Below are positions 1-64,000 of a DNA stretch of 64,000 nt, piece by piece. Position numbers and translations under genes: made by a program. Source of the stretch: Gemmatimonadales bacterium (GTDB lineage Bacteria > Gemmatimonadota > Gemmatimonadetes > Gemmatimonadales > GWC2-71-9); assembly GCA_041613315.1 (NCBI GenBank), contig JBFJHJ010000003.1, forward strand, positions 32,001-96,000, given 5' to 3'. The stretch's first letter is position 1. The number at the start of each line of letters is the position of its first letter. The notes below the pieces were generated by a model. It was not told the origin of the DNA. It worked only from the letters and a program-made list of their open reading frames with translations, and ran no database searches.

Positions 1-1
1 G

Positions 2-973
2 GATCTCCAGCGGGTACGGGAACACCTCGAGGATTCGGGGAATCTGCCGGTGGGGCAGGGGATCGCCATCTTCGCGTGCGAGGCAATGGGGCTGTTCCAC
101 TCGGTGCCGCTCCCCCGGGTGTTTCGCTCGCGACTAGACGTGGACCATTCGCCGCTGGTGCGCGAGCTGGCCGCGCTCGCGGACGAGTTTGGCCTCCTGC
201 TCTGCGCGGTGTACGACCGCACGAGCGCCCGCTTCTTCAGGGTGAGCGCCTTCGGGATCGAGGAGCTCGCCGGGCTGGTTGCGGTCGAGCACACGCGCGC
301 CGGACGCTTCCATGGTCCGCGGTCGGTGTCGGGCCCCGGCCCGAGCCTCGCCAGCCCGGGCGAGCACAACTACCATCAACGGATCCGCGAGGAGAAACAC
401 CGCCACTACGCGCAGATCGCCCAGCGCCTGTTCGACCTGGCCGCGCGCAACGGCGTCCGCGGGATCGTGCTCGCCGGCCCCGGGACCGACGCGCCAGCGG
501 TCGAGCCACACCTCCATCCGTATCTCTCGAAGAACCTGCTGGGCACGGTACGACTCAACCCCAAGTCGGTGACGCCCACGGCGGTGATGGGCGCGGTGCT
601 GGCGGTGCGGCAAGCGACCGAGCGCGCCTGGGAGGCGGAACATGTCGCCGCGCTCGAGGAGACCCGTGGGGTGGGGTGGGCGGTCAACGGCATCGAGCCT
701 ACGCTCCGGGCACTGGCCCGGGGGCAGGTCCGCACGCTGCTGGTGAACCCAACGGCGGACCAGCGGGGATACCGGTGCGGCGCCGGCGGCCGGCTCACCA
801 TCACGGCCGACGGGTGCGGTGGCGAAGGGAAGGCAGAGCCGGTCCCGGACCTCATCGACGAGGCGATCGAGGACGCCCTGCGCCAGGGCGGCCACGTGGA
901 CGTGGTGGAGGATGAGACGCTCCGCCATCGGGTGGACGGGCTGGCCGCGCTGCTCCGGTTCAAACAGCCCTAA
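2..973 (+). CDS. Bacterial eRF1/aRF1-like (baeRF, Vms1-like) release-factor family protein, 5' partial
   Basis: Frame is open from the window start. Contains 'VYDRTSARFF', 'IVLAGPG', and an eRF1-type C-terminus 'AVNGIEPTLRALARGQVRTLLV...DLIDEAIEDALRQGGHVDVV...GLAALLRF'. Confidence 0.7.
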   Translation, partial: DLQRVREHLEDSGNLPVGQGIAIFACEAMGLFHSVPLPRVFRSRLDVDHSPLVRELAALADEFGLLLCAVYDRTSARFFRVSAFGIEELAGLVAVEHTRAGRFHGPRSVSGPGPSLASPGEHNYHQRIREEKHRHYAQIAQRLFDLAARNGVRGIVLAGPGTDAPAVEPHLHPYLSKNLLGTVRLNPKSVTPTAVMGAVLAVRQATERAWEAEHVAALEETRGVGWAVNGIEPTLRALARGQVRTLLVNPTADQRGYRCGAGGRLTITADGCGGEGKAEPVPDLIDEAIEDALRQGGHVDVVEDETLRHRVDGLAALLRFKQP

Positions 974-1028
974 ACGGGTGTCGCGCCTGCTTGTTTCGGC
1001 CTTCGGTCGCGGCTAGCTTGCGCGCACG

Positions 1029-1469
1029 ATGACCCAAGCCACGCCCAAGGCTTCGTCACACAAACGAACGCGTCCGGTGCGGGTGCTCATTGGCAAGCCG
1101 GGGCTCGATGGGCATGACCGCGGTGCCAAAGTCGTCGCCGCGGCGCTCCGCGACGCGGGTATGGAGGTGATCTACACCGGCTTGCACCAGACCCCGGAGA
1201 TGATCGCGACCGCGGCGGTCCAGGAAGACGTGGAGGTCGTCGGCCTGTCCATCCTGTCGGGTGCGCACCTGACGCTGTTGCCAAGGGTGAGACGGTTGTT
1301 GGACGACGCCGGCCGCGACGACATCTTGCTCGTCGCCGGCGGGATCATCCCCCGCGAGGATATCGGGACCCTCGAGACCCAGGGCGTGGCGAAACTGTTC
1401 GGTCCCGGGACTCCCACCAGCGACATCGTCGACTTCATCGGCTCGTGGGCAGAGCGCCGCCCCGAGTGA
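1029..1469 (+). CDS. Stand-alone cobalamin-binding domain (methylmalonyl-CoA mutase C-terminal subunit type)
   Basis: [11 protein letters not shown] (DxHxxG base-off motif), [20 protein letters not shown]. Confidence 0.92.
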
Positions 1470-3076
1470 CCGGCCGCAGCACCGTGTCGCCGCCCGGCCG
1501 CCTCCGCGAACTCACGGAGGCGTATCGCGCGCTTGCGGAGCGGCTCGAACAGGGCGGTGGGGCCGAGAAGGTCGGGCGCCAGCATGAACAAGGGAAACTG
1601 ACCGCCCGGGAGCGGGTGGTCCGGCTGCGCGACCCCGATACCCCCTGGTTGGAGATCGGGCTGCTCGTCGCCTATGACCAGTACGACGGCCAGGCCCCGG
1701 GCGCCGGCGTCGCGACCGGTGTCGCCGTCGTCGCCGGTCGAGCGGTCGTGATCGTTGCGAACGATGCCACGGTCAAGGCGGGATCCTGGTGGCCCGAGAC
1801 GATCAAGAAGATCCTGCGGGCACAGGAGATCGCGATGCGCCAGCGGATCCCGATCATCTATCTCGTGGATTCCGCGGGTGTGAACCTGCCGTACCAGGGG
1901 GGCGTGTTTCCGGGTCAGTACGGCGCCGCCCGCATCTTTTACTACAACTCGATCATGCGCCGCTACTTGCGGGTGCCGCAGATCGCCGCCGTCATGGGCC
2001 CGTGCGTGGCCGGCGGCGCTTACCTGCCCGCGCTGTCGGATGTGATTTTCATGGTGGAGGGCACGTCCTTCATGGGGTTGGGGGGAGCCAATCTCGTCCA
2101 GGGCGCCACAGGCCAGACGGTCGACGCCGAGGTTCTGGGGGGCGCCGTGACCCATACGGCGACGAGCGCCGTCGCACACTACCGCGCCCGGGATGACGCC
2201 GACTGCTTGGATCGCCTTCGCGAGTACGTGGCGCGCCTGCCGGTCGCGCGGCTGCCCGATCCGACCGGTAGTGCCCCGCCGGCCCGGCCACCCGCCGAAC
2301 TCTATGATCTCCTTCCCACCAATCACCGCATGGCGTACGACGTGCGCGAGGTGCTCGCGTGCCTGTTGGACGAGGGGACGTGGGATGAGTTCCAGCCGGA
2401 TGTGGCCGGGGAGATGCTGTGCGGGCACGCGGCGATCGAAGGGCAGAACGTCGCGATCATCGCCAACCAACGCGGGCTGATCCGGGGTCCGACGGTGGAG
2501 CCGCCGCGCATCGGCGGCATCGTGTACACCGAGAGCGCGGAGAAGGTCGCGTACTTCATCGAGACCGCGAATCGGGAAGGCATCCCACTCCTCTTCGTCC
2601 AGGACGTGAGCGGCTTCATGGTGGGCCCGGAGGCCGAGCACTCGGGCATCATCCGCGCGGGCGCCCGGTTCGTCGAGGCCATGGCAACGGCGGTCGTGCC
2701 CAAGCTGGTGCTGACCGTGAATCACGCGTCGGGGGCGGGCTACTACGCCATGGCGGGCCAGGGGTTCGATCCTGATTTCATCTTCTCGTGGCCCACGGGG
2801 CGCATGGGCGTGATGGAGGGCGAAGCGGCCGTCCGCGCCGTCTTCGGTGGCCGCGCCGACGAAGCGGAGGTGACCGAGGCGGTCGAGCGGATGCGCGCCG
2901 ACTACGAGCATCAGCTCGACGCCAGATTCGCGGCCGCGCGGGGGTTCGTGGATGCCCTGGTCGCCCCCGAGGACACCCGTGACGTCCTGGCGTTCGCGCT
3001 TCGCGTGACCCGGCACTATTCTGGCCCGCACATCGGCCCCTTCGTGCTGCCACCTCTCGACTACCTTCCCGAGTGA
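1466..3076 (+). CDS. Acyl-CoA carboxylase carboxyltransferase (beta) subunit, methylcrotonyl/geranyl-CoA carboxylase type
   Basis: [44 protein letters not shown] start overlaps the upstream stop (GTGA). Confidence 0.9.
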
Positions 3077-5934
3077 TGCCGTTCACCCTACGCCGTTGCG
3101 CGGCGGCCGCCGTTCCCGTCCTCGTGGCGGCCTGCGCTGCCGGGTCCGCGCCTCAACGCCCGCCGCGCCCGGCCGCGACGGCGCCGGCCGCGACGCGGGC
3201 CCGCGACCAGAGCGCCGAGACGTCCCGCCAGCCGGCCCTGCCACCGCAACTCGCGATGCTCGCGGGGCTCATGCCGCTCCGGACCATCGGGGCCGATACG
3301 TTCCGGCTGCACTATCCCGACGCCGACGGGCGGGGCGTCCTCATCGGCATCCTGGACAGCGGGGTGGACCCCGGCGTGCCTGGTCTCCGGACGACGACCA
3401 CGGGTCAGCCGAAGCTGCTCGACGTTCGGGACTTCTCCGGGGAGGGCCGCATCCCGCTGATGCCCGTGGAGCCCGACCTCGACGGCACGGTGAGCGTGGG
3501 GGACCGCGTCCTCAGCGGCTTTGGGCGCGTCGCCGGCATGGCGAGCCCGCCGTACTACGCCGGCATCTTCCGCGAGGTGGTGCTGGGCAGCCTGCCGGCC
3601 GCCGACGTGGACGGCAACGGCCGCTTCACCGACGAGTTTCCAGTGCTCGTGGCCAAAGGGGCGAGCGGCTGGTTCGTCATGACCGATACCGACGGTGACG
3701 GCTCCCTGGACGGCGAACGCCCGGTGCACGATTTCGGCGTGGCGGGTGAGACGTTCACGTACCGCGCCGGCCGGAGCACCGAGGCCGGTCCGATGACGAT
3801 CGCGGTGAATCTCGCCGAGCGCGGGGAGCGGCCCGCCCGACCGGTGCTCGACTTCGTCTTCGATAACTCCGGGCACGGCACGCACGTCGCCGGGATCGCG
3901 GCCGGCCGCGGCATGTTCGGTGTGGAGGGCTTCGACGGCGTGGCGCCGGGCGCGCAAATCCTGGCGCTCAAGATCGCCAACAACGCGCGCGGGGGCATCT
4001 CGGTCACGGGCAGCATGCTCCGGGCCATGAACTATGCGGCAGCCTTCGCCCAGCGGCGGGGGTTGCCCCTGGTGCTCAACTTGAGCTTCGGCATCGGCAA
4101 CGAGCGAGAGGGCGCGGCGGCGATCGACTCGGTGATCGACGTGTTCGCCCTCAAGCACCCCGGCATCCTGTTCGTCATCAGTGCCGGCAACGACGGGCCG
4201 GGGATCTCCACGCTCGGGTTCCCGGGCTCGGCCGCGTACGCGGTGTCGGTGTGCGCCGTCTTTCCCGGCGTGTTCGTTCGGCCGCCCGAGCCCGGGGTCC
4301 CTGCCGCGCCCGACGTGATGGGGTGGTGGAGCGCTCGTGGGGGCGAGCTCGCCAAGCCGGACCTCTGTGCCCCCGGGGTGGCATTCTCCAACGTGCCGGC
4401 GTGGCACACGGGGGAAGAAATCTCTGGCGGCACCAGCATGGCAGCCCCACAAATCTCCGGTGCCGCCGCGGCGTTACAGTCAGCGATGCGGCAGCGCGGT
4501 CGGGCCGTCCGGGCGATCGACCTGAAGCAGGCGCTCATGGCGACGGCCACCCCGGTCCCGAATGCGACGGTGCTCGACGCTGGCGCGGGGATCCCCAACC
4601 TCACGGCGGCGTTCCAGTGGCTGCTCGCGGCGCACCAGTCCGGCCTCTACGCCGTGCGTGCGGTAACGGGAGAGGGCCGCGCGACCACGGCCGCGTACCG
4701 GCGTGGCGGCCTGGCGTCGCCCGCGGATACGGTGCAACGCTTTGTGGTGACGTCGGTCGACGGACAGCCGGCCGCGCGTCTGCTGGTCCGGCCCGACGCT
4801 CCGTGGGTGCGGGCGCCATCGGTGATCGAGCCGGGCGGTGCGCCGGTGACGCTGACCCTCACGTACGACGCCGCGGCGCTGCGCGACCCGGGTCTGTACG
4901 TCGCGACGGCGTGGGCGTGGCCTGCGACGGACACGACCGCCGGGCCGTCGTTCGGTTTGACCAACACGGTGATCGTCCCGCAGAGCCTCGACGCGCCATA
5001 CACGGTCCGGCGGCGGCTCCGGGCGGGGGAGATCGCCCGCTACTTCCTCGCGGTGCCCCCGGGCGTCGGTGGGTTGGTCGTGAGCGTCGAGGTGGCGGCG
5101 ATCTCGCCGCCGGTCTCGCTGTATCTCTTCGAGCCGAGCGGGCGACCGTACCGGGGCACAAACAGCGTGTCCGTCGGCGGGAACGATTCGACCGGGGCGG
5201 CACTCGTAGTCTCGGCGGCCGACGTGCGGCCCGGGGTCTACGAAGCCGTCGTCGTCGCCCCGCCGGGGGAGCCGGCCAGCTTCACCGTGCGTGCGGTGTT
5301 GCCCCCGGTCAGCGTCGACGCGATCGCCGCAGGGCCGACGGCAGTCCTTCGCAATGTGAGCGCGGCCCGCCTGCGCACGACGGTGCGCATGGATCTGATG
5401 GGTGCGGTGTCGGCCCGAACCGTCGGCGCCGTCGGCGCGGAGCCGTTCAAGCTGTGGACTACGCCCCCGGCGTGGGCTGGGACGGTGGCGGTCGAGGTCG
5501 CCCTACCTGCGACGATGTGGGATCAACTCACCGACTTCGGCGTCACCGCCTTCGATGGCGCCGGTCGGCGAGTCAAAGACGCGCCGCTGAACTACGCCCT
5601 CGGCCGCATGCAGGTCGAGTTGGATTCCACCGACGCCACCACGCCCCTCCTCCTGGAGTTGCTGCCCGCGTTCACCCATCTCGCGCCCCCGGCCTCGTGG
5701 AGCGCCGAGCTGCGCATCGAGTACCTGCGGCGCGAACCGCACCCCCTTACCGTCGTCGGAGGCGGCCTCGGGATGCGCATCGAGTTGGCGCCGGGCGCGA
5801 CGGAACGGGTTCGCTTCGAGGCGGTGCCGGATTCCGGCCTGGCGCCGGGGCTCGTACCCCTCTACGAGGTCCGCGCGGCGACCGACCCTTCCACGTGGTC
5901 CGTACGGCAGGGCACGGCCGGCGCCACCCCCTGA
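3073..5934 (+). CDS. S8 subtilisin-family serine peptidase, tripeptidyl-peptidase II-like, predicted lipoprotein
   Basis: Catalytic motifs [28 protein letters not shown]; long Asp-His insertion; lipobox VAAC. Confidence 0.85.
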
Positions 5935-5950
5935 CCCCGCGCCGCACCGC

Positions 5951-7324
5951 ATGACGTCGCCGACCACGGTCCGCATCGCGTCCGGACAGGGATTCTGGGG
6001 CGACTGGCTCGAGGCCCCGGTGCGGCAGGTCGAGGGTGGGCCGATCGACTACCTGATGATGGACTATCTGGCCGAGGTCACGATGTCCATCATGCAGAAA
6101 CAGCGCGCGCGCGATTCCGCCCTCGGGTACGCCAAGGACTTCGTTCCGCTGATGCAGCGGCTGCTTCCCCGACTGGTCGAGCGCGGGATTCGCGTGACCG
6201 CGAACGCGGGGGGGGTGAACCCTGGCGCGTGCGCCCGGGCCGTGGTGGACACCGCCCGGGATCTCGGACTGGCAGGGCGGGTGCGCGTGGGCGTCGTGGG
6301 AGGGGACGACATCCTCGATCGACTCGACGAGCTGCTCGCGCGCGGGCACCGCTTGGAAAACATGGATACCGGCGCGTCGCTCGAGGCCGTACGCGAGCAC
6401 GTGCAGAGTGCCAACGCCTATCTCGGTGCGGGGCCCGTCCTCGCCGCTCTCCAGCAGGATGCCCTGATCGTGGTCACGGGCCGCGTGACGGACACCGGGC
6501 TCACCCTGGCCCCGATGCTCCACGCGTTCGGGTGGGCGGCGGACGACTGGGACCGCCTCGCGGCCGGGACCGTCGCGGGCCACATCATCGAGTGCGGCGC
6601 GCAGTGCACGGGTGGCAACTGCCTCTTGGACTGGGAGCGGATCGAGGGGATGGCCGACCCGGGGTACCCGATCATCGAAGCGTGTCCGGACGGCAGCTTC
6701 GTCGTGACCAAGCATCCCGACACCGGTGGCATCGTGAGCGTGCCCAGCGTGACCGAGCAGCTGGTGTACGAGATGGGCGATCCCCGCAACTACATCACGC
6801 CCGACTGCATCGCGGACTTCACGACCATCCGCCTGGAACAGGCCGGGCCGAATCGCGTACGGGTCAGCGGCGTGCGCGGTCGGCCCGCAACCGAGTTCCT
6901 CAAAGTCTCGATCTCCTATCACCACGGCTACAAGGCCGTGGGCACGCTCGTGTATGCCTGGCCCGACGCGTACGCCAAGGCGCAGAAGGCGGATCGCATC
7001 TTGCGCGAACGGCTGGACCGTCTGGGGCTACGGTTCGAGAAGACGTTGACCGAGTTTGTCGGTGTGAACGCGACGCACGGCCCCCTCGCTGGCGCGCCGT
7101 CGGCGGATCTGCCCGAAGTCCAGTTGCGCGTGGGAGTGCGCGCGCGCGAGCGGCCGCCGGTGGAGCGCTTCACGCGCGAGATTGCCCCGTTGATTCTGAA
7201 CGGCCCGCCGAGTGTCACGGGGTTCGCCGGCGGACGCCCGAAGGTCGAGGAGATCGTCGCCTACTGGCCGGCGCTGGTCCCCAAGAGCGAAATTCGGCCG
7301 ACCGTGGAGATGCTGGACGCATGA
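5951..7324 (+). CDS. AtuA-like acyclic terpene utilization protein (DUF1446), N-terminal domain
   Basis: [47 protein letters not shown]. Confidence 0.88.
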
Positions 7325-7704
7325 GCCTCAAAGGTCCCCGGAAGCAGGCCGGCCGCGGCTCGGCGAGGCCCCGGCGAGTGCAGCTCGTCCACCTCGCGCA
7401 CGCCCGCAGCGGCGACAAGGGTGATACGGCCAATGTGGGCCTGATCGCGCGCAAGCCCGAGTACTATCCGCTCTTGAAGCGCGCAGTGACGGCCGCCCGG
7501 GTGGCGCGCCATTTCCGGGGTATGATCACCGGGCCGGTCGAGCGCTACGAGCTGCCCAACCTGCACGCCCTCAATTTCCTGCTCCATGGGGCCCTGGGGG
7601 GCGGCGGGACCCTCTCACTCCAGACGGACGCCCAGGGCAAGGTGTTCTCGACGGCGCTGCTGCGCATGGACGTGACGGTGCCGGGACGCATGCGTGTCGG
7701 CTGA
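7321..7704 (+). CDS. AtuA C-terminal-like small protein
   Basis: [42 protein letters not shown] overlaps the upstream stop. Confidence 0.85.
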
Positions 7705-8458
7705 GCGGATCGCCACCGCGCTCGCGGACGGCGTGCTGGACGTGACGCTCGACCGTCCGGACAAGCGGAACGCCATCGACGCGCCGATGGTCCACCAACT
7801 CCTCGCAGTCCTCGAGCGCGCGGACCTCGACCAGGACGTGCGCGTGGTCGCCGTGCGTGGCGCCGGCAAGGACTTCTGCGCCGGGGCCGACCTCGCCGAG
7901 TTGCTCGCGTCGGTGGAGCGGTCGCCGGCCGAGAACGAGGCGAGCGCCCGCGAGCTGGGCGAAGTGTTCGTCCGGATGCGGCGGCTGCCCAAGCCGGTGG
8001 TGGCCGTGGTGCATGGCCGAGCGTTGGCGGGGGGCTGCGGTCTCGCGACGGCCTGCGATCTGGTGATCGCGCACGAGGCAGCGGAGTTCGGCTACCCGGA
8101 GGTTAGGCGTGGCTTCGTCCCGGCCATGGTCATGGCGCTGCTGCGTCGCGCCGTAGGCGAAAAGGTGGCGTTCGACCTCGTGGCGACCGGGCGACTGCTG
8201 AGCGCCCAGGAGGCGCTCGCGCTCGGCCTCGTGTCCCGGGTGCTCTCCGATCGCGCCTTCGTCGGTGAGAGTCAAGAAATCCTGGGCGCGCTTGCCGGCT
8301 CGAGCGCGACCGCCCTGGGCCTGATCAAACGGCAGCTGTATGAGCTCGACGGCCGAAACTTCGAAGCGGGCATCGACTTGGGCGCCAGCGTCAACGCCGT
8401 CGCGCGCGCCACGCCGGATTTCAAAGCGGCGGTCGCCGCTTTTCTGCGGAAGCCGTAG
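7694..8458 (+). CDS. Enoyl-CoA hydratase/isomerase (methylglutaconyl-CoA hydratase-like)
   Basis: LDRPDKRNA, FCAGADL, GGCGLATACD, FGYPEV. Confidence 0.88.
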   Translation: MSAERIATALADGVLDVTLDRPDKRNAIDAPMVHQLLAVLERADLDQDVRVVAVRGAGKDFCAGADLAELLASVERSPAENEASARELGEVFVRMRRLPKPVVAVVHGRALAGGCGLATACDLVIAHEAAEFGYPEVRRGFVPAMVMALLRRAVGEKVAFDLVATGRLLSAQEALALGLVSRVLSDRAFVGESQEILGALAGSSATALGLIKRQLYELDGRNFEAGIDLGASVNAVARATPDFKAAVAAFLRKP

Positions 8459-8474
8459 GTGGATCGGCGAGCCG

Positions 8475-9065
8475 GTGCCCACCACCACGCTCACCACCGA
8501 CCGACTGCTGATCCGACCACCGCGGCTGGACGACGCCGAGGCGATCTTCGAGCGTTACGCGCAGGACCCCGAGGTCACGCGCTACCTGATCTGGCGACCG
8601 CATCGCTCGCTCGACGAAACGCGGACATTCCTGGGCGGGTACATCGCGCAGGGCGAGGACGAGCACCAGTACTCGTGGGTGATCGTGCGACGCGCGGACG
8701 AGCTGCTGCTGGGGACGATCACGCTCCGGGTCTATCCGCCGACGACCGAGGTGGGCTACACGGTGGCCAAGCCGGACTGGGGCCGCGGGTACGGCACGGA
8801 AGCGCTGCGGGCGGTCGTGCACTTCGGCCTCGCCCTCCCGGACGTCTTTCGCATCCAAGCTACCTGTCACGTCGATAACCACGCGTCTGCCCGGATCATG
8901 GACAAGGTTGGGATGGAGCGCGAAGGCACGCTGCGCCGTTACCTCTACTTCCCGACGATCGGCCCGGAAGCGCAGGACGTGCACATGTATGCCAGGGTCC
9001 AGGATGCGGTGGGGCAGGGGGGACCGGGGCGACGGGGCCCGCAGCGTGGGGACCGGGAGGTCTAG
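8475..9065 (+). CDS. GNAT N-acetyltransferase, RimJ/RimL type
   Basis: TDRLLIRP, EVGY...WGRGYGTEAL, NHASARIMDKVGM. Confidence 0.85.
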   Translation: MPTTTLTTDRLLIRPPRLDDAEAIFERYAQDPEVTRYLIWRPHRSLDETRTFLGGYIAQGEDEHQYSWVIVRRADELLLGTITLRVYPPTTEVGYTVAKPDWGRGYGTEALRAVVHFGLALPDVFRIQATCHVDNHASARIMDKVGMEREGTLRRYLYFPTIGPEAQDVHMYARVQDAVGQGGPGRRGPQRGDREV

Positions 9066-9066
9066 C

Positions 9067-10008
9067 GTGCGGATCGGCCGGCCGGGCCTGCGGCTCGCCT
9101 ATGCACTGGCGGGGGCGACGCTCGCCGCGTGCGCTACCCGCTCGGTGCCACGTGAAGCCGCACGGGACTTCTCCCATGGCACCCACGTCGTCCTCCTCGG
9201 GACCGGCACTCCCAATGCCGAGCCCGATCGGTCCGGCCCCGCCGTCGCCGTGGTCGTCAATGGCCGGGCGTATCTGGTGGACGCCGGGCCCGGCGTGGTC
9301 CGCCGGGCCGTGGCCGCGGCCCGCCTGGGCGTCGCGGCACTCGAGCCGCCGAACCTGGACCTCGTCTTCCTCACCCACCTCCATACCGACCACACCGTGG
9401 GCCTGCCCGATCTCATCTTCACGCCGTGGGTCCTGGAACGGACCGTGCCGCTTCGGGTGTACGGCCCGCCGGGCGTGCGCGCGATGACCGAACACCTCCT
9501 GGCCGCCTACGGGGAGGATGTCCGGATCCGGGTGGACGGGCTCGAGCCCGCCAACCCGACCGGCCACGGCGTGGAGGCGCACGAGATCCGCCCTGGCGTC
9601 GTGTACCGCGACGCGCAGGTCCGGGTGATCGCGTTCCCGGTGCACCACGGTTCCTGGGAGCACGCGTTCGGCTACCGGTTCGAGACCCCGGGACGGACGG
9701 TGGTCATCTCCGGTGACGCGGCGCCGAGCGAGAGCGTGGTGCAGTACTGCGACGGCTGCGACGTGCTCGTGCACGAGGTATATGCCCAGGCCGGCTTCGC
9801 GCGCCGGGCCCCCGAATGGCGGCGGTACCACGCCGACGCCCATACGTCCGCGCCTGCGCTGGCCGACCTGGCTCGGCGGGCTCGGCCGGGACTCCTCGTG
9901 CTGTACCACCAGCTCTACTGGGGAGCCACGCCCGAGGATCTTCTGGCCGAGATCCGGGAGCGCTGGGAGGGACAGGTCGTCTCCGGAGCCGATCTTCAGA
10001 TATACTGA
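9067..10008 (+). CDS. Metallo-beta-lactamase-fold hydrolase (RNase Z/arylsulfatase-like), predicted lipoprotein
   Basis: LLGTGTP, LVDAGPG, THLHTDH, ISGD, VLVHE, lipobox LAAC. Confidence 0.82.
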   Translation: MRIGRPGLRLAYALAGATLAACATRSVPREAARDFSHGTHVVLLGTGTPNAEPDRSGPAVAVVVNGRAYLVDAGPGVVRRAVAAARLGVAALEPPNLDLVFLTHLHTDHTVGLPDLIFTPWVLERTVPLRVYGPPGVRAMTEHLLAAYGEDVRIRVDGLEPANPTGHGVEAHEIRPGVVYRDAQVRVIAFPVHHGSWEHAFGYRFETPGRTVVISGDAAPSESVVQYCDGCDVLVHEVYAQAGFARRAPEWRRYHADAHTSAPALADLARRARPGLLVLYHQLYWGATPEDLLAEIRERWEGQVVSGADLQIY

Positions 10009-10125
10009 GGCCGACCCTCGCGCCGCCGCACGGGACGGCGCGCGGGTTTCGGGTCCGCTCCGCGTACCGACGCCTACTCGGGGCTGCCGCCCAGCGAGCA
10101 ACTTGCGGGCATCGCTTGCCCCCGA

Positions 10126-11376
10126 ATGGTCGTGTGGGAACCGCCCTCGAACCTCCCCGCGCCCCCCACGATCGAGGGGGCTCAGCACCTCCTCAGATCG
10201 GTGTGGGGGCTGAACCACCTCCGCAACCACCAGCGCCGGGCCATCGCCGCGGTTCTCAGTGGACGCGACACCCTCGCCGTGCTTCCGACGGGGGGAGGGA
10301 AATCCCTCTGCTATCAGCTCCCGGCCCTCCTCCGTCCCGGCCTCACCGTCGTGGTGTCGCCCCTGATCTCACTGATGCAGGACCAGGTGGCGGGACTGCG
10401 GGGGCGCGGCATCTCGGCAGCGTACTTGGGGAGTGGTCAGCGACCCCAAGTGCAAGCGGCAGTATGGAATACGATATCAACTGACCGGTTGACAATACTC
10501 TACGTCGCCCCCGAGCGCCTCCGCCAGCTCGTCGAGCGGCGCGTCACGGTGACCCTGCTCGCCGTCGATGAGGCGCATTGCATCAGTGAGTGGGGGCATG
10601 ATTTCCGGCCGCACTTTCGCGCCATCGGTCGCCGCCGGCGTGCCCTCGGCCACCCGCCCACGATCGCCGTGACGGCAACCGCGACGCCCGAAACGAGAGC
10701 AGATATCGTCCGTGTGCTGGAGCTCACGCGCCCCGTCACCATCGTACGGAGCTTCGACCGCCCAAACCTCTTCCTCGGCGCCCAGCGCTCCGGCGGGGAG
10801 GCACACCGTATTCGGACGCTCGCGACGCTGCTGCGCTCCTGCGGCGGTACTGCGATCGCGTACGTTCCGACCCGAAATCGAGCGGACGGGCTGGCTGCGA
10901 TCCTGCGACAATGGGGCTTCGACGCGGCACCCTATCACGCCGGCCTTCCCACAGGGGCGCGCCGGGCACTCCTCGCGAGATTTCTGAGCGGACGCATCAC
11001 GGTCATGGCGGCGACGAGCGCGTTCGGGATGGGGATCGACAAACCGGATGTGCGCCTCGTGGCTCACCTGGGGGTGCCGCAGAGGCCCGAGGCGTACTAC
11101 CAACAGGCCGGTAGAGCGGGCCGGGACGGCCTTGCCGCCCGATGTGTCCTGCTCTGGCTGCCCCGGGACCTGGAGCTGGGCGCCCGCTTGGCGCTGGGCC
11201 CGCGGGGCCGCGGCCCGAGGAAGACCCTCCAGGCAGCCCGAGCGGGCCTCGAGACGATGCGTCGCTACGCGACGACCGCCCGATGCCGCCGGCGGGTCCT
11301 GCTCGCGTACCTCGGCGAGCGACCGGATCGGTGCGCCGGCTGCGATCGCTGCTGCGGCTGGCCCCCATTGGTGTGA
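10126..11376 (+). CDS. recQ: RecQ-family ATP-dependent DNA helicase (short form)
   Basis: LPTGGGKSLCYQ, VDEAHCISEWGHDFRP, TATAT, AFGMGIDKPDVR, QQAGRAGRDG, C-terminal Zn-binding cysteines. Confidence 0.9.
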   Translation: MVVWEPPSNLPAPPTIEGAQHLLRSVWGLNHLRNHQRRAIAAVLSGRDTLAVLPTGGGKSLCYQLPALLRPGLTVVVSPLISLMQDQVAGLRGRGISAAYLGSGQRPQVQAAVWNTISTDRLTILYVAPERLRQLVERRVTVTLLAVDEAHCISEWGHDFRPHFRAIGRRRRALGHPPTIAVTATATPETRADIVRVLELTRPVTIVRSFDRPNLFLGAQRSGGEAHRIRTLATLLRSCGGTAIAYVPTRNRADGLAAILRQWGFDAAPYHAGLPTGARRALLARFLSGRITVMAATSAFGMGIDKPDVRLVAHLGVPQRPEAYYQQAGRAGRDGLAARCVLLWLPRDLELGARLALGPRGRGPRKTLQAARAGLETMRRYATTARCRRRVLLAYLGERPDRCAGCDRCCGWPPLV

Positions 11377-11595
11377 CACAGGCCCGTCGCCCGGCTCGTC
11401 GCAGCGGCTCTTGGGACTGCTCGACCGCGGCGACAGGATCGCGGCCATCGTCGGGGCAGCCCATTTTGAGTTTGGGCGTGGTGTGGTGCCACCAAGATGT
11501 GTCAGCCACCTGTCCCATTTTGCGAACAAATGTGCCGGTTTCGGGTCGGAGGACAGGCCGGCCGTTTTGTCATGGTTGGTGTGATGTGCTGGTTT

Positions 11596-11640
11596 TACAA
11601 TGACTTACGTGAGATGGAACTTCCTGGCACGGAACTTCCT
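11596..11640 (+). promoter_or_regulatory. Candidate IHF site plus sigma54 (-24/-12) promoter
   Basis: CTGGCACGGAACTTCCT at 11624-11640 matches YTGGCACGRNNNTTGCW except G>C at -13; IHF-like TACAATGACTTA just upstream. Confidence 0.5.
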
Positions 11641-11648
11641 TATACGGT

Positions 11649-11777
11649 TGGCAAACAAGAAAAGTCTGCGGCGTTACTGAGCACCTTGCCGCCCGGCAAG
11701 TTCAAACTCGTCTGGAGGGGACGAGCGGGATCCCGCAAATGCCCGAGCTCAGTAGCGCCGCAGCTTTTTTGTCGCCA
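11649..11777 (+). ncRNA. Candidate structured small RNA, family unknown
   Basis: 17-bp closing stem 11666-11682/11747-11763 (one G-U), imperfectly extendable to 11649/11777; three internal hairpins; U6 tract at 11765-11770. Confidence 0.55.
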
Positions 11778-11934
11778 TGCTGCAGCTCAGGGTCAATATT
11801 GGGGTCGACCGCGGAATCGGCAAGTCTGACCCGTTGCCACCACCTCCCCATCGATCCTGTCGTTTGCGGAACCGAGAGCCCACGCCTGATACTTAGGCGA
11901 TGACACCTCAGCGTCTCGCTCCTCTGAACGTTCC

Positions 11935-13338
11935 GTGAGCGCCCCTCAGGCGATTCCAGCCTTTCCGCAGCAGCTCGAGTGGGTGAACGTCAGCCGCCCG
12001 CTCACGATCGACGATCTCAAGGGCCGCATTGCCGTCCTCGACTTCTGGACGTACGGCTGAATCAATTGCCAGCACATGCTGCCGCAGTTGCGGCGGCTCG
12101 AGGAGGCGATCGGCGACGATGTCGTGGTGGTGGGTGTGCACGCCGGCAAGTTCATCGCCGAACGGGAGACGTCGCGGATCCGTCACGCCACGCGACGTCT
12201 CGGCGTCCGACACCCCGTGGTCAATGACCGGCAGTTCCGGATCTGGCGGGCCTACGGCGTGCAGGCGTGGCCCACGCTCGTGTTCGTGGCGCCCGACGGA
12301 AGCTACCTCGGATCGCACGCGGGCGAGGTTCCGGCGTCGGCGCTGATTCAGGCGGTGAGCGACGTGCGCGACGGCGTGCGGGACCAGCTCACCCGACCGC
12401 CGCTGCCGCTCGATCCTGAGCCGGCGGCCGGCGACGGGCTCCGCTATCCCGCGAAGATCGCGGCGCACGGTGGCCGGCTCTACGTGGCGGATACCGGCAA
12501 TGGTCGAGTTCTCGAGTGCGAGCCGTCTTCCGCGACGCTCGCGGTCCGCCGCGTGATCGGCGACGGGGTCTTCGAGGCGCCCCATGGGATGGCCATCGTC
12601 GCGGACCGGCTGTACGTGTCCGACCCGCCGGCACACCGTATCTTCGCCGCCGAGTTGGCCGACGGGTCCGCGGCACCCGCGGTGTCGGCCGTGGCGGGCA
12701 CGGGAGAGCAGGCTCGCGGCTGCCCGTCCGGCGCCGTCGCGGCCGCCAAGACCCCCCTCAGCTCGCCGTGGGACGTGGCCTCGCACGATCACACGCTCTA
12801 TATCGCGATGGCAGGAACCCACCAGGTGTGGGCCCTGGACCTCCGCACCGGAACGCTCGGACGGCACGCGGGGAGCGGAGCGGAGAGCATCGATGACGGG
12901 CCGCCGGCCGCGGCGACCTTTGCGCAGCCCTCGGGTCTCGCGGTGCACCAGGGATGGCTCTACGTCGCCGATGCCGAGTCCAGCGCCGTCCGCCGGGCCG
13001 GCCTCGCGGCCGACGGGACCGTCGAGACCCTCGTCGGGACGGGCCTGTTCGATTTCGGGGACCGGGACGGCACCGGAAACGTGGTCCGACTCCAACACGT
13101 GCTCGGTCTGGGCGTGTGGCGGAACGGGCTGGTGCTCGCCGACGCATACAACGACGCGCTCAAACTGCTCGACCCCACGCGCCGCAGCGTCCGGGCGCTG
13201 ACGCGCGGCCTCCATGAGCCCGGTGGCCTCGCCGTGGTGGGGGACGTCGCGTACGTGGCGGATACGAACGCCCATCGTGTGGTGGCGGTGGACCTCCAGG
13301 GAGGCGAGATGCGCGAGCTCACCCTGAACGCGTCATGA
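11935..13338 (+). CDS. Thioredoxin-like domain + NHL-repeat protein (NHLRC2/SOQ1-like), probable selenoprotein (Sec at TGA 12058-12060)
   Basis: Reading through the TGA gives ...LEWVNVSRPLTIDDLKGRIAVLDFWTYG-U-INCQHMLP...VGVHAGKF, then NHL repeats (LRYPAKI, LSSPWDV, FAQPSGL). Confidence 0.85.
12078..12097 (+). promoter_or_regulatory. Candidate bacterial SECIS hairpin
   Basis: GCTGCCGC-AGTT-GCGGCGGC: 8-bp stem, loop 25 nt downstream of the UGA, G at loop position 2. Confidence 0.65.
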
Positions 13339-13404
13339 TGGCGCGCTTCCCCGAGGGACCCCGCCCCCCTACCTTCCACACATGACCTCTTCGAGGGGGA
13401 CGCC

Positions 13405-14757
13405 GTGACGCCGCTGCGGAACGTGCTCAAGCGTCGGTGGCCTCTCGGTCTCGCTGCGCTGTGCGTGGCCACCGTACCCACCGGCCTCTACGCCCAGGCG
13501 GTCGTCTACCGGATTCCGGTGACCGGAACGATCGAGCTCGGCCTCGCCCCGTATATCGAGCGCGCGTTGCGGGACGCCGGCGCGTCGGGGGCGCGCGTCG
13601 CGATTCTCGATGTCAACACCCTGGGTGGGCGCGTGGATGCCGCCCTGCACATCGTGGACGCGATCGGGCGCACCGAGATCCCGGTGTACGCTTTCGTGGA
13701 CCCGCGGGCGATTTCCGCAGGGGCTTTGATCTCCATGGCGACCGATTCCGTGTTCATGACGCCGGACGCCCAGATCGGCGCCTCCACGGTCGTCACCGCG
13801 GAAGGCGTCAAGGTCTCGGAGAAGGCGCAGAGCGTGATGCGCGCACAGTTCCGGGCCCTCGCCGAGCGCCGCGGACTCGACCCGCGAATCGGCGAGGCGA
13901 TGGTGGACGAAGACATCGCCATCGAGGGCGTGATCGAAGCTGGGAAGCTGCTTACCCTCACGGCGGATGAGGCGGTGCGCGTGGGTTACGCCGTGCGCGT
14001 GGAGAGCTTCGACGACCTCTTGGAGCAGCTCGGGCTGGGCGGCGCCGAGGTCGTCTCTCCCACCCTCAACTGGGCGGAACAGCTCGTGCGGTTCCTGTCG
14101 CACCCGCTGGTTTCGCCGTTGCTCCTGTCCCTGGGTGTGCTGGGACTGATGATCGAGATCAAGACGCCGTCCTTCGGGTTCGCCGGGGCCGTGGGGCTCA
14201 TTTCGCTGGCGGCGTTTTTCGGGAGCCACCTGATCATTGGGCTCGCGGGGTTGGAAGAGGTGATCTTGCTGGGGGTCGGGCTGGTGGCGCTCGGGATCGA
14301 GGTCTTCGTCGTGCCCGGCTTCGGCGTGGCGGGCGTCGTCGCGATCCTGTGCATCGGCACGGCGACGTTCCTGGCGTTGATCGGCAGCCTCCCCACGTGG
14401 GGGGATATCGCGCGGGCCAGCGGCATCCTGTTCGTGAGCGCGGTGATCGTCACCGGGGTGATCTACTTTTTCGTGCGCCACCTCCCGATCAGCGAGCGGT
14501 GGCGCGGCGTGCTGCTTCGGGCGGCGACGGACCGGACGATGGGCTACGTCGCCGGAGCGACGCGCGACGACCTCGTGGGGACGGAGGGCGTCGCCGTCAC
14601 CGACCTCCGGCCCTCCGGTACCGTTCGGATCGGCGACGAGCGCCTCGACGTGGTTTCGGACGTGGGCTTTATCGCAAAGGGGGCCCGCGTGCGCATCATT
14701 CGGTCTGAGGCGTATCGCCATGTCGTTGAGCCGATTGAGGACGCCGTCCAGGCCTGA
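13405..14757 (+). CDS. nfeD: NfeD (long form) membrane-bound ClpP-class serine protease
   Basis: DVNTLGG, AISAGALI, KLLTLT, transmembrane region, C-terminal OB fold (GVAVTDLRPSG). Confidence 0.9.
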   Translation: MTPLRNVLKRRWPLGLAALCVATVPTGLYAQAVVYRIPVTGTIELGLAPYIERALRDAGASGARVAILDVNTLGGRVDAALHIVDAIGRTEIPVYAFVDPRAISAGALISMATDSVFMTPDAQIGASTVVTAEGVKVSEKAQSVMRAQFRALAERRGLDPRIGEAMVDEDIAIEGVIEAGKLLTLTADEAVRVGYAVRVESFDDLLEQLGLGGAEVVSPTLNWAEQLVRFLSHPLVSPLLLSLGVLGLMIEIKTPSFGFAGAVGLISLAAFFGSHLIIGLAGLEEVILLGVGLVALGIEVFVVPGFGVAGVVAILCIGTATFLALIGSLPTWGDIARASGILFVSAVIVTGVIYFFVRHLPISERWRGVLLRAATDRTMGYVAGATRDDLVGTEGVAVTDLRPSGTVRIGDERLDVVSDVGFIAKGARVRIIRSEAYRHVVEPIEDAVQA

Positions 14758-14802
14758 GGGTCGGACGGTTGGACCACGGACTTCTAGCGTGCGGAGAGAC
14801 GG

Positions 14803-15792
14803 ATGACGGAGATCGAGCAGTTGGGCGGTTGGGTCATGATCGTGCTGTTCCTCGTCGCGGTCGTCGGCCTGAGCATGCTCTTCACGTTCATCCCGGTTCG
14901 GCTGTGGATCGAGGCGGTGTTTTCCGGCGTGCGCATCGGCATCGGCTCGCTCATCGGGATGCGACTGCGGAAGGTGGCCCCGGCCCAGATCGTGCGGCCG
15001 CTCATCGCGGCGACCAAGGCCGGCCTCAGACTGGGAACCAACGATCTGGAGGCGCACTACCTGGCGGGCGGCAGCGTCGACCGCGTGGTGCGGGCTTTGA
15101 TCTCAGCCGACAAGGCCGGCATCGAGCTGACGTTCCAAAAGGCCGCGGCGATCGACCTGGCCGGGCGCGACGTGCACGAAGCGGTGCAGGTATCCGTCAA
15201 CCCGAAGGTGATCCAGACGCCCAAGGTCGCGGCGATGGCCAAGGACGGCATCCAGCTCATCGCGCTCGCCCGTGTCACGGTGCGCGCCAATATCAATCGG
15301 CTCGTGGGCGGGGCCGGCGAGGAGACGATTCTGGCCCGCGTCGGCGAGGGCATCGTTTCCACGATCGGCTCGTCTGAATCGCACAAGAAGGTCCTCGAGA
15401 ATCCGGACAACATCTCGAAGACGGTGCTGGCCAAGGGCCTCGATAGCGGGACCGCGTTCGAGATCCTCTCCATCGACATCGCGGACGTGGACGTGGGCAA
15501 GAACATCGGGGCGGAGCTGCAGACCGATCAGGCGGAAGCGGACAAGCGGATCGCCCAGGCCAAGGCCGAAGAGCGACGCGCCATGGCGGTGGCGCAAGAG
15601 CAGGAGATGAAGGCGCGGACGCAGGAAATGCGGGCGCGCGTCGTGGAGGCCGAGGCCCAGGTGTCACTCGCGATGGCCGAGGCGTTCCGGCAAGGCAACC
15701 TCGGCGTCATGGACTACGTCCGGTACCGGAACGTCGAGAGCGATACCGAGATGCGCCGTAGCATCGCCAAGGGCGGCGACTCGCCCATCTAG
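14803..15792 (+). CDS. floA: Flotillin-like protein FloA (YqfA)
   Basis: [52 protein letters not shown]. Confidence 0.93.
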
Positions 15793-15803
15793 GAGAATAG
15801 CTT

Positions 15804-16295
15804 GTGGACTTCGGCGACCTCTTCCAATTCGTCATCTTCCTGCTGCTGGCGCTGGCCTGGCTGTTCGCCGGGACGAGAAAGCGCCAGCAACGTCCGACGC
15901 GCCCGTCCCCACAGCGGCGGCCGCGCGCGCCACGGCAACCGATGCCGCCGGAGGAGCTCACCGGGGCACCGCTACCCACGCCACCGCTGGAGCGGCACGA
16001 TTGGCTCGATCTCCTGCGCGAGCAGCTAGAGACGGCCGCCGGCGGTGGCCTCCCGCCGCCGGAGCCTGAGACGGCCCTGGACGCCGTGCCCTTGGCGCCG
16101 GAGGCCCAGTCGCTTGAAACGCTCGAGCCCGCCGGAGAGGCCAGCCATCGCCGGTTCCACGAGCGCTACGTGGAGCAGGCGCCCGCACCCGCCCCGCGGC
16201 CAAGAGCCGACGTCTTCCCTGCGCTCACCCCGCGGACGGCGCGCCAGGCGATCGTGTGGCGCGAAATACTCGGACCACCAAAGGGCCTGGAGTAG
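15804..16295 (+). CDS. YqfB-like hypothetical membrane-anchored protein
   Basis: N-terminal TM helix; C-terminal ARQAIVWREILGPPKGL, typical of the gene after floA. Confidence 0.7.
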   Translation: MDFGDLFQFVIFLLLALAWLFAGTRKRQQRPTRPSPQRRPRAPRQPMPPEELTGAPLPTPPLERHDWLDLLREQLETAAGGGLPPPEPETALDAVPLAPEAQSLETLEPAGEASHRRFHERYVEQAPAPAPRPRADVFPALTPRTARQAIVWREILGPPKGLE

Positions 16296-16313
16296 AGGCT
16301 AGATTCCTCCGGC

Positions 16314-17561
16314 ATGAGCGACCTGCCGTACCTCGCCGACGAGCACCACCAAGTCCGCGAGATCGTCCGAGAATTTGCCGAGCGTGAGATCCGGCCGGTC
16401 GCCCGCCAGCATGATCTCGACGGCGCGTTCCCCTGGGCCAACGTGAAGAAGATGGCCGCGCTGGGGTTCATGGGCGCCCCCTGGTCGCCCGAGCTGGGCG
16501 GCGCCGGCATGGACTACCTGTCCTCCATCTTGGTGATCGAAGAGCTGGCCAAGGTGGACGCGAGCCACGCGCTTACCGTCTCTGCCCACACGACGCTCGG
16601 GACCTCGCCGATCGTGAGCTTCGGCACGCGTGAGCAGCAGCAGCGCTACGTCCCGCTGCTGGCGTCAGGCCGTGTGCTGGGCGGCTTCGGGCTGACCGAG
16701 CCCGGCGCCGGATCCGACGCCGGCGGCACGAAGACCGTGGCCGTGGACAAGGGCGATCACTACGTGATCACCGGCTCCAAGATCTTCATCACGCACGCCG
16801 GCGTCGGCGAGATCTTCGTGATCACCGCGCGGACCGACCCCCGCTCGGCAAGACGCAATCATGGGATCACATCGTTCGTCGTCACGAAGGACACGGTGGA
16901 TGTCGCGACGTGCGAGCAACTCGGGATCGGCCACGCGCCCGAGCTTCCCAAGATCGCGGGCGTGCGGGCGGGCAAGCGGGAGGACAAGCTGGGGTGGCGG
17001 GCGTCGGACACCCGCGAGCTCTACCTGGAGGAGGCGGTGGTTCCGAAGGAGAACGTCTTGGGGGAGACCGGGCAGGGGTTCGTCAACTTCCTCAAGACGC
17101 TCGATGCGGGGCGGATCGGTCTCGCAGCGCTCTCGCTGGGCCTCGCCGAAGGAGCGCTGAGCGAGTGCCTCAGGTACACGGCGGACCGCAAGCAGTTCGG
17201 CCGCGCCGTCGCCTCGTTTCAGGGCGTCCATTTCGCGCTCGCCACCATGGCCACCGAGATCGAGGCCGCGCGGCACCTCGTCTACCATGCGGCTTGGCTG
17301 AAGCAGCGGGGGCAGGCGCATAAGACGCACGCGGCCATGGCCAAGCTCTTCGCGTCCGAGGTCGCAATGCGCGCGACCACGAAGGCGGTCCAGCTCCACG
17401 GGGGGTATGGCTACACCACCGAGTATCCGGTGGAGCGCATGATGCGGGACGCCAAGGTCGGCGAGATCGGTGAGGGGACGAGCGAGATTCAGCGCATCGT
17501 CATCGCGCGCGCGCTGCTGGGGGACCTGGTCAACGTGACGGGAAACGGAGAAGCGCAGTAA
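16314..17561 (+). CDS. Acyl-CoA dehydrogenase
   Basis: [51 protein letters not shown]. Confidence 0.93.
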
Positions 17562-17579
17562 GCGGCCCGGCGCGGGACA

Positions 17580-17608
17580 TTGACGTAAGCCACTTTCCTG
17601 CATATAGT
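17580..17608 (+). promoter_or_regulatory. sigma70 promoter for the RNase E/G gene
   Basis: TTGACG-N17-TATAGT. Confidence 0.75.
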
Positions 17609-17884
17609 TACCAATGATGCATTGGATCCCGCGTGTGCCATACCGGATCCGGGGCTGTTTTCCGCCCCCGGTCGCGCCGGGCGGAACCTGTACCGGGCCC
17701 GGCGGCGCGGGGATTCCTACCGACTATCCGTTTCCGACTGCGGACGGGCCCAATGCGGCCTCCGGATCCGGAGCCGGGAACCTCCTTGGCCTTTCGGCAT
17801 TGCTCCACGTCATGAAACCCGGTGCGCCGCACGGGGCGGGTCACCGCCCGCCGGCCGGCGCCGCCCGGGGCGGAGTTACGAATC

Positions 17885-19417
17885 TTGAAACGGGAAATCC
17901 TCATCAACGGCAACCCGCGCGAGACGCGGGTCGCAATCCTCGAAGATGATCGCCTCGTCGAACTGCTTGTGGATCGCCCCGGCGTCCGGCGCTCGGTGGG
18001 AAACATCTATCTGGGCAAGGTGGAGGCGGTCTTGCCGGGCATGCAGGCCGCTTTCGTCGACATTGGGGCCGAAAAGAGCGCCTTCCTACACGCCTCGGAC
18101 CTGATCGAACCCGAGGACGACGACCTCGAGGCCGACAACGGCAAGGGCGGCCGCGCCAACCGCCGCCTTCCCATCATCCAAGAACACCTCAAGCGGGGCC
18201 AGACGCTCCTCGTGCAGGTGACGAAGGAGTCCATCAGCACGAAAGGCCCCCGCGTCACGGCCCAGATCTCGATCGCGGGCCGCTTCCTGGTCTACATGCC
18301 CTTCGCCTCCAAGATCGGTGTGAGTCGCAAGATCGACGCGCGTGAGGAGCGCGCGCGCTTGCGGGAGATGGTGGGGAAGCTCATGCCCAAGGATGCGGGC
18401 GGGCTCATCATCCGGACGGTCGCGGAGGACCTCACCGAAGCCCATGTCAAGCGGGAGCTCAAGGCGCTGCTGGCGCTGTGGAAGAAGATCAACCGCAAGG
18501 CCCACTTCGTTCGCCTTAAGGCCCCGGCCCTCGTCCAGCGCGAAGCCTCGCTCACGAGTGGCACGATCCGCGACCTCTTCAGCGACAAGGTCGACCGGCT
18601 CATCGTCGACGAGAAGCGGTTCTTCAACGAGATCCGCCGCTACGTCAAGGAGGTCGACCCGGAGCTGCTCGAGCGCGTGCAGTTCTACCGCGAGGCGACG
18701 CCCCTGTTCGACAAGTTCGACATCGAGCCGGAGATCCGAACGCTGTTTGACCGGCGGGTCGAACTTCCGACGGGCGGCTACCTCATCATCGAGCCCACCG
18801 AGGCCCTCGTCTCGATTGACGTCAACACGGGGCGCTACACCGGAAAGAAGGATCCCGAGAAGACGATTCTCCGGACCAACCTCGAAGCGGCGCGGGAGAT
18901 CGCCCGACAGCTCCGGCTCCGGGACGTCGGTGGGATCATCGTGATCGATTTCATCGACATGGAGTCGCAAGGCAACCGCGACCGGGTGTTGCAGGAACTC
19001 AGGACCCACTTGAGCCATGACCGGGCCCGCACCCGCGCCTTCCAGGTCTCGGAGTTGGGCATCGTCGAGATGACCCGGCAGCGAGTCCGCCCCTCGCTGC
19101 TGGATTCAATGGCGACCGCCTGCCCGTCGTGCGGCGGAAGCGCCCGGGTCCTCCGGCCCGAGGTGGTGGCGCGCCGGCTGGAGCGCGCGCTGCGACGGGC
19201 GGCGCATGAGCGGAAAGAGCGGCGGATCACGGTTCGGCTCCATCCTGAAGTGGGGCTCTACCTGATGGAGAAAGAGCCTAAGTTCCTCCAGGACATCGCG
19301 CGCGAGACGGGGCTGCAATTGGAGCTACGAGACGACCCGATCACGCGGGTCGACGAGTTCCGGCTGGTTGCGCAACCGGCGGGCCGGGACGTGACGGAAC
19401 ACTACGCAGTGGCGTGA
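17885..19417 (+). CDS. rng: Ribonuclease E/G family (Rne/Rng)
   Basis: TTG start, KREILIN, GNIYLGKV...PGMQAAFVDIG, IDVNTG, GGIIVIDFIDM, CPSCGG. Confidence 0.92.
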   Translation: MKREILINGNPRETRVAILEDDRLVELLVDRPGVRRSVGNIYLGKVEAVLPGMQAAFVDIGAEKSAFLHASDLIEPEDDDLEADNGKGGRANRRLPIIQEHLKRGQTLLVQVTKESISTKGPRVTAQISIAGRFLVYMPFASKIGVSRKIDAREERARLREMVGKLMPKDAGGLIIRTVAEDLTEAHVKRELKALLALWKKINRKAHFVRLKAPALVQREASLTSGTIRDLFSDKVDRLIVDEKRFFNEIRRYVKEVDPELLERVQFYREATPLFDKFDIEPEIRTLFDRRVELPTGGYLIIEPTEALVSIDVNTGRYTGKKDPEKTILRTNLEAAREIARQLRLRDVGGIIVIDFIDMESQGNRDRVLQELRTHLSHDRARTRAFQVSELGIVEMTRQRVRPSLLDSMATACPSCGGSARVLRPEVVARRLERALRRAAHERKERRITVRLHPEVGLYLMEKEPKFLQDIARETGLQLELRDDPITRVDEFRLVAQPAGRDVTEHYAVA

Positions 19418-19479
19418 TGACCCGCGGCGCGACGTCCGGTGTCAGGTACCCGGACGCCGCGACCCGGCCCGATGGACCC

Positions 19480-19508
19480 TTGACCCAACTCCGCGCGCTG
19501 AGTACAGT
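19480..19508 (+). promoter_or_regulatory. sigma70 promoter for rplU-rpmA
   Basis: TTGACC-N17-TACAGT, ending 9 nt before the ATG. Confidence 0.65.
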
Positions 19509-19517
19509 TACCGGCCT

Positions 19518-19835
19518 ATGAGCTACGCTATTTTCCGCGCCCAGGGGCGGCAGTTCCGCGCCGAGAAGGGCATGACACTCCAGGTGCCCCATCTCGACGC
19601 CGAGCCAGGGACGAAGGTCTCGTTCGACGACGTGCTGTTGTCCAGCGACGGGAAGAAGGTGCACTCCGGCCAGCCGATCGTGAAAGGCGCCAAGGTGACG
19701 GCGGAAGTGCTCCGACACGGCAAAGACGAGAAGGTGGTGGTCTTCAAGTTCAAGCGGCGGAAGAACTACCGTCGGCGCACCGGCCACCGCCAGCAGTTCA
19801 CCGAGATCAAGATCACCGATCTGAAGCTGGGATAG
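19518..19835 (+). CDS. rplU: 50S ribosomal protein L21
   Basis: [27 protein letters not shown]. Confidence 0.97.
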
Positions 19836-19840
19836 GCAGA

Positions 19841-20098
19841 ATGGCGCACAAGAAGGGTGTCGGCTCCAGCCGCAACGGGCGGGATTCCAATCCGAAGTTC
19901 CTCGGCGTCAAGCGGTTCGGCGGTGAGGCCGTGCGCGCGGGCAATATCCTGGTCCGCCAACGCGGCACCCGGTTCCACCCGGGCCGCAACGTGCGCCGAG
20001 CGAGCGACGACACGCTCTTCGCGCTCGCAGACGGTGTCGTCAAGTTCGAGCATCACGACAAGCGGCGCCTTCGGGTGAGTGTATATCCGGCGGCGTGA
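19841..20098 (+). CDS. rpmA: 50S ribosomal protein L27
   Basis: [21 protein letters not shown]. Confidence 0.98.
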
Positions 20099-20121
20099 GG
20101 GCGGCGAGGTCGCGGGCGGAA

Positions 20122-20161
20122 GCGACAACGGCGGGCGCATCGGCGGCCGCCGTTCGCGTTT
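20122..20161 (+). terminator. Probable intrinsic terminator after rpmA
   Basis: AACGGCGG..ATCG..CCGCCGTT hairpin followed by a short T run, between convergent genes. Confidence 0.45.
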
Positions 20162-20183
20162 CCCCCCTTGTGTGTCGGGGCGG

Positions 20184-20660
20184 TCACGCTTCGGGGCCGG
20201 CCGCCAGGGCCCCGCGGCGCCGCACCTCCCGTAGCGCGCGGAGCTCACGCTTCGCCAGCTGGGCGCGCCGGCCGAAGAAAGCGAACGGGATCAGGGATGT
20301 GACGCCGACCCCCGCGCTCAACACCACCTTGCTCAGGGCTGCCGGCTCGGGTCCCAGCACCATCCAGAGCACCACGATCTCCGCCGCGATCACCACGGCG
20401 CCGAACGCGTCGCGCAAGTGCGCCATGTCCTTCCGATATACGTTGAGGCGGCGTTCGGCCTCCGTCTCCACCGCCCCGGCGGCAAGCAGTTCGCCCTCAC
20501 CGGAGTAGATCGCGCCGCAACGCCCGCAGATGCGTAGCTGGCCGGTGAAGAGGCTCTTGAACCCCTCCCACCAGTAGCGCGTCCACCGCAGCCGCTTGAC
20601 CGGATGGCGCAGGACCTCCAGCGCATGCCCACAGCGCTCACACTGTTCCACGCCGACCAT
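20184..20660 (-). CDS. Hypothetical protein with two CxxC motifs and two C-terminal TM helices
   Basis: CERC and CGRC, then hydrophobic segments. Confidence 0.6.
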   Translation of the reverse strand: MVGVEQCERCGHALEVLRHPVKRLRWTRYWWEGFKSLFTGQLRICGRCGAIYSGEGELLAAGAVETEAERRLNVYRKDMAHLRDAFGAVVIAAEIVVLWMVLGPEPAALSKVVLSAGVGVTSLIPFAFFGRRAQLAKRELRALREVRRRGALAAGPEA

Positions 20661-20700
20661 CGCTGTGCCCTACGCGTGAAGGCGATCCGAAGTTACGGGC

Positions 20701-21546
20701 TCAGCAGATCTGTGCCCGGAAGAGCTCGAACAATCGGCGCGTCACCGGGCCCGGGCAACCGGCGCCGACGGGTGCCCCGTCGAGCGTGACGATCGGCATG
20801 ACCTCGACCGTGGTCCCGGCCAGGAAGAGCTCATCGGCCCCGCGTAGCTCGTGGAGCAGAATGGGTTGCTCGAGCGCGGGAATCCCGTTGGCGCGGCAGA
20901 GGTCGAGCACCACGCCTCGCGTGATGCTGGGCAAGATGTAATTCGACTTGGGGGCCGTCCGGACCGTTCCGTCGAACACGCCGAAGAAGCTGGTGGCCGT
21001 GCCTTCGAGCGCCACGCCGTCGCGCACGAGGATCGCCTCGGTGGCTCCAGCGTCGACCGCCTGCTGGTGTGCCAGAACATTCGGGAGCAGCGCCACCGAC
21101 TTGATGTCGCATCGTGTCCAGCGCAGGTCCGGCGCCGTGATGACGGCGACGCCCTGCGCCGCGTCGCCACGCGGCCGAAGCGGCAGGGGGGTGGCGTACA
21201 CCGTCGGGGGCACCGGGGGGTCGGGGAAGGCGTGACGCCGCGGGGCGGCACCACGGGTGACTTGAAGGTAGACCATTGCGTCGCCTGCGAGCGCGTTCCG
21301 GCGCAGGAGCTCCGGGCACACGTCGCTCAGCGCCGCCGTCGTGACGCCGTCGATCCGAAGCGCCCGCAGCCCGTCCGCGAGGCGGGCCAGATGCGCCTCC
21401 AGGCCGAACAGGCGTCCCCCGTAGCTGCGCACGACCTCGTACGCGCCGTCGGCGAACAGGAAGCCGCGGTCGTCCGGCGAGATCCGAACGTCGGCCTTGG
21501 GGAGGAAGATCCCGTTGAAGTACACGGTGTCGGCGTGGGCGGTCAC
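20701..21546 (-). CDS. dat: D-amino acid aminotransferase (class IV PLP enzyme)
   Basis: DRGFLFADGAYE, YLQVTRG, RCDIKS, ILPSITR, DELFLAGT. GTG start overlaps the upstream stop. Confidence 0.85.
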   Translation of the reverse strand: MTAHADTVYFNGIFLPKADVRISPDDRGFLFADGAYEVVRSYGGRLFGLEAHLARLADGLRALRIDGVTTAALSDVCPELLRRNALAGDAMVYLQVTRGAAPRRHAFPDPPVPPTVYATPLPLRPRGDAAQGVAVITAPDLRWTRCDIKSVALLPNVLAHQQAVDAGATEAILVRDGVALEGTATSFFGVFDGTVRTAPKSNYILPSITRGVVLDLCRANGIPALEQPILLHELRGADELFLAGTTVEVMPIVTLDGAPVGAGCPGPVTRRLFELFRAQIC

Positions 21547-22214
21547 ATCCAGTTCCGTCGGCCCTGCGTGAAGGGGGTGCGGTGCGGATCGTGCGTCCGA
21601 ACGAACTCCCGGTACCGGTCGCGCAGTCGAATATAACGCGCCTGATCGGTCCGGAGCGGGCGATGGGGCAGGGCGATCAGGTGCCGCTCCACCTTCCAGA
21701 CGTTGCGCGGCGAGAAGCGCCAGTCGTAGGGGTCCAGCTCCCGGAGATCCGCCAGGGCAAACGCGACGATCCGCCCCGTGCGGTCGACGTACGGGTCGTA
21801 ATAGCTCCGCGCCAGCGCTTCCACCGAGCGAAACACGGGCCGCCGCCCCCACAACCCCTCATCCCGCGACCCCCCGACCGCTCCCCACCCCCCGCGGCGC
21901 CGAAACGCGAACACCACGTGATCAAGGAGATCGCGGGACTCGAGATCGAGGAGGAGCGGCGGGTAACCGTGGAATTCGAGGATCGTGGCGGCAGCCAGTG
22001 CCGCCTCGAGGCAATGGGCGCTCCGGTGCCGGACGACGCCCCGAAACGAGCGCAGCGTCGGGCGCGGGCGCTCCCAGTTGTAGCGCAGCGAGCGAATCCA
22101 CCGCTGGACGGCTTCGGGCGTCCCGTTGGCGCGGATGACGCGACGCTCCCTCGCCATGAGCGCCGGTCGGGCGCGGCGCCCGCGGGGCCGCGCCGGCTCA
22201 ACGCGAGCCGGCAA
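21543..22214 (-). CDS. Conserved hypothetical protein, possibly transglutaminase-like
   Basis: AHCLEAA...DHVV pattern; alternative ATG at 22157. Confidence 0.55.
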   Translation of the reverse strand: MPARVEPARPRGRRARPALMARERRVIRANGTPEAVQRWIRSLRYNWERPRPTLRSFRGVVRHRSAHCLEAALAAATILEFHGYPPLLLDLESRDLLDHVVFAFRRRGGWGAVGGSRDEGLWGRRPVFRSVEALARSYYDPYVDRTGRIVAFALADLRELDPYDWRFSPRNVWKVERHLIALPHRPLRTDQARYIRLRDRYREFVRTHDPHRTPFTQGRRNWM

Positions 22215-22578
22215 CCACTCCCCACACGAACGCCGCCCACCCTCCGAGGAAGCACAGACCGCCGATCGGCGTCACGGCGCCGAGCCAGCGGGCGCCCGTG
22301 AGCGCCAACAGGTAGAGGCTTCCCGAGAAGACGAGGGTCCCCGCCGCGAAGAGCCAGCCCGCCCACAGGAGCGCGGGCGCACCCCACCGGGCGGTGGCGA
22401 ACGCCACGGCCAACAACCCCAGCGCGTGGTACATCTGATATCGCACGCCGGTTTCGAAGACCACGAGCAGGTCGGGGTCGAGCCGCGCCCGAAGCGCGTG
22501 CGCACCGAACGCGCCGGCCCCTACCGCCACGAAGGCCGAGGCGGCCCCGAGCACGGCGAAGAGGCGATCCGGACTCAC
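22198..22578 (-). CDS. DUF423 (YgdD/TMEM256) membrane protein
   Basis: GAFGAHAL, ETGVRYQMYHAL, FSGSLYLL, GAVTPIGG. Confidence 0.88.
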   Translation of the reverse strand: MSPDRLFAVLGAASAFVAVGAGAFGAHALRARLDPDLLVVFETGVRYQMYHALGLLAVAFATARWGAPALLWAGWLFAAGTLVFSGSLYLLALTGARWLGAVTPIGGLCFLGGWAAFVWGVVAGSR

Positions 22579-22802
22579 GCGACGTCGTCGCCCAGCACGC
22601 CGGCGTCCCGCAGCACCTCCCGAGCCCTGCTCACCTGGTCGGGATGCACCAGCAGATCGGCCCCCGGAGGGATGGGGCCGAGGAGCATCCCCTCGGACGA
22701 TCGGATCACAAATGGAATGCCGTGGTTCGTCAGGTGCTGCGCCGCGAGCTCCGCATCGAGGTGCCGGCGAAAATTGGCGATGACCACCGGTTGTCCCGCC
22801 AT
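22575..22802 (-). CDS. DUF2007-like putative signal-transducing protein
   Basis: AELAAQHLTNHGIP...LLVHPDQVSRAREVL. Confidence 0.65.
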   Translation of the reverse strand: MAGQPVVIANFRRHLDAELAAQHLTNHGIPFVIRSSEGMLLGPIPPGADLLVHPDQVSRAREVLRDAGVLGDDVA

Positions 22803-22820
22803 CAGATCTCCGCGGCCGTG

Positions 22821-24305
22821 TCAGCCAGCCCAGATCCACACCACGATCGTAATAATAGCCACCGCGGCGACGTTGAGTCCGATCCCGGCCCGCGCCATCT
22901 GGCCCGGGGTAATGGCGCCGCTGCCGAACACGATGGCGTTGGGCGGCGTGGCCACCGGGAGCATGAATGCCATCGAGGCGGCGAGGGCGGCGGCCGCCAT
23001 GAGCGGCAGCGGTGCCAGGCCCAGGCCTTGGGCCACCCCCACCACTAGCGGCATCCCGAGCGCCGTCGTGGCCGCGTTGCTGGTGAGCTCGGTGAGGGCC
23101 ACGAACAGCGCGGTCGTCGCCAGCACCACCACGATGAACGGCGTGCCCTGCAGAGCCGCGAGCCGCTCGCCAAGCCACGCCGTGAGCCCACTCGACTCGA
23201 ACACCGCCGCGAGGGACAGACCGCCGCCGAACAGGAGCAGGATGCCCCAGGGGACCTTGCGTGCCGACTCCCAGTCGAGGGCCACGCGGTGCCGGGCACC
23301 GGAGAGGGGAACCACGAACAACACCAGTGCGGCGGCGATCGCGATGGCCGGGTCGGAGATACCGGGTAAGAGATCACTGAGGCCCGGGACGCGCAGGCTG
23401 CCGATCTCCCTGGGCGCGCGGAAGATCCACGCGAACGCCGTCAGGCCGAAGACCGCCAGCACGAATCGCTCGGCGCCCGCCAGCCGTCCCAGGCGTCCCT
23501 CCTCCCGCGCGATCACCGTGGCGAGCCCGGGAACCGCGCCTCGGACGCGATACAACCGCACGAGCCACAGCCAGCAGATGGCGAGCATCGGGAAGCTCAC
23601 CGAGGCGCCGATGCCGATCCATCCGGCGAAGCTGACCTCGACGCCGGCGAGTTCGCGCGCCGCCGCTGCGAAGATGGCGTTGGGCGGCGTGCCGATGAGG
23701 GTCGTGACGCCGCCGATGGACGCGCCGTAGGCGATACCGAGCATCAGCGCGGTGGAAAAGCCCGTGCCCGCGGCGCGTGGCTCACCAGGAGCGCCGGACG
23801 CGCGATCCGGTCCCTCGGACGGCCCGCCCGATCGCCCGACCGCCTGTCCGCCCATCACGGCTGCGGCGATGGGCAACATCATGATCGCCGTGGCCGTGTT
23901 CGAGATCCACATGCTGGCGAACGCGGTGGCGAGCATGAACGCCAAGACGACCCTGGGCGCGTCCGTCCCGACGGCGCGGACGGCCGCCAGCGCGAATCGC
24001 TTGTGCAGATTCCACCGCTCGAGCGTGGCCGCGAGGAAGAACCCTCCGAGAAACAGGAAGATGATGGGGTCGGCGTACGGCGCGGCGACCTGATCGATGT
24101 TGGCGACCCCGACGAGCGGCAGCAGCACGATGGGGAGGAGCGCCGTCGCTTCGAGCGGCACGACGGCAGAGAGCCACCAGACCGCCATCCAGCCCGCGAC
24201 GCCCGCGACGCGCCACGCCGGCTCGACCATCGTGCCGGGCGGCGGCAGCAGGAGCGTGGCCGCCAGGATGGCGGGTCCGGCCGCGAGGGCCACGCGGCGC
24301 GTCAT
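22821..24305 (-). CDS. SLC13/DASS family sodium-coupled anion (dicarboxylate) transporter
   Basis: SMWISNTAT, IGTPPN, TELTSN, AFMLPVATPPNA. Confidence 0.9.
   Translation of the reverse strand: MTRRVALAAGPAILAATLLLPPPGTMVEPAWRVAGVAGWMAVWWLSAVVPLEATALLPIVLLPLVGVANIDQVAAPYADPIIFLFLGGFFLAATLERWNLHKRFALAAVRAVGTDAPRVVLAFMLATAFASMWISNTATAIMMLPIAAAVMGGQAVGRSGGPSEGPDRASGAPGEPRAAGTGFSTALMLGIAYGASIGGVTTLIGTPPNAIFAAAARELAGVEVSFAGWIGIGASVSFPMLAICWLWLVRLYRVRGAVPGLATVIAREEGRLGRLAGAERFVLAVFGLTAFAWIFRAPREIGSLRVPGLSDLLPGISDPAIAIAAALVLFVVPLSGARHRVALDWESARKVPWGILLLFGGGLSLAAVFESSGLTAWLGERLAALQGTPFIVVVLATTALFVALTELTSNAATTALGMPLVVGVAQGLGLAPLPLMAAAALAASMAFMLPVATPPNAIVFGSGAITPGQMARAGIGLNVAAVAIITIVVWIWAG
23821..23852 (-). 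repeat. Four degenerate octamer repeats inside the DASS gene
   Basis: Minus strand reads GGCGGACA GGCGGTCG GGCGATCG GGCGGGCC. Confidence 0.65.
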
Positions 24306-25168
24306 CGTTGCGGAATGAGCTCGAGGGGCGTGTGCCGGGTGATGCGCGCTTTCAACTCGTCGGGCAGGGGCAACGCAAGGAACTGATCGAGGTTGCCTCG
24401 GAGGTCCCGCACCCCCGGGCTGGGCCAATCCGTGCCCCACACGACGCGCTCACCGATCTCCTCCAGACGCGGGAAGTACTCCAAGAGCTTGGCGGGAGGG
24501 ATCCCCGAGAGCTCGAGGTAGACGTTGCGATGGCGCCGCAGCACGAAGAACGCCTCGTCCATCCATAACGGCCGGCCGCCGTGCGCCATGATGATCGTGA
24601 GCGCAGGGAAGTCGATCGCGACGTCGTCCAGCTCCATCGGCCGGCCGTACTTGCAGCGCGCCCCGGGGAAGATGCTCGTGCCGGTATGGATCGTGACCGG
24701 CATCCCCCGCTCCTCGCAGCGGCGATAGATCCGGCCCAGCGCGTCGAGCCCCATCGTGTACGCATTCGCGGGATAGAGCTGGTGCGGCGGGTGGATCTTC
24801 AGGATACGCGTCCCCATCGCGAGCAGCTCCTCCACCTCGGCTTCGGGGTCCGTGGTGAAGCGGGGATGCACGCCGCCGTAGGGAATGAGCCGTTCAGGCG
24901 CCGCGCTCGCATACTCCGCGGCGAACCGGTTCGTCTCCATGGTGAAGCCCATGAGGTCCGGGCTGGGGTAATTCACCAGCCCGACGCGCCAGATTCCGGC
25001 GGCGTCCAGCGTGTCGAGGAGCGCCCGGGGGTCGTCCATGATCGCCATGAGCCGCTGCCAATGGTCCTCGTGGTCGCGACGCATCACGGCCGCCACGGCC
25101 GGCTTGAGCTGCCGCCAGGGCTGAATATGGACGTGGAGATCCGTGACGCCCGGCATCGGGGGCGTCAT
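24302..25168 (-). CDS. Amidohydrolase_2 family metal-dependent hydrolase
   Basis: DLHVH, KIHP, IHTG, AHGG, WGTDWP. Confidence 0.85.
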   Translation of the reverse strand: MTPPMPGVTDLHVHIQPWRQLKPAVAAVMRRDHEDHWQRLMAIMDDPRALLDTLDAAGIWRVGLVNYPSPDLMGFTMETNRFAAEYASAAPERLIPYGGVHPRFTTDPEAEVEELLAMGTRILKIHPPHQLYPANAYTMGLDALGRIYRRCEERGMPVTIHTGTSIFPGARCKYGRPMELDDVAIDFPALTIIMAHGGRPLWMDEAFFVLRRHRNVYLELSGIPPAKLLEYFPRLEEIGERVVWGTDWPSPGVRDLRGNLDQFLALPLPDELKARITRHTPLELIPQR

Positions 25169-25187
25169 GGGTATGCGGCGAAACGGC

Positions 25188-25970
25188 TCATCGGCCCTGG
25201 AAGTCGGCGGCGCGTTTCTCGAGGAAGGCCCGCACCCCTTCGACCTTGTCCTCCGACGAGAACGCGATCCCGAAGAGCGTCTGCTCGAGGCGCACGCCTT
25301 CGTCGAGCGGCATGCGGACGCTTGCTCGCACGGCCTCTTTGATGAGCTGGAGGGCCACCGGGCTCTTCTGCGCAATCGTGCCGGCCAGCGCGCGGGCCCG
25401 CTCCATCAGCTGCTCAGGGGGTAGGACCTCGTCCACCAGCCCCACGCGGAGCGCTTCCGCGGCGGAGATCATCTCGCCGCTGTACAGCAGCTTGAACGCG
25501 TTTCCCAGCCCGACGAGACGGGGCAGCCGCTGCGTCCCGCCACCACCGGGCAGGATCCCGAGGTTGATCTCCGGCTGGCCGAGCTTGGCTTTCTCGGACG
25601 CGATGCGGATGTCGCACGCCATGGCTAGCTCGCAGCCGCCGCCCAAGCAGAAGCCGTTGATCGCCGCGATGATCGGCTTTGGGAATTGGTCGGCCGCGTC
25701 GAACAGGCCGAACGTCTTCATGACGCGGAACTGCTCCATAGGACTGCGGCCCTCGAACTCCGCGATGTCCGCACCAGCGATGAACGCCTTCTCGCCCGCC
25801 CCCGTGACGATCACCACGCGGACCTCGGCGTTCTGTTTGAGCTCGTTCAAGGCGCCCACGAACTGGCAGCGCACCGGCCCATTCAAGGCGTTCAGCTTCG
25901 CGGGGCGATTGATCGTGACGGTTGCGACGCGCCCCGCAATATCGGTCAGGACGACTTGGTCTTCGGCCAT
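25188..25970 (-). CDS. Enoyl-CoA hydratase (PaaF/crotonase type)
   Basis: NRPAKLNAL, FIAGADI, GGGCELAMACD, GQPEINLG. Confidence 0.9.
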   Translation of the reverse strand: MAEDQVVLTDIAGRVATVTINRPAKLNALNGPVRCQFVGALNELKQNAEVRVVIVTGAGEKAFIAGADIAEFEGRSPMEQFRVMKTFGLFDAADQFPKPIIAAINGFCLGGGCELAMACDIRIASEKAKLGQPEINLGILPGGGGTQRLPRLVGLGNAFKLLYSGEMISAAEALRVGLVDEVLPPEQLMERARALAGTIAQKSPVALQLIKEAVRASVRMPLDEGVRLEQTLFGIAFSSEDKVEGVRAFLEKRAADFQGR

Positions 25971-26830
25971 TGATAGAATCCCTTCCCGGTTTTTTGCCCG
26001 AGCTCGCCTGCCGACACCTTGCGGCGCAGGATGCCCGGCGGCGCGTAGTGAGGCTCTCCCAACTCGCGATACAAGTATTCCGCGATCGCCAGGCGGACGT
26101 CCAGCCCGACGAGGTCGCTCACGCGGAGGGGGCCCATCGGATGCCCGTATCCCAGCTCCAGGGCTGTGTCGATGTCGTCCGGCGACGCCACGCCCTGCTC
26201 GACCATGCGCATCGCCTCGAGGCCCAACACGACGCCCAGCCGAGACGAAGCGAAGCCGGGCGTGTCCTGGACGGTGATGGGGTGCTTCCCCATCGCGACC
26301 GCGGCGTCGCGTGCGCGCCGCACCACCGCCGAGTCGGTGCCTTCGGGCACCACGAGCTCGACGAGCTTCATGATGTGCACGGGATTGAAGAAGTGCATCC
26401 CCAGGACGCGCGCGGGGTGGCGGGTCGCACCGGCGATCCTGGTGACCGAGAGCGACGAGGTGTTAGTGGCCAGGATCGTGTCGGCTCCCACGAGGCGGTC
26501 CAGCCGAGCGAAGAGGTCGCGCTTGACCGCCTCGTCCTCAACCACGGCCTCGATGACCAGGTCGGCGTCGCGCACGGCGGCCTCGAGCGTGTCGGCGAGA
26601 CGGATGCGCCGCAGCGCCTGGTCGGCCGCCTCCTGCGTGAGCTTCCCGCGCTCGACGCCGCCGTGGAGGTTAGCCTGAATCCGCTCCAGCGCCGGCGCCA
26701 GCGCCTCGGGGCGGGCGTCGGTGAGAGCCGTCTCGTTGCCGGCCAGCGCCGCGATCTGAGCGATGCCGTGCCCCATGGTGCCGGCTCCCACCACGCCGAC
26801 TCGGGGGCCGCTCCGCTCGGCGACCGTCAT
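25946..26830 (-). CDS. 3-hydroxyacyl-CoA dehydrogenase (PaaH/Hbd type)
   Basis: GAGTMGHGIA, IEAVVE, ATNTSSL, GMHFFNP, HPMGP. Confidence 0.92.
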   Translation of the reverse strand: MTVAERSGPRVGVVGAGTMGHGIAQIAALAGNETALTDARPEALAPALERIQANLHGGVERGKLTQEAADQALRRIRLADTLEAAVRDADLVIEAVVEDEAVKRDLFARLDRLVGADTILATNTSSLSVTRIAGATRHPARVLGMHFFNPVHIMKLVELVVPEGTDSAVVRRARDAAVAMGKHPITVQDTPGFASSRLGVVLGLEAMRMVEQGVASPDDIDTALELGYGHPMGPLRVSDLVGLDVRLAIAEYLYRELGEPHYAPPGILRRKVSAGELGQKTGKGFYQWPKTKSS

Positions 26831-27498
26831 CGCAGCGCCTTGCGGACCACGTCCGGACGGTTGGTGCAGATGCCGTCCGCCCCGAGGGCGCTGAGCTCGC
26901 GCATCCGGTCGGGGTCGTCCACGGTCCACGCGTACACCTTGAGGTCGTGCGCGTGCGCGCCCTCCACCAGGGCGCGATCGACGAACCGATCCTCCTGCCA
27001 CAGCTCCGCCGCGCCGACGTCCGCGAGGGGCGCGAACGGCCGCACGGGGTACGAGCACGACAACACCCCGCACCGGAGTGTCGGCCGTGCGGCCTTGACG
27101 CGCGCGACGATGCGATGGTCGAAGGCATGGACATGGACCCGGGACGGGGCGGGGGCGCCGTCGATGATCTCGAACAGCCGGGAATCGAACGCGGGTGGGA
27201 GGCCCTTCACCTCGACGAACACCAGGAGGTCCCGCCCGACGGCATCGAGCGCCTCCCGCAGCGTGGGCACGGGCTCACCATTTGCCAATCGCCGGGACCG
27301 CACGGTGTCGTACGAGGCCGCGGCGATGTCGAGGTCGCCCACCCGCGGATCGTGATGGACCATGGGAACGCCATCGGCGGTCGTGTGGATGTCCAACTCG
27401 ACGCCGTCCGCGTGCATGGCGCGCGCCGCCCGGAAAGCGGCCAGCGTGTTTTCGAGCTCGTACGCCGACGCCCCCCGGTGCGCGATGACGAGGGTCAA
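26827..27498 (-). CDS. Glycerophosphodiester phosphodiesterase family protein
   Basis: IAHRGAS, ENTL.AF, VELDI, HD, VEVK, AWTVD. Confidence 0.88.
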   Translation of the reverse strand: MTLVIAHRGASAYELENTLAAFRAARAMHADGVELDIHTTADGVPMVHHDPRVGDLDIAAASYDTVRSRRLANGEPVPTLREALDAVGRDLLVFVEVKGLPPAFDSRLFEIIDGAPAPSRVHVHAFDHRIVARVKAARPTLRCGVLSCSYPVRPFAPLADVGAAELWQEDRFVDRALVEGAHAHDLKVYAWTVDDPDRMRELSALGADGICTNRPDVVRKALR

Positions 27499-28607
27499 TT
27501 ACTCGTCGGCTCGCGGAGCTCGATCCAGTCCGGCTCCTTCGTCACGTCGTGCAGCAACGCGAAGTCAGCCGCGGTCGGCGTCACCGACTTCACGTACTCC
27601 GCGTACCGCTCGGCGCTCAGCTCGTTGCCGTCCACGTCATAATGCTGGTGCGCCCACTGGCCGATCCGCCGATTGAACTTGAGGTCTGGCAGCCGCAGCC
27701 AGCGCTCGCGCTCGGGAATGTACTTGTTCAGGCGGTCGACCAGACGCTGGCATTCCTGGCGGTACATCTCGCGCGCGAGTTCGTTGAGCCGGCCTTTGTC
27801 GGCGTCGTGGGGGTTCTCCCGTTCGTCGAAACGGCCCTTGAGTCCCCACACGTACGCCCAGTGGGCCGACGACGACCCGTCCGTCCCGAACAGGTCGAAC
27901 GCCGTCGGCACCCACTTGTTGAAGAACCGCTGCATCACCTCCGGCGGCACGCGTCCCGCCTTGATGATGCGGAGCAGCCCATTGTTGCCCGTGCCCAGGT
28001 GATAGCTCTCCTCCTTGAGCATCGGTCCCATGGACCGCGCGAGCGGAGCGAACGCCGAGGTCGAGAGCATCTTCAGTTGGAACTTGCCGTCCCGGTCAAT
28101 GAACTGGGTGTAGGTGAAGAAGTCGAGCCAGTTGTCGACGATCTCGTTGAAGCTGCCCAGCAACCGTTCGCCCTCCTCGGCCCGCCGCTCCAAGAGCTTC
28201 TGCGCCTCCCGACGGCCCTCATCCCCGAAATGCTCGCACAGGAGGAAGGACATCTGCCACCCGTGGCGCATCTCCTCACACATGACGCGCATGATCGACT
28301 GCATGTCGTACGCGCTGGGCGGGCTCTGCAGGAGATTCCGTTGCTGCTCAACCGAGGCGAACTCCGTATCGCCCTGGTAGATGATCAGGTTCTGGAGGGC
28401 GTCCCGGATGCGTTGGTCGGGGATATGCATGATCGTCGGCCACTTACGCTGACCCTTGTAGTGACCGAACTCGATCGTCTCCGCCTCCGGCTCGCCGAAC
28501 TTGACGTCGAACCCAAACTGGCGGACCTCGGACCGATCCAGGCCGATCGAGTCCTGCCAGTGGTGGAAATAGTCGATCCAGTCGTCCCAGTTGGCGATCT
28601 TCCGCAT
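27495..28607 (-). CDS. boxB: BoxB-like aromatic-CoA epoxidase, diiron subunit (short form)
   Basis: QGDTEFASVEQQ, EEMRHGWQM, FIDRDGKFQL, EESYH diiron motifs; DLFG..SS. Confidence 0.78.
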   Translation of the reverse strand: MRKIANWDDWIDYFHHWQDSIGLDRSEVRQFGFDVKFGEPEAETIEFGHYKGQRKWPTIMHIPDQRIRDALQNLIIYQGDTEFASVEQQRNLLQSPPSAYDMQSIMRVMCEEMRHGWQMSFLLCEHFGDEGRREAQKLLERRAEEGERLLGSFNEIVDNWLDFFTYTQFIDRDGKFQLKMLSTSAFAPLARSMGPMLKEESYHLGTGNNGLLRIIKAGRVPPEVMQRFFNKWVPTAFDLFGTDGSSSAHWAYVWGLKGRFDERENPHDADKGRLNELAREMYRQECQRLVDRLNKYIPERERWLRLPDLKFNRRIGQWAHQHYDVDGNELSAERYAEYVKSVTPTAADFALLHDVTKEPDWIELREPTSN

Positions 28608-28619
28608 CTCGACCCCCGT

Positions 28620-29414
28620 TTACCGTCCGCTGAAGGATGGTGCACGCTTTTCCAGGAACGCGGCGAGACCCTCCTGCGCGTCCGCACTGGCGAAGCACAG
28701 AAGCTGGTGCTCCAGCTCGACATCCAGCATCTGTGCCAGATTCCGCGCGTCACTCACGTAGATGGCGCGTTTCGCCGCCGCAAGTGCCAGCGGCGGCTTG
28801 GCCGCGAGCGCACCGGCGAGTTTCGCCGTTTCTTCCGCGAGTCGCTCGTGCGGCACGACGCGGTTGAAGAGGCCCAGCCGCAGGGCCTCGGCGGCGTCGA
28901 TCATCTCCCCGCTGAAGACGAGCTCCAGCGCTTTGGCCGGCCCCACGAGCCGGGGCAGGAAGTACATCCCCCCCCAGTCCGGATGCAGCCCGATCCGGTT
29001 GAAGGTCTGGCCGATGGACGCCCGGTCGGACGCGATGCGGAGATCGCACGCCAACGCGAGGTTGGCCCCGCCGCCGGCCGCGGGCCCGTTGACGGCGGCG
29101 ATCACGGGCTTTGGCGTGTCGCGGATCGCCGTGACCACGGTGCGGCCCACCTCCACCAGGGCGCGGAACCCCTCGACGTCACCCGCCGCGAGCAATTCCT
29201 TCATGTAACCGATGTCGGCGCCGGCGCAGAACGCGCGCCCCGCACCGGTGATCACCAGCACGCGCACCCGCCCGTCCCCCGCCATGACGCGGACGGCGTC
29301 GGCGATCGCTTCCCGCATCGTGCCCGCAAACGCGTTGAGCTTCTCGGGCCGGTTGAGCGTGACGGTGCCGACACCCGCCTCGACCGCGAGCTGCACGTAG
29401 GCCGGCGGGGTCAC
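28620..29414 (-). CDS. Enoyl-CoA hydratase/isomerase (PaaG-like)
   Basis: LNRPEKLNAF, FCAGADI, AAGGGANLALACD, IGLHPDWGG. Confidence 0.85.
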   Translation of the reverse strand: MTPPAYVQLAVEAGVGTVTLNRPEKLNAFAGTMREAIADAVRVMAGDGRVRVLVITGAGRAFCAGADIGYMKELLAAGDVEGFRALVEVGRTVVTAIRDTPKPVIAAVNGPAAGGGANLALACDLRIASDRASIGQTFNRIGLHPDWGGMYFLPRLVGPAKALELVFSGEMIDAAEALRLGLFNRVVPHERLAEETAKLAGALAAKPPLALAAAKRAIYVSDARNLAQMLDVELEHQLLCFASADAQEGLAAFLEKRAPSFSGR

Positions 29415-30607
29415 GTGCGCTCCACCAGCATGGCGATGCCTTGCCCGACGCCGATGCACATCGTGACGAGCCCGTAGCGTCCGCCGGTGCGCCGCAGCGC
29501 GTGGACCATCGTGGTCAGGAGCTTGGCGCCGGTGCACCCTAACGGGTGCCCCAGCGCGATGCCGCCGCCGTAGACGTTGACCCGCTCCGGGTCGAGGTCG
29601 AGCTCGCGCGTGCACGCGATCGCTTGCGCCGCGAATGCCTCGTTCAACTCGACCAGGTCCAGGTCGTTGACACTGAGCCCCGCGCGGTCCAGGACCTTTC
29701 GGGTCGCGGGGATGGGGCCGAGCCCCATGCAGGACGGGTCCACCCCGGCGACGGCCGTTGCCACGACGCGCGCCAGCGGCTGCAGGCCGCCCATGCCGCG
29801 TGGCGTGGCGCCCACCACGAGTAGCGCCGCGGCGCCGTCGTTGAGGCCGCTCGAGTTGCCGGCCGTGACGGAACCCGTCGCCACGAAGGCGGGCTTGAGC
29901 TTGCTGAGCTTGAGCGGCGTGACGTCCGGACGCGGGTGCTCGTCCACGCACACCTGGACCTCGCGGCCGTCCGGCAGACGCACGGAGACCGGGGCGATCT
30001 CGTTCTGGAAGATCTCCTGGTCCATGGCGACCTTCGCGCGCTGCTGGCTCGTGTAGGCGAAGGCGTCCTGGTCCTCGCGGGTGATCCCGTAGCGCTTCGC
30101 GACGATCTCCGCGGTCGCTCCCAGCGAGACGGTCCACTCCTTGCGCATTCTCGGGTTCACGAACCGCCACCCTACGGTGGTGTCCGCCACGTCGGGGGGC
30201 CGCCGATCCCACGGGGCGCCCCGCTTCAGCATCACGTACGGCGCGCGGGTCATGCTCTCCACGCCGCCCGCCACGAACGCGTCACCCTCGGTGGCCTTGA
30301 TGGCCTGCGCGGCGCTGGCGACGGCCTGGAGACCGGAGCCGCACAGGCGATTCACGGTCTGCCCCGGCACCTCGATCGGAAAGCCCGCGAGGAGGGCGGC
30401 CATCCGCGCGATGTTCCTGTTGTCCTCGCCGGCCTGATTCGCGCACCCGAGGATTACGTCGTCGAGCCCGGCCGGATCGAACCCCACCCGTTCGACCACC
30501 GCCCGCACCGCCGCGGCCGCCAGGTCGTCGGGTCGCACCTCGGCGAGGGCGCCACCGTGGCGGCCCACCGGCGTGCGCACCGCCGAGCAGATGAACGCGT
30601 CCCTCAC
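29411..30607 (-). CDS. pcaF: Thiolase (3-oxoadipyl-CoA thiolase, PcaF/PaaJ type)
   Basis: GCANQAGEDNRN, NRLCGSG, NEAFA, GHPLG, MCIGVGQG. Confidence 0.85.
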   Translation of the reverse strand: MRDAFICSAVRTPVGRHGGALAEVRPDDLAAAAVRAVVERVGFDPAGLDDVILGCANQAGEDNRNIARMAALLAGFPIEVPGQTVNRLCGSGLQAVASAAQAIKATEGDAFVAGGVESMTRAPYVMLKRGAPWDRRPPDVADTTVGWRFVNPRMRKEWTVSLGATAEIVAKRYGITREDQDAFAYTSQQRAKVAMDQEIFQNEIAPVSVRLPDGREVQVCVDEHPRPDVTPLKLSKLKPAFVATGSVTAGNSSGLNDGAAALLVVGATPRGMGGLQPLARVVATAVAGVDPSCMGLGPIPATRKVLDRAGLSVNDLDLVELNEAFAAQAIACTRELDLDPERVNVYGGGIALGHPLGCTGAKLLTTMVHALRRTGGRYGLVTMCIGVGQGIAMLVERT

Positions 30608-30623
30608 GGCCCGCCCGCGTCCG

Positions 30624-32057
30624 TCATCGGAGCCCCATCCAGACGGTCTTGGTCTCCGTGTAGCCATCCAACGCTTCGCGCCCCAGGTCGCGACCGAAGC
30701 CGCTCGCCTTGTAGCCGCCGAACGGTGCCGCGGGGTCGTACAGGTTGTAGGTGTTGACCCACACGGTGCCGGCCCGAATCGCCCGCGCCACGGTGAACGC
30801 CTTGCGGATGTCTTGGGTCCAGATGCCCGCGGCGAGGCCGTACATGGTCTGGTTGGCGAGGTGGATGCCTTCGTTCAGGTCCTCGAAGCTGATCACGGAG
30901 AGGACCGGGCCGAAGATCTCCTCGTCGACAATCGACATACCGGGTCGCGCGCCGTCGAACACGGTCGCCTCGATGAAAAACCCCTTGCCGTTGAGCTTCA
31001 CCGCGTTGCCACCGGCGACCAGCGTCGCCTCCTTCTTGCCTGCGGCGATGTACGACAGCACGGTCTCCTGCTGGCGCTTCGACACGATGGCGCCCAACCG
31101 GGTGTTCCGGTCGAAGGGATCCCCCGGCGTGAGCTTCTTGGCTCGTGCCGCGAGCTCCTCCACCACCTGGTCGTGCACGGCGTGCTCTACCAGCAGCCGC
31201 GAGCCCGCCGCGCACACCTCGCCCTTCCCGTAGAAGATCCCGTTCTGCGCGCCGCGCACGGCGGCCTTGAGGTCGGCGTCGGCGAAGATGATGTTGGGAC
31301 TCTTGCCCCCCAGCTCGAGCGTCACGCGCTTGAGCGAGTCGGCGGCCTGCCGCATGATCTCCTTGCCCACCGCCGTCGAGCCGGTGAAGGCGATCTTCTG
31401 GACCCCCGGGTGCGTGACCAGGGCGGCCCCCGCCGTCGTACCCCCGCCCGTGACGACGTTGAACGCGCCCGCCGGGAACCCGGCCTCCTGCATGATCTCC
31501 GCCATCGCCAGAGCCGTGAGCGGCGTTTCGGAGGCGGGCTTGAGCACGACGGGGCAGCCCACGGCGAGGGCCGGGGCGAACTTCCAGCTCGCGAGATTCA
31601 GCGGGAAGTTCCACGGGACGATCGCCGCGACGACGCCGACCGGCTCGCGCAGCGTGTAGACGAAGTCGGGCCCGTCCACCGGGAGCACGTGGCCGGGGAG
31701 CTTGTCGGCCCAGCCGCCGTAGTACTTGAGCGTCTCGACCGTCATCGCGACGTCGATCTTCGACTCGAACAACGGCTTCCCGTTCTGACGCGTCTCGAGC
31801 GCCGCCACGTCGTCGGCGCGCTGGGCCAGTAGCTCCGCCGCCCGGAGCAACATCGCCCCGCGTCGACGGCCCGCGAGCGAGCGCCACGCGTCGCTCTCGA
31901 AGCAGGTCGTGGCCGCCTGAACCGCGGCGTCCACGTCGGCGTCGCCGCCGGCGGGCACCGTGGCGATCACCTCTTCGGTGGCGGGGTTCACGACGTCCAG
32001 CGTCTTGCCCGAGGCGGCTCCTCGCCACTCGTTGGCGATGAACAGCTCGGTCTTCAC
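30624..32057 (-). CDS. Aldehyde dehydrogenase
   Basis: PWNFP, FTGST, LELGGKSP, GEVCAAG, EEIFGP. Confidence 0.93.
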   Translation of the reverse strand: MKTELFIANEWRGAASGKTLDVVNPATEEVIATVPAGGDADVDAAVQAATTCFESDAWRSLAGRRRGAMLLRAAELLAQRADDVAALETRQNGKPLFESKIDVAMTVETLKYYGGWADKLPGHVLPVDGPDFVYTLREPVGVVAAIVPWNFPLNLASWKFAPALAVGCPVVLKPASETPLTALAMAEIMQEAGFPAGAFNVVTGGGTTAGAALVTHPGVQKIAFTGSTAVGKEIMRQAADSLKRVTLELGGKSPNIIFADADLKAAVRGAQNGIFYGKGEVCAAGSRLLVEHAVHDQVVEELAARAKKLTPGDPFDRNTRLGAIVSKRQQETVLSYIAAGKKEATLVAGGNAVKLNGKGFFIEATVFDGARPGMSIVDEEIFGPVLSVISFEDLNEGIHLANQTMYGLAAGIWTQDIRKAFTVARAIRAGTVWVNTYNLYDPAAPFGGYKASGFGRDLGREALDGYTETKTVWMGLR

Positions 32058-32897
32058 TTACAGGCCCTTGAACGCAGCCATGCGCTTCTCGACGTACGCC
32101 GCCAATCCCTCCTTGGCGTCGTCGCTCTGGAACAGCTGCTGCTGTAGCTCCCGCTCGATCGCGAGGCCGCTCTCGAACGGCACCTCGAGGCCGGAGCAGA
32201 CCGCCCGCTTGATCGCGCCCACCGCCTTGGCGGCCTTGTTGGGCGGCGTGAACTGCTTGGCGTACAGCAGGACTTGATCCCAGAACGCGTCCTTCGGGAA
32301 GACCTCGGTCACGAGGCCGATCTCCTGCGCCTTCTCGAAGGAGAAGGTCTCGCCCTTGATCATCATCTCCATCCCCCGCGACTTGCCCACGAGCCGCGCG
32401 AGCCGCTGGGTGCCGCCGGTGCCCGGCAGCACGCCCAGGTTCACCTCCGGCAGCCCGATCTTGCCGGCGTCCTGACAGGCAAGGCGCAGGTCGCATGCCA
32501 TGGCGATCTCGAGCCCGCCCCCCACCGTGTGCCCGTTCAACGCCGCGATCGTGAGCTTGGGCGTGTGCTCGAGCCGGTTCAGCGTCTCGTTGGCGTGGAG
32601 GCAGAAGAAGTACTTGAACCGCGGCGTCACCTCGTTCAGCATCTTGATGTTGGCACCGGCTGAGAAGAACTTGTGACCCTTGCCGCGCAGCACGATCACA
32701 TGGGCCGCATCGTTCATCCGCGCGTCCAGGATCGCCTCGTCCAGCTGGCGCATCATCTCATAGGTGTATGTATTGGCCGGCGGATCGTTCAGCTCCAGGA
32801 TCGCCAGCCCGTCTTCGACGCGGTACTCGACGAGCGTTCCCGCCGTCGCGGCGGCCGCCTTCCCCGGCTTGGCCGTCGTCTTTGCGGTCGTTGCCAT
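32058..32897 (-). CDS. Enoyl-CoA hydratase/isomerase family protein
   Basis: FFSAGANI, VGGGLEIAMACD, GLPEVNLGVLPGTGGTQR. Confidence 0.88.
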   Translation of the reverse strand: MATTAKTTAKPGKAAAATAGTLVEYRVEDGLAILELNDPPANTYTYEMMRQLDEAILDARMNDAAHVIVLRGKGHKFFSAGANIKMLNEVTPRFKYFFCLHANETLNRLEHTPKLTIAALNGHTVGGGLEIAMACDLRLACQDAGKIGLPEVNLGVLPGTGGTQRLARLVGKSRGMEMMIKGETFSFEKAQEIGLVTEVFPKDAFWDQVLLYAKQFTPPNKAAKAVGAIKRAVCSGLEVPFESGLAIERELQQQLFQSDDAKEGLAAYVEKRMAAFKGL

Positions 32898-32903
32898 GAT
32901 GGG

Positions 32904-33509
32904 TCAACCTCCCTGGGTCACCGATGAAGAAGTGGGAGCCACGCCGTGCAGGTACAGCTCGGTGAATTGCTCGGCGAGGGCGTCGGGCGTGATCGGGCCC
33001 GCCCGGTCGTACCAGTTGTAAATCCAGTTCATCATGCCGAACAGCGCGTACGCGGCCACCCGCGGGTCGGGGCGCACACCGCCATCCGCGCGGAGCGCGT
33101 CGAGGAGCCGGAGCAGGAGGGAGACGTAGGAGCGCTTGAGATGCGTGATCTCGGCGCGCCGCGCGGGCGTCAAGCTCTCCGCCTCGTGGGACAGCACCTT
33201 CATCTCGTCCATGTGCTCGGCAAAAAAGGACACATGGTGCCGGATGAAGCGCTCCAGCCGGTCCACCCCATCACTGCCGCCCTCGACCGCCCGACTGGCG
33301 CCCTCCAGCACCCGGGCGAAGCAACGCTGCTGAATCGAGAACAGCAGCTCGTCCTTGCCCTCGACGTAGTGGTACATCCCGGCGAGGCTCATGCCCGTCG
33401 CCCGCGCGAGGTCACGCATGGTGGTGGAATGGTAGCCCTTGGCGGCAAACACACGGGCCGCCGTGGCGAGCAGACGCTCGAGCCGCTGGTCGTAGGGTCG
33501 CGTTGCCAT
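32904..33509 (-). CDS. TetR-family repressor (PaaR/KstR2-like)
   Basis: AARVFAAKGYHSTTMRDLA...MYHYVEGKDELL HTH; LFGMMNWIYNWY C-terminal domain. Confidence 0.88.
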   Translation of the reverse strand: MATRPYDQRLERLLATAARVFAAKGYHSTTMRDLARATGMSLAGMYHYVEGKDELLFSIQQRCFARVLEGASRAVEGGSDGVDRLERFIRHHVSFFAEHMDEMKVLSHEAESLTPARRAEITHLKRSYVSLLLRLLDALRADGGVRPDPRVAAYALFGMMNWIYNWYDRAGPITPDALAEQFTELYLHGVAPTSSSVTQGG

Positions 33510-33510
33510 T

Positions 33511-33554
33511 CGAACGTTCGTTCGGAGTTTATTCGCCCGGCGAACCCGGGTCAA
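33511..33554 (-). promoter_or_regulatory. sigma70 promoter plus pseudopalindromic TetR operator
   Basis: Minus strand TTGACC(33554-33549)-N17-TAAACT(33531-33526), then CGAACGAACGTTCG (33524-33511). Confidence 0.75.
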
Positions 33555-33603
33555 CTGGCGGCCGGCCGCTTAACTTTTCGGCGATGCTCTCGTCTTTCGT
33601 ACG

Positions 33604-34167
33604 GTGACCGTCCCTGACGCCCAGCCGGGCCCGAGCGACGCCGCGCTCATCGCAGCCTGGCGCGAGGGTGACGAGAGCGCCGCCCAGGAGTTGGTGCGGC
33701 GCCATGCCAGGGCGCTCGCCGGCTTCCTGGCCGCGGCGGGCGCACGGGAGGATCTGGACGATCTCGTGCAGGAGACGTTGTTCCGGGCGTTTCGGCGGAT
33801 CGACCGGTTCCGCGGATCGGCGAGCTTTCGGACCTGGCTGCTCACGATCGGCTCGAACGCGCTCAAGGATCTGGGACGGAAGCGCCGCCGCCGCCTCGTG
33901 CTCCCGCTGGTGGACCGGGACCTCCCGGATCCGGCGAGCGATCCGCACGGCGAGCTGGTCGAGCGGGACCTCTTGGCGCGGCTGGCGGATGTCGTGCAGC
34001 AGTTGCCGCGCCTCCAGCGGGACGTGTTCCTACTCCGCGTCCGAGAGGGGCTGAGCTATGAGGAGATCGCGGGCGCCTTGGGCACCACGCCGGGCGCGGC
34101 CCGGGTGCACTACCACCACGCCGCGAAGCGGCTGAAGGGAGCAATCACCCACGGCGAGGGTGGATGA
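33604..34167 (+). CDS. ECF RNA polymerase sigma factor
   Basis: DDLVQETLFRAF, FRTWLLTI, LSYEEIA. Confidence 0.9.
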   Translation: MTVPDAQPGPSDAALIAAWREGDESAAQELVRRHARALAGFLAAAGAREDLDDLVQETLFRAFRRIDRFRGSASFRTWLLTIGSNALKDLGRKRRRRLVLPLVDRDLPDPASDPHGELVERDLLARLADVVQQLPRLQRDVFLLRVREGLSYEEIAGALGTTPGAARVHYHHAAKRLKGAITHGEGG

Positions 34168-34191
34168 TGTGGATCGTACGATCGGCGAACG

Positions 34192-34608
34192 GTGATAGAC
34201 GACATGATTGACAACGGACAGCTCGAGCACCTCGCCCGCCGCTTGGGTGATGAGGAAGCGCGGCGGATCGATCCCGAGGCCACCGCCCGCGCCGTGCTCC
34301 GGCGGCTGCGCGAGGCACCGCGCCCCGGCCGCTGGTGGCGGCGCCCGGCGGTGCTCCGGGTGGCGGCCGCGGCCGTGATTCTGCTGGCGGGTGCCGTCGG
34401 CCTCGAGCGGGTGCTGTCCCGCGGGGCAGGCCCAGACCCGAGTTACCCGATCCTGGTGGAGCTCGCCGACCTTGGCGCCGACGATCTTGCCGAGGTCCTC
34501 GACTCGCTCGTCTTCGAGGCACCGGTCTCCGAGCTCGTGTCCGGCGGGTTGGGCGCGCTGAGCGAGGCGCAGCTCCGCGAGATCCTCGCGGTGATGGACG
34601 GCGATTGA
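34192..34608 (+). CDS. Putative anti-sigma factor (single TM helix)
   Basis: Directly follows the ECF sigma gene; central hydrophobic helix. Confidence 0.6.
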   Translation: MIDDMIDNGQLEHLARRLGDEEARRIDPEATARAVLRRLREAPRPGRWWRRPAVLRVAAAAVILLAGAVGLERVLSRGAGPDPSYPILVELADLGADDLAEVLDSLVFEAPVSELVSGGLGALSEAQLREILAVMDGD

Positions 34609-34652
34609 TGCGGGGTAGGGACGGAGTTGAGGCTCGATCCTTCGGAGGTGCG

Positions 34653-35144
34653 ATGCGGAGACTGATCATGCTGGTCGCGGCGCTGGCGCTGGCGGGAGCG
34701 CCCCTCGAGGGCCAGGACCCTCAAGCGCGCCAGGAGCAGCTCCAGCAGCAGATCGTCATGCGGTTCATGGAGAACCTGCGGGTACAGACCGCGATGACGG
34801 ACCAGCAGTTCCAGCGATTTCAGGACGTCACGCGGCGCTCGTTCGAGGCGCGGGGCGTGCTCGAGCGCCGGGAGCGCGAGCTGTGGCGTGGCCTGGAGGG
34901 GCAGATGCGCCCGGGCGTCGCCGCCAACGCCGACAGTGTCGCTCGGCTGCTCGACGGGCTGACACAGCTCGCGGGGGAGCGGGCGGCCCAGCTTCGCCAA
35001 GACCAGCAGGTGTATGCGGAGTTCCTGACACCGGTACAGCGAGCACAGGTGACGATGGGGTTCCGCCGACTCCAGAATCTGGTCGAGCAGCGGATGCGCC
35101 AGCGCGACATGCCGCCCGCCCGGCGGCGTCCGCCGGAGTTGTGA
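34653..35144 (+). CDS. Exported helical protein (Spy/CpxP-like)
   Basis: GGAGG SD, signal peptide, MTDQQ and LTPVQRA (LTxxQ-like) motifs. Confidence 0.6.
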   Translation: MRRLIMLVAALALAGAPLEGQDPQARQEQLQQQIVMRFMENLRVQTAMTDQQFQRFQDVTRRSFEARGVLERRERELWRGLEGQMRPGVAANADSVARLLDGLTQLAGERAAQLRQDQQVYAEFLTPVQRAQVTMGFRRLQNLVEQRMRQRDMPPARRRPPEL

Positions 35145-35223
35145 GCCTCGCGTCCCTCCCGGCGTCTTTCGGTTCGACCCGTCCGTCCATCCGTTCGGCT
35201 GACCCGCTATATTCCCCGCGGTC

Positions 35224-35306
35224 GCCCGAGTGGTGGAATGGCAGACACGCGGGACTCAAAATCCCGTGCCGGCAACGGCGTGCGAGTTCGACTCTCGCCT
35301 CGGGCA
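35224..35306 (+). tRNA. tRNA-Leu (CAA)
   Basis: GCCCGAG/CTCGGGC acceptor stem, CGGGA-CTCAAAA-TCCCG anticodon arm, long variable arm, GTTCGAC T loop; CCA not encoded. Confidence 0.95.
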
Positions 35307-35567
35307 CTATCCGACCTCATCTCGGCGTCCCTCTGACCGTGCCTCCCCGCATGTGCATGAAGCCAGCCGCGCGCGACGGCTTTGCATGCGCCGCTGCGGC
35401 TTGACACCGCCGGGCGCGACGATCCTCTTCTAGTGCATCCGCCGCACTACCGACCAGTGCCGGTGGCCCGTCGCCTGCACGTCGCCTGGTGCGGCGATCC
35501 CGCCGCCGGGCCGACGTCGAGATCCAGTAGCAGTGCGAGCGCCCACGCATTACCCAGGGGGGTACCC

Positions 35568-36095
35568 ATGTCCAAAGCACCACGCACCGTTGCGCTCGTT
35601 GCGGCGGTCGGCCTCGCGACCCTCGGCTGCGAGCGTTCGCCCGACGTCGCCGGACCGCTGTTCGGCGTCGCGGGAGCGAATCGCGTCGTCCAGTCGGTGA
35701 CCGGCAGCGGTCACTTCACGTCGGGCGGCGAGTTCCGAACCTTCGCGTTCAACGCCGTCCGGCGGGCCGACGGGACGGTCACCGGCGAGTACCAGGGCCA
35801 CAACCGAGCCGCCGACGTCCACTGGCACGGCAACGTCACGTGCTTCACGGTCATCGGGAACCAGGCCTGGATCGGCGGCACGACTGAGACGTCGAGCGAT
35901 CCGAATCTCATCGTTCCGGGGACGCAATCCGGATTCCGGGTCGCCGACAACGGCGAGGGAAGCAACACGCCGCCGGATCAGATCAGCCTCCAATTCATCA
36001 ACGCCGGTGCGGGGTTTGCGAACGCCTATTGCGGCGCCGCGCCCCCAGCGCCGGCCCTGAATGACGTACAAGCGGGGAACATCCAGGTTCGGTAA
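35568..36095 (+). CDS. Hypothetical lipoprotein
   Basis: Signal peptide ending TLGC; beta-rich mature part. Confidence 0.7.
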   Translation: MSKAPRTVALVAAVGLATLGCERSPDVAGPLFGVAGANRVVQSVTGSGHFTSGGEFRTFAFNAVRRADGTVTGEYQGHNRAADVHWHGNVTCFTVIGNQAWIGGTTETSSDPNLIVPGTQSGFRVADNGEGSNTPPDQISLQFINAGAGFANAYCGAAPPAPALNDVQAGNIQVR

Positions 36096-36119
36096 CCGAA
36101 CGCGACTCCCCAAAACGGA

Positions 36120-36157
36120 CTGCGCCCGGCGCACTACCGCCGGGCGCAGCTTCTTCT
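36120..36157 (+). terminator. Intrinsic terminator
   Basis: CTGCGCCCGGCG-cactac-CGCCGGGCGCAG perfect 12-bp stem, then CTTCTTCT. Confidence 0.7.
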
Positions 36158-36207
36158 CGCGACGTCCGTTGCCGGGGGAGGTGTGGCGCGCCCCGCGATC
36201 CCGCCGA

Positions 36208-37332
36208 TCAGAACCGGCTGGTCACCTCCAGCACGCGCCCGGCGAACGCCACGGCCGCGAGACCGATCGCCCCCCGGAGACGGCCGGGGCCCACGCCGTT
36301 GCACGTCGTAGAGTCGGCCCGGTCCCGTCGCATGATCCGCTGCGCAAATTCGGCGAGTAGGGTGGGCTCACGCACGACGGCCACGATCTCGGGCTGTAAG
36401 CGGTAGCCCACGATGTCGAAGTTGGCCGACCCCAGCACGAGCGCCGCGTCGTCCACGAGCATTGCCTTGAGGTGCGTCATCCGCCCCTGATACAGTGAAA
36501 CCTCGAGGTCGGCACGCCGGCACGCCTCCAGGATCGCCCACCGCATGACCGTCCGGTTGTGAATCTCCGACGTCACCACGGTCACGTCCACGCCCCGCCG
36601 TCGCGCCGCGTGCAGCAACTCGAAGAAGGGATATGTGATGTACGGGCATTGCAGATAGATGCGGCGTCGGGCCTGACCGATCAGATCCGCCACGACATCG
36701 AGGATCATCGAGTCGCCGCGTCCGGGCGTGATGAAGACGTCCACACCATCGAACCGACCGACGGCCCGCCCGTCCTCGCCCCGCCAGGTCGCGCGGAAGT
36801 CGTCCTGCAACAACCGTGCGACGCCGGGCTCCTCGACACGCAGCATCAGGTCGTGCCACGCGAAATTGTGCTCGCTGAAGTTGATACCGCCGAGGTACGC
36901 GACGCGGTCGTCAATGGTGACGAGTTTCTTGTGGTTGCGCACCGGCAGCCGGTGCAGCAGGCCGCGGATCGGCCAGACGAACGTGACCCCGACACCGCCC
37001 GCCCGGAGCCGTCGCACCATGCGTCGGGTCCGCCACGCTTCGCGCCGAAGTCCCAGATCGAGTTGGCCCGCGGGGGAGTACAGCAGGCGGTCGTTCAACA
37101 TGTACTTGGTGAACGAATCCACCACGATCCGACGGTCCCGCGCGCGGGACGCAAGCAGCGCGCCCGCCAGCGCCTCGCCGGCCGCGTCGCCTTCGAACGA
37201 CAGTGTCTGCACGAAGACGCTATCCCGCGCGGTGCGGATGTCGTCCGCCAGCGCGGGCCAGAACTCGTCGCCGTCGATGCAAAGCGACATCCCCACGGGG
37301 GCTGGCGGCACGCTGCTGAGAGGTTGGGCCAT
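36208..37332 (-). CDS. Phospholipase D family / cardiolipin synthase-like protein
   Basis: Two HKD motifs: RNHKKLVTID..GGIN and HLKAMLVD..GSAN. Confidence 0.88.
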   Translation of the reverse strand: MAQPLSSVPPAPVGMSLCIDGDEFWPALADDIRTARDSVFVQTLSFEGDAAGEALAGALLASRARDRRIVVDSFTKYMLNDRLLYSPAGQLDLGLRREAWRTRRMVRRLRAGGVGVTFVWPIRGLLHRLPVRNHKKLVTIDDRVAYLGGINFSEHNFAWHDLMLRVEEPGVARLLQDDFRATWRGEDGRAVGRFDGVDVFITPGRGDSMILDVVADLIGQARRRIYLQCPYITYPFFELLHAARRRGVDVTVVTSEIHNRTVMRWAILEACRRADLEVSLYQGRMTHLKAMLVDDAALVLGSANFDIVGYRLQPEIVAVVREPTLLAEFAQRIMRRDRADSTTCNGVGPGRLRGAIGLAAVAFAGRVLEVTSRF

Positions 37333-37540
37333 CCGACATGATGCCTCGACGGCCCCCGACGCGGTAGTGCGTGCGCGACCTCGCCCGCGCCGCCGCGCTC
37401 GACCCGCGGGCCCGGCGGCGCGCCAAATGCGGGCTATCGGCGCCGAATCTTCATCAACATCGAGGAGCCCGCTGATGGGCGGCAGGCGGACGTCGGGACC
37501 GAGGGCTGGTGGGCGAAGGCGGGTTGGGACCTGGGCGGCG

Positions 37541-37732
37541 CTACCGGGTCATGCCGATGCCCAGCTCGGCCGCCACCCGCTCTGTGACCCGCTCGATCAC
37601 GTCGGGCGTATCGTAAAACCCACAGGCCAGCCGCTCGAGGATCACGAGCATTCGTTCGTGCGGGAGCACGGCGATCCTTCCGGCGACAAGCACTCGGCTG
37701 CCCGGCGCCCGGCCCTCCAGATTAGCGGGCAT
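37541..37732 (-). CDS. Small FlgM-like anti-sigma28 factor
   Basis: ERMLVILERLACGFYDTPDVIERVTERV resembles the FlgM C-terminal sigma28-binding segment; preceded by a sigma28-like promoter; fliA nearby. Confidence 0.55.
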   Translation of the reverse strand: MPANLEGRAPGSRVLVAGRIAVLPHERMLVILERLACGFYDTPDVIERVTERVAAELGIGMTR

Positions 37733-37794
37733 GTCGTCTCATCCCCCGACTGCGACTGTCTCCCGTGGTAGGGACGGCCCCGTCCTTACAGAGA

Positions 37795-37821
37795 GTGTCG
37801 GTCGCCGTTCCCGGAACTTCA
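37795..37821 (-). promoter_or_regulatory. Candidate sigma28 (FliA) promoter for the FlgM-like gene
   Basis: TGAAGTTC-N11-ACCGACAC versus consensus TAAAGTTT-N11-GCCGATAA. Confidence 0.5.
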
Positions 37822-37988
37822 GTCGGATCGCCCCGACCAGCCCGGTCCGGCTGCTGCCCGAAGCCCTGCGGCGCAGTCCCCGACTCGGCGCAGGCCGCCT
37901 CCGACCCCGGCACCGGCCACCGCCGCTTGAGTGACACCCGCCGGAACGATCGTTAGCTTTGCGCACACCCGCGACCCACGGCGAGACG

Positions 37989-39353
37989 ATGGCGACCATT
38001 CTGTGCGTCGACGACGAACCGGCGATCGGGGCCCTCCTCGAAGACGCCCTCGACCGCATGGGGCACCAGGCGGTTCTCGCCACGAGCGTCGCTGAAGCGA
38101 TCAAGGTCATCGATCGGCAGGCGCCCGATCTCATCCTCAGCGACTACAACATGCCGGTCGCCACCGGTGTGGATCTGCTGAAGCGGCTGAAGGAACAGGA
38201 ATACGACATCCCCGTCATCATGATGACGGGGTATGCCAGCGTGGACAACGCCGTCACCTCGATGCGCTTCGGCGCCGTCGATTATCTCACGAAGCCCGTA
38301 CGCGCCGAGACACTTCGCATCGCGGTCACGCGGGCGTTGGAAGTCGTCCGCCTCCGGCACGAGAACGAGTCGTTCCGCCGGGAGATCAGCTCGCTCCGGG
38401 GCGAACGGGCGATCATCGGAGAGAGTGCCCCACTTCGACGAGTCATGGACGTGATCCGAACCGTCGCCCCGACGCGGGCCACGGTCTTGCTCGAAGGCGA
38501 GTCCGGCACGGGCAAGGAACTCTTCGCTCGGGCCATTCACGAGCAGGGTCCGCGAGCGAACGGACCGTTCATCACGATCAACTGTGCGGCGATGCCCGAG
38601 GGTCTCGTCGAGAGCGCGCTCTTCGGCCACGAGAAGGGCGCGTTTACCGGCGCGACCAACCGGGCGGAAGGAGCCTTCGAACGCGCCAACGGGGGCACGC
38701 TCCTCTTGGACGAGATCGCGGAGATGCGGCTCGATCTCCAGGCGAAGCTGCTGCGCGTGATCCAGGAACAGGAGTTTGAGCGCGTCGGCGGGAGTCAGAC
38801 CATTCGGGTCGACGTGCGGCTCATCGCCACCACCAACCGCAACCTGGAGCAGCTGGTGCGGAGCGGCCGGTTTCGTGAAGATCTGTTCTACCGCCTGAGC
38901 GTGGTGCCGATCCGGACCCCGACGCTGCGCGAACGCCCCGAGGACATTCCGCTGCTGGTCCAGCATTGCGTGCAGCGCGCCGCCGCCCAGTTCGGCACGC
39001 CGCGGGCGGAGATCACTCCTGAAGCGATGGAGCTGCTGCAGCAACATCCCTGGCCGGGCAATGTCCGGGAGCTGGCCAACGCCGTGGAGCGCGCCGTTAT
39101 CCTGTCCCACGGGAGGCCCCTCACCCCGAAAGACTTCGGGCCCCGTCCCCCGCCGGGCGGCGCCGATGGCGGAGCACGGCCACCCCCCACGCTCCCGTCG
39201 AAGCCCGAGCTTCCCCTCAACTTGAAGGCACTCGAGCAGCTCGCGATCGCCCGCGCCCTGGAGGCCGCCGGTGGCCACCGCACGAAGGCCGCCCAACTCC
39301 TGGGGATCAGCGAGCGAACGCTGCGGAACAAGCTGAGCCGCACCCCCAGCTGA
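37989..39353 (+). CDS. sigma54-dependent response regulator (REC-AAA+-Fis HTH; NtrC/FleR type)
   Basis: VDDE and SDYNMP receiver motifs, GESGTGKE, GAFTGA, WPGNVREL, C-terminal HTH. Confidence 0.93.
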   Translation: MATILCVDDEPAIGALLEDALDRMGHQAVLATSVAEAIKVIDRQAPDLILSDYNMPVATGVDLLKRLKEQEYDIPVIMMTGYASVDNAVTSMRFGAVDYLTKPVRAETLRIAVTRALEVVRLRHENESFRREISSLRGERAIIGESAPLRRVMDVIRTVAPTRATVLLEGESGTGKELFARAIHEQGPRANGPFITINCAAMPEGLVESALFGHEKGAFTGATNRAEGAFERANGGTLLLDEIAEMRLDLQAKLLRVIQEQEFERVGGSQTIRVDVRLIATTNRNLEQLVRSGRFREDLFYRLSVVPIRTPTLRERPEDIPLLVQHCVQRAAAQFGTPRAEITPEAMELLQQHPWPGNVRELANAVERAVILSHGRPLTPKDFGPRPPPGGADGGARPPPTLPSKPELPLNLKALEQLAIARALEAAGGHRTKAAQLLGISERTLRNKLSRTPS

Positions 39354-39363
39354 GCACCTCGAC

Positions 39364-39536
39364 CGGCAACCTTCGCCGGTCGGGGCGGAAGTTCTTGCCG
39401 GAGGGGAGCGCTCCGAACGTAATCCTCCTCACACTCGCGGCGCCTCCCAGATCACCTTCAGGCTTCGTAACACCAACTGCTACAAGCCGTTAACTCGTGT
39501 CGCCGAGCCGCCCGACGGGACGGTACGCGACTTGCG
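39364..39536 (+). promoter_or_regulatory. Tandem enhancer sites, IHF-like site and sigma54 promoter upstream of flhG-fliA
   Basis: CGGCAAcctTCGCCG (39364) and CGGAAGttcTTGCCG (39386); CTACAAGCCGTTA (39480); CGGTACGCGACTTGCG with GG-N10-GC (39521-39536). Confidence 0.65.
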
Positions 39537-39580
39537 TTAACGGAGCGCGCTTGCTCTCGAACCCCGTGAGGAGGCCGTGC

Positions 39581-40456
39581 ATGCTGCCTACCCCGCCGCA
39601 CCGCTCGCCAGAGCCACCGGCCATCGCGCCAGTGGGCCCCGGCTCGGAGCCCCCCCACGGGCAGGAGCCGCCGCGACCCACGGCGATCGTCATGGGCAGC
39701 GGCAAGGGCGGCGTGGGGAAGTCCGTGCTGTGTGTCATCCTGGCGGCGGCGTTGGCGCAGCGGGGCCGCCGCGTGCTGTTGCTGGACGGGGCGCAGAACC
39801 TGGGGAACCTCCATGTCCTGCTGGGCCGTCCAGCCGCGAGCCATCTCGATGGGCTGCTGAGCGGCGCCGTGCGAGCGGCGGAGCTCGTGACGCCCGTGGC
39901 GGACAACCTCTGGCTCGTGCCGTGCGATTCGGGGACCGAGGCCGTGTACGCGCTGTCGGCGGTGGATCGTGCCAGGCTCCATGTCCGGCTCAGCGCCCTG
40001 TACGACGATTTCGATGTGGTCGTGGTCGATGCCGGTCCGGGAATCGATGGCGTCGTACGGGCGTCGGCGATGCGCGCCACGCGGTTGATCGTGGTCACCC
40101 TGGCCGAATCGACCGCCCTCACGGCCGCCTGCGCGCTGATCAAGATCGTCAATCTCCAAGTCCCCAGCGTACCGATCGGCGTGATCGCGAACCGCACACT
40201 CAACCCGTCCGAGGGCGAGTCGGCGTTTCACTGGCTGCGGATGGCGACCCGCGACTTCCAGCCGCGAGAGCTGACCTACCTCGGGTCCGTGCCCGAGGAC
40301 GCCGCGATGCGCGAGGCGGTCCGCCGACCCGACTGGTTTCTCGGTGCCGGCTCGCTCCGGTCCGCTGACGCGGTGCGGAGGATGGTGGATGAACAGCTCG
40401 ATCCACTCGTGGCCGGGCGATGCACGCCCCTGGCGGTGGAGGAGACGCAACCATGA
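39581..40456 (+). CDS. flhG: MinD/FlhG/FleN-like P-loop ATPase
   Basis: Deviant Walker A GSGKGGVGKS, VVVDAGPG, directly upstream of fliA. Confidence 0.72.
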   Translation: MLPTPPHRSPEPPAIAPVGPGSEPPHGQEPPRPTAIVMGSGKGGVGKSVLCVILAAALAQRGRRVLLLDGAQNLGNLHVLLGRPAASHLDGLLSGAVRAAELVTPVADNLWLVPCDSGTEAVYALSAVDRARLHVRLSALYDDFDVVVVDAGPGIDGVVRASAMRATRLIVVTLAESTALTAACALIKIVNLQVPSVPIGVIANRTLNPSEGESAFHWLRMATRDFQPRELTYLGSVPEDAAMREAVRRPDWFLGAGSLRSADAVRRMVDEQLDPLVAGRCTPLAVEETQP

Positions 40457-41217
40457 CTGAGCACCACGACGCGCTGTGGCGCCGCTACCGCTACGAAGGC
40501 GACCTCGCGGCCCGTGCTGAGCTGCTGGAGCGCTACATGGGCCTGGTGCTCCACACCGCCCGGCGGATGCATGCCAAGGTCGGCGATGCGGTGGAGTTCG
40601 ACGATCTGGTGAGCGCGGGCACTCTGGGGCTGATCCAGGCGGTGGACGGGTTCGACGTCACGCGCGGGCTCGCGTTCAGTACCTATGCGATGCAGCGCAT
40701 CCGGGGCGCTATGCTCGACCATCTGCGCGCCCGCGACTGGCTCCCGCGGAAGACCCGGGCCCGCGTTCGGCACGTGCAGCAAACGACCGACGCGCTGCGG
40801 CAGCAGCTCGGACGCCGCCCGCACCCGAAGGAGGTGGCACGCGCCCTGCACGTGGATCTCGACGCGTACTGGCGCGAGTGGGCGCACCTGGAGAGCAGCC
40901 CGATCGTCTCCCTCGACGGCGCCACGCACGGGTCCGCTCCGACTGGCGCGCGCCTCGAGGAGACGATCCCGGATCCCGCCGCCCTTGATCCGGATGCCTC
41001 GCTCGTGAGCGCTGAAGGGATGCAGCGGCTCCGGCACGCGATTGCCGCGCTCCCGCCCCGCGAGCGGACGGTGTTGACGCTGTACTACTACGAGGACCTG
41101 ACGCTGCGCCAGATCGGGGAGGTCCTCCACGTCACGGAGTCGCGCATCTGTCAGATCCGTGCGCGGGCCCTCCGACGTTTGCGCGAGCGGACGGAGCTGG
41201 TGGAGGCCGTCGCGTGA
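40453..41217 (+). CDS. fliA: FliA/WhiG family sigma factor (sigma28)
   Basis: DDLVSAGTLGL, FSTYAMQRIRGAMLDHLR..DW.P, YYYEDLTLRQIGEVL.VTESRICQ. Confidence 0.9.
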   Translation: MTEHHDALWRRYRYEGDLAARAELLERYMGLVLHTARRMHAKVGDAVEFDDLVSAGTLGLIQAVDGFDVTRGLAFSTYAMQRIRGAMLDHLRARDWLPRKTRARVRHVQQTTDALRQQLGRRPHPKEVARALHVDLDAYWREWAHLESSPIVSLDGATHGSAPTGARLEETIPDPAALDPDASLVSAEGMQRLRHAIAALPPRERTVLTLYYYEDLTLRQIGEVLHVTESRICQIRARALRRLRERTELVEAVA

Positions 41218-41246
41218 GCCGGCGAGTGTGGACTGGGCGTCGCGCG

Positions 41247-41990
41247 CTACGCGGCGTTTCGCCGAGGCGCCCACGCCGGGAGCTGCATGACGGCGCGGGT
41301 TCCAGGTCCGTCGGACCGGCCCTCGATCACGACCGTCCCGCCGACGCGGCCGACCAGATAGCGGCACACGGTGAGCCCGACGCCCGCGTGCGTCGCCCGC
41401 GATCGGGTTGTGAAGAACGGCTCGAAGACGCGCTCGCGTTCGTGATCGGGAACGCCGTGACCGTTGTCCTCGACGCTGACTTGAACCCCATCCGACATCG
41501 CGCGGGCGCTCACGCGGATCTCGGCCGGCGAGCCGTCCCGTACGGCCTCTTTGGCGTTCGTGAGCAGGGCCAGGAGCGCTTGCCGGAACCGCGCGTGGTG
41601 GCCGCGCACGGCTGGCAGGTTGTCGGCCAGCGTGGCCTCGGCGTGGGCTTCGGGCAGGCGCTTCTGGAACCGCTGCCACTCCAGCGCCTCAGCCACGACA
41701 TCCGCCATCACCACCGGCCCGACCTCGCCCTCGGAACTGGTCGTGATCGCCCGCAGCACCGCGACGGCGCGGTTCATCGCATCGTCCACCCACCGCTGGG
41801 CGGAGGAGCTACCGCCGCCGGCCGTGGTCAGTTGCATCGCCTGGTGGATGTTGGCGAACTCGTGTGCGAGACCGGCGAGCATGCCGCGGGACGCGGCGGC
41901 CCCGTCCACGAACACCAGCAACTCGTGGAAATCTCGGCTCTCGAGGAGGCCGTGCAGGAGGCCCGAACGCTCGGGCTGGGGGCTCGTCAC
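41247..41990 (-). CDS. Minimal histidine kinase (HisKA-like + HATPase, no sensor domain)
   Basis: LAHEFAN H-box, LLTNAKEA, EDNGHG, FEPFFTT, GVGL. Confidence 0.8.
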   Translation of the reverse strand: MTSPQPERSGLLHGLLESRDFHELLVFVDGAAASRGMLAGLAHEFANIHQAMQLTTAGGGSSSAQRWVDDAMNRAVAVLRAITTSSEGEVGPVVMADVVAEALEWQRFQKRLPEAHAEATLADNLPAVRGHHARFRQALLALLTNAKEAVRDGSPAEIRVSARAMSDGVQVSVEDNGHGVPDHERERVFEPFFTTRSRATHAGVGLTVCRYLVGRVGGTVVIEGRSDGPGTRAVMQLPAWAPRRNAA

Positions 41991-42094
41991 GCCAATCTCC
42001 GCTGGGGCCCGCGCCGGACCCGCCCTACGCTAGTCCGGGCTTTGGAGAAACGCAATCGCGCCGGCGTCGCGCTCCGTCGGCTCCCGGTGTCGTG

Positions 42095-43702
42095 ATGCCG
42101 AACGACGCTGCCACCCTCGCCCGCCTGAGGGCTGAGCTCGAGGCGCTGCGGCGCTCCGAGCAGTTCCATCGGTCATTCGTTGACGCGGGGCCGCACGGGT
42201 TCTACTCCATGGACGCGGAGGGACGCTTCCTCACGGTCACGGAATCCGTCGTCTCGCTCTTGGGGTACGCCTCGGCCGCGGAATTGGCGGCCGTCGATCC
42301 CGCGGAGGTGTTTGAGAACGCCGATCGGTACCGCGCCTTCGTCGGTTCCTGTCAGGAGCATGGCCGCGCCGTCGCCGAGCACCTCACCTGCCGGCGCAAG
42401 GACGGCCGCCGTGTGACGGTGCGCTTGAGTGGCCGTCGCGACGGCGGGGCGCCGGGCGCCCCCGGGGAGATTCAGGTGCTGATCGAAGACCTGAACGAGG
42501 CCGGTACACTCGGGCCGCGTCTGCAGCAGGCGGAGCGCATGGAGCTGCTCGGACAGTGGACCGGCGGCATCGCCCACGACTTCAACAATCTCCTCACCGT
42601 CATTCTCGCGCATGCGGAAGTGCTGGCCGCAGCGATGCCGGCAGACCGCCCCGACCTGCGGGCCGACCTCGAGGAGTTGCGGGGTGCCGGGCGGCGCGGC
42701 GCCGCCATCCTGGGACGCCTGTTGGGCTTCGCGCGCCGGCGCCCCTTGTCGCTCCGGCCCGTGAACTTGGCGGACATCGTGGACATGCGCGCCCCGGCCA
42801 TCGGCCGCCTGCTGCCGGACACCGTGACGCTCGAGATCGTCCACGAACCCGACCTGCCGCCGATCCAGGTGGACACTCGCATCGTTGAGCAGATCCTGCT
42901 CAATCTGGCGGCCAACGCGCGCGACGCCATGCCGGACGGCGGGTGCCTGCGCATCGAGACACGACGCACGCTCCTCGATGCGGCGTATCGCCGGACACAC
43001 GGGTGGGGCGACCCCGGCGAATACGTGGCCGTCGTCGTGCGCGACACGGGCACCGGCATGGACGAGGTCACGAAGGCGAGGATCTTCGAGCCGTTCTTCA
43101 CCACGAAGGCGGCGGGGATGGAGTCGGGCCTCGGGATGGCGATGGTGTACGGCCTGATGAAGCAGCACCGCGGGTTCGTGGAGGTCGAGAGCGCCGTGGG
43201 GCGGGGAACCGCGGTCACGGTGTTCTTCCCCGTGACGGTCCCCGAGCCCGCGTCGGACGTCCCACCCGGCATCGCCGACCAGCAGCAGTCTTCGTCGCAA
43301 CACGGGCATGAGACGCTGCTGCTCGTGGATGACGAGGGGCCGATTCGGCGCGCGGCAAAGCGACTGTTCGAGAGCCACGGCTATACGATCTACGACGCCC
43401 AGGACGGCGAGGAGGCGCTCCAGACGATCCGGGCGCACGCGCGGGCGATCGCGCTCGTGCTCGCCGATGTCATGATGCCCAAGATGAGCGGCCCTGATCT
43501 GTACCGCGCCTTGCGGCAAGAAGGGTACGAGATCCCCTTCCTGCTGATGAGCGGCTATTTGGGCCGCGAGGTTCGGGAGCGCTCCGACGCCCTCGAGAGC
43601 GTCCCGTTCGTGCAGAAACCGTGGATTCCGGCGGACCTGCTGGCGCACGTCCGCCGCATCCTCGACCGTGACCCCGCGCCGGCGGCGGGCCGTGCGCCGT
43701 AA
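42095..43702 (+). CDS. PAS hybrid histidine kinase (PAS-HisKA-HATPase-REC)
   Basis: RRKDG PAS segment, IAHDFNNLL, NARDAM, GLGM, receiver VDDE/ADVMMP. Confidence 0.9.
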   Translation: MPNDAATLARLRAELEALRRSEQFHRSFVDAGPHGFYSMDAEGRFLTVTESVVSLLGYASAAELAAVDPAEVFENADRYRAFVGSCQEHGRAVAEHLTCRRKDGRRVTVRLSGRRDGGAPGAPGEIQVLIEDLNEAGTLGPRLQQAERMELLGQWTGGIAHDFNNLLTVILAHAEVLAAAMPADRPDLRADLEELRGAGRRGAAILGRLLGFARRRPLSLRPVNLADIVDMRAPAIGRLLPDTVTLEIVHEPDLPPIQVDTRIVEQILLNLAANARDAMPDGGCLRIETRRTLLDAAYRRTHGWGDPGEYVAVVVRDTGTGMDEVTKARIFEPFFTTKAAGMESGLGMAMVYGLMKQHRGFVEVESAVGRGTAVTVFFPVTVPEPASDVPPGIADQQQSSSQHGHETLLLVDDEGPIRRAAKRLFESHGYTIYDAQDGEEALQTIRAHARAIALVLADVMMPKMSGPDLYRALRQEGYEIPFLLMSGYLGREVRERSDALESVPFVQKPWIPADLLAHVRRILDRDPAPAAGRAP

Positions 43703-43756
43703 CCGCGCGGCCGCCGGTCAGGCCGCCACAGCTGTCACTCTCATCGGGATACGAGT

Positions 43757-44377
43757 ATGACCACGCGCGACATCTTGTTCATCGACGACGACCGGGCCGT
43801 CCTGTCGTCTCTCGGCAACTATTTCGAGCGGCTGGGCTACGACGTGTTCCGTGCGCCGTCCGGCGCCGACGGGATCGCCACGTGGGAGCGCGAGCAGCCC
43901 GCGGTGACCGTCTTGGACCTCCACATGCCGGGCATGGACGGCCTGCAGGTGCTCGAGCGTCTGCGGGAGCGTGGCGCGACCGTCATCATGCTGACCGGCC
44001 ATGGCGAGATCGAGTCCGCCGTGCGTGCCATGAAGCTGGGCGCCGAGAACTTCCTCGAGAAGCCCATCGACATGGAACACCTGACGCAGGCGGTGGAGAA
44101 AGCGGCCGAGAAGAACTCGCTCCGCCGCGAGGTGGTCAAGCTCCGGGCGCGCATGCGCCCGAGTCTCAGGCGCCAGCTCCTGCGCGTGGCCGTGTTCCTC
44201 GCGTTCGTGGGAACGGGCGTGGGGGTCGGCGTCTCGATCGGGGGGAGTCCCGACGCGAGCCGCCCGCGCTCACCGATCCCCGTCCCGCTCGATACGCTTC
44301 GTGGCGGGACGCCCGGCGATGTCGACTCGAACCGGCGACCGAGTGCGGGCGGAGACTTCCTACGTCCAGGTGGGTAA
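43757..44377 (+). CDS. Receiver-domain protein with C-terminal transmembrane helix
   Basis: IDDD, LDLHMPGMDG, MLTGHG, EKP, then LLRVAVFLAFVGTGVGVGVSI. Confidence 0.8.
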   Translation: MTTRDILFIDDDRAVLSSLGNYFERLGYDVFRAPSGADGIATWEREQPAVTVLDLHMPGMDGLQVLERLRERGATVIMLTGHGEIESAVRAMKLGAENFLEKPIDMEHLTQAVEKAAEKNSLRREVVKLRARMRPSLRRQLLRVAVFLAFVGTGVGVGVSIGGSPDASRPRSPIPVPLDTLRGGTPGDVDSNRRPSAGGDFLRPGG

Positions 44378-44395
44378 CCGCTTTCGGTCACGCCG

Positions 44396-44695
44396 CTAGT
44401 GCTGCCCCCACTTCCCGAGCCGCTGCAGCTGTCGCTCGAGCTCCCGGCGAGTGCGTTCCCGGGCCCGTTTGACCAGGAACACCCCCATGCCGACCATCCA
44501 GACCACGACCAGCCCGGCAAACGTGACCAGCGGCGCGCGCACGAAGGCCCACAACACGCCGCCGAGTAGGACGAGGAACGCGAGGGCGACGGCGGCCCCG
44601 ATCCCCAGGGTGGTGAGACGATCTCGCAGGGAGGGCTTGGGCCGGCTGTAGTGAGCGAACAGCGGGCGGCGCGGCGGCCGGCTGGGCGTAGTCAT
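44396..44695 (-). CDS. Small hypothetical membrane protein
   Basis: Two hydrophobic helices. Confidence 0.55.
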   Translation of the reverse strand: MTTPSRPPRRPLFAHYSRPKPSLRDRLTTLGIGAAVALAFLVLLGGVLWAFVRAPLVTFAGLVVVWMVGMGVFLVKRARERTRRELERQLQRLGKWGQH

Positions 44696-44711
44696 TGGCG
44701 TGCCCTTGGCG

Positions 44712-46736
44712 TTAGGCCTCCGCGTCGCCGTCGAGCACCGACCGCACCCGCAGCATGAGGTCGCTCAGCGTCCACGGCTTGGCGAGAAACGGAAGACGGG
44801 GATCGAGGACCGCCCGCTCCCGCACGTCCCGCGCATGGTAACCGCTGCAGAACAGGACCTTCACCGCCGACCCGGCCTCGCGGCGCAGCGCCTCGTCGAG
44901 CAAGCGCCCGCCCATGCGCGGCATGACGAGGTCCGTCAGGACCAGGTCGATCTCGTCCGCCCGATCGCGGTAGATCTGCAGACCCTCCTCGCCGTCGGCG
45001 GCGAGCAGCACAGTGTAGCCGTAGCGCTCCAAGAGCCGCTGCGTCGCGATGCGGATCGGCTCCTCGTCCTCCACGACGAGGATGGTCTCGGTCCCACGGG
45101 GCAGCTCTGGCTCCTCAGCGGCGCCCGCAGCGCCCGCGGTTGCCTCCTCGTGCACCACCGGGAAGTAGAGCTGCACCGTCGTCCCCTCGCCCGGCGCCGA
45201 GTGGACATCGAGGTACCCGGAGTGCTGCTTCACCAGGCCGTAGATCATGGCCATGCCGAGGCCCGTACCGACGCCGGGGGGCTTGGTGGTGAAGAAGGGC
45301 TCGAACAGGCGCTCGAGCGTGTCCTCGTCCATGCCCGTGCCCGTGTCGCTGGCCGCGAGACACACGTAGTCGCCCGGCTGGATCCAATCGTGGGCCGTCG
45401 GACGCTCGATGTCCCATCGGCACCGAGTGATCCGGAGCGAGAATACCCCACCGTCCTGCATCGCGTCCCGCGCGTTCGTAGCGAGGTTGAGGAGGATCTG
45501 TTCCACCGCGTTCTGGTCCGCCCGAACCGTTCCCCCGGGGGGCTCGGCAAACACGTGGATGGCTATGTGTTCCGGCAGCAGTCGGCGAAGGGTGCCCGCG
45601 AGCTCGGTGCAGAGCTGTCCCAAATCGACGGGCTGGAGCGTGAGATCCTGCCGGCGGCTGAAGGCGAGGAGTTTCTTGACGAGCGTGGCACCCCGCTGGA
45701 CCGCCGCCTTCAGGTCGTCGACCTCCGACAGGACCTCCGGGGCGTCCTTCGGGACATCCCGGCCGATGAGCTCGGCGTTGCCCTGGATCACCGTCAGGAG
45801 GTTGTTGAAATCGTGCGCGATGCCGCCCGTGAGCTGCCCAACGGCTTCCATCTTCTGGGCCTGCCGCAGCTCGGCCTCTAACTGCCGCCGCTCGGTCACA
45901 TCACGGTAGTGCCACATGTGCCCCACGAATGCGCCGTCAGTCGCGGTAATCGGGACGTAGTCGCGCTCCAAGATCCGTCCGTCCGCGAACACCACCTCCT
46001 CCGCGACGATCGTGTGGTGGCCGGCAACGATCTCCGCGATCCGCGCGGGAAAGCGGTCCGGCTCGGCGAGGAGCCGCTTCGCCGCCTCGGCCGCCTGCGC
46101 GCAGTCAGTCCCCACGAGCGCCTCGGGATGCTCCGCGATCCCGAAGATCCGGCAGAATGCGGAGTTCACCGCGAACATCGTCCGCTCGGACGTCTCCACG
46201 AGGACCCCCGCTTGCATGTTCTCCACCAAAGCGCGGAACAAGGCCAGCGAGGCCTCGCGCTCCCGCTCGGCCCGCTTGCGCGCCGTGATGTCCCGGTAGA
46301 TGCCGTACACGGCGACCTGGCCGCCGTCCACCCGGATGGGCGTGCCAAGAATCGAGACATCGACGAGCGTGCCGTCCTTTCGGCGCCGCACCGTCTCGAC
46401 CGCGACCTGGGTCCCGCCGGCCACGCGCGACGTGAGCGTGACCGCTTCGTCGTGATACCCCTCCGGCGCCAAGAGATCGTCGATGGACCGCCCCACCACC
46501 TCGTCCACCGCGTACCCGAACAGCTCGGTGAAGCACCGATTGGCCCGGAGGATGTGACTGTCGCGATCGAGTACCACGACCGCTTCGGGTGCCGCCTCAA
46601 ACAGCTCGTCGAGGTATGCCCGCTCGATCCGGAGCGCCTCCGCCGCGATGGCCGATGGCTCCGTCTGCTCCAGCCACCGCCGGAGATCCGCGAGCTCAGC
46701 GATCAGCTGTTTCTTGGACTTGGATGTGTCCTTCAT
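44712..46736 (-). CDS. PAS-PAS hybrid histidine kinase
   Basis: Two PAS domains, QAQKMEAVGQLTGGIAHDFNN, GTGLG, receiver VEDE/TDLVMP. Confidence 0.92.
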   Translation of the reverse strand: MKDTSKSKKQLIAELADLRRWLEQTEPSAIAAEALRIERAYLDELFEAAPEAVVVLDRDSHILRANRCFTELFGYAVDEVVGRSIDDLLAPEGYHDEAVTLTSRVAGGTQVAVETVRRRKDGTLVDVSILGTPIRVDGGQVAVYGIYRDITARKRAEREREASLALFRALVENMQAGVLVETSERTMFAVNSAFCRIFGIAEHPEALVGTDCAQAAEAAKRLLAEPDRFPARIAEIVAGHHTIVAEEVVFADGRILERDYVPITATDGAFVGHMWHYRDVTERRQLEAELRQAQKMEAVGQLTGGIAHDFNNLLTVIQGNAELIGRDVPKDAPEVLSEVDDLKAAVQRGATLVKKLLAFSRRQDLTLQPVDLGQLCTELAGTLRRLLPEHIAIHVFAEPPGGTVRADQNAVEQILLNLATNARDAMQDGGVFSLRITRCRWDIERPTAHDWIQPGDYVCLAASDTGTGMDEDTLERLFEPFFTTKPPGVGTGLGMAMIYGLVKQHSGYLDVHSAPGEGTTVQLYFPVVHEEATAGAAGAAEEPELPRGTETILVVEDEEPIRIATQRLLERYGYTVLLAADGEEGLQIYRDRADEIDLVLTDLVMPRMGGRLLDEALRREAGSAVKVLFCSGYHARDVRERAVLDPRLPFLAKPWTLSDLMLRVRSVLDGDAEA

Positions 46737-46788
46737 CCACCGGCTGCCGAAGGCACGCCTGCGTCTGCGCCCGCGAGCGCCGGCCGTG

Positions 46789-47064
46789 TCATGACCGACA
46801 CCGGACCGGGCTGGGCAAGACGTTCTGGCACGCGATGCTCTCGTCCATGCCCGTCGCCATCACGGCGCACGCGGCCCGCTGCGCGGCGCGCCGCGCCTCT
46901 CCTTCGTTGGCCCCGGAGCCGGTGCGGCATACCTCCTGGCCGCGAAACGCGACGCAGAGCTCGCACTCCGCGCGCACCGTTTGCAGGCTGCCGTACACGA
47001 GGTAGCCCACGAACACCGCGATCGCCAGCAGGAGCAACAGTACCCGTCCCTTGCGCATGTCCAC
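46789..47064 (-). CDS. Small membrane-anchored Cys-rich hypothetical protein
   Basis: N-terminal TM helix followed by six cysteines. Confidence 0.6.
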   Translation of the reverse strand: MDMRKGRVLLLLLAIAVFVGYLVYGSLQTVRAECELCVAFRGQEVCRTGSGANEGEARRAAQRAACAVMATGMDESIACQNVLPSPVRCRS

Positions 47065-47205
47065 TCCGGTGCGGGTTCAGTGAAAGTCCTAGAATGTACT
47101 AGAATACGGGCCAACGCCCCGGGCAGAAGGGGTCGCGCGGACGAAGGGCCGCGGCGGGGAGTCGGGGGCTCCCGGCGGCCCAACGGCCCGACGGAGGAGC
47201 TCGAG

Positions 47206-48408
47206 ATGCGACCGACCGCGTCCACCGCGATTGCGGGCTTGCTGGCACTCACTGGCCTCGGCCTCGTCTGGCCGGCGCCGCCGCCCCAGGCAACCGGCGG
47301 CGACCGCCCCGGGCAACACGCGGCGCCCTACTATCCCGGCGCTGGCGACGCCTGGGAGCGCCGGCGGCCCGACGACGTTGGCATGGACGCCGCGGCCCTC
47401 GCCAGGGCTGTGCGTTTCGCCCAGGATCACGAAACGGACCAGCCTCGGGACCTTCGAGCGTACTTGCAGCGGCGGTTCCGCGACGATCCGGACGGCGCCC
47501 TGATCGGCCCTATGAAAGCGCGGGGCGACCCGAACGGCCTGGTGCTCCGGCACGGGTACATCGTGGCCGAGTGGGGCGACACGCGGCGCGTCGACATGAC
47601 GTTCAGCGTGACCAAGAGCTACCTCGCGACCACGGCGGGGCTCGCCCTCGATCGCGGCCGCATCCGGAGCGTCCACGCCCCGGTCCGGGAGTCCGTCCGA
47701 GACGGCGCGTTCGATTCTTCCCACAACGCGAGCATCACGTGGCACCACTTGCTGCGCCAGACCAGCGAGTGGGAGGGAGAGCTGTGGGGCAAGCCGGACG
47801 TTGCCGATCGAAGGCGAGGGCGGACGCGCGCCCTGCAGGAGCCGGGGACTTTCTGGGAGTACAACGACGTCCGCGTGAATCAGACGGCGCTGGCGCTGTT
47901 GCGCGTGTGGGGGCGGCCGCTCCCGGACGTCCTCCGCACCGAGATCATGGACCCCATCGGCGCCTCCGATACGTGGCGCTGGCATGGCTACCGCAATTCG
48001 TACGTCACGGTCAACGGGCGCCGCGTGCAGTCGGTGAGCGGCGGTGGGCACTGGGGCGGCGGTATGTGGATCAGCTCTCGTGACCACGCGCGCTTCGGGC
48101 TCCTCTACCTCCGCCGGGGGCGGTGGCGCGACCGGCAGCTCCTGTCCGACCGGTGGATCACCATGGCCGCGACGCCGGGCGACGTGAACCCGGCGTACGG
48201 CTATATGTGGTGGCTCAACCCGCAGCGACAGGCCTGGCCCAGCGTACCCGCCGAAAGCTACGCGGCGCTGGGCTCGGGCTCGTCGAATGTGATCTGGGTG
48301 GATCCCGTGCACGACGTCGTGGTGGTTGTGCGCTGGTTTGACGGCACGAAGTTGGACGAGCTCCTCGGCATGGTAGTCCACGCCGTGAGGGACGCCGGGG
48401 CGCCGTGA
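47206..48408 (+). CDS. Exported serine hydrolase (beta-lactamase/NylB-like)
   Basis: GGAGG SD, signal peptide, FSVTKS (SxxK), WEYND, YGYMWW. Confidence 0.85.
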   Translation: MRPTASTAIAGLLALTGLGLVWPAPPPQATGGDRPGQHAAPYYPGAGDAWERRRPDDVGMDAAALARAVRFAQDHETDQPRDLRAYLQRRFRDDPDGALIGPMKARGDPNGLVLRHGYIVAEWGDTRRVDMTFSVTKSYLATTAGLALDRGRIRSVHAPVRESVRDGAFDSSHNASITWHHLLRQTSEWEGELWGKPDVADRRRGRTRALQEPGTFWEYNDVRVNQTALALLRVWGRPLPDVLRTEIMDPIGASDTWRWHGYRNSYVTVNGRRVQSVSGGGHWGGGMWISSRDHARFGLLYLRRGRWRDRQLLSDRWITMAATPGDVNPAYGYMWWLNPQRQAWPSVPAESYAALGSGSSNVIWVDPVHDVVVVVRWFDGTKLDELLGMVVHAVRDAGAP

Positions 48409-48492
48409 GGATCCCGGCGGGGCCGAAGGTCGCCCCGCTTGCCTGGCGTCTCGGGGAAACTCCAGACGCGCCGCTCCGTACGTTCCTTCGAG

Positions 48493-49215
48493 ATGCCCCC
48501 GTCGCGCTCCGCCGAGCTCGAGGCACTGTTCGCGCGCCTCGAACGCATCGACGTCGCCGCCGCTCCCCGGCCGGCGCTCGCTCGCACCCGCAGCGGATGG
48601 GTCATCCCGCGGTTGGCGGCAACCGCAGTCGCGGTACTTGCGCTCCCCTTCGTCGTGCTCGTGCGCACGGCGACGCTGCTGTACGTCAGCGCGGGCTTCC
48701 CCACGTGGCTCGCCCTGGGCGCCGCCGGGGTGGCGACGCTGAGCGTGCTCACAGTCTACGCAGCGGCGATTTCGAAACGCCTCACCGGGCGTCGGCGCGT
48801 GGCCATGGTCGCGCGCTGGGTGGCCTTCCCGCTCGTCGTCGCCTACTGCGGTTACGGGCTGCTCTACGTCGCCGACGTCAACACGAAGACGCCCGAGATC
48901 CAGGCGTACTACCGGGCCCTGCACCCCGTGCTGCGAGTGGCGGTGAGCACCTTCATCCTCGCCGACGATGGTCTCGTCATCACCGACGTCGCTCGGACCC
49001 CCGGCGACTACGCGACGATGGGCCTTCCGCTCCATGCGGCGTCGCGGCATTTCCGGCAGGACGACGGCTGGGTCCATGCCCTCGATCTCCGCACGATCGG
49101 TCGCGCCGAATGGAAGAACCGGCTGACCGCAGTGTACTTCCGCGCGATGGGCTTTCGCACGCTGCGGCACGAAGGAACCGCAGATCACCTCCACGTGTCG
49201 CTCGCGGTTCGTTAG
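48493..49215 (+). CDS. Membrane protein with C-terminal M15/LAS-like Zn-peptidase motifs
   Basis: Three TM helices, then SRH...HALDLR...DHLHVS. Confidence 0.55.
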   Translation: MPPSRSAELEALFARLERIDVAAAPRPALARTRSGWVIPRLAATAVAVLALPFVVLVRTATLLYVSAGFPTWLALGAAGVATLSVLTVYAAAISKRLTGRRRVAMVARWVAFPLVVAYCGYGLLYVADVNTKTPEIQAYYRALHPVLRVAVSTFILADDGLVITDVARTPGDYATMGLPLHAASRHFRQDDGWVHALDLRTIGRAEWKNRLTAVYFRAMGFRTLRHEGTADHLHVSLAVR

Positions 49216-50306
49216 AGCCACCCGGCTCCCCCCTGCGGCAGCGGGCGCACGCCGTCGGACGTCACGACCCCCAGCACCTCACCACCGTCCTGCTTGTACC
49301 CGAGCAGGACGTGCCGCCGCAGGTTGCGGCCCGGACGCCCCTGATTGGCGATCCCAACCGTGGGCATGCGGATCCACCAGTCCCGCACGATCCATGCGCC
49401 GGAAGGTAGTCGGGCGAACCCGACCCGTCCGCCCACGTGCTCCGAGGGGATGTCGAAGGGCAGGGAGGTATAGCCGAACTCCAACTCTCGGAGTTCGGCC
49501 GTCGTGCGATCGAGCCACAGCGCGCCGCTGACGTCCGGCACGTTCCGCCCGCGAACCGGGTCGAACGCCAGGCCGATCCGTCCGTCGCGGTCCCCGGCGC
49601 CTTCGATCGCGCGGAAGCAATGGGTGGCGAGGAACGGTTCGGAGAAGATCACCTCGGCGTCCGGCGCGTGATACCACCAGGCCCCGTCCTGGCGGTAGAC
49701 GTAGCCGCGGCTGGCCAGCTGCTGGGCGTCGATGCTGCGGAAGGGCGCGAGGCTGTAGGCGTCCGTGACGACGCTGTCTTCGCGCAGGCGCCGCCGCCGC
49801 CGGTCGAGGTCGCGCTCGTAGCGCTTGATCCGGAACTTGAGGCTGCGCCGCTGCTCGTTCCACCGGACCGCCATGAGGCCCTTGCGCGCTTCTTCCCACA
49901 GCGCCGCCATCGCGGCGCCCTCGTCCGGCTGCCCGCCGCAGACGCGGTCGCCCGTCACGACCACGGCGGCGAGCACCACCGGTGGCGCTGGGTTGTCCAA
50001 GGCGTACTCCAGGGTCTCGCCGAGTTGGATTTGGATGAGCGGCGACGTCCACGACCGCAGCCCGATCACCTCCGTGCGGAGCCGGTACCACCCGGCGCGT
50101 GGGGCGACCAGCACGTAGGCGCCAACGTCGTCGGTCAATGTGCGGCCGCGCTCAATGCCGGCCGTATCCAACAGGACGACAAAGCCGCCGGCGAGGGGCC
50201 GGCCCGAGAGGGCCTCCACCAGCGTGCCGTGAATCGTCTGCGCGGTGGCTGGCGGGGCCGCGACCGCAGCCGCCACCAACGCCGCGGCCATCCACCGCCC
50301 GTGCAT
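49212..50306 (-). CDS. Exported protein with carboxypeptidase-regulatory-like N-terminal domain
   Basis: Signal peptide, TIHGTLVE..SGRPL.G..V.L, TDD.G.Y.L. Confidence 0.7.
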   Translation of the reverse strand: MHGRWMAAALVAAAVAAPPATAQTIHGTLVEALSGRPLAGGFVVLLDTAGIERGRTLTDDVGAYVLVAPRAGWYRLRTEVIGLRSWTSPLIQIQLGETLEYALDNPAPPVVLAAVVVTGDRVCGGQPDEGAAMAALWEEARKGLMAVRWNEQRRSLKFRIKRYERDLDRRRRRLREDSVVTDAYSLAPFRSIDAQQLASRGYVYRQDGAWWYHAPDAEVIFSEPFLATHCFRAIEGAGDRDGRIGLAFDPVRGRNVPDVSGALWLDRTTAELRELEFGYTSLPFDIPSEHVGGRVGFARLPSGAWIVRDWWIRMPTVGIANQGRPGRNLRRHVLLGYKQDGGEVLGVVTSDGVRPLPQGGAGWL

Positions 50307-50490
50307 GGTACCTCCGCTCCCCCTGAAGTCCACGCTATGCCGGCGCCGCCGGGGGGTCAACCGCCTTGTGGATGCTCCCTCGGCGGCCGGTTGTGCCGTG
50401 TCGCGTGCTCTAATAACTTTCTCGGGCCAACCCAGCGCCATTGCAGTAATCGCATGGCCGACCAGTCGACGCTTTCGTCTGCGAGCCAGC

Positions 50491-51042
50491 ATGCCGACGA
50501 TGCACCCGGCGACGCACGGTCGTGCTCCCTCGGACCCGACCACGCACGTGGCGCATGCCTCCCCGGCCGGCGCCGCCCGACCGCTCGATGCGGATAGCTC
50601 GTATACCATCCAGGTCTGGGATGCCGAGTGTTACGCGGTGTTCGGTGAGGGGCGGGATCCGGTACCCTGCCCAGCGTGTGGCCGCACCGGCTTCTACGGC
50701 CCGCGCATCGCCGAACCCGCCGAACGCTACCGGGCATGCCGGTTCTGCGGGTTCACGCAACACGTGGGCGGTCGCCCCGAGCGCTACCAGCCAACCGTCC
50801 ACGGCTGCGACGGATGGCCGGAGTGTGCGCGCGCACCCTACATCTGGTGGGTCCCCCCGAACCGGACGGCGTACACCTGCAGCCACTGCGCCAAGCGCGT
50901 CGCCGTTGCCGACCACGTGGTGGCGGCGCCTGCCGCCGACTCCCGGCACCCATGGTGGAAAGTGCCGCAGCACCGCACGCGCGCGTACTACCGCCGCTTC
51001 TGGGAGAACTGGCCCGTCAGCAAGGGCCGCATCTACCTGTAG
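50491..51042 (+). CDS. Hypothetical multi-CxxC (zinc-finger) protein; start uncertain
   Basis: CPAC, CRFC, HGC..C, CSHC. Confidence 0.55.
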   Translation: MPTMHPATHGRAPSDPTTHVAHASPAGAARPLDADSSYTIQVWDAECYAVFGEGRDPVPCPACGRTGFYGPRIAEPAERYRACRFCGFTQHVGGRPERYQPTVHGCDGWPECARAPYIWWVPPNRTAYTCSHCAKRVAVADHVVAAPAADSRHPWWKVPQHRTRAYYRRFWENWPVSKGRIYL

Positions 51043-51068
51043 CGCACCCGCCGCGCGCGCGGTCCAAC

Positions 51069-51097
51069 TTGCCGTGCCTCAGGCCCGCCGCTAACCT
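51069..51097 (+). promoter_or_regulatory. Candidate sigma70 promoter for icd-pepA
   Basis: TTGCCG-N17-TAACCT. Confidence 0.55.
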
Positions 51098-51277
51098 TAG
51101 GGCCGCCGACGCCTTCGCGGCGCCGGCGTTGCGTTCGCCTGACCTCAACCGACAGCTTGAGCGGCCCCCGAGCGGCGCCGCCGCGGGGTGGGCCACGAGA
51201 CGTCCGTCGTCCCGAAGCCGCCGCCCCGGGGCGGGCAGCGTACCGCCACGGAGCGAGTGGGCGCCGACGGAGAACAC

Positions 51278-52504
51278 ATGGCTGGCACTCGAATCGATTG
51301 GCGGGACGGCCGCTACCACGTGCCGAACCACCCGCGCATCCCCTTCATCGAGGGCGACGGCATCGGGCCGGACATCTGGCACGCGGCCCGACGGGTCTTC
51401 GACGCGGCGGTCCGGCAGGTATCTGGCGGCTCGCGCGCCGTTGAGTGGGTGGAGATTCTAGCCGGCGAGAAGGCCCACCGTGAGACCGGCGAGTGGCTGC
51501 CGGAACCCACGCTCCGGGCCATTACCGACCACCGGATCGCCATCAAGGGCCCGCTCACGACTCCCGTGGGCGGGGGCATCCGCTCTCTGAACGTCGCGCT
51601 CCGCCAACTGCTCGACCTCTACGCATGTGTGCGGCCCGTCCGTTACTACCGGGGCGTCCCGTCGCCGATGAAGCAGCCGGAGAAGCTCGACGTCGTGATC
51701 TTCCGGGAAAACATCGAAGACGTCTACGCCGGCGTGGAATACCAGGCGGGGAGCCGCGAGGCGAACCGGCTCCGCAGCTTCCTCACCAGCGAGCTCGGCG
51801 CCACGATTCGCGAGGGCTCCGCCCTGGGCATCAAGCCGATGAGCGCCTTCAACAGCAAGCGCCTGGTCGCGAAGGCCATCGGCTACGCCCTCGCACGGGG
51901 CCGTACCTCGGTGACGCTCGTGCACAAGGGCAACATCATGAAGTTCACCGAGGGCGCGTTCCGCGACTGGGGGTACGAGGTCGCGAAAGAGGAGTTCGGC
52001 GACCGGACGATCCCGGAGGCCGAGTTAGGGTCACGCGCCGCCGCGGGCGGCAAGCGCCTGATCGTCAAGGACCGCATTGCGGACGCCATGTTCCAACAGG
52101 TGCTGCTGCGGCCGGATGAGTATGCGGTGATCGCGACCCCCAACCTCAACGGCGATTACCTGTCCGACGCATGCGCGGCGCAGGTGGGGGGACTCGGGAT
52201 GGCGCCGGGGGCCAACATGGGCGACGGGTATGCGGTGTTCGAGGCGACGCACGGGACGGCTCCCAAGTACGCCGGCCAGGACAAGGTCAACCCGGGGAGT
52301 CTCGTGCTCTCGGGGGCGCTGCTGTTCGAGGAACTGGGGTGGGACGACGTGGCCGCTGCCATCCGACGGGGCGTGGAAGCGGCCATCATGGCGGGCACGG
52401 TCACCTACGACCTGGCACGCCAGCTCGAGGGCGCCACGCAGGTGCCGACGTCGGGGTTCGCTGAAGCGATCATCCACCACCTCCCCGGATCAAAGGCCGC
52501 GTGA
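51278..52504 (+). CDS. icd: NADP-dependent isocitrate dehydrogenase
   Basis: [46 protein letters not shown]. Confidence 0.96.
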
Positions 52505-53991
52505 ACTCGTCCGTCAAAGTCGTCCCGCTCGATCGTGTGGCGGTGCCGCTGCTCGCCGTGGCGCTGGGTGAGGTGTCCAATCACAAGGTCCCGGGCTCCT
52601 TGCTCGCGCTGGACGCCGCCGCCGACGGTGAGCTCGGCCGGATGCTCGCGAGCGGTGACTTCACCGGCGCGAGGGACCAGGTCGCCGTGGCCTACCCGCG
52701 TCGGGGACCCAAGCGGTTGGTGCTGGTGGGATTGGGCAAGCCCGAGGAGATCACCCGCGGCGCCGTGCGTCGGGCGGCTGCCGTGGCGGCCCGTCGGGCG
52801 CTGGCCGTGGACGTGGACGCGATGGCGTTCCACCTCGCCCACGAGACACACGGCGGCGTCCCGCCGACCACCGTGGGGCAGGTCGTGGTCGAGGGGGCTG
52901 CTCAAGGCGGGTGGTCGTTCAGCGACCTCAAGGCCACGAACCGCAAGAAGCGACTCGGCAGTCTGGATATCATCGCCACGCGCGAGGATCGCAGCGAGAT
53001 CGAGCGCGGGCGCAAGATCGGTGGCGCGATCGCCGACGGCCATGCCCTGGCCCGGAACCTCCAGGCGCTTCCCGGCAACGTGTGCACGCCGTCCTACCTC
53101 GCTGAGATCGCCCGCCGGCTCGGCACGGCCTACAAGCTCAAGGTCACCGCGCTGGGCCGAGCGCAGTTGGAGAAAGCGGAGATGAACGGCCTCCTCGCCG
53201 TCGCGCAGGGCTCGCTCCAGGAGCCCCGCTTCATCACCCTCGAATACCGGGGGGGCGGCCGCGCGGCACCCGTGTGCTTCGTGGGGAAGGGGGTGACGTT
53301 CGATTCGGGCGGGATCTCCATCAAGCCGGCCGAGAAGATGGAAGACATGAAGTACGACATGTCCGGAGCCGCCGCGGTCCTCGGCCTGTTCGAAGCATTG
53401 GGACACCTCACCCCGAAGCTGAACGTCGTCGGCGTCATCCCCGCCACGGAGAACCTCCCGTCGGGTACGGCGATCAAGCCCGGCGACGTGATCCGCGCGC
53501 ACCTCGGCAAGAGCATCGAGATCGTGAACACCGACGCCGAGGGCCGCCTGATCCTGAGCGATGCGCTCTCCTACGTGCGGCGGTTCAAACCGGCCTGCGT
53601 GATTGACGCGGCGACGCTCACCGGTGCCGTCGTCGTCGGCCTGGGCCACCACGCCACCGGTCTCATGGGGAACGACGATCCGCTGCTGGACGAGGTGCGG
53701 CGGGCCGGGGAGCGCGCCGGAGAACGCTGCTGGCCGCTCCCGCTGTGGGACGAGTATCGCGAGCAACTCAGATCGGACATCGCGGACGTCAAGAACACCG
53801 GCGGCCGTCCCGCGGGTACGATCACGGCGGCGTGGTTCCTCCGGGAGTTCGTCGACGGCTACCCATGGGCGCACCTCGATATCGCGGGCACGGCGTACAC
53901 CGACAGCGATCGACCCGACCTGGCCAAGGGGCCGACCGGGGTGGGCGTCCGACTCTTCACCGAGTTCGTGCTGGGACGCGCCGGCGGGTGA
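52501..53991 (+). CDS. pepA: Leucyl aminopeptidase (M17)
   Basis: [26 protein letters not shown]. Confidence 0.95.
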
Positions 53992-55745
53992 CGCGCCCCC
54001 GGCGGGCGACCGCTCTCGCCGCCGCCTGCGCTCTCGGCTTCCTCTGCACTACGGTTACCGGCCTCGCCCAGGACACGACCCGCGTCCAGGCCGATACCAG
54101 CCGACCCGCCCGCACCACGCCACCGCCGGAGCCGGCGGCCACGCCGGCCGGTCCGCTCGCGCCGGGGTCCCGCATGACCTTCACCCGGGACTCGCTGGTG
54201 TGGTCGGGCGCGCAGACGCTGGCGGATCTGCTGGGCAGGATTCCCGGCGTCCACGTCGCCCGTGCCGGTTTCCTCGGTCTTCCGGAGTATCTCCAGTACG
54301 GCGGCCGTGGCGGGTCGGCGCTCGAGGTGTTCTGGGACGGCGTACCGCTCGAGCCCCTCGGCACCGATTCCCTGTTCACCGACCCGGGGCGGATTCCCCT
54401 GAGCTACCTCGACCGCGTGGACGTCGAGGTGCTCCCGGCGGCGCTCCGCGTGCACCTCGTCTCCGAACGCCACAGTGGGCTCGAGCCCCGCACCATGGTG
54501 CGGATCATGTCGGGGGCCTTCCGCACCGGTGCCTACGTGGGGCTGTTCCAGCAGCGCTGGCCGAGCGGCATCGGGTTGAGCTTGGCGGGCGATTTCTTCG
54601 GGACGGACGGGTCGGCCGGACCCGGCCGGAGCGACCAGCGGTTTGACCTCTGGGCGAAGCTTGGCTGGCACCCGACGCCTCGCGTCGGCATGACCTACCA
54701 GCTCCGGCGACAGGACCATACCCGCACCGTCGTGAACAGTCCCACCGGCGCGCTGGCCGTGCCGCGGAGCGATGGGACACGGACGGACGTCTTGTTCGCC
54801 ATCGGGGCCGGCACGGCACCGCGAGGGCGGGGCGTGCGCGTGGACTTCGGGCTCGCGGCGAGCTCGTGGTCGTCCGACTCGGGGCTCGGGGTACCGGACC
54901 AGCAGTACCGCCAGGCGCATCTCGGCATGCGCGTCGCACAATCGACCTGGAGCGCCGAGGTCCGCGGCCGCGTCGCCGATGCCCGCACGCCGTATCAGCT
55001 GCAGGGGCGGGCGGGGTGGGTGCTGCTCCCCGGCGTCATCGTGAGCGGCGACGTGGACTGGCGGCGCCACGACGGCGGCCGGACCTCCGTCACCTTGCAT
55101 GGCGCCGCCGGCCTCTACCGGGGCCCCCTGTCGATCGTGGCGGAGGCCGCGCGGCGTGACGCCGTGCAGACGGCGGCGCTTCGCGACGACGCGCCGATCC
55201 TGACGACCGACCAGGCCGTGCGGGTCGGGCTCGAAACCGGCCCCCTCGGCGGGCGGGTCGCCCTCGTTCGGCGTGACGCTTTCGCTCCGCTCGCGTACCC
55301 CGATCTGCGCCTGATCCCGACGCTCGCGCCCTCGCCGGCAGCGACGTTCGTGGTGGCGTCGGCCTACATCCGTCCCAGTTCCGCGCTCACGCTCTCGGCG
55401 TGGTACGCCGACCCCGTCGAGGGAACGGCCGCGGGCCTGGAACCGCCGCGCCACGCCCGGGGGGAGATCACGCTGCGCTCCAAGTTCTGGCGCACGTTTC
55501 GCAGCGGGGCGTTCGACCTGAAGCTCACGGCGGCCATGGAATCGTGGAGCGCGGGGGCCGCCGGCGGGGCGGTCCCGCTCCCGGGGGCGACCTTCTACGA
55601 GATGTCCGTCCAGTTCCAGATCGTGGGGTTCGTCGGGTTCTGGGATCTCCGCAACGTGCGGCTGACCGACGCGGGCTACGTGCCGGGGCTGCCCTATCCC
55701 GGCAATGCCCAGACGTTCGGCGTGCGGTGGGAGTTCTCCAATTGA
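53988..55745 (+). CDS. Outer-membrane beta-barrel with TonB-plug-like domain
   Basis: Signal peptide, LADLLGRIPGV, VFWDGVP plug motifs, C-terminal FGVRWEF. Confidence 0.65.
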   Translation: MTRPRRATALAAACALGFLCTTVTGLAQDTTRVQADTSRPARTTPPPEPAATPAGPLAPGSRMTFTRDSLVWSGAQTLADLLGRIPGVHVARAGFLGLPEYLQYGGRGGSALEVFWDGVPLEPLGTDSLFTDPGRIPLSYLDRVDVEVLPAALRVHLVSERHSGLEPRTMVRIMSGAFRTGAYVGLFQQRWPSGIGLSLAGDFFGTDGSAGPGRSDQRFDLWAKLGWHPTPRVGMTYQLRRQDHTRTVVNSPTGALAVPRSDGTRTDVLFAIGAGTAPRGRGVRVDFGLAASSWSSDSGLGVPDQQYRQAHLGMRVAQSTWSAEVRGRVADARTPYQLQGRAGWVLLPGVIVSGDVDWRRHDGGRTSVTLHGAAGLYRGPLSIVAEAARRDAVQTAALRDDAPILTTDQAVRVGLETGPLGGRVALVRRDAFAPLAYPDLRLIPTLAPSPAATFVVASAYIRPSSALTLSAWYADPVEGTAAGLEPPRHARGEITLRSKFWRTFRSGAFDLKLTAAMESWSAGAAGGAVPLPGATFYEMSVQFQIVGFVGFWDLRNVRLTDAGYVPGLPYPGNAQTFGVRWEFSN

Positions 55746-55766
55746 CGTACCACAGGCGGCTCGGTT

Positions 55767-55795
55767 TTGACCGGCGTCCGGGCCCTCACTAGGTT
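55767..55795 (+). promoter_or_regulatory. sigma70 promoter for the yicC-gmk-rpoZ-coaBC run
   Basis: TTGACC-N17-TAGGTT. Confidence 0.6.
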
Positions 55796-55830
55796 TGGCA
55801 CCCGAGGACGGATCCGGAGCGAGTGACGAC

Positions 55831-56706
55831 GTGCCGAAGTCCATGACCGGCTACGGGGCGGCGGACGGGACGGTGAGCGGGGGACAGCTCGCCGTGGAGA
55901 TCCGCACGGTGAATCACCGGCATCTCAACGTCCACTTCAAGCTCCCGGGAGAGCTCCAACCGCTGGAACCCGACCTCCGCGCACAACTCAAGGCCCGGCT
56001 GGAGCGGGGCCACGTCTCGCTGAGCACGCGCTGGCTCGTGCGGACGCCGGCGGTAGCCACCGTCCGCGTCGATCTCGACCGCGCCCGCGCTGTCGTCGAG
56101 GCGCTACGCGAGTTGCGAGCCGCCCTGGAGCTGCCGGGCGAGCTGGACCTCGGCTTCGTGGCGCGTCAACCCGATGTGTTCACGAGCGGTCTCGAGGAGG
56201 CCGTGGACGTCGATCGCAGCGAGGTCGCGGCGCTCGTGGACCGCGCGCTCGACGGCGTGATCGAGATGCGGGTGCGGGAAGGGGCGGCCCTCAGCACAGA
56301 GCTGGAGAGCCGGCTCGCGGCGATCGACCAGCGGCTTCGCCTCGTGGAGGACCGGGCGCCGGCGCGCCTCGTGGCGGAGCGCGAGCGACTCCGCGCCGCG
56401 GTGGGCGCGCTCCTGGACGGCGCGCCCGTCGACGCGGCCCGCCTCGACCACGAGATCGCGCTGCTCGCCGACAAGCTCGACGTCACGGAGGAGATCGTCC
56501 GGCTTCGGACCCACCTGGCGGCAGCGCGGGAGGCCCTGGCGAGTGACGGCACGGTCGGCCGGCAACTCGCGTTCCTCGGTCAGGAGATGCTGCGCGAGAT
56601 CAACACGATCGGCGCCAAGGCCAACGATGCGACGATTGCCCAGCACGTGATCGCCATGAAGGGGGACCTGGAGAAGTACCGCGAGCAGGTGGAAAACGTG
56701 GAGTGA
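55831..56706 (+). CDS. yicC: YicC/YloC family endoribonuclease
   Basis: SMTGYG, TVNHR, DVTEEIVRL, REINTIGAK, REQVENVE. Confidence 0.93.
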   Translation: MPKSMTGYGAADGTVSGGQLAVEIRTVNHRHLNVHFKLPGELQPLEPDLRAQLKARLERGHVSLSTRWLVRTPAVATVRVDLDRARAVVEALRELRAALELPGELDLGFVARQPDVFTSGLEEAVDVDRSEVAALVDRALDGVIEMRVREGAALSTELESRLAAIDQRLRLVEDRAPARLVAERERLRAAVGALLDGAPVDAARLDHEIALLADKLDVTEEIVRLRTHLAAAREALASDGTVGRQLAFLGQEMLREINTIGAKANDATIAQHVIAMKGDLEKYREQVENVE

Positions 56707-57347
56707 CACCCTTCCTGCTCATCCTCTCCTCGCCGTCGGGCGGGGGAAAGACGACGATCGCCCGGACGCTCCTGGCGGCCCGCGACGACCTGGGGTACAG
56801 CGTCTCGGCCACCACGCGGTCGCCGCGTCCCGGTGAGCGGGACGGCGTGGACTATCACTACCTGACGGTCGAGGCGTTCGCGCGGCGAGAGGCGGCCGGG
56901 GAGTTCCTCGAGTCGGCCGAGTACAGCGGACACCGTTACGCGACGCTGCGCGCCGAGGTCGAGCGGGTGCTGGGGGAGAACCGGCACGTAGTGCTGGACA
57001 TCGAGGTGCAGGGCGCCCGGCAGATCCGTGCGCGCCGCGAAGACGTCGTGAGTATCTTTATCCTGCCGCCGTCCGCCGAGGCGCTGCTGGAGCGACTCGG
57101 GGGGCGCCGGTCGGACCGACCGGAGGCCGTCCGGCGGCGCCTCCGCCAGGCCGTGCAGGAGGTCGGGCAGGCGCTGACGTACGACTACGTCGTGATCAAT
57201 GACGACCGGGCGCAAGCGGTCTCAGAGGTCGCTACGATCATCGATGCGGAAGCCCGCCGGACGCGCCGGCTTCCGGATCTGAAGGACACGATCGCACAGT
57301 TGACCGCGGAGTTGGCCCGTCTCGCCGACGGGCTGTCCGCCCCATAG
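56703..57347 (+). CDS. gmk: Guanylate kinase
   Basis: SPSGGGKTT, SATTRSPRPGE.DG.DY. Confidence 0.95.
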   Translation: MTPFLLILSSPSGGGKTTIARTLLAARDDLGYSVSATTRSPRPGERDGVDYHYLTVEAFARREAAGEFLESAEYSGHRYATLRAEVERVLGENRHVVLDIEVQGARQIRARREDVVSIFILPPSAEALLERLGGRRSDRPEAVRRRLRQAVQEVGQALTYDYVVINDDRAQAVSEVATIIDAEARRTRRLPDLKDTIAQLTAELARLADGLSAP

Positions 57348-57356
57348 GAGCACACG

Positions 57357-57566
57357 ATGCGGATTATCACCCCCACCGAAGTGGCGAACCGCGCGGGCAA
57401 CAAGTACTTGGGCGTGCTGGTCGCCGCGAAGTTCGCCCGCTTTCTGAACGACTTCCCGCGCGACCGCTCGCTCGAGGAGAAAAAGCTGACGACGCGTTCC
57501 CTCGAAAACCTCACCTCGGGTGAGCTGACCTACCGCCTCGTGCGGCGACGCCGCCAGGAAACGTGA
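57357..57566 (+). CDS. rpoZ: RNA polymerase omega subunit
   Basis: NKYLGVLVAAK; lies between gmk and coaBC. Confidence 0.8.
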   Translation: MRIITPTEVANRAGNKYLGVLVAAKFARFLNDFPRDRSLEEKKLTTRSLENLTSGELTYRLVRRRRQET

Positions 57567-58756
57567 CGCTCGCCGGCCGGCGCGTCGTCCTGGGCGTGTC
57601 GGGCGGGATTGCGAGCTACAAGGCCTGCACGATCGCCCGGCGGCTCACTGAAGCGGGCGCGGCGGTGGAGGTGGTGCTCACGGCGGCCGCGGGGGAGTTC
57701 GTCCGGCCCGTGACGTTCGAAGCACTCACCGGGCGCCCGGTCCTGACTTCCTTCTGGGAGCGGGGTCGGGCGCTCGCGCATGTGCACCTGGCCCGTGAGG
57801 CGGAGTTGACCATCGTAGCCCCGGCCACCGCGAACCTCCTGGCCCGGACCGCCCAGGGGCTCGCGGACGATCTGCTGACGGCCATCCTGTTGGCGACGCG
57901 GGGGCCCGTGCTCGCGGCGCCGGCGATGAACGACGACATGTACGCCCATCCAGCCACGCAAGCCAACATCGCCACGCTCACCGGCCGAGGGTGGACCATG
58001 GTGGGGCCGGCGGTGGGGGCGCTCGCCGAGGGTCCCAGTGACCGGCCGGGACGGATGGTCGAGCCCGACGAGATCATCGCGCATGCGGAGCGCCTGCTCC
58101 GCGCACCCTCGAGCGCCCTCCGCGGCAAGCGCGTGCTGGTCACGGCGGGTCCGACGCGGGAGCATCTCGATGCAGTGCGGGTGATCACGAATCCGTCCAG
58201 CGGGCGGATGGGGTACGCCCTGGCCACCGCCGCGTTCGCGCGGGGTGCCGACGTGGTGCTCGTCTCGGGACCGACGACGTTGCCGGCGCCCCTGGGCGTC
58301 GAGCTCGTTCGGATCGCGTCCACCGAGGAGCTCCGTGACGCGGTCGCGAGCCGCGTGGGCGAGGCGGATGTGTTGATCATGGCCGCCGCGCCCGCCGACT
58401 TCCGTCCCGCACAGCGACGGCGTGGGAAGGCGGCGCGAACCGATGGCGGGGTTGCGCTCGACCTCGAGCCGACGCCCGACGTTCTGGAAAGCACCGCGCC
58501 CGCCCGGCGCAACGGAATCGTCACGGTCGGGTTCGCCCTCGAGACGGACGAGGGCCTGGAGCGGGCGCGGGCGAAGCTCGACCGCAAGCGCCTCGATCTC
58601 ATCGTGCTGAACCGGGCAAACGAGATCGGCAGCGGCTTCGAGACGGAGACCAACCGCGTGACGCTGATTTCGGCCGACGGAACCCGCGAGCTCGACCTGC
58701 TCCCCAAGCGGGAGGTCGCGGAACGGGTGCTCGACGCCGTCGAGGGGCGTCTGTGA
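57563..58756 (+). CDS. coaBC: Bifunctional phosphopantothenoylcysteine decarboxylase/synthetase
   Basis: GVSGGIASYK, APATAN, PAMN, TAGPTRE, N.SSGRMG, GFALET. Confidence 0.95.
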   Translation: MTLAGRRVVLGVSGGIASYKACTIARRLTEAGAAVEVVLTAAAGEFVRPVTFEALTGRPVLTSFWERGRALAHVHLAREAELTIVAPATANLLARTAQGLADDLLTAILLATRGPVLAAPAMNDDMYAHPATQANIATLTGRGWTMVGPAVGALAEGPSDRPGRMVEPDEIIAHAERLLRAPSSALRGKRVLVTAGPTREHLDAVRVITNPSSGRMGYALATAAFARGADVVLVSGPTTLPAPLGVELVRIASTEELRDAVASRVGEADVLIMAAAPADFRPAQRRRGKAARTDGGVALDLEPTPDVLESTAPARRNGIVTVGFALETDEGLERARAKLDRKRLDLIVLNRANEIGSGFETETNRVTLISADGTRELDLLPKREVAERVLDAVEGRL

Positions 58757-59634
58757 CCGAGGCCCGCCGCTTGCTCGCGCGTTACCTCGAGCAGCGCGAC
58801 GCCATGGCGGAGGGGCGGGTGGTCGTACCGGCCGCCGCACCCCGCGCCTCGACCTCGGAGGCCGGGCGGATAGGCGGTCAGCGGCAGGATCGCGCGAACG
58901 TCGCCCACGCCGCTCAAGCATCCGGGCCGCCCGGCCGCCCGGCCGCGCGTCCAGCGGACCGCGCGAGCGGGGACGCGGAGAGCGGCGCCCGCACCAAATG
59001 GAAACGGGGTGCCCCGCCGATTCCTGAACGCGGGCTCGTGATCGAGGCACCCGAGCGGGATCTCTTCAAGACGGACCCACTCGGGCGCGCGTCCCTCGAG
59101 GACGTCGCGGCGATCGTGCGCGCGTGCACGAAATGCCGCCTGTGTGAGGACCGGGCCCACGCCGTCCCCGGCGAAGGGCCGAGCGACGCGCGGCTCGTGG
59201 TCGTCGGCGAAGGCCCGGGCGCCGTCGAGGACGAGACGGGCCGGCCATTCGTTGGGCGCGCGGGCGAGCTCCTCACCGAGATCTTGGCCGCGATCAACCT
59301 TCCGCGGGAAGCCGTGTTCATCTGCAACATCGTGAAGTGCCGGCCGCCGAACAATCGCAAGCCCGCACACGACGAGATCGAGGCGTGCGTGACCTACCTG
59401 TACCGACAGCTTGATATCCTCCGGCCCAAGGTGATACTAGCAATGGGTGGGACGGCGGCCGAAACGCTGCTCGACACCAAGCAGTCACTCGGTGCGCTGC
59501 GGAATCGCGTGCACACGTTCCGCGGCACCCCGCTCGTCGTGACCTACCACCCGGCCGCGCTGCTCCGCAACCCCAACTGGAAGAAGCCCACGTGGGATGA
59601 CGTCCGTATCGCACGCCAGCTCCTCGATCAGTAG
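58753..59634 (+). CDS. Uracil-DNA glycosylase family 4 with N-terminal extension
   Basis: CTKC, VGEGPG..ED, PFVG, KCRPP.NR, TYHPAALLR. Confidence 0.9.
   Translation: MTEARRLLARYLEQRDAMAEGRVVVPAAAPRASTSEAGRIGGQRQDRANVAHAAQASGPPGRPAARPADRASGDAESGARTKWKRGAPPIPERGLVIEAPERDLFKTDPLGRASLEDVAAIVRACTKCRLCEDRAHAVPGEGPSDARLVVVGEGPGAVEDETGRPFVGRAGELLTEILAAINLPREAVFICNIVKCRPPNNRKPAHDEIEACVTYLYRQLDILRPKVILAMGGTAAETLLDTKQSLGALRNRVHTFRGTPLVVTYHPAALLRNPNWKKPTWDDVRIARQLLDQ
58865..58947 (+). repeat. Head-to-head degenerate octamer arrays in the udg linker
   Basis: GGCGGATA GGCGGTCA ... GGGCCGCC CGGCCGCC CGGCCGCG. Confidence 0.45.
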
Positions 59635-61009
59635 CGGCGATCCGCTCGCCGGGCGCTCGACGCCGTGGAGTGAGGACGCCGAGCAGGCCGTGCTCGGGGC
59701 CATGCTGCTCGACGCCGACGCCGCGCTGAAGGCGGTGGAGTTGTTGGACGACGTCGCGTTCTATCGCGATGCCCATCGGCGCATCTTCCGCGCCATGGTG
59801 CAACTCGTGGAGCGGCACGACGTTGTGGATCCCGTCATGCTGCGGGACGAGCTGGCGCGGACCGGCGATCTCGAAGCGGCGGGGGGCACCGACGCCATCG
59901 CCGAGCTGCTGGACGTCGTGCCGACCGCCGCGAACATCGAGTACCACGGTCGGATCGTCAAAGAGAAAGCGCTGCGGCGGCGCCTCATCGATGTGGGCAC
60001 CGGGATCGTGCAGACGGCCTACGAGAGCCCGCAGGAGATCGGGTCGCTACTCGACGAGGCGGAGCAACGGATCTTCGAAGTCTCCTTCCAGCGCGGTACC
60101 GAAGAGGTCGTCCGCATCAAAGAACTCATGTGGAAGACGATGGAGCGCATTGAAGCGCGCCATCGCGGCGACGAATCGGTACGCGGGGTGCAGTCGGGGT
60201 TCACAGATTTGGACGCGAAGACCGATGGCTTCCAGCGCAGCGACCTGATCATCGTGGCGGCGCGACCCTCGATGGGGAAGACCTCGTTCTGCCTCAATGT
60301 GGCGGCGAATGCCGCGCTGGAACATCAGGTCCCGACGGCCGTCTTCTCCTTGGAAATGTCGCGCGAGCAGCTCGTGGAACGCTTGCTCGCCGCAGAGGCG
60401 TTCGTGGATCTCTCACGCCTGCGCAGCGGACGCTTGCGAGACGACGACTATCCCAAGATCTCACGCGCGGCGGGGCTGCTGGGGACGGCGCCGATCTGGA
60501 TTGACGACACCCCCGCCCTCACGCTGCTCGAGCTCCGATCCAAAGCAAGACGACTCAAGGCGGAGCACCACATCGGCATCTACGTCGTGGACTACCTCCA
60601 GCTGCTACGCGGGCCCGCGCGGACCGAGAATCGGCAGGAAGAGATCAGCTTCATCTCGCGCTCGTTGAAGGCCCTGGCGCGGGAGCTCGAGACACCCGTC
60701 GTCGCGCTCTCGCAGCTCTCCCGCGCTCCCGAGCAACGCGGCGGCGACCGGCGCCCGGTGCTCTCCGACCTGCGCGACTCGGGAGCCATCGAGCAAGACG
60801 CGGACCTCGTGATGTTCATCTACCGCGCGGAGATGTATCCGTCGCTGCTGGAACGGGGCGGCGACCACGTCCAGGAGGGCACAGCGGAGCTGATGCTGGC
60901 CAAGCACCGCAACGGTCCTACCGGAACGATCAAGCTGGCGTTCCACAAGCAGTACACCCGGTTCGACAACTACACGGATCGCGAGCCTGAGGGGGCGGGT
61001 GGCCCGTAA
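59597..61009 (+). CDS. dnaB: Replicative DNA helicase
   Basis: AEQAVLGAML, AARPSMGKT, FSLEM, VDYLQL, LSQLSR, DLRDSGAIEQDAD. Confidence 0.97.
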   Translation: MTSVSHASSSISSGDPLAGRSTPWSEDAEQAVLGAMLLDADAALKAVELLDDVAFYRDAHRRIFRAMVQLVERHDVVDPVMLRDELARTGDLEAAGGTDAIAELLDVVPTAANIEYHGRIVKEKALRRRLIDVGTGIVQTAYESPQEIGSLLDEAEQRIFEVSFQRGTEEVVRIKELMWKTMERIEARHRGDESVRGVQSGFTDLDAKTDGFQRSDLIIVAARPSMGKTSFCLNVAANAALEHQVPTAVFSLEMSREQLVERLLAAEAFVDLSRLRSGRLRDDDYPKISRAAGLLGTAPIWIDDTPALTLLELRSKARRLKAEHHIGIYVVDYLQLLRGPARTENRQEEISFISRSLKALARELETPVVALSQLSRAPEQRGGDRRPVLSDLRDSGAIEQDADLVMFIYRAEMYPSLLERGGDHVQEGTAELMLAKHRNGPTGTIKLAFHKQYTRFDNYTDREPEGAGGP

Positions 61010-62354
61010 ACCCCGCTCCGTGTACCGCTGTGCCGATTGCGGGGCCGAGCACCCGAAGTGGGCCGGCCGCTGCGACGCGTGTGGGGCGTGGAACACGCTG
61101 GTGGAAGAACCGCTGGGCCGGACAGGCGGTCCGGTGGGGCGAGCCGGCGAGCCGACCGATCGACCGCCCGTTCGCCTTTCCGACATACCGGGGACGGGCT
61201 TGGCGCGGTGGACCACCGGCCTGGACGAGTTCGATTTCGTCACGGGCGGTGGACTCGTCCCGGGGTCGGTGACGCTGGTGGGCGGCGAGCCCGGCATCGG
61301 CAAGTCCACGCTGCTCCTTCAATGCGCCGCCCGCCTGCAGGCGAGCGGCGTCCCCGCGCTCTACGTGTCCGGCGAAGAGTCGGTCGAACAGCTGCGGCTC
61401 CGAGCGGACCGCCTGCCCGAGGATGCGGGGAAACTGCACGTGCTCGCTGAGGTGCGCCTCGAGGCGGTCACGGCGGCGGCGACCGCGGTAGGGGCTCGCG
61501 TCGTCGTCGTGGACTCCATCCAGACGACCTACACCGAGACGCTGGAAGGCGCGCCCGGGAACGTCGGTCAGGTGCGGGAGTGCGCCGCACGGCTGCTGCG
61601 CCTCGCCAAGGAAACCGGTGCCGCGGTCGTGCTCGTGGGCCATGTGACGCGGGGCGGCGTCATTGCCGGCCCCAAGACGCTCGAACATGTCGTGGACACG
61701 GTCCTGTACTTCGAGGGCGAAGCGAGCGGCGACTTCCGCATCCTGCGGGCCGTGAAGAATCGCTTCGGGTCCGTGGCTGAGGTGGGTGTGTTTGCCATGA
61801 CGCCGAACGGCCTGGTCCCGGTCCCCAACCCGTCCGCGGCGTTCCTGGCCGGCCGCAGCGCCGAGAGTCCGGGCTCGGCGGTGACCGCTCTCATGGAGGG
61901 GACCCGGCCGGTGCTCGTCGAGATCCAGGCGCTGGCCGCCAAGAGTGGGTACGGCACGCCCCAGCGCGTCGCGACCGGACTGGATCACCGGCGGCTCGCG
62001 GTACTGCTCGCGGTCCTCGAGCGCCGCGCGGGCACGCCGTTTACTGACCTCGACGTCTTCGTCAACGTCACCGGCGGCGTGCGCCTCTCCGAGCCGGCGT
62101 CGGACCTCGCGGTCGTGGCTGCCCTGTGTTCCAGCGTTCGCGACCGTCCGGTCCCAAGCGATGCGCTCTTCCTCGGCGAGATCGGCTTGGGAGGGGAGGT
62201 GCGACCCGTCGGGAGCGTCGATCGTCGGCTCACCGAAGCCGATCGCCTCGGCTTTCGCACCGCGTATCTCTCCGCGAGGAGCCGGGTCAGTGCCTCCGTG
62301 ACCACCGTTCCCATCTCGCATGTCGCGGAGCTCGCCCGTCGGATCGCCGCCTGA
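60999..62354 (+). CDS. radA: DNA repair protein RadA/Sms
   Basis: CADC/CDAC zinc finger, GEPGIGKST, KNRFG, GEIGLGGE. Confidence 0.96.
   Translation: MARKPRSVYRCADCGAEHPKWAGRCDACGAWNTLVEEPLGRTGGPVGRAGEPTDRPPVRLSDIPGTGLARWTTGLDEFDFVTGGGLVPGSVTLVGGEPGIGKSTLLLQCAARLQASGVPALYVSGEESVEQLRLRADRLPEDAGKLHVLAEVRLEAVTAAATAVGARVVVVDSIQTTYTETLEGAPGNVGQVRECAARLLRLAKETGAAVVLVGHVTRGGVIAGPKTLEHVVDTVLYFEGEASGDFRILRAVKNRFGSVAEVGVFAMTPNGLVPVPNPSAAFLAGRSAESPGSAVTALMEGTRPVLVEIQALAAKSGYGTPQRVATGLDHRRLAVLLAVLERRAGTPFTDLDVFVNVTGGVRLSEPASDLAVVAALCSSVRDRPVPSDALFLGEIGLGGEVRPVGSVDRRLTEADRLGFRTAYLSARSRVSASVTTVPISHVAELARRIAA
61117..61184 (+). repeat. Head-to-head degenerate octamer arrays in the radA linker
   Basis: GCCGGACA GGCGGTCC GGTGGGGC ... 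CGACCGAT CGACCGCC CGTTCGCC TTTCCGAC. Confidence 0.55.
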
Positions 62355-63027
62355 CGTCGGCGTCCTGCTCCCGGCGGCGGGGCTTGGAGAGCGCGCGGGG
62401 GGCGGGACGCGCAAGCAGTTCCGTCCCGTCGCCGGCGTACCGTTGCTCCTGCGGAGCCTCCAACTCTTTGCCGGCCATCCGCGGGTGGCGGCCATCGTCG
62501 TGGCGCTCCCGCCCGCGGATGCCGAGCGACCTCCTCCCTGGTTGGCCGACGTCGCTGGCCCGCGCCTCCGCGTGGTGGCCGGCGGTGCAACGCGCGCCGC
62601 CTCGGTCGGTGCCGCGCTGGCCGCTCTGGACCCCGCTTGCCACATCGTGCTCGTGCACGACGCCGCACGCCCCTTCGTCGCCCGAGAAACGGTGGATGCC
62701 GTGATCGCGGCCGCGGCGCGGGGCGTTGGAGCGGTCGCGGCCGTACCCGTCTCGGACACGCTCAAACGCGCGCGCGGCGATGCTCGAGTGGTGGAAACCG
62801 TCGACCGCGCGGGCCTGTGGCGAGCCCAGACGCCCCAGGGCTTTCCGCGCCGAGTGTTGGAGGAGGCATACCGTCGGGCCGGAGCCAGTGCGCTCGAGGC
62901 CACCGACGACGCATTCCTGGTGGAAGCAGCCGGCCACCCCGTGGAGCTCGTCCTCGATACGAGCGACAATATCAAGATCACGACACCGGAGGACTTTGTG
63001 CTCGCCGAGGCCCTCGCGAACCGATGA
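62320..63027 (+). CDS. ispD: 2-C-methyl-D-erythritol 4-phosphate cytidylyltransferase
   Basis: PAAGLGER, KQF, VHDAARP, DTLK, AQTPQGF, NIKITT. Confidence 0.93.
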   Translation: MSRSSPVGSPPDVGVLLPAAGLGERAGGGTRKQFRPVAGVPLLLRSLQLFAGHPRVAAIVVALPPADAERPPPWLADVAGPRLRVVAGGATRAASVGAALAALDPACHIVLVHDAARPFVARETVDAVIAAAARGVGAVAAVPVSDTLKRARGDARVVETVDRAGLWRAQTPQGFPRRVLEEAYRRAGASALEATDDAFLVEAAGHPVELVLDTSDNIKITTPEDFVLAEALANR

Positions 63028-63677
63028 CCGTCCTGCCGTTCCGGGACAGCGGGGACGTCGAACGCGCCATCCCGATCGTGCGGGCGCACCTCGCGCGCGA
63101 AGGGGTGCTCGCGTATCCGACGGAGACCGTCTACGGGTTGGGATGCCGGCCCCGCGCGTCCGATGTCGCGGTGCTCGCCCGTCTCAAGGGGCGGCGCACC
63201 GACAAGCCGTTTCTTCTGCTCGTCTCGGGGCGCGACATGGCCGAGGCCCACGGCCTCGTCTTGACCCCCGCCGCCAAGACGCTGGCCGACCATTTTTGGC
63301 CGGGACCGCTGACGCTGGTCCTCGCCGGCGGCGAAGGACGGCTTCCCGACGCACTGCGGGGTCCGGAGGGCGGGATCGCTGTCCGCTGGACCTCGCATGC
63401 CGGCATCGCCCGTCTCGTCGCGGCGCTCGGAGCGCCCATCACCTCCACGTCGGCGAACCGGCCGGGCGGTCCGACCGCGCCGGGGGTGGGCGCGATCCTC
63501 GAGACTTTCGGGGAGGCCGTGCGGGCGGGAACCCTCGTGATCCTGGACGGCGGTGTGCTCGGCAACGTGCCCCCGTCGACGGTCGTGGACTGCACGGGAG
63601 CGCTCCCACGACTCGTGCGCGAGGGGGCGATCCCGAGGAATGAGCTACGCGCGTCCGCCGGGAGTTTCGCCCCGTGA
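63024..63677 (+). CDS. tsaC: L-threonylcarbamoyladenylate synthase (TsaC/YrdC)
   Basis: YPTETVYGL, KGR, FWPGPLT, STSAN, PSTVVD. Confidence 0.92.
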   Translation: MTVLPFRDSGDVERAIPIVRAHLAREGVLAYPTETVYGLGCRPRASDVAVLARLKGRRTDKPFLLLVSGRDMAEAHGLVLTPAAKTLADHFWPGPLTLVLAGGEGRLPDALRGPEGGIAVRWTSHAGIARLVAALGAPITSTSANRPGGPTAPGVGAILETFGEAVRAGTLVILDGGVLGNVPPSTVVDCTGALPRLVREGAIPRNELRASAGSFAP

Positions 63678-64000
63678 CGCGTGTGCTCCTCGTGTGTACG
63701 GGCAACATCTGCCGGAGCCCGCTGGCGGAGGCAGTGATGCGGCGGGAGTTGAAGGACCGGGGGATCAGCGACGTCGCGGTGACGTCGGCAGGCACCGGGG
63801 CCTGGGATGGAGCGCCGGCGTCCGAGGGCGCCTATCTCGTCGCCCTGGAGCACGGGCTCGACCTCTCGAGCCACCGGGCGCGCCTCCTCACGCGCGACAC
63901 GGTCCGCGACGCCGATGTGATCCTCACCATGGCGCGGCACCATCGCGCCCGCGTCGACGAGCTCGGTGGACTGGGCTACACGTATGTGCTCGGGGAGTAC
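63674..64000 (+). CDS. Low-molecular-weight protein tyrosine/arginine phosphatase, 3' partial
   Basis: VLLVCTGNICRSPLAE, SAGT; runs off the window end. Confidence 0.9.
   Translation, partial: MTRVLLVCTGNICRSPLAEAVMRRELKDRGISDVAVTSAGTGAWDGAPASEGAYLVALEHGLDLSSHRARLLTRDTVRDADVILTMARHHRARVDELGGLGYTYVLGEY

Follow-up and report, generated by a model that had tools for sequence, protein, structure and literature searches.

The window analysed here is a stretch of 64,000 nucleotides from a Gemmatimonadales contig (JBFJHJ010000003.1, positions 32,001 to 96,000). It includes a gap between recQ and a thioredoxin-NHL gene (11935-13338, + strand). In this gap, the original prediction had placed a structured RNA of no recognised family, with a sigma54-type promoter ahead of it and with sites that resemble those of an enhancer and of IHF. 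All motifs that it named were found at their places by a position check on the sequence, and covariation and promoter motifs in relatives support the description. The features of the locus are as follows.

11511..11528, + strand: predicted enhancer (bEBP) site TGTC-N10-AACA, lying 114 nt before the -24 box, with the second CCCATTTTG inside it
11595..11607, + strand: IHF-like site in an AT-richer stretch, matching 7 of 9 positions of WATCAR-N4-TTR (consensus from PMC3045617, available in part)
11625..11640, + strand: sigma54-type promoter TGGCAC-N5-TTCC, with GG at 11626-27 and a non-canonical CC at 11638-39; predicted +1 at 11651
11651..11770, + strand: predicted RNA of about 120 nt with a four-way junction, from the fold and family covariation; both ends are predicted
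11666-11682 with 11747-11763, + strand: closing stem P1, 17 bp including one G-U
11685..11700, + strand: hairpin P2, CTTGCC/GGCAAG, 6 bp, loop GCCC
11707..11725, + strand: hairpin P3, CTCGTC/GACGAG, purine loop TGGAGGG with the invariant core GAGGG
11726..11745, + strand: hairpin P4, CGGG/CCCG, from the minimum free energy fold and the alignment, 12-nt loop (ACCACGC plus a variable tail in the family)
11765..11770, + strand: U6 tail directly 3' of P1, seen in the sequence; together with P1 a predicted terminator

The predicted 120-nt transcript folds with -63.4 kcal/mol (z = -7.02), and none of 200 shuffled sequences folded as well. For a 161-nt stretch, z was -5.25 on the + strand versus -4.03 on the - strand. 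The proposed pairing of the 5' and 3' ends over 17 bp and the U6 behind it were confirmed. An extension of this stem to about 30 bp draws on bases upstream of the predicted +1, but about 24 bp fit inside the transcript. Two of the three proposed hairpins stand as P2 and P3, whereas in place of the third, GCGG/CCGC, relatives keep CGGG/CCCG; an alternative GCG/CGC hairpin was discarded, as it showed no covariation. In most relatives P2 has 7 bp and a GCYN loop. P1 and U6 were not called by a simple terminator scan because its loop limit is 8 nt. Among the 37 sigma54-type loci, 22 have at least five T within the 10 nt after P1, and in 15 copies the T tail is weak, so that read-through into nfeD is possible.

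The original prediction had recognised no known RNA family. We compared the window with the Rfam 15 covariance models, and nothing overlapped the element at E-values up to 10. On eight homologous loci (E up to 5), the only match touching the RNA was a chance-level overlap with a microRNA model (E 4.1). Identity with tRNA-Sec, tmRNA or SRP RNA was rejected, since those genes lie elsewhere (SRP RNA at another locus in 5/5 genomes). A called ORF overlapped none of 89 copies. A small ORF behind the Shine-Dalgarno-like (SD-like) loop was also dismissed, a start codon at usable spacing being present in just 9 of 121 copies.

BLAST detected a second copy in the same genome and strong matches in four relatives. 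A covariance model built from nine copies matched 21 of 101 genomes of the same family, and a second model matched the same 21 genomes, with one to six copies each and two or more copies in 15 of them. In a MAFFT alignment of nine copies, which was not fitted to the model, 14 of the 30 predicted pairs showed compensatory change. Among 89 distinct copies, 95.2% of cells were paired with 320 double changes, a result equalled in 0 of 500 shuffles, and slid controls paired at 31-52%; a second set of 47 copies gave 93.9% and 192 double changes. Both sets had been aligned by fitting to the model, and a pattern that fixes P3 had supplied about half of the sequences. In the 89 copies, P1 changed on both sides in all 15 model pairs (94% of cells paired) and P2 covaried in 6/6 pairs (98.9% paired), which is strong compensatory change in both stems. 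P3 was paired in 96.3% of cells, but its covariation support is thin because the CTCG/CGAG stem is nearly invariant and the pattern scans also fixed P3. For P4, a few compensatory changes were seen in the alignment and also in a local parse of 73 of 78 representatives, in which misregistered rows contribute mismatches. Since P3 and P4 are nearly invariant, little covariation stands behind their pairing. Mutual information with APC correction in 78 representatives below 90% identity placed eight model pairs among the top nine, with P1 and P2 pairs first, and added a seventh, flanking pair to P2. Five truncated or poorly aligned rows (L174, L177, L183, L213 and L226) were dropped before this analysis and the strand counts. 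G-U outnumbered A-C 173 to 40 in the pairs, with the same bias in every promoter class. Therefore the + strand is favoured, as G-U pairs at the locus itself had suggested. The structured RNA at 11651-11770 is real and constitutes a new RNA family, absent from Rfam 15.

The invariant bases in stems and loops around a tight four-way junction might suggest an RNA that adopts a compact tertiary fold and acts in trans by catalysis or by binding a ligand. Yet no Rfam riboswitch or ribozyme matched, the mutual information analysis of the 78 representatives revealed no loop-loop tertiary covariation, and the neighbouring genes share no pathway, so that we consider this very unlikely. A ribosome decoy, in which the SD-like loop pairs with the 3' tail of 16S rRNA and parks 30S subunits under stress, would fit the GGAGGG exposed in a 7-nt loop in most copies, and also the finding that 112 of 121 copies lack a start codon at a usable distance. 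However, the part of the loop that never varies is GAGGG, and the G in front of it is replaced by T, A, C or a gap in many copies. Conservation is as high in the stem sequence and in the P4 loop, for which SD pairing has no need, and a long helix would be poorly placed in a short closed loop. The anti-SD decoy had been raised in the original prediction and remains a weak idea, and we regard it as quite improbable.

A pattern scan of the genome collection returned 85 stretches, and 49 of the 80 scored ones passed the model, 48 titled Gemmatimonadota and one from a 5-kb Myxococcota MAG contig that is possibly misbinned. The other 31 all came from outside Gemmatimonadota and either did not pass the model or had chance-level scores. 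From metagenomes, 46 of 48 pattern loci passed. In a sample of the phylum, 13 of 150 genomes carried the RNA: the source genome, 11 of 70 from its family and one of six from family f6, with 0/73 in ten other families. A deeper look at f6 yielded one clear diverged copy in 40 genomes (genome G170, L181 1501-1592, - strand), which keeps P1, P2 and P4 and has an altered P3. At syntenic sites, no diverged copies were found in 14 nfeD loci or, with filters off, in 18 of 19 argH loci. In an RpoN tree, a branch with support 100/99 separates the 17 carriers placed from 12 non-carriers of the family (12 of 80 placed) and two outgroups, one of which, G170, was labelled negative though it holds the diverged f6 copy. 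The family is confined to one branch among the genomes sampled. As each genome search scores a restricted set of candidates, distant homologues may have escaped detection.

Multiple copies in varied settings, an empty recQ-nfeD site in relatives and one tandem pair might also be explained by a short non-autonomous mobile element or a DNA hairpin, whose terminal inverted repeats would be P1. The tandem copies (L230, 579-674 and 835-929) lie 256 nt apart upstream of an nfeD-like gene, and the first of them has the sigma54-type promoter. However, variation is greatest at the termini and conservation is highest in the interior, the G-U bias indicates an RNA, and positions are common to several genera. 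In addition, searches of 72,556 plasmids and of 50,697 phages gave no match, and the one viral sequence picked up by the pattern did not pass the model. We give the mobile-element reading next to no credence.

The downstream gene lies on the same strand in 48 of 89 copies and is convergent in 35, while six have none. At least four conserved gene settings were distinguished. Recurrent settings have recQ upstream (15), nfeD downstream (21), a convergent argH (15), HlyD and then an ABC ATPase (8), a divergent HNH gene (7) or a divergent PadR gene (4). In two genomes (G031 and G065) nfeD follows recQ directly, and the promoter-RNA cassette is missing. The thioredoxin-NHL gene of the window has an in-frame UGA at 12058-12060 within a UxxC motif and a predicted 8-bp hairpin about 16 nt downstream of it, and tRNA-Sec is present on another contig (C24). 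It is likely a selenoprotein gene whose insertion separated the RNA from nfeD in this genome alone. Beside two argH-linked copies, c-di-GMP-I-GGC riboswitch matches were observed about 300-400 nt upstream on the other strand (L039 1913-1998 and L013 1889-1981).

An attenuator for the selenoprotein gene had been considered in the original prediction. This reading fails, because that gene follows only one of 89 copies (nfeD is the usual neighbour at this locus), 35 copies face a convergent gene, and recQ-nfeD also occurs without the cassette. More broadly, a cis-acting attenuator or riboswitch might serve the selenoprotein gene here and nfeD-floA or an ABC ATPase elsewhere, as would suit the 48 same-strand downstream genes, with nfeD after 21 copies and the ABC ATPase after eight, and the weak T tails. 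But such an element should always lie 5' of a same-strand gene of related function, and the neighbours are unrelated. Several of the convergent-facing copies own a terminator hairpin, 14 nfeD loci that were searched lack such an RNA leader, and no alternative fold is backed by covariation. Thus, cis regulation is extremely unlikely, and our data show that the RNA is independent of its neighbouring genes.

The GG of the sigma54-type box sets the predicted start at 11651. TGGCA(C/T) occurs 25-50 nt ahead of P1 in 39 of 130 distinct loci (0.43 expected), which supports the position of the box and the start proposed earlier; the -12 element, however, reads TTCC and not TTGC. In the sigma54 class (n = 39, any base allowed in the search) it is TTCC in 26 loci, TTTC in 13 and TTGC in none, so that the C is retained and the G is replaced by C or T throughout. 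GG-N10-GC was seen in one more copy (L051), whose -24 box is a variant. The source genome encodes a single ordinary rpoN and six full-length bEBP ATPase matches, and rpoN was present in all 30 genomes searched. Use of sigma54 is uncertain because the canonical -12 G is absent in 39/39 loci, despite four TTGC sites elsewhere in this genome. These four sites and the ordinary single RpoN argue that the change is specific to the promoter of the RNA. A lineage-wide change in sigma54 specificity was set aside as unlikely, as TTGC sites are present and RpoN carries ordinary HESTISR and ARRTVAKYR motifs. Altered -12 sequences were described to raise bypass transcription, with stress on the C, which the RNA promoter keeps (PMC4551910, available in part). 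In the window, GGAACTTCCT occurs twice in tandem at 11616-11640, just before the -24 box and as the right half of the promoter, and half-copies resembling it lie upstream in L045, L076 and L234.

Further upstream, (T/C)GTCC was found at 108-118 nt in 28 of 37 sigma54-type loci against 1.06 expected in shuffles, the motif having been picked from the same loci; the consensus of the site is TGTC-N10-RAC. The original prediction had pointed to two CCCATTTTG repeats. The second (11514) lies in this conserved site, whereas the first, 165 nt ahead of the promoter, falls outside the conserved position. The IHF-like site near 11596 was borne out by a looser motif, defined after seeing the data, in 23 of 37 sigma54-type loci versus 1.1 in shuffles. 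AT content is 51% around the site and 38% further upstream.

Other copies have other promoters. A SigW-like ECF promoter, GAAAC-N15-17-CGT(A/T), was detected in 47 of 130 loci where 0.06 were expected, and it matches the TGAAAC / CGTA elements of SigW-type promoters in B. subtilis (PMC5758882, available in part). In 23 of 46 SigW-like loci a further ECF-like motif lies upstream, and 44 of the 130 loci match neither main promoter motif. The source genome has one sigma54-type and one ECF-type copy. The latter (G000:C11:72051-72144; L043 1501-1594) follows TGAAAC-N17-CGTA, has its own terminator hairpin and lies near argH with a CHRD gene between them. The same genome has 12 TGAAAC-N15-17-CGTA sites, of which several lie shortly before apparent gene starts; they likely represent a SigW-like ECF regulon in the lineage. 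Four copies (L069, L100, L147 and L166) are divergent from a PadR gene, and their AT-rich promoter region may hold a PadR operator. Two of 125 rows, both from genus g2 (L062 1501-1592 and L171 1512-1603), are candidates for opposite-strand transcription, which would expose a CCCUCC loop. They carry a TG-extended -10 and a U6 on that strand and have no G-U excess on the usual strand.

These two copies bear on a function by base pairing, in which the GAGGG or ACCACGC loop would pair with C/U-rich stretches of mRNA leaders (for example freeing a hidden ribosome site) or with another small RNA, without a need for Hfq. The exposed loops are fixed in sequence, the sibling sRNAs Qrr and GlmZ work by pairing (PMC4211561, available in part), and the two opposite-strand copies would be natural antisense inhibitors. 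An antisense role of these copies is possible from their sequence, but it is not favoured energetically, because co-folding with sibling copies gains only 0 to -11.5 kcal/mol. In a crude single-genome scan of 2,350 predicted leaders, the best duplex (-42.4 kcal/mol) was no better than those of shuffled segments (-41.6 to -45.1), and loop complements were not enriched. Hfq was found in 0 of 5 carriers searched, and together with the lack of an outstanding mRNA target this weakens ordinary base pairing, which we consider fairly unlikely.

A protein partner was sought as well. A protein sponge had been suggested. CsrA was detected in 4 of 20 carriers versus 5 of 20 comparison genomes and was not found in the source genome (83% complete), which speaks against CsrA as the protein. 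Ro60 (TROVE) was seen in 0/20 carriers and 1/20 comparison genomes, RapZ in 0/5 carriers, and RRM in 1/3 carriers without co-occurrence. Since none of these searches gave a partner, protein binding is reached by exclusion. A replacement of 6S RNA by the new RNA was considered and not adopted. The Rfam model of 6S RNA matched 0 of 40 Gemmatimonadota genomes, carriers or not, in a search whose control detects just 5 of 14 known genomes; 6S RNA may be too diverged for detection in this phylum, or absent.

In Enterobacteriaceae, the paralogous sRNAs GlmY and GlmZ have a sigma54 promoter equipped with IHF sites and with an enhancer, TGTC-N10-GACA, which at the glmY promoter is the GlrR site, and GlmY is a protein decoy (PMC3045617 and PMC4211561, each available in part). 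The RNA described here shares with them, as far as predicted sites and the accessible text allow, a sigma54-type promoter, an IHF-like site and a nearly identical enhancer dyad at fixed spacing. However, it has another fold and no Rfam match, and RapZ and Hfq were found in 0/5 carriers. CsrB/CsrC and RsmY/Z are sibling RNAs with differently controlled promoters and one protein target (PMC4211561 and PMC6262261, each available in part). Here, too, siblings have different promoters and a GGA lies in a hairpin loop, but there is one such loop, the other GGA motifs being in or next to stems, and CsrA occurs in 4/20 carriers. The Qrr sRNAs are sigma54-dependent, and their pairing with mRNAs is aided by Hfq. 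In Vibrio, Qrr1-5 are multi-copy sRNAs at distant loci that are activated by LuxO and pair with mRNAs (PMC4211561, available in part). The new RNAs are likewise multi-copy and at distant loci, and they differ by paired ends, by siblings on different sigma factors and by Hfq not being found in five carriers. Bacterial Y RNAs (YrlA) have paired ends and a three-arm cloverleaf. Both are shared with YrlA and tRNA-like RNAs, but a T-loop consensus, a U-turn anticodon loop and an ARAGORN call were absent, and Ro60 was found in 0/20 carriers. The RNA resembles 6S and SRP 4.5S RNA as a stand-alone structured RNA of similar size with paired ends, but its fold is branched and not a rod, and SRP RNA is encoded at another locus in 5/5 genomes. 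Thus, the RNA family seems to act like known sibling sRNAs (PMC4211561, available in part) but belongs to none of these groups. A literature search aimed at Gemmatimonadota RNAs, in the accessible parts of the papers, returned none on such an RNA and no RNA-based regulation. Two motif surveys (PMC11109978 and PMC5737381, each available in part) do not mention the phylum in the main text, though their supplements could bear on this.

We propose that the element is a stand-alone sibling sRNA gene whose RNA of about 120 nt acts in trans, binding one protein via its fold and serving as its decoy or scaffold, an interpretation to which we give an even chance. A protein decoy or scaffold fits best because a variable paired frame is combined with a sequence-fixed P3-P4 region, in the absence of Hfq and of a target signal. 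A bEBP bound at the TGTC-N10-RACA site would, with the help of an IHF-type bend, activate the sigma54 polymerase. The RNA would end at the U tail after P1, and the paired ends would protect it. P1 and P2 may act as the frame, because their sequence varies freely while pairing stays, and P3, P4 and the loops may form the recognition surface, because P3 and P4 are fixed in sequence even inside stems. With siblings behind SigW-like ECF, second ECF-like or PadR-linked promoters, the total RNA dose could sum several signals, much like CsrB/C or GlmY except for a different partner. These are probably envelope stress signals, a link suggested by the SigW-like motif and by neighbours such as nfeD and efflux genes.

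It is tempting to go further and to propose an Hfq- and CsrA-free cloverleaf RNA hub, retained in all sampled members of one Gemmatimonadales branch, which would sum sigma54, ECF and PadR inputs on a protein or on the anti-SD tail. In this hub, a deliberately altered -12 would set the behaviour of the sigma54 copy, and the inverted sibling in one genus would be an antisense brake. We regard this as possible but doubtful. In any case, a natural sigma54-type promoter without GC at -12 in 39 loci is a test case for the tuning of activator dependence by the -12 element. Gemmatimonadota are common in soils and sediments, and for the RNA family a model is ready, the structure is well supported and the promoters can be tested. 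As Hfq and RapZ are absent in the five carriers searched and CsrA in most, the RNA should have either a novel RNA-binding protein as its partner or a novel way of acting.
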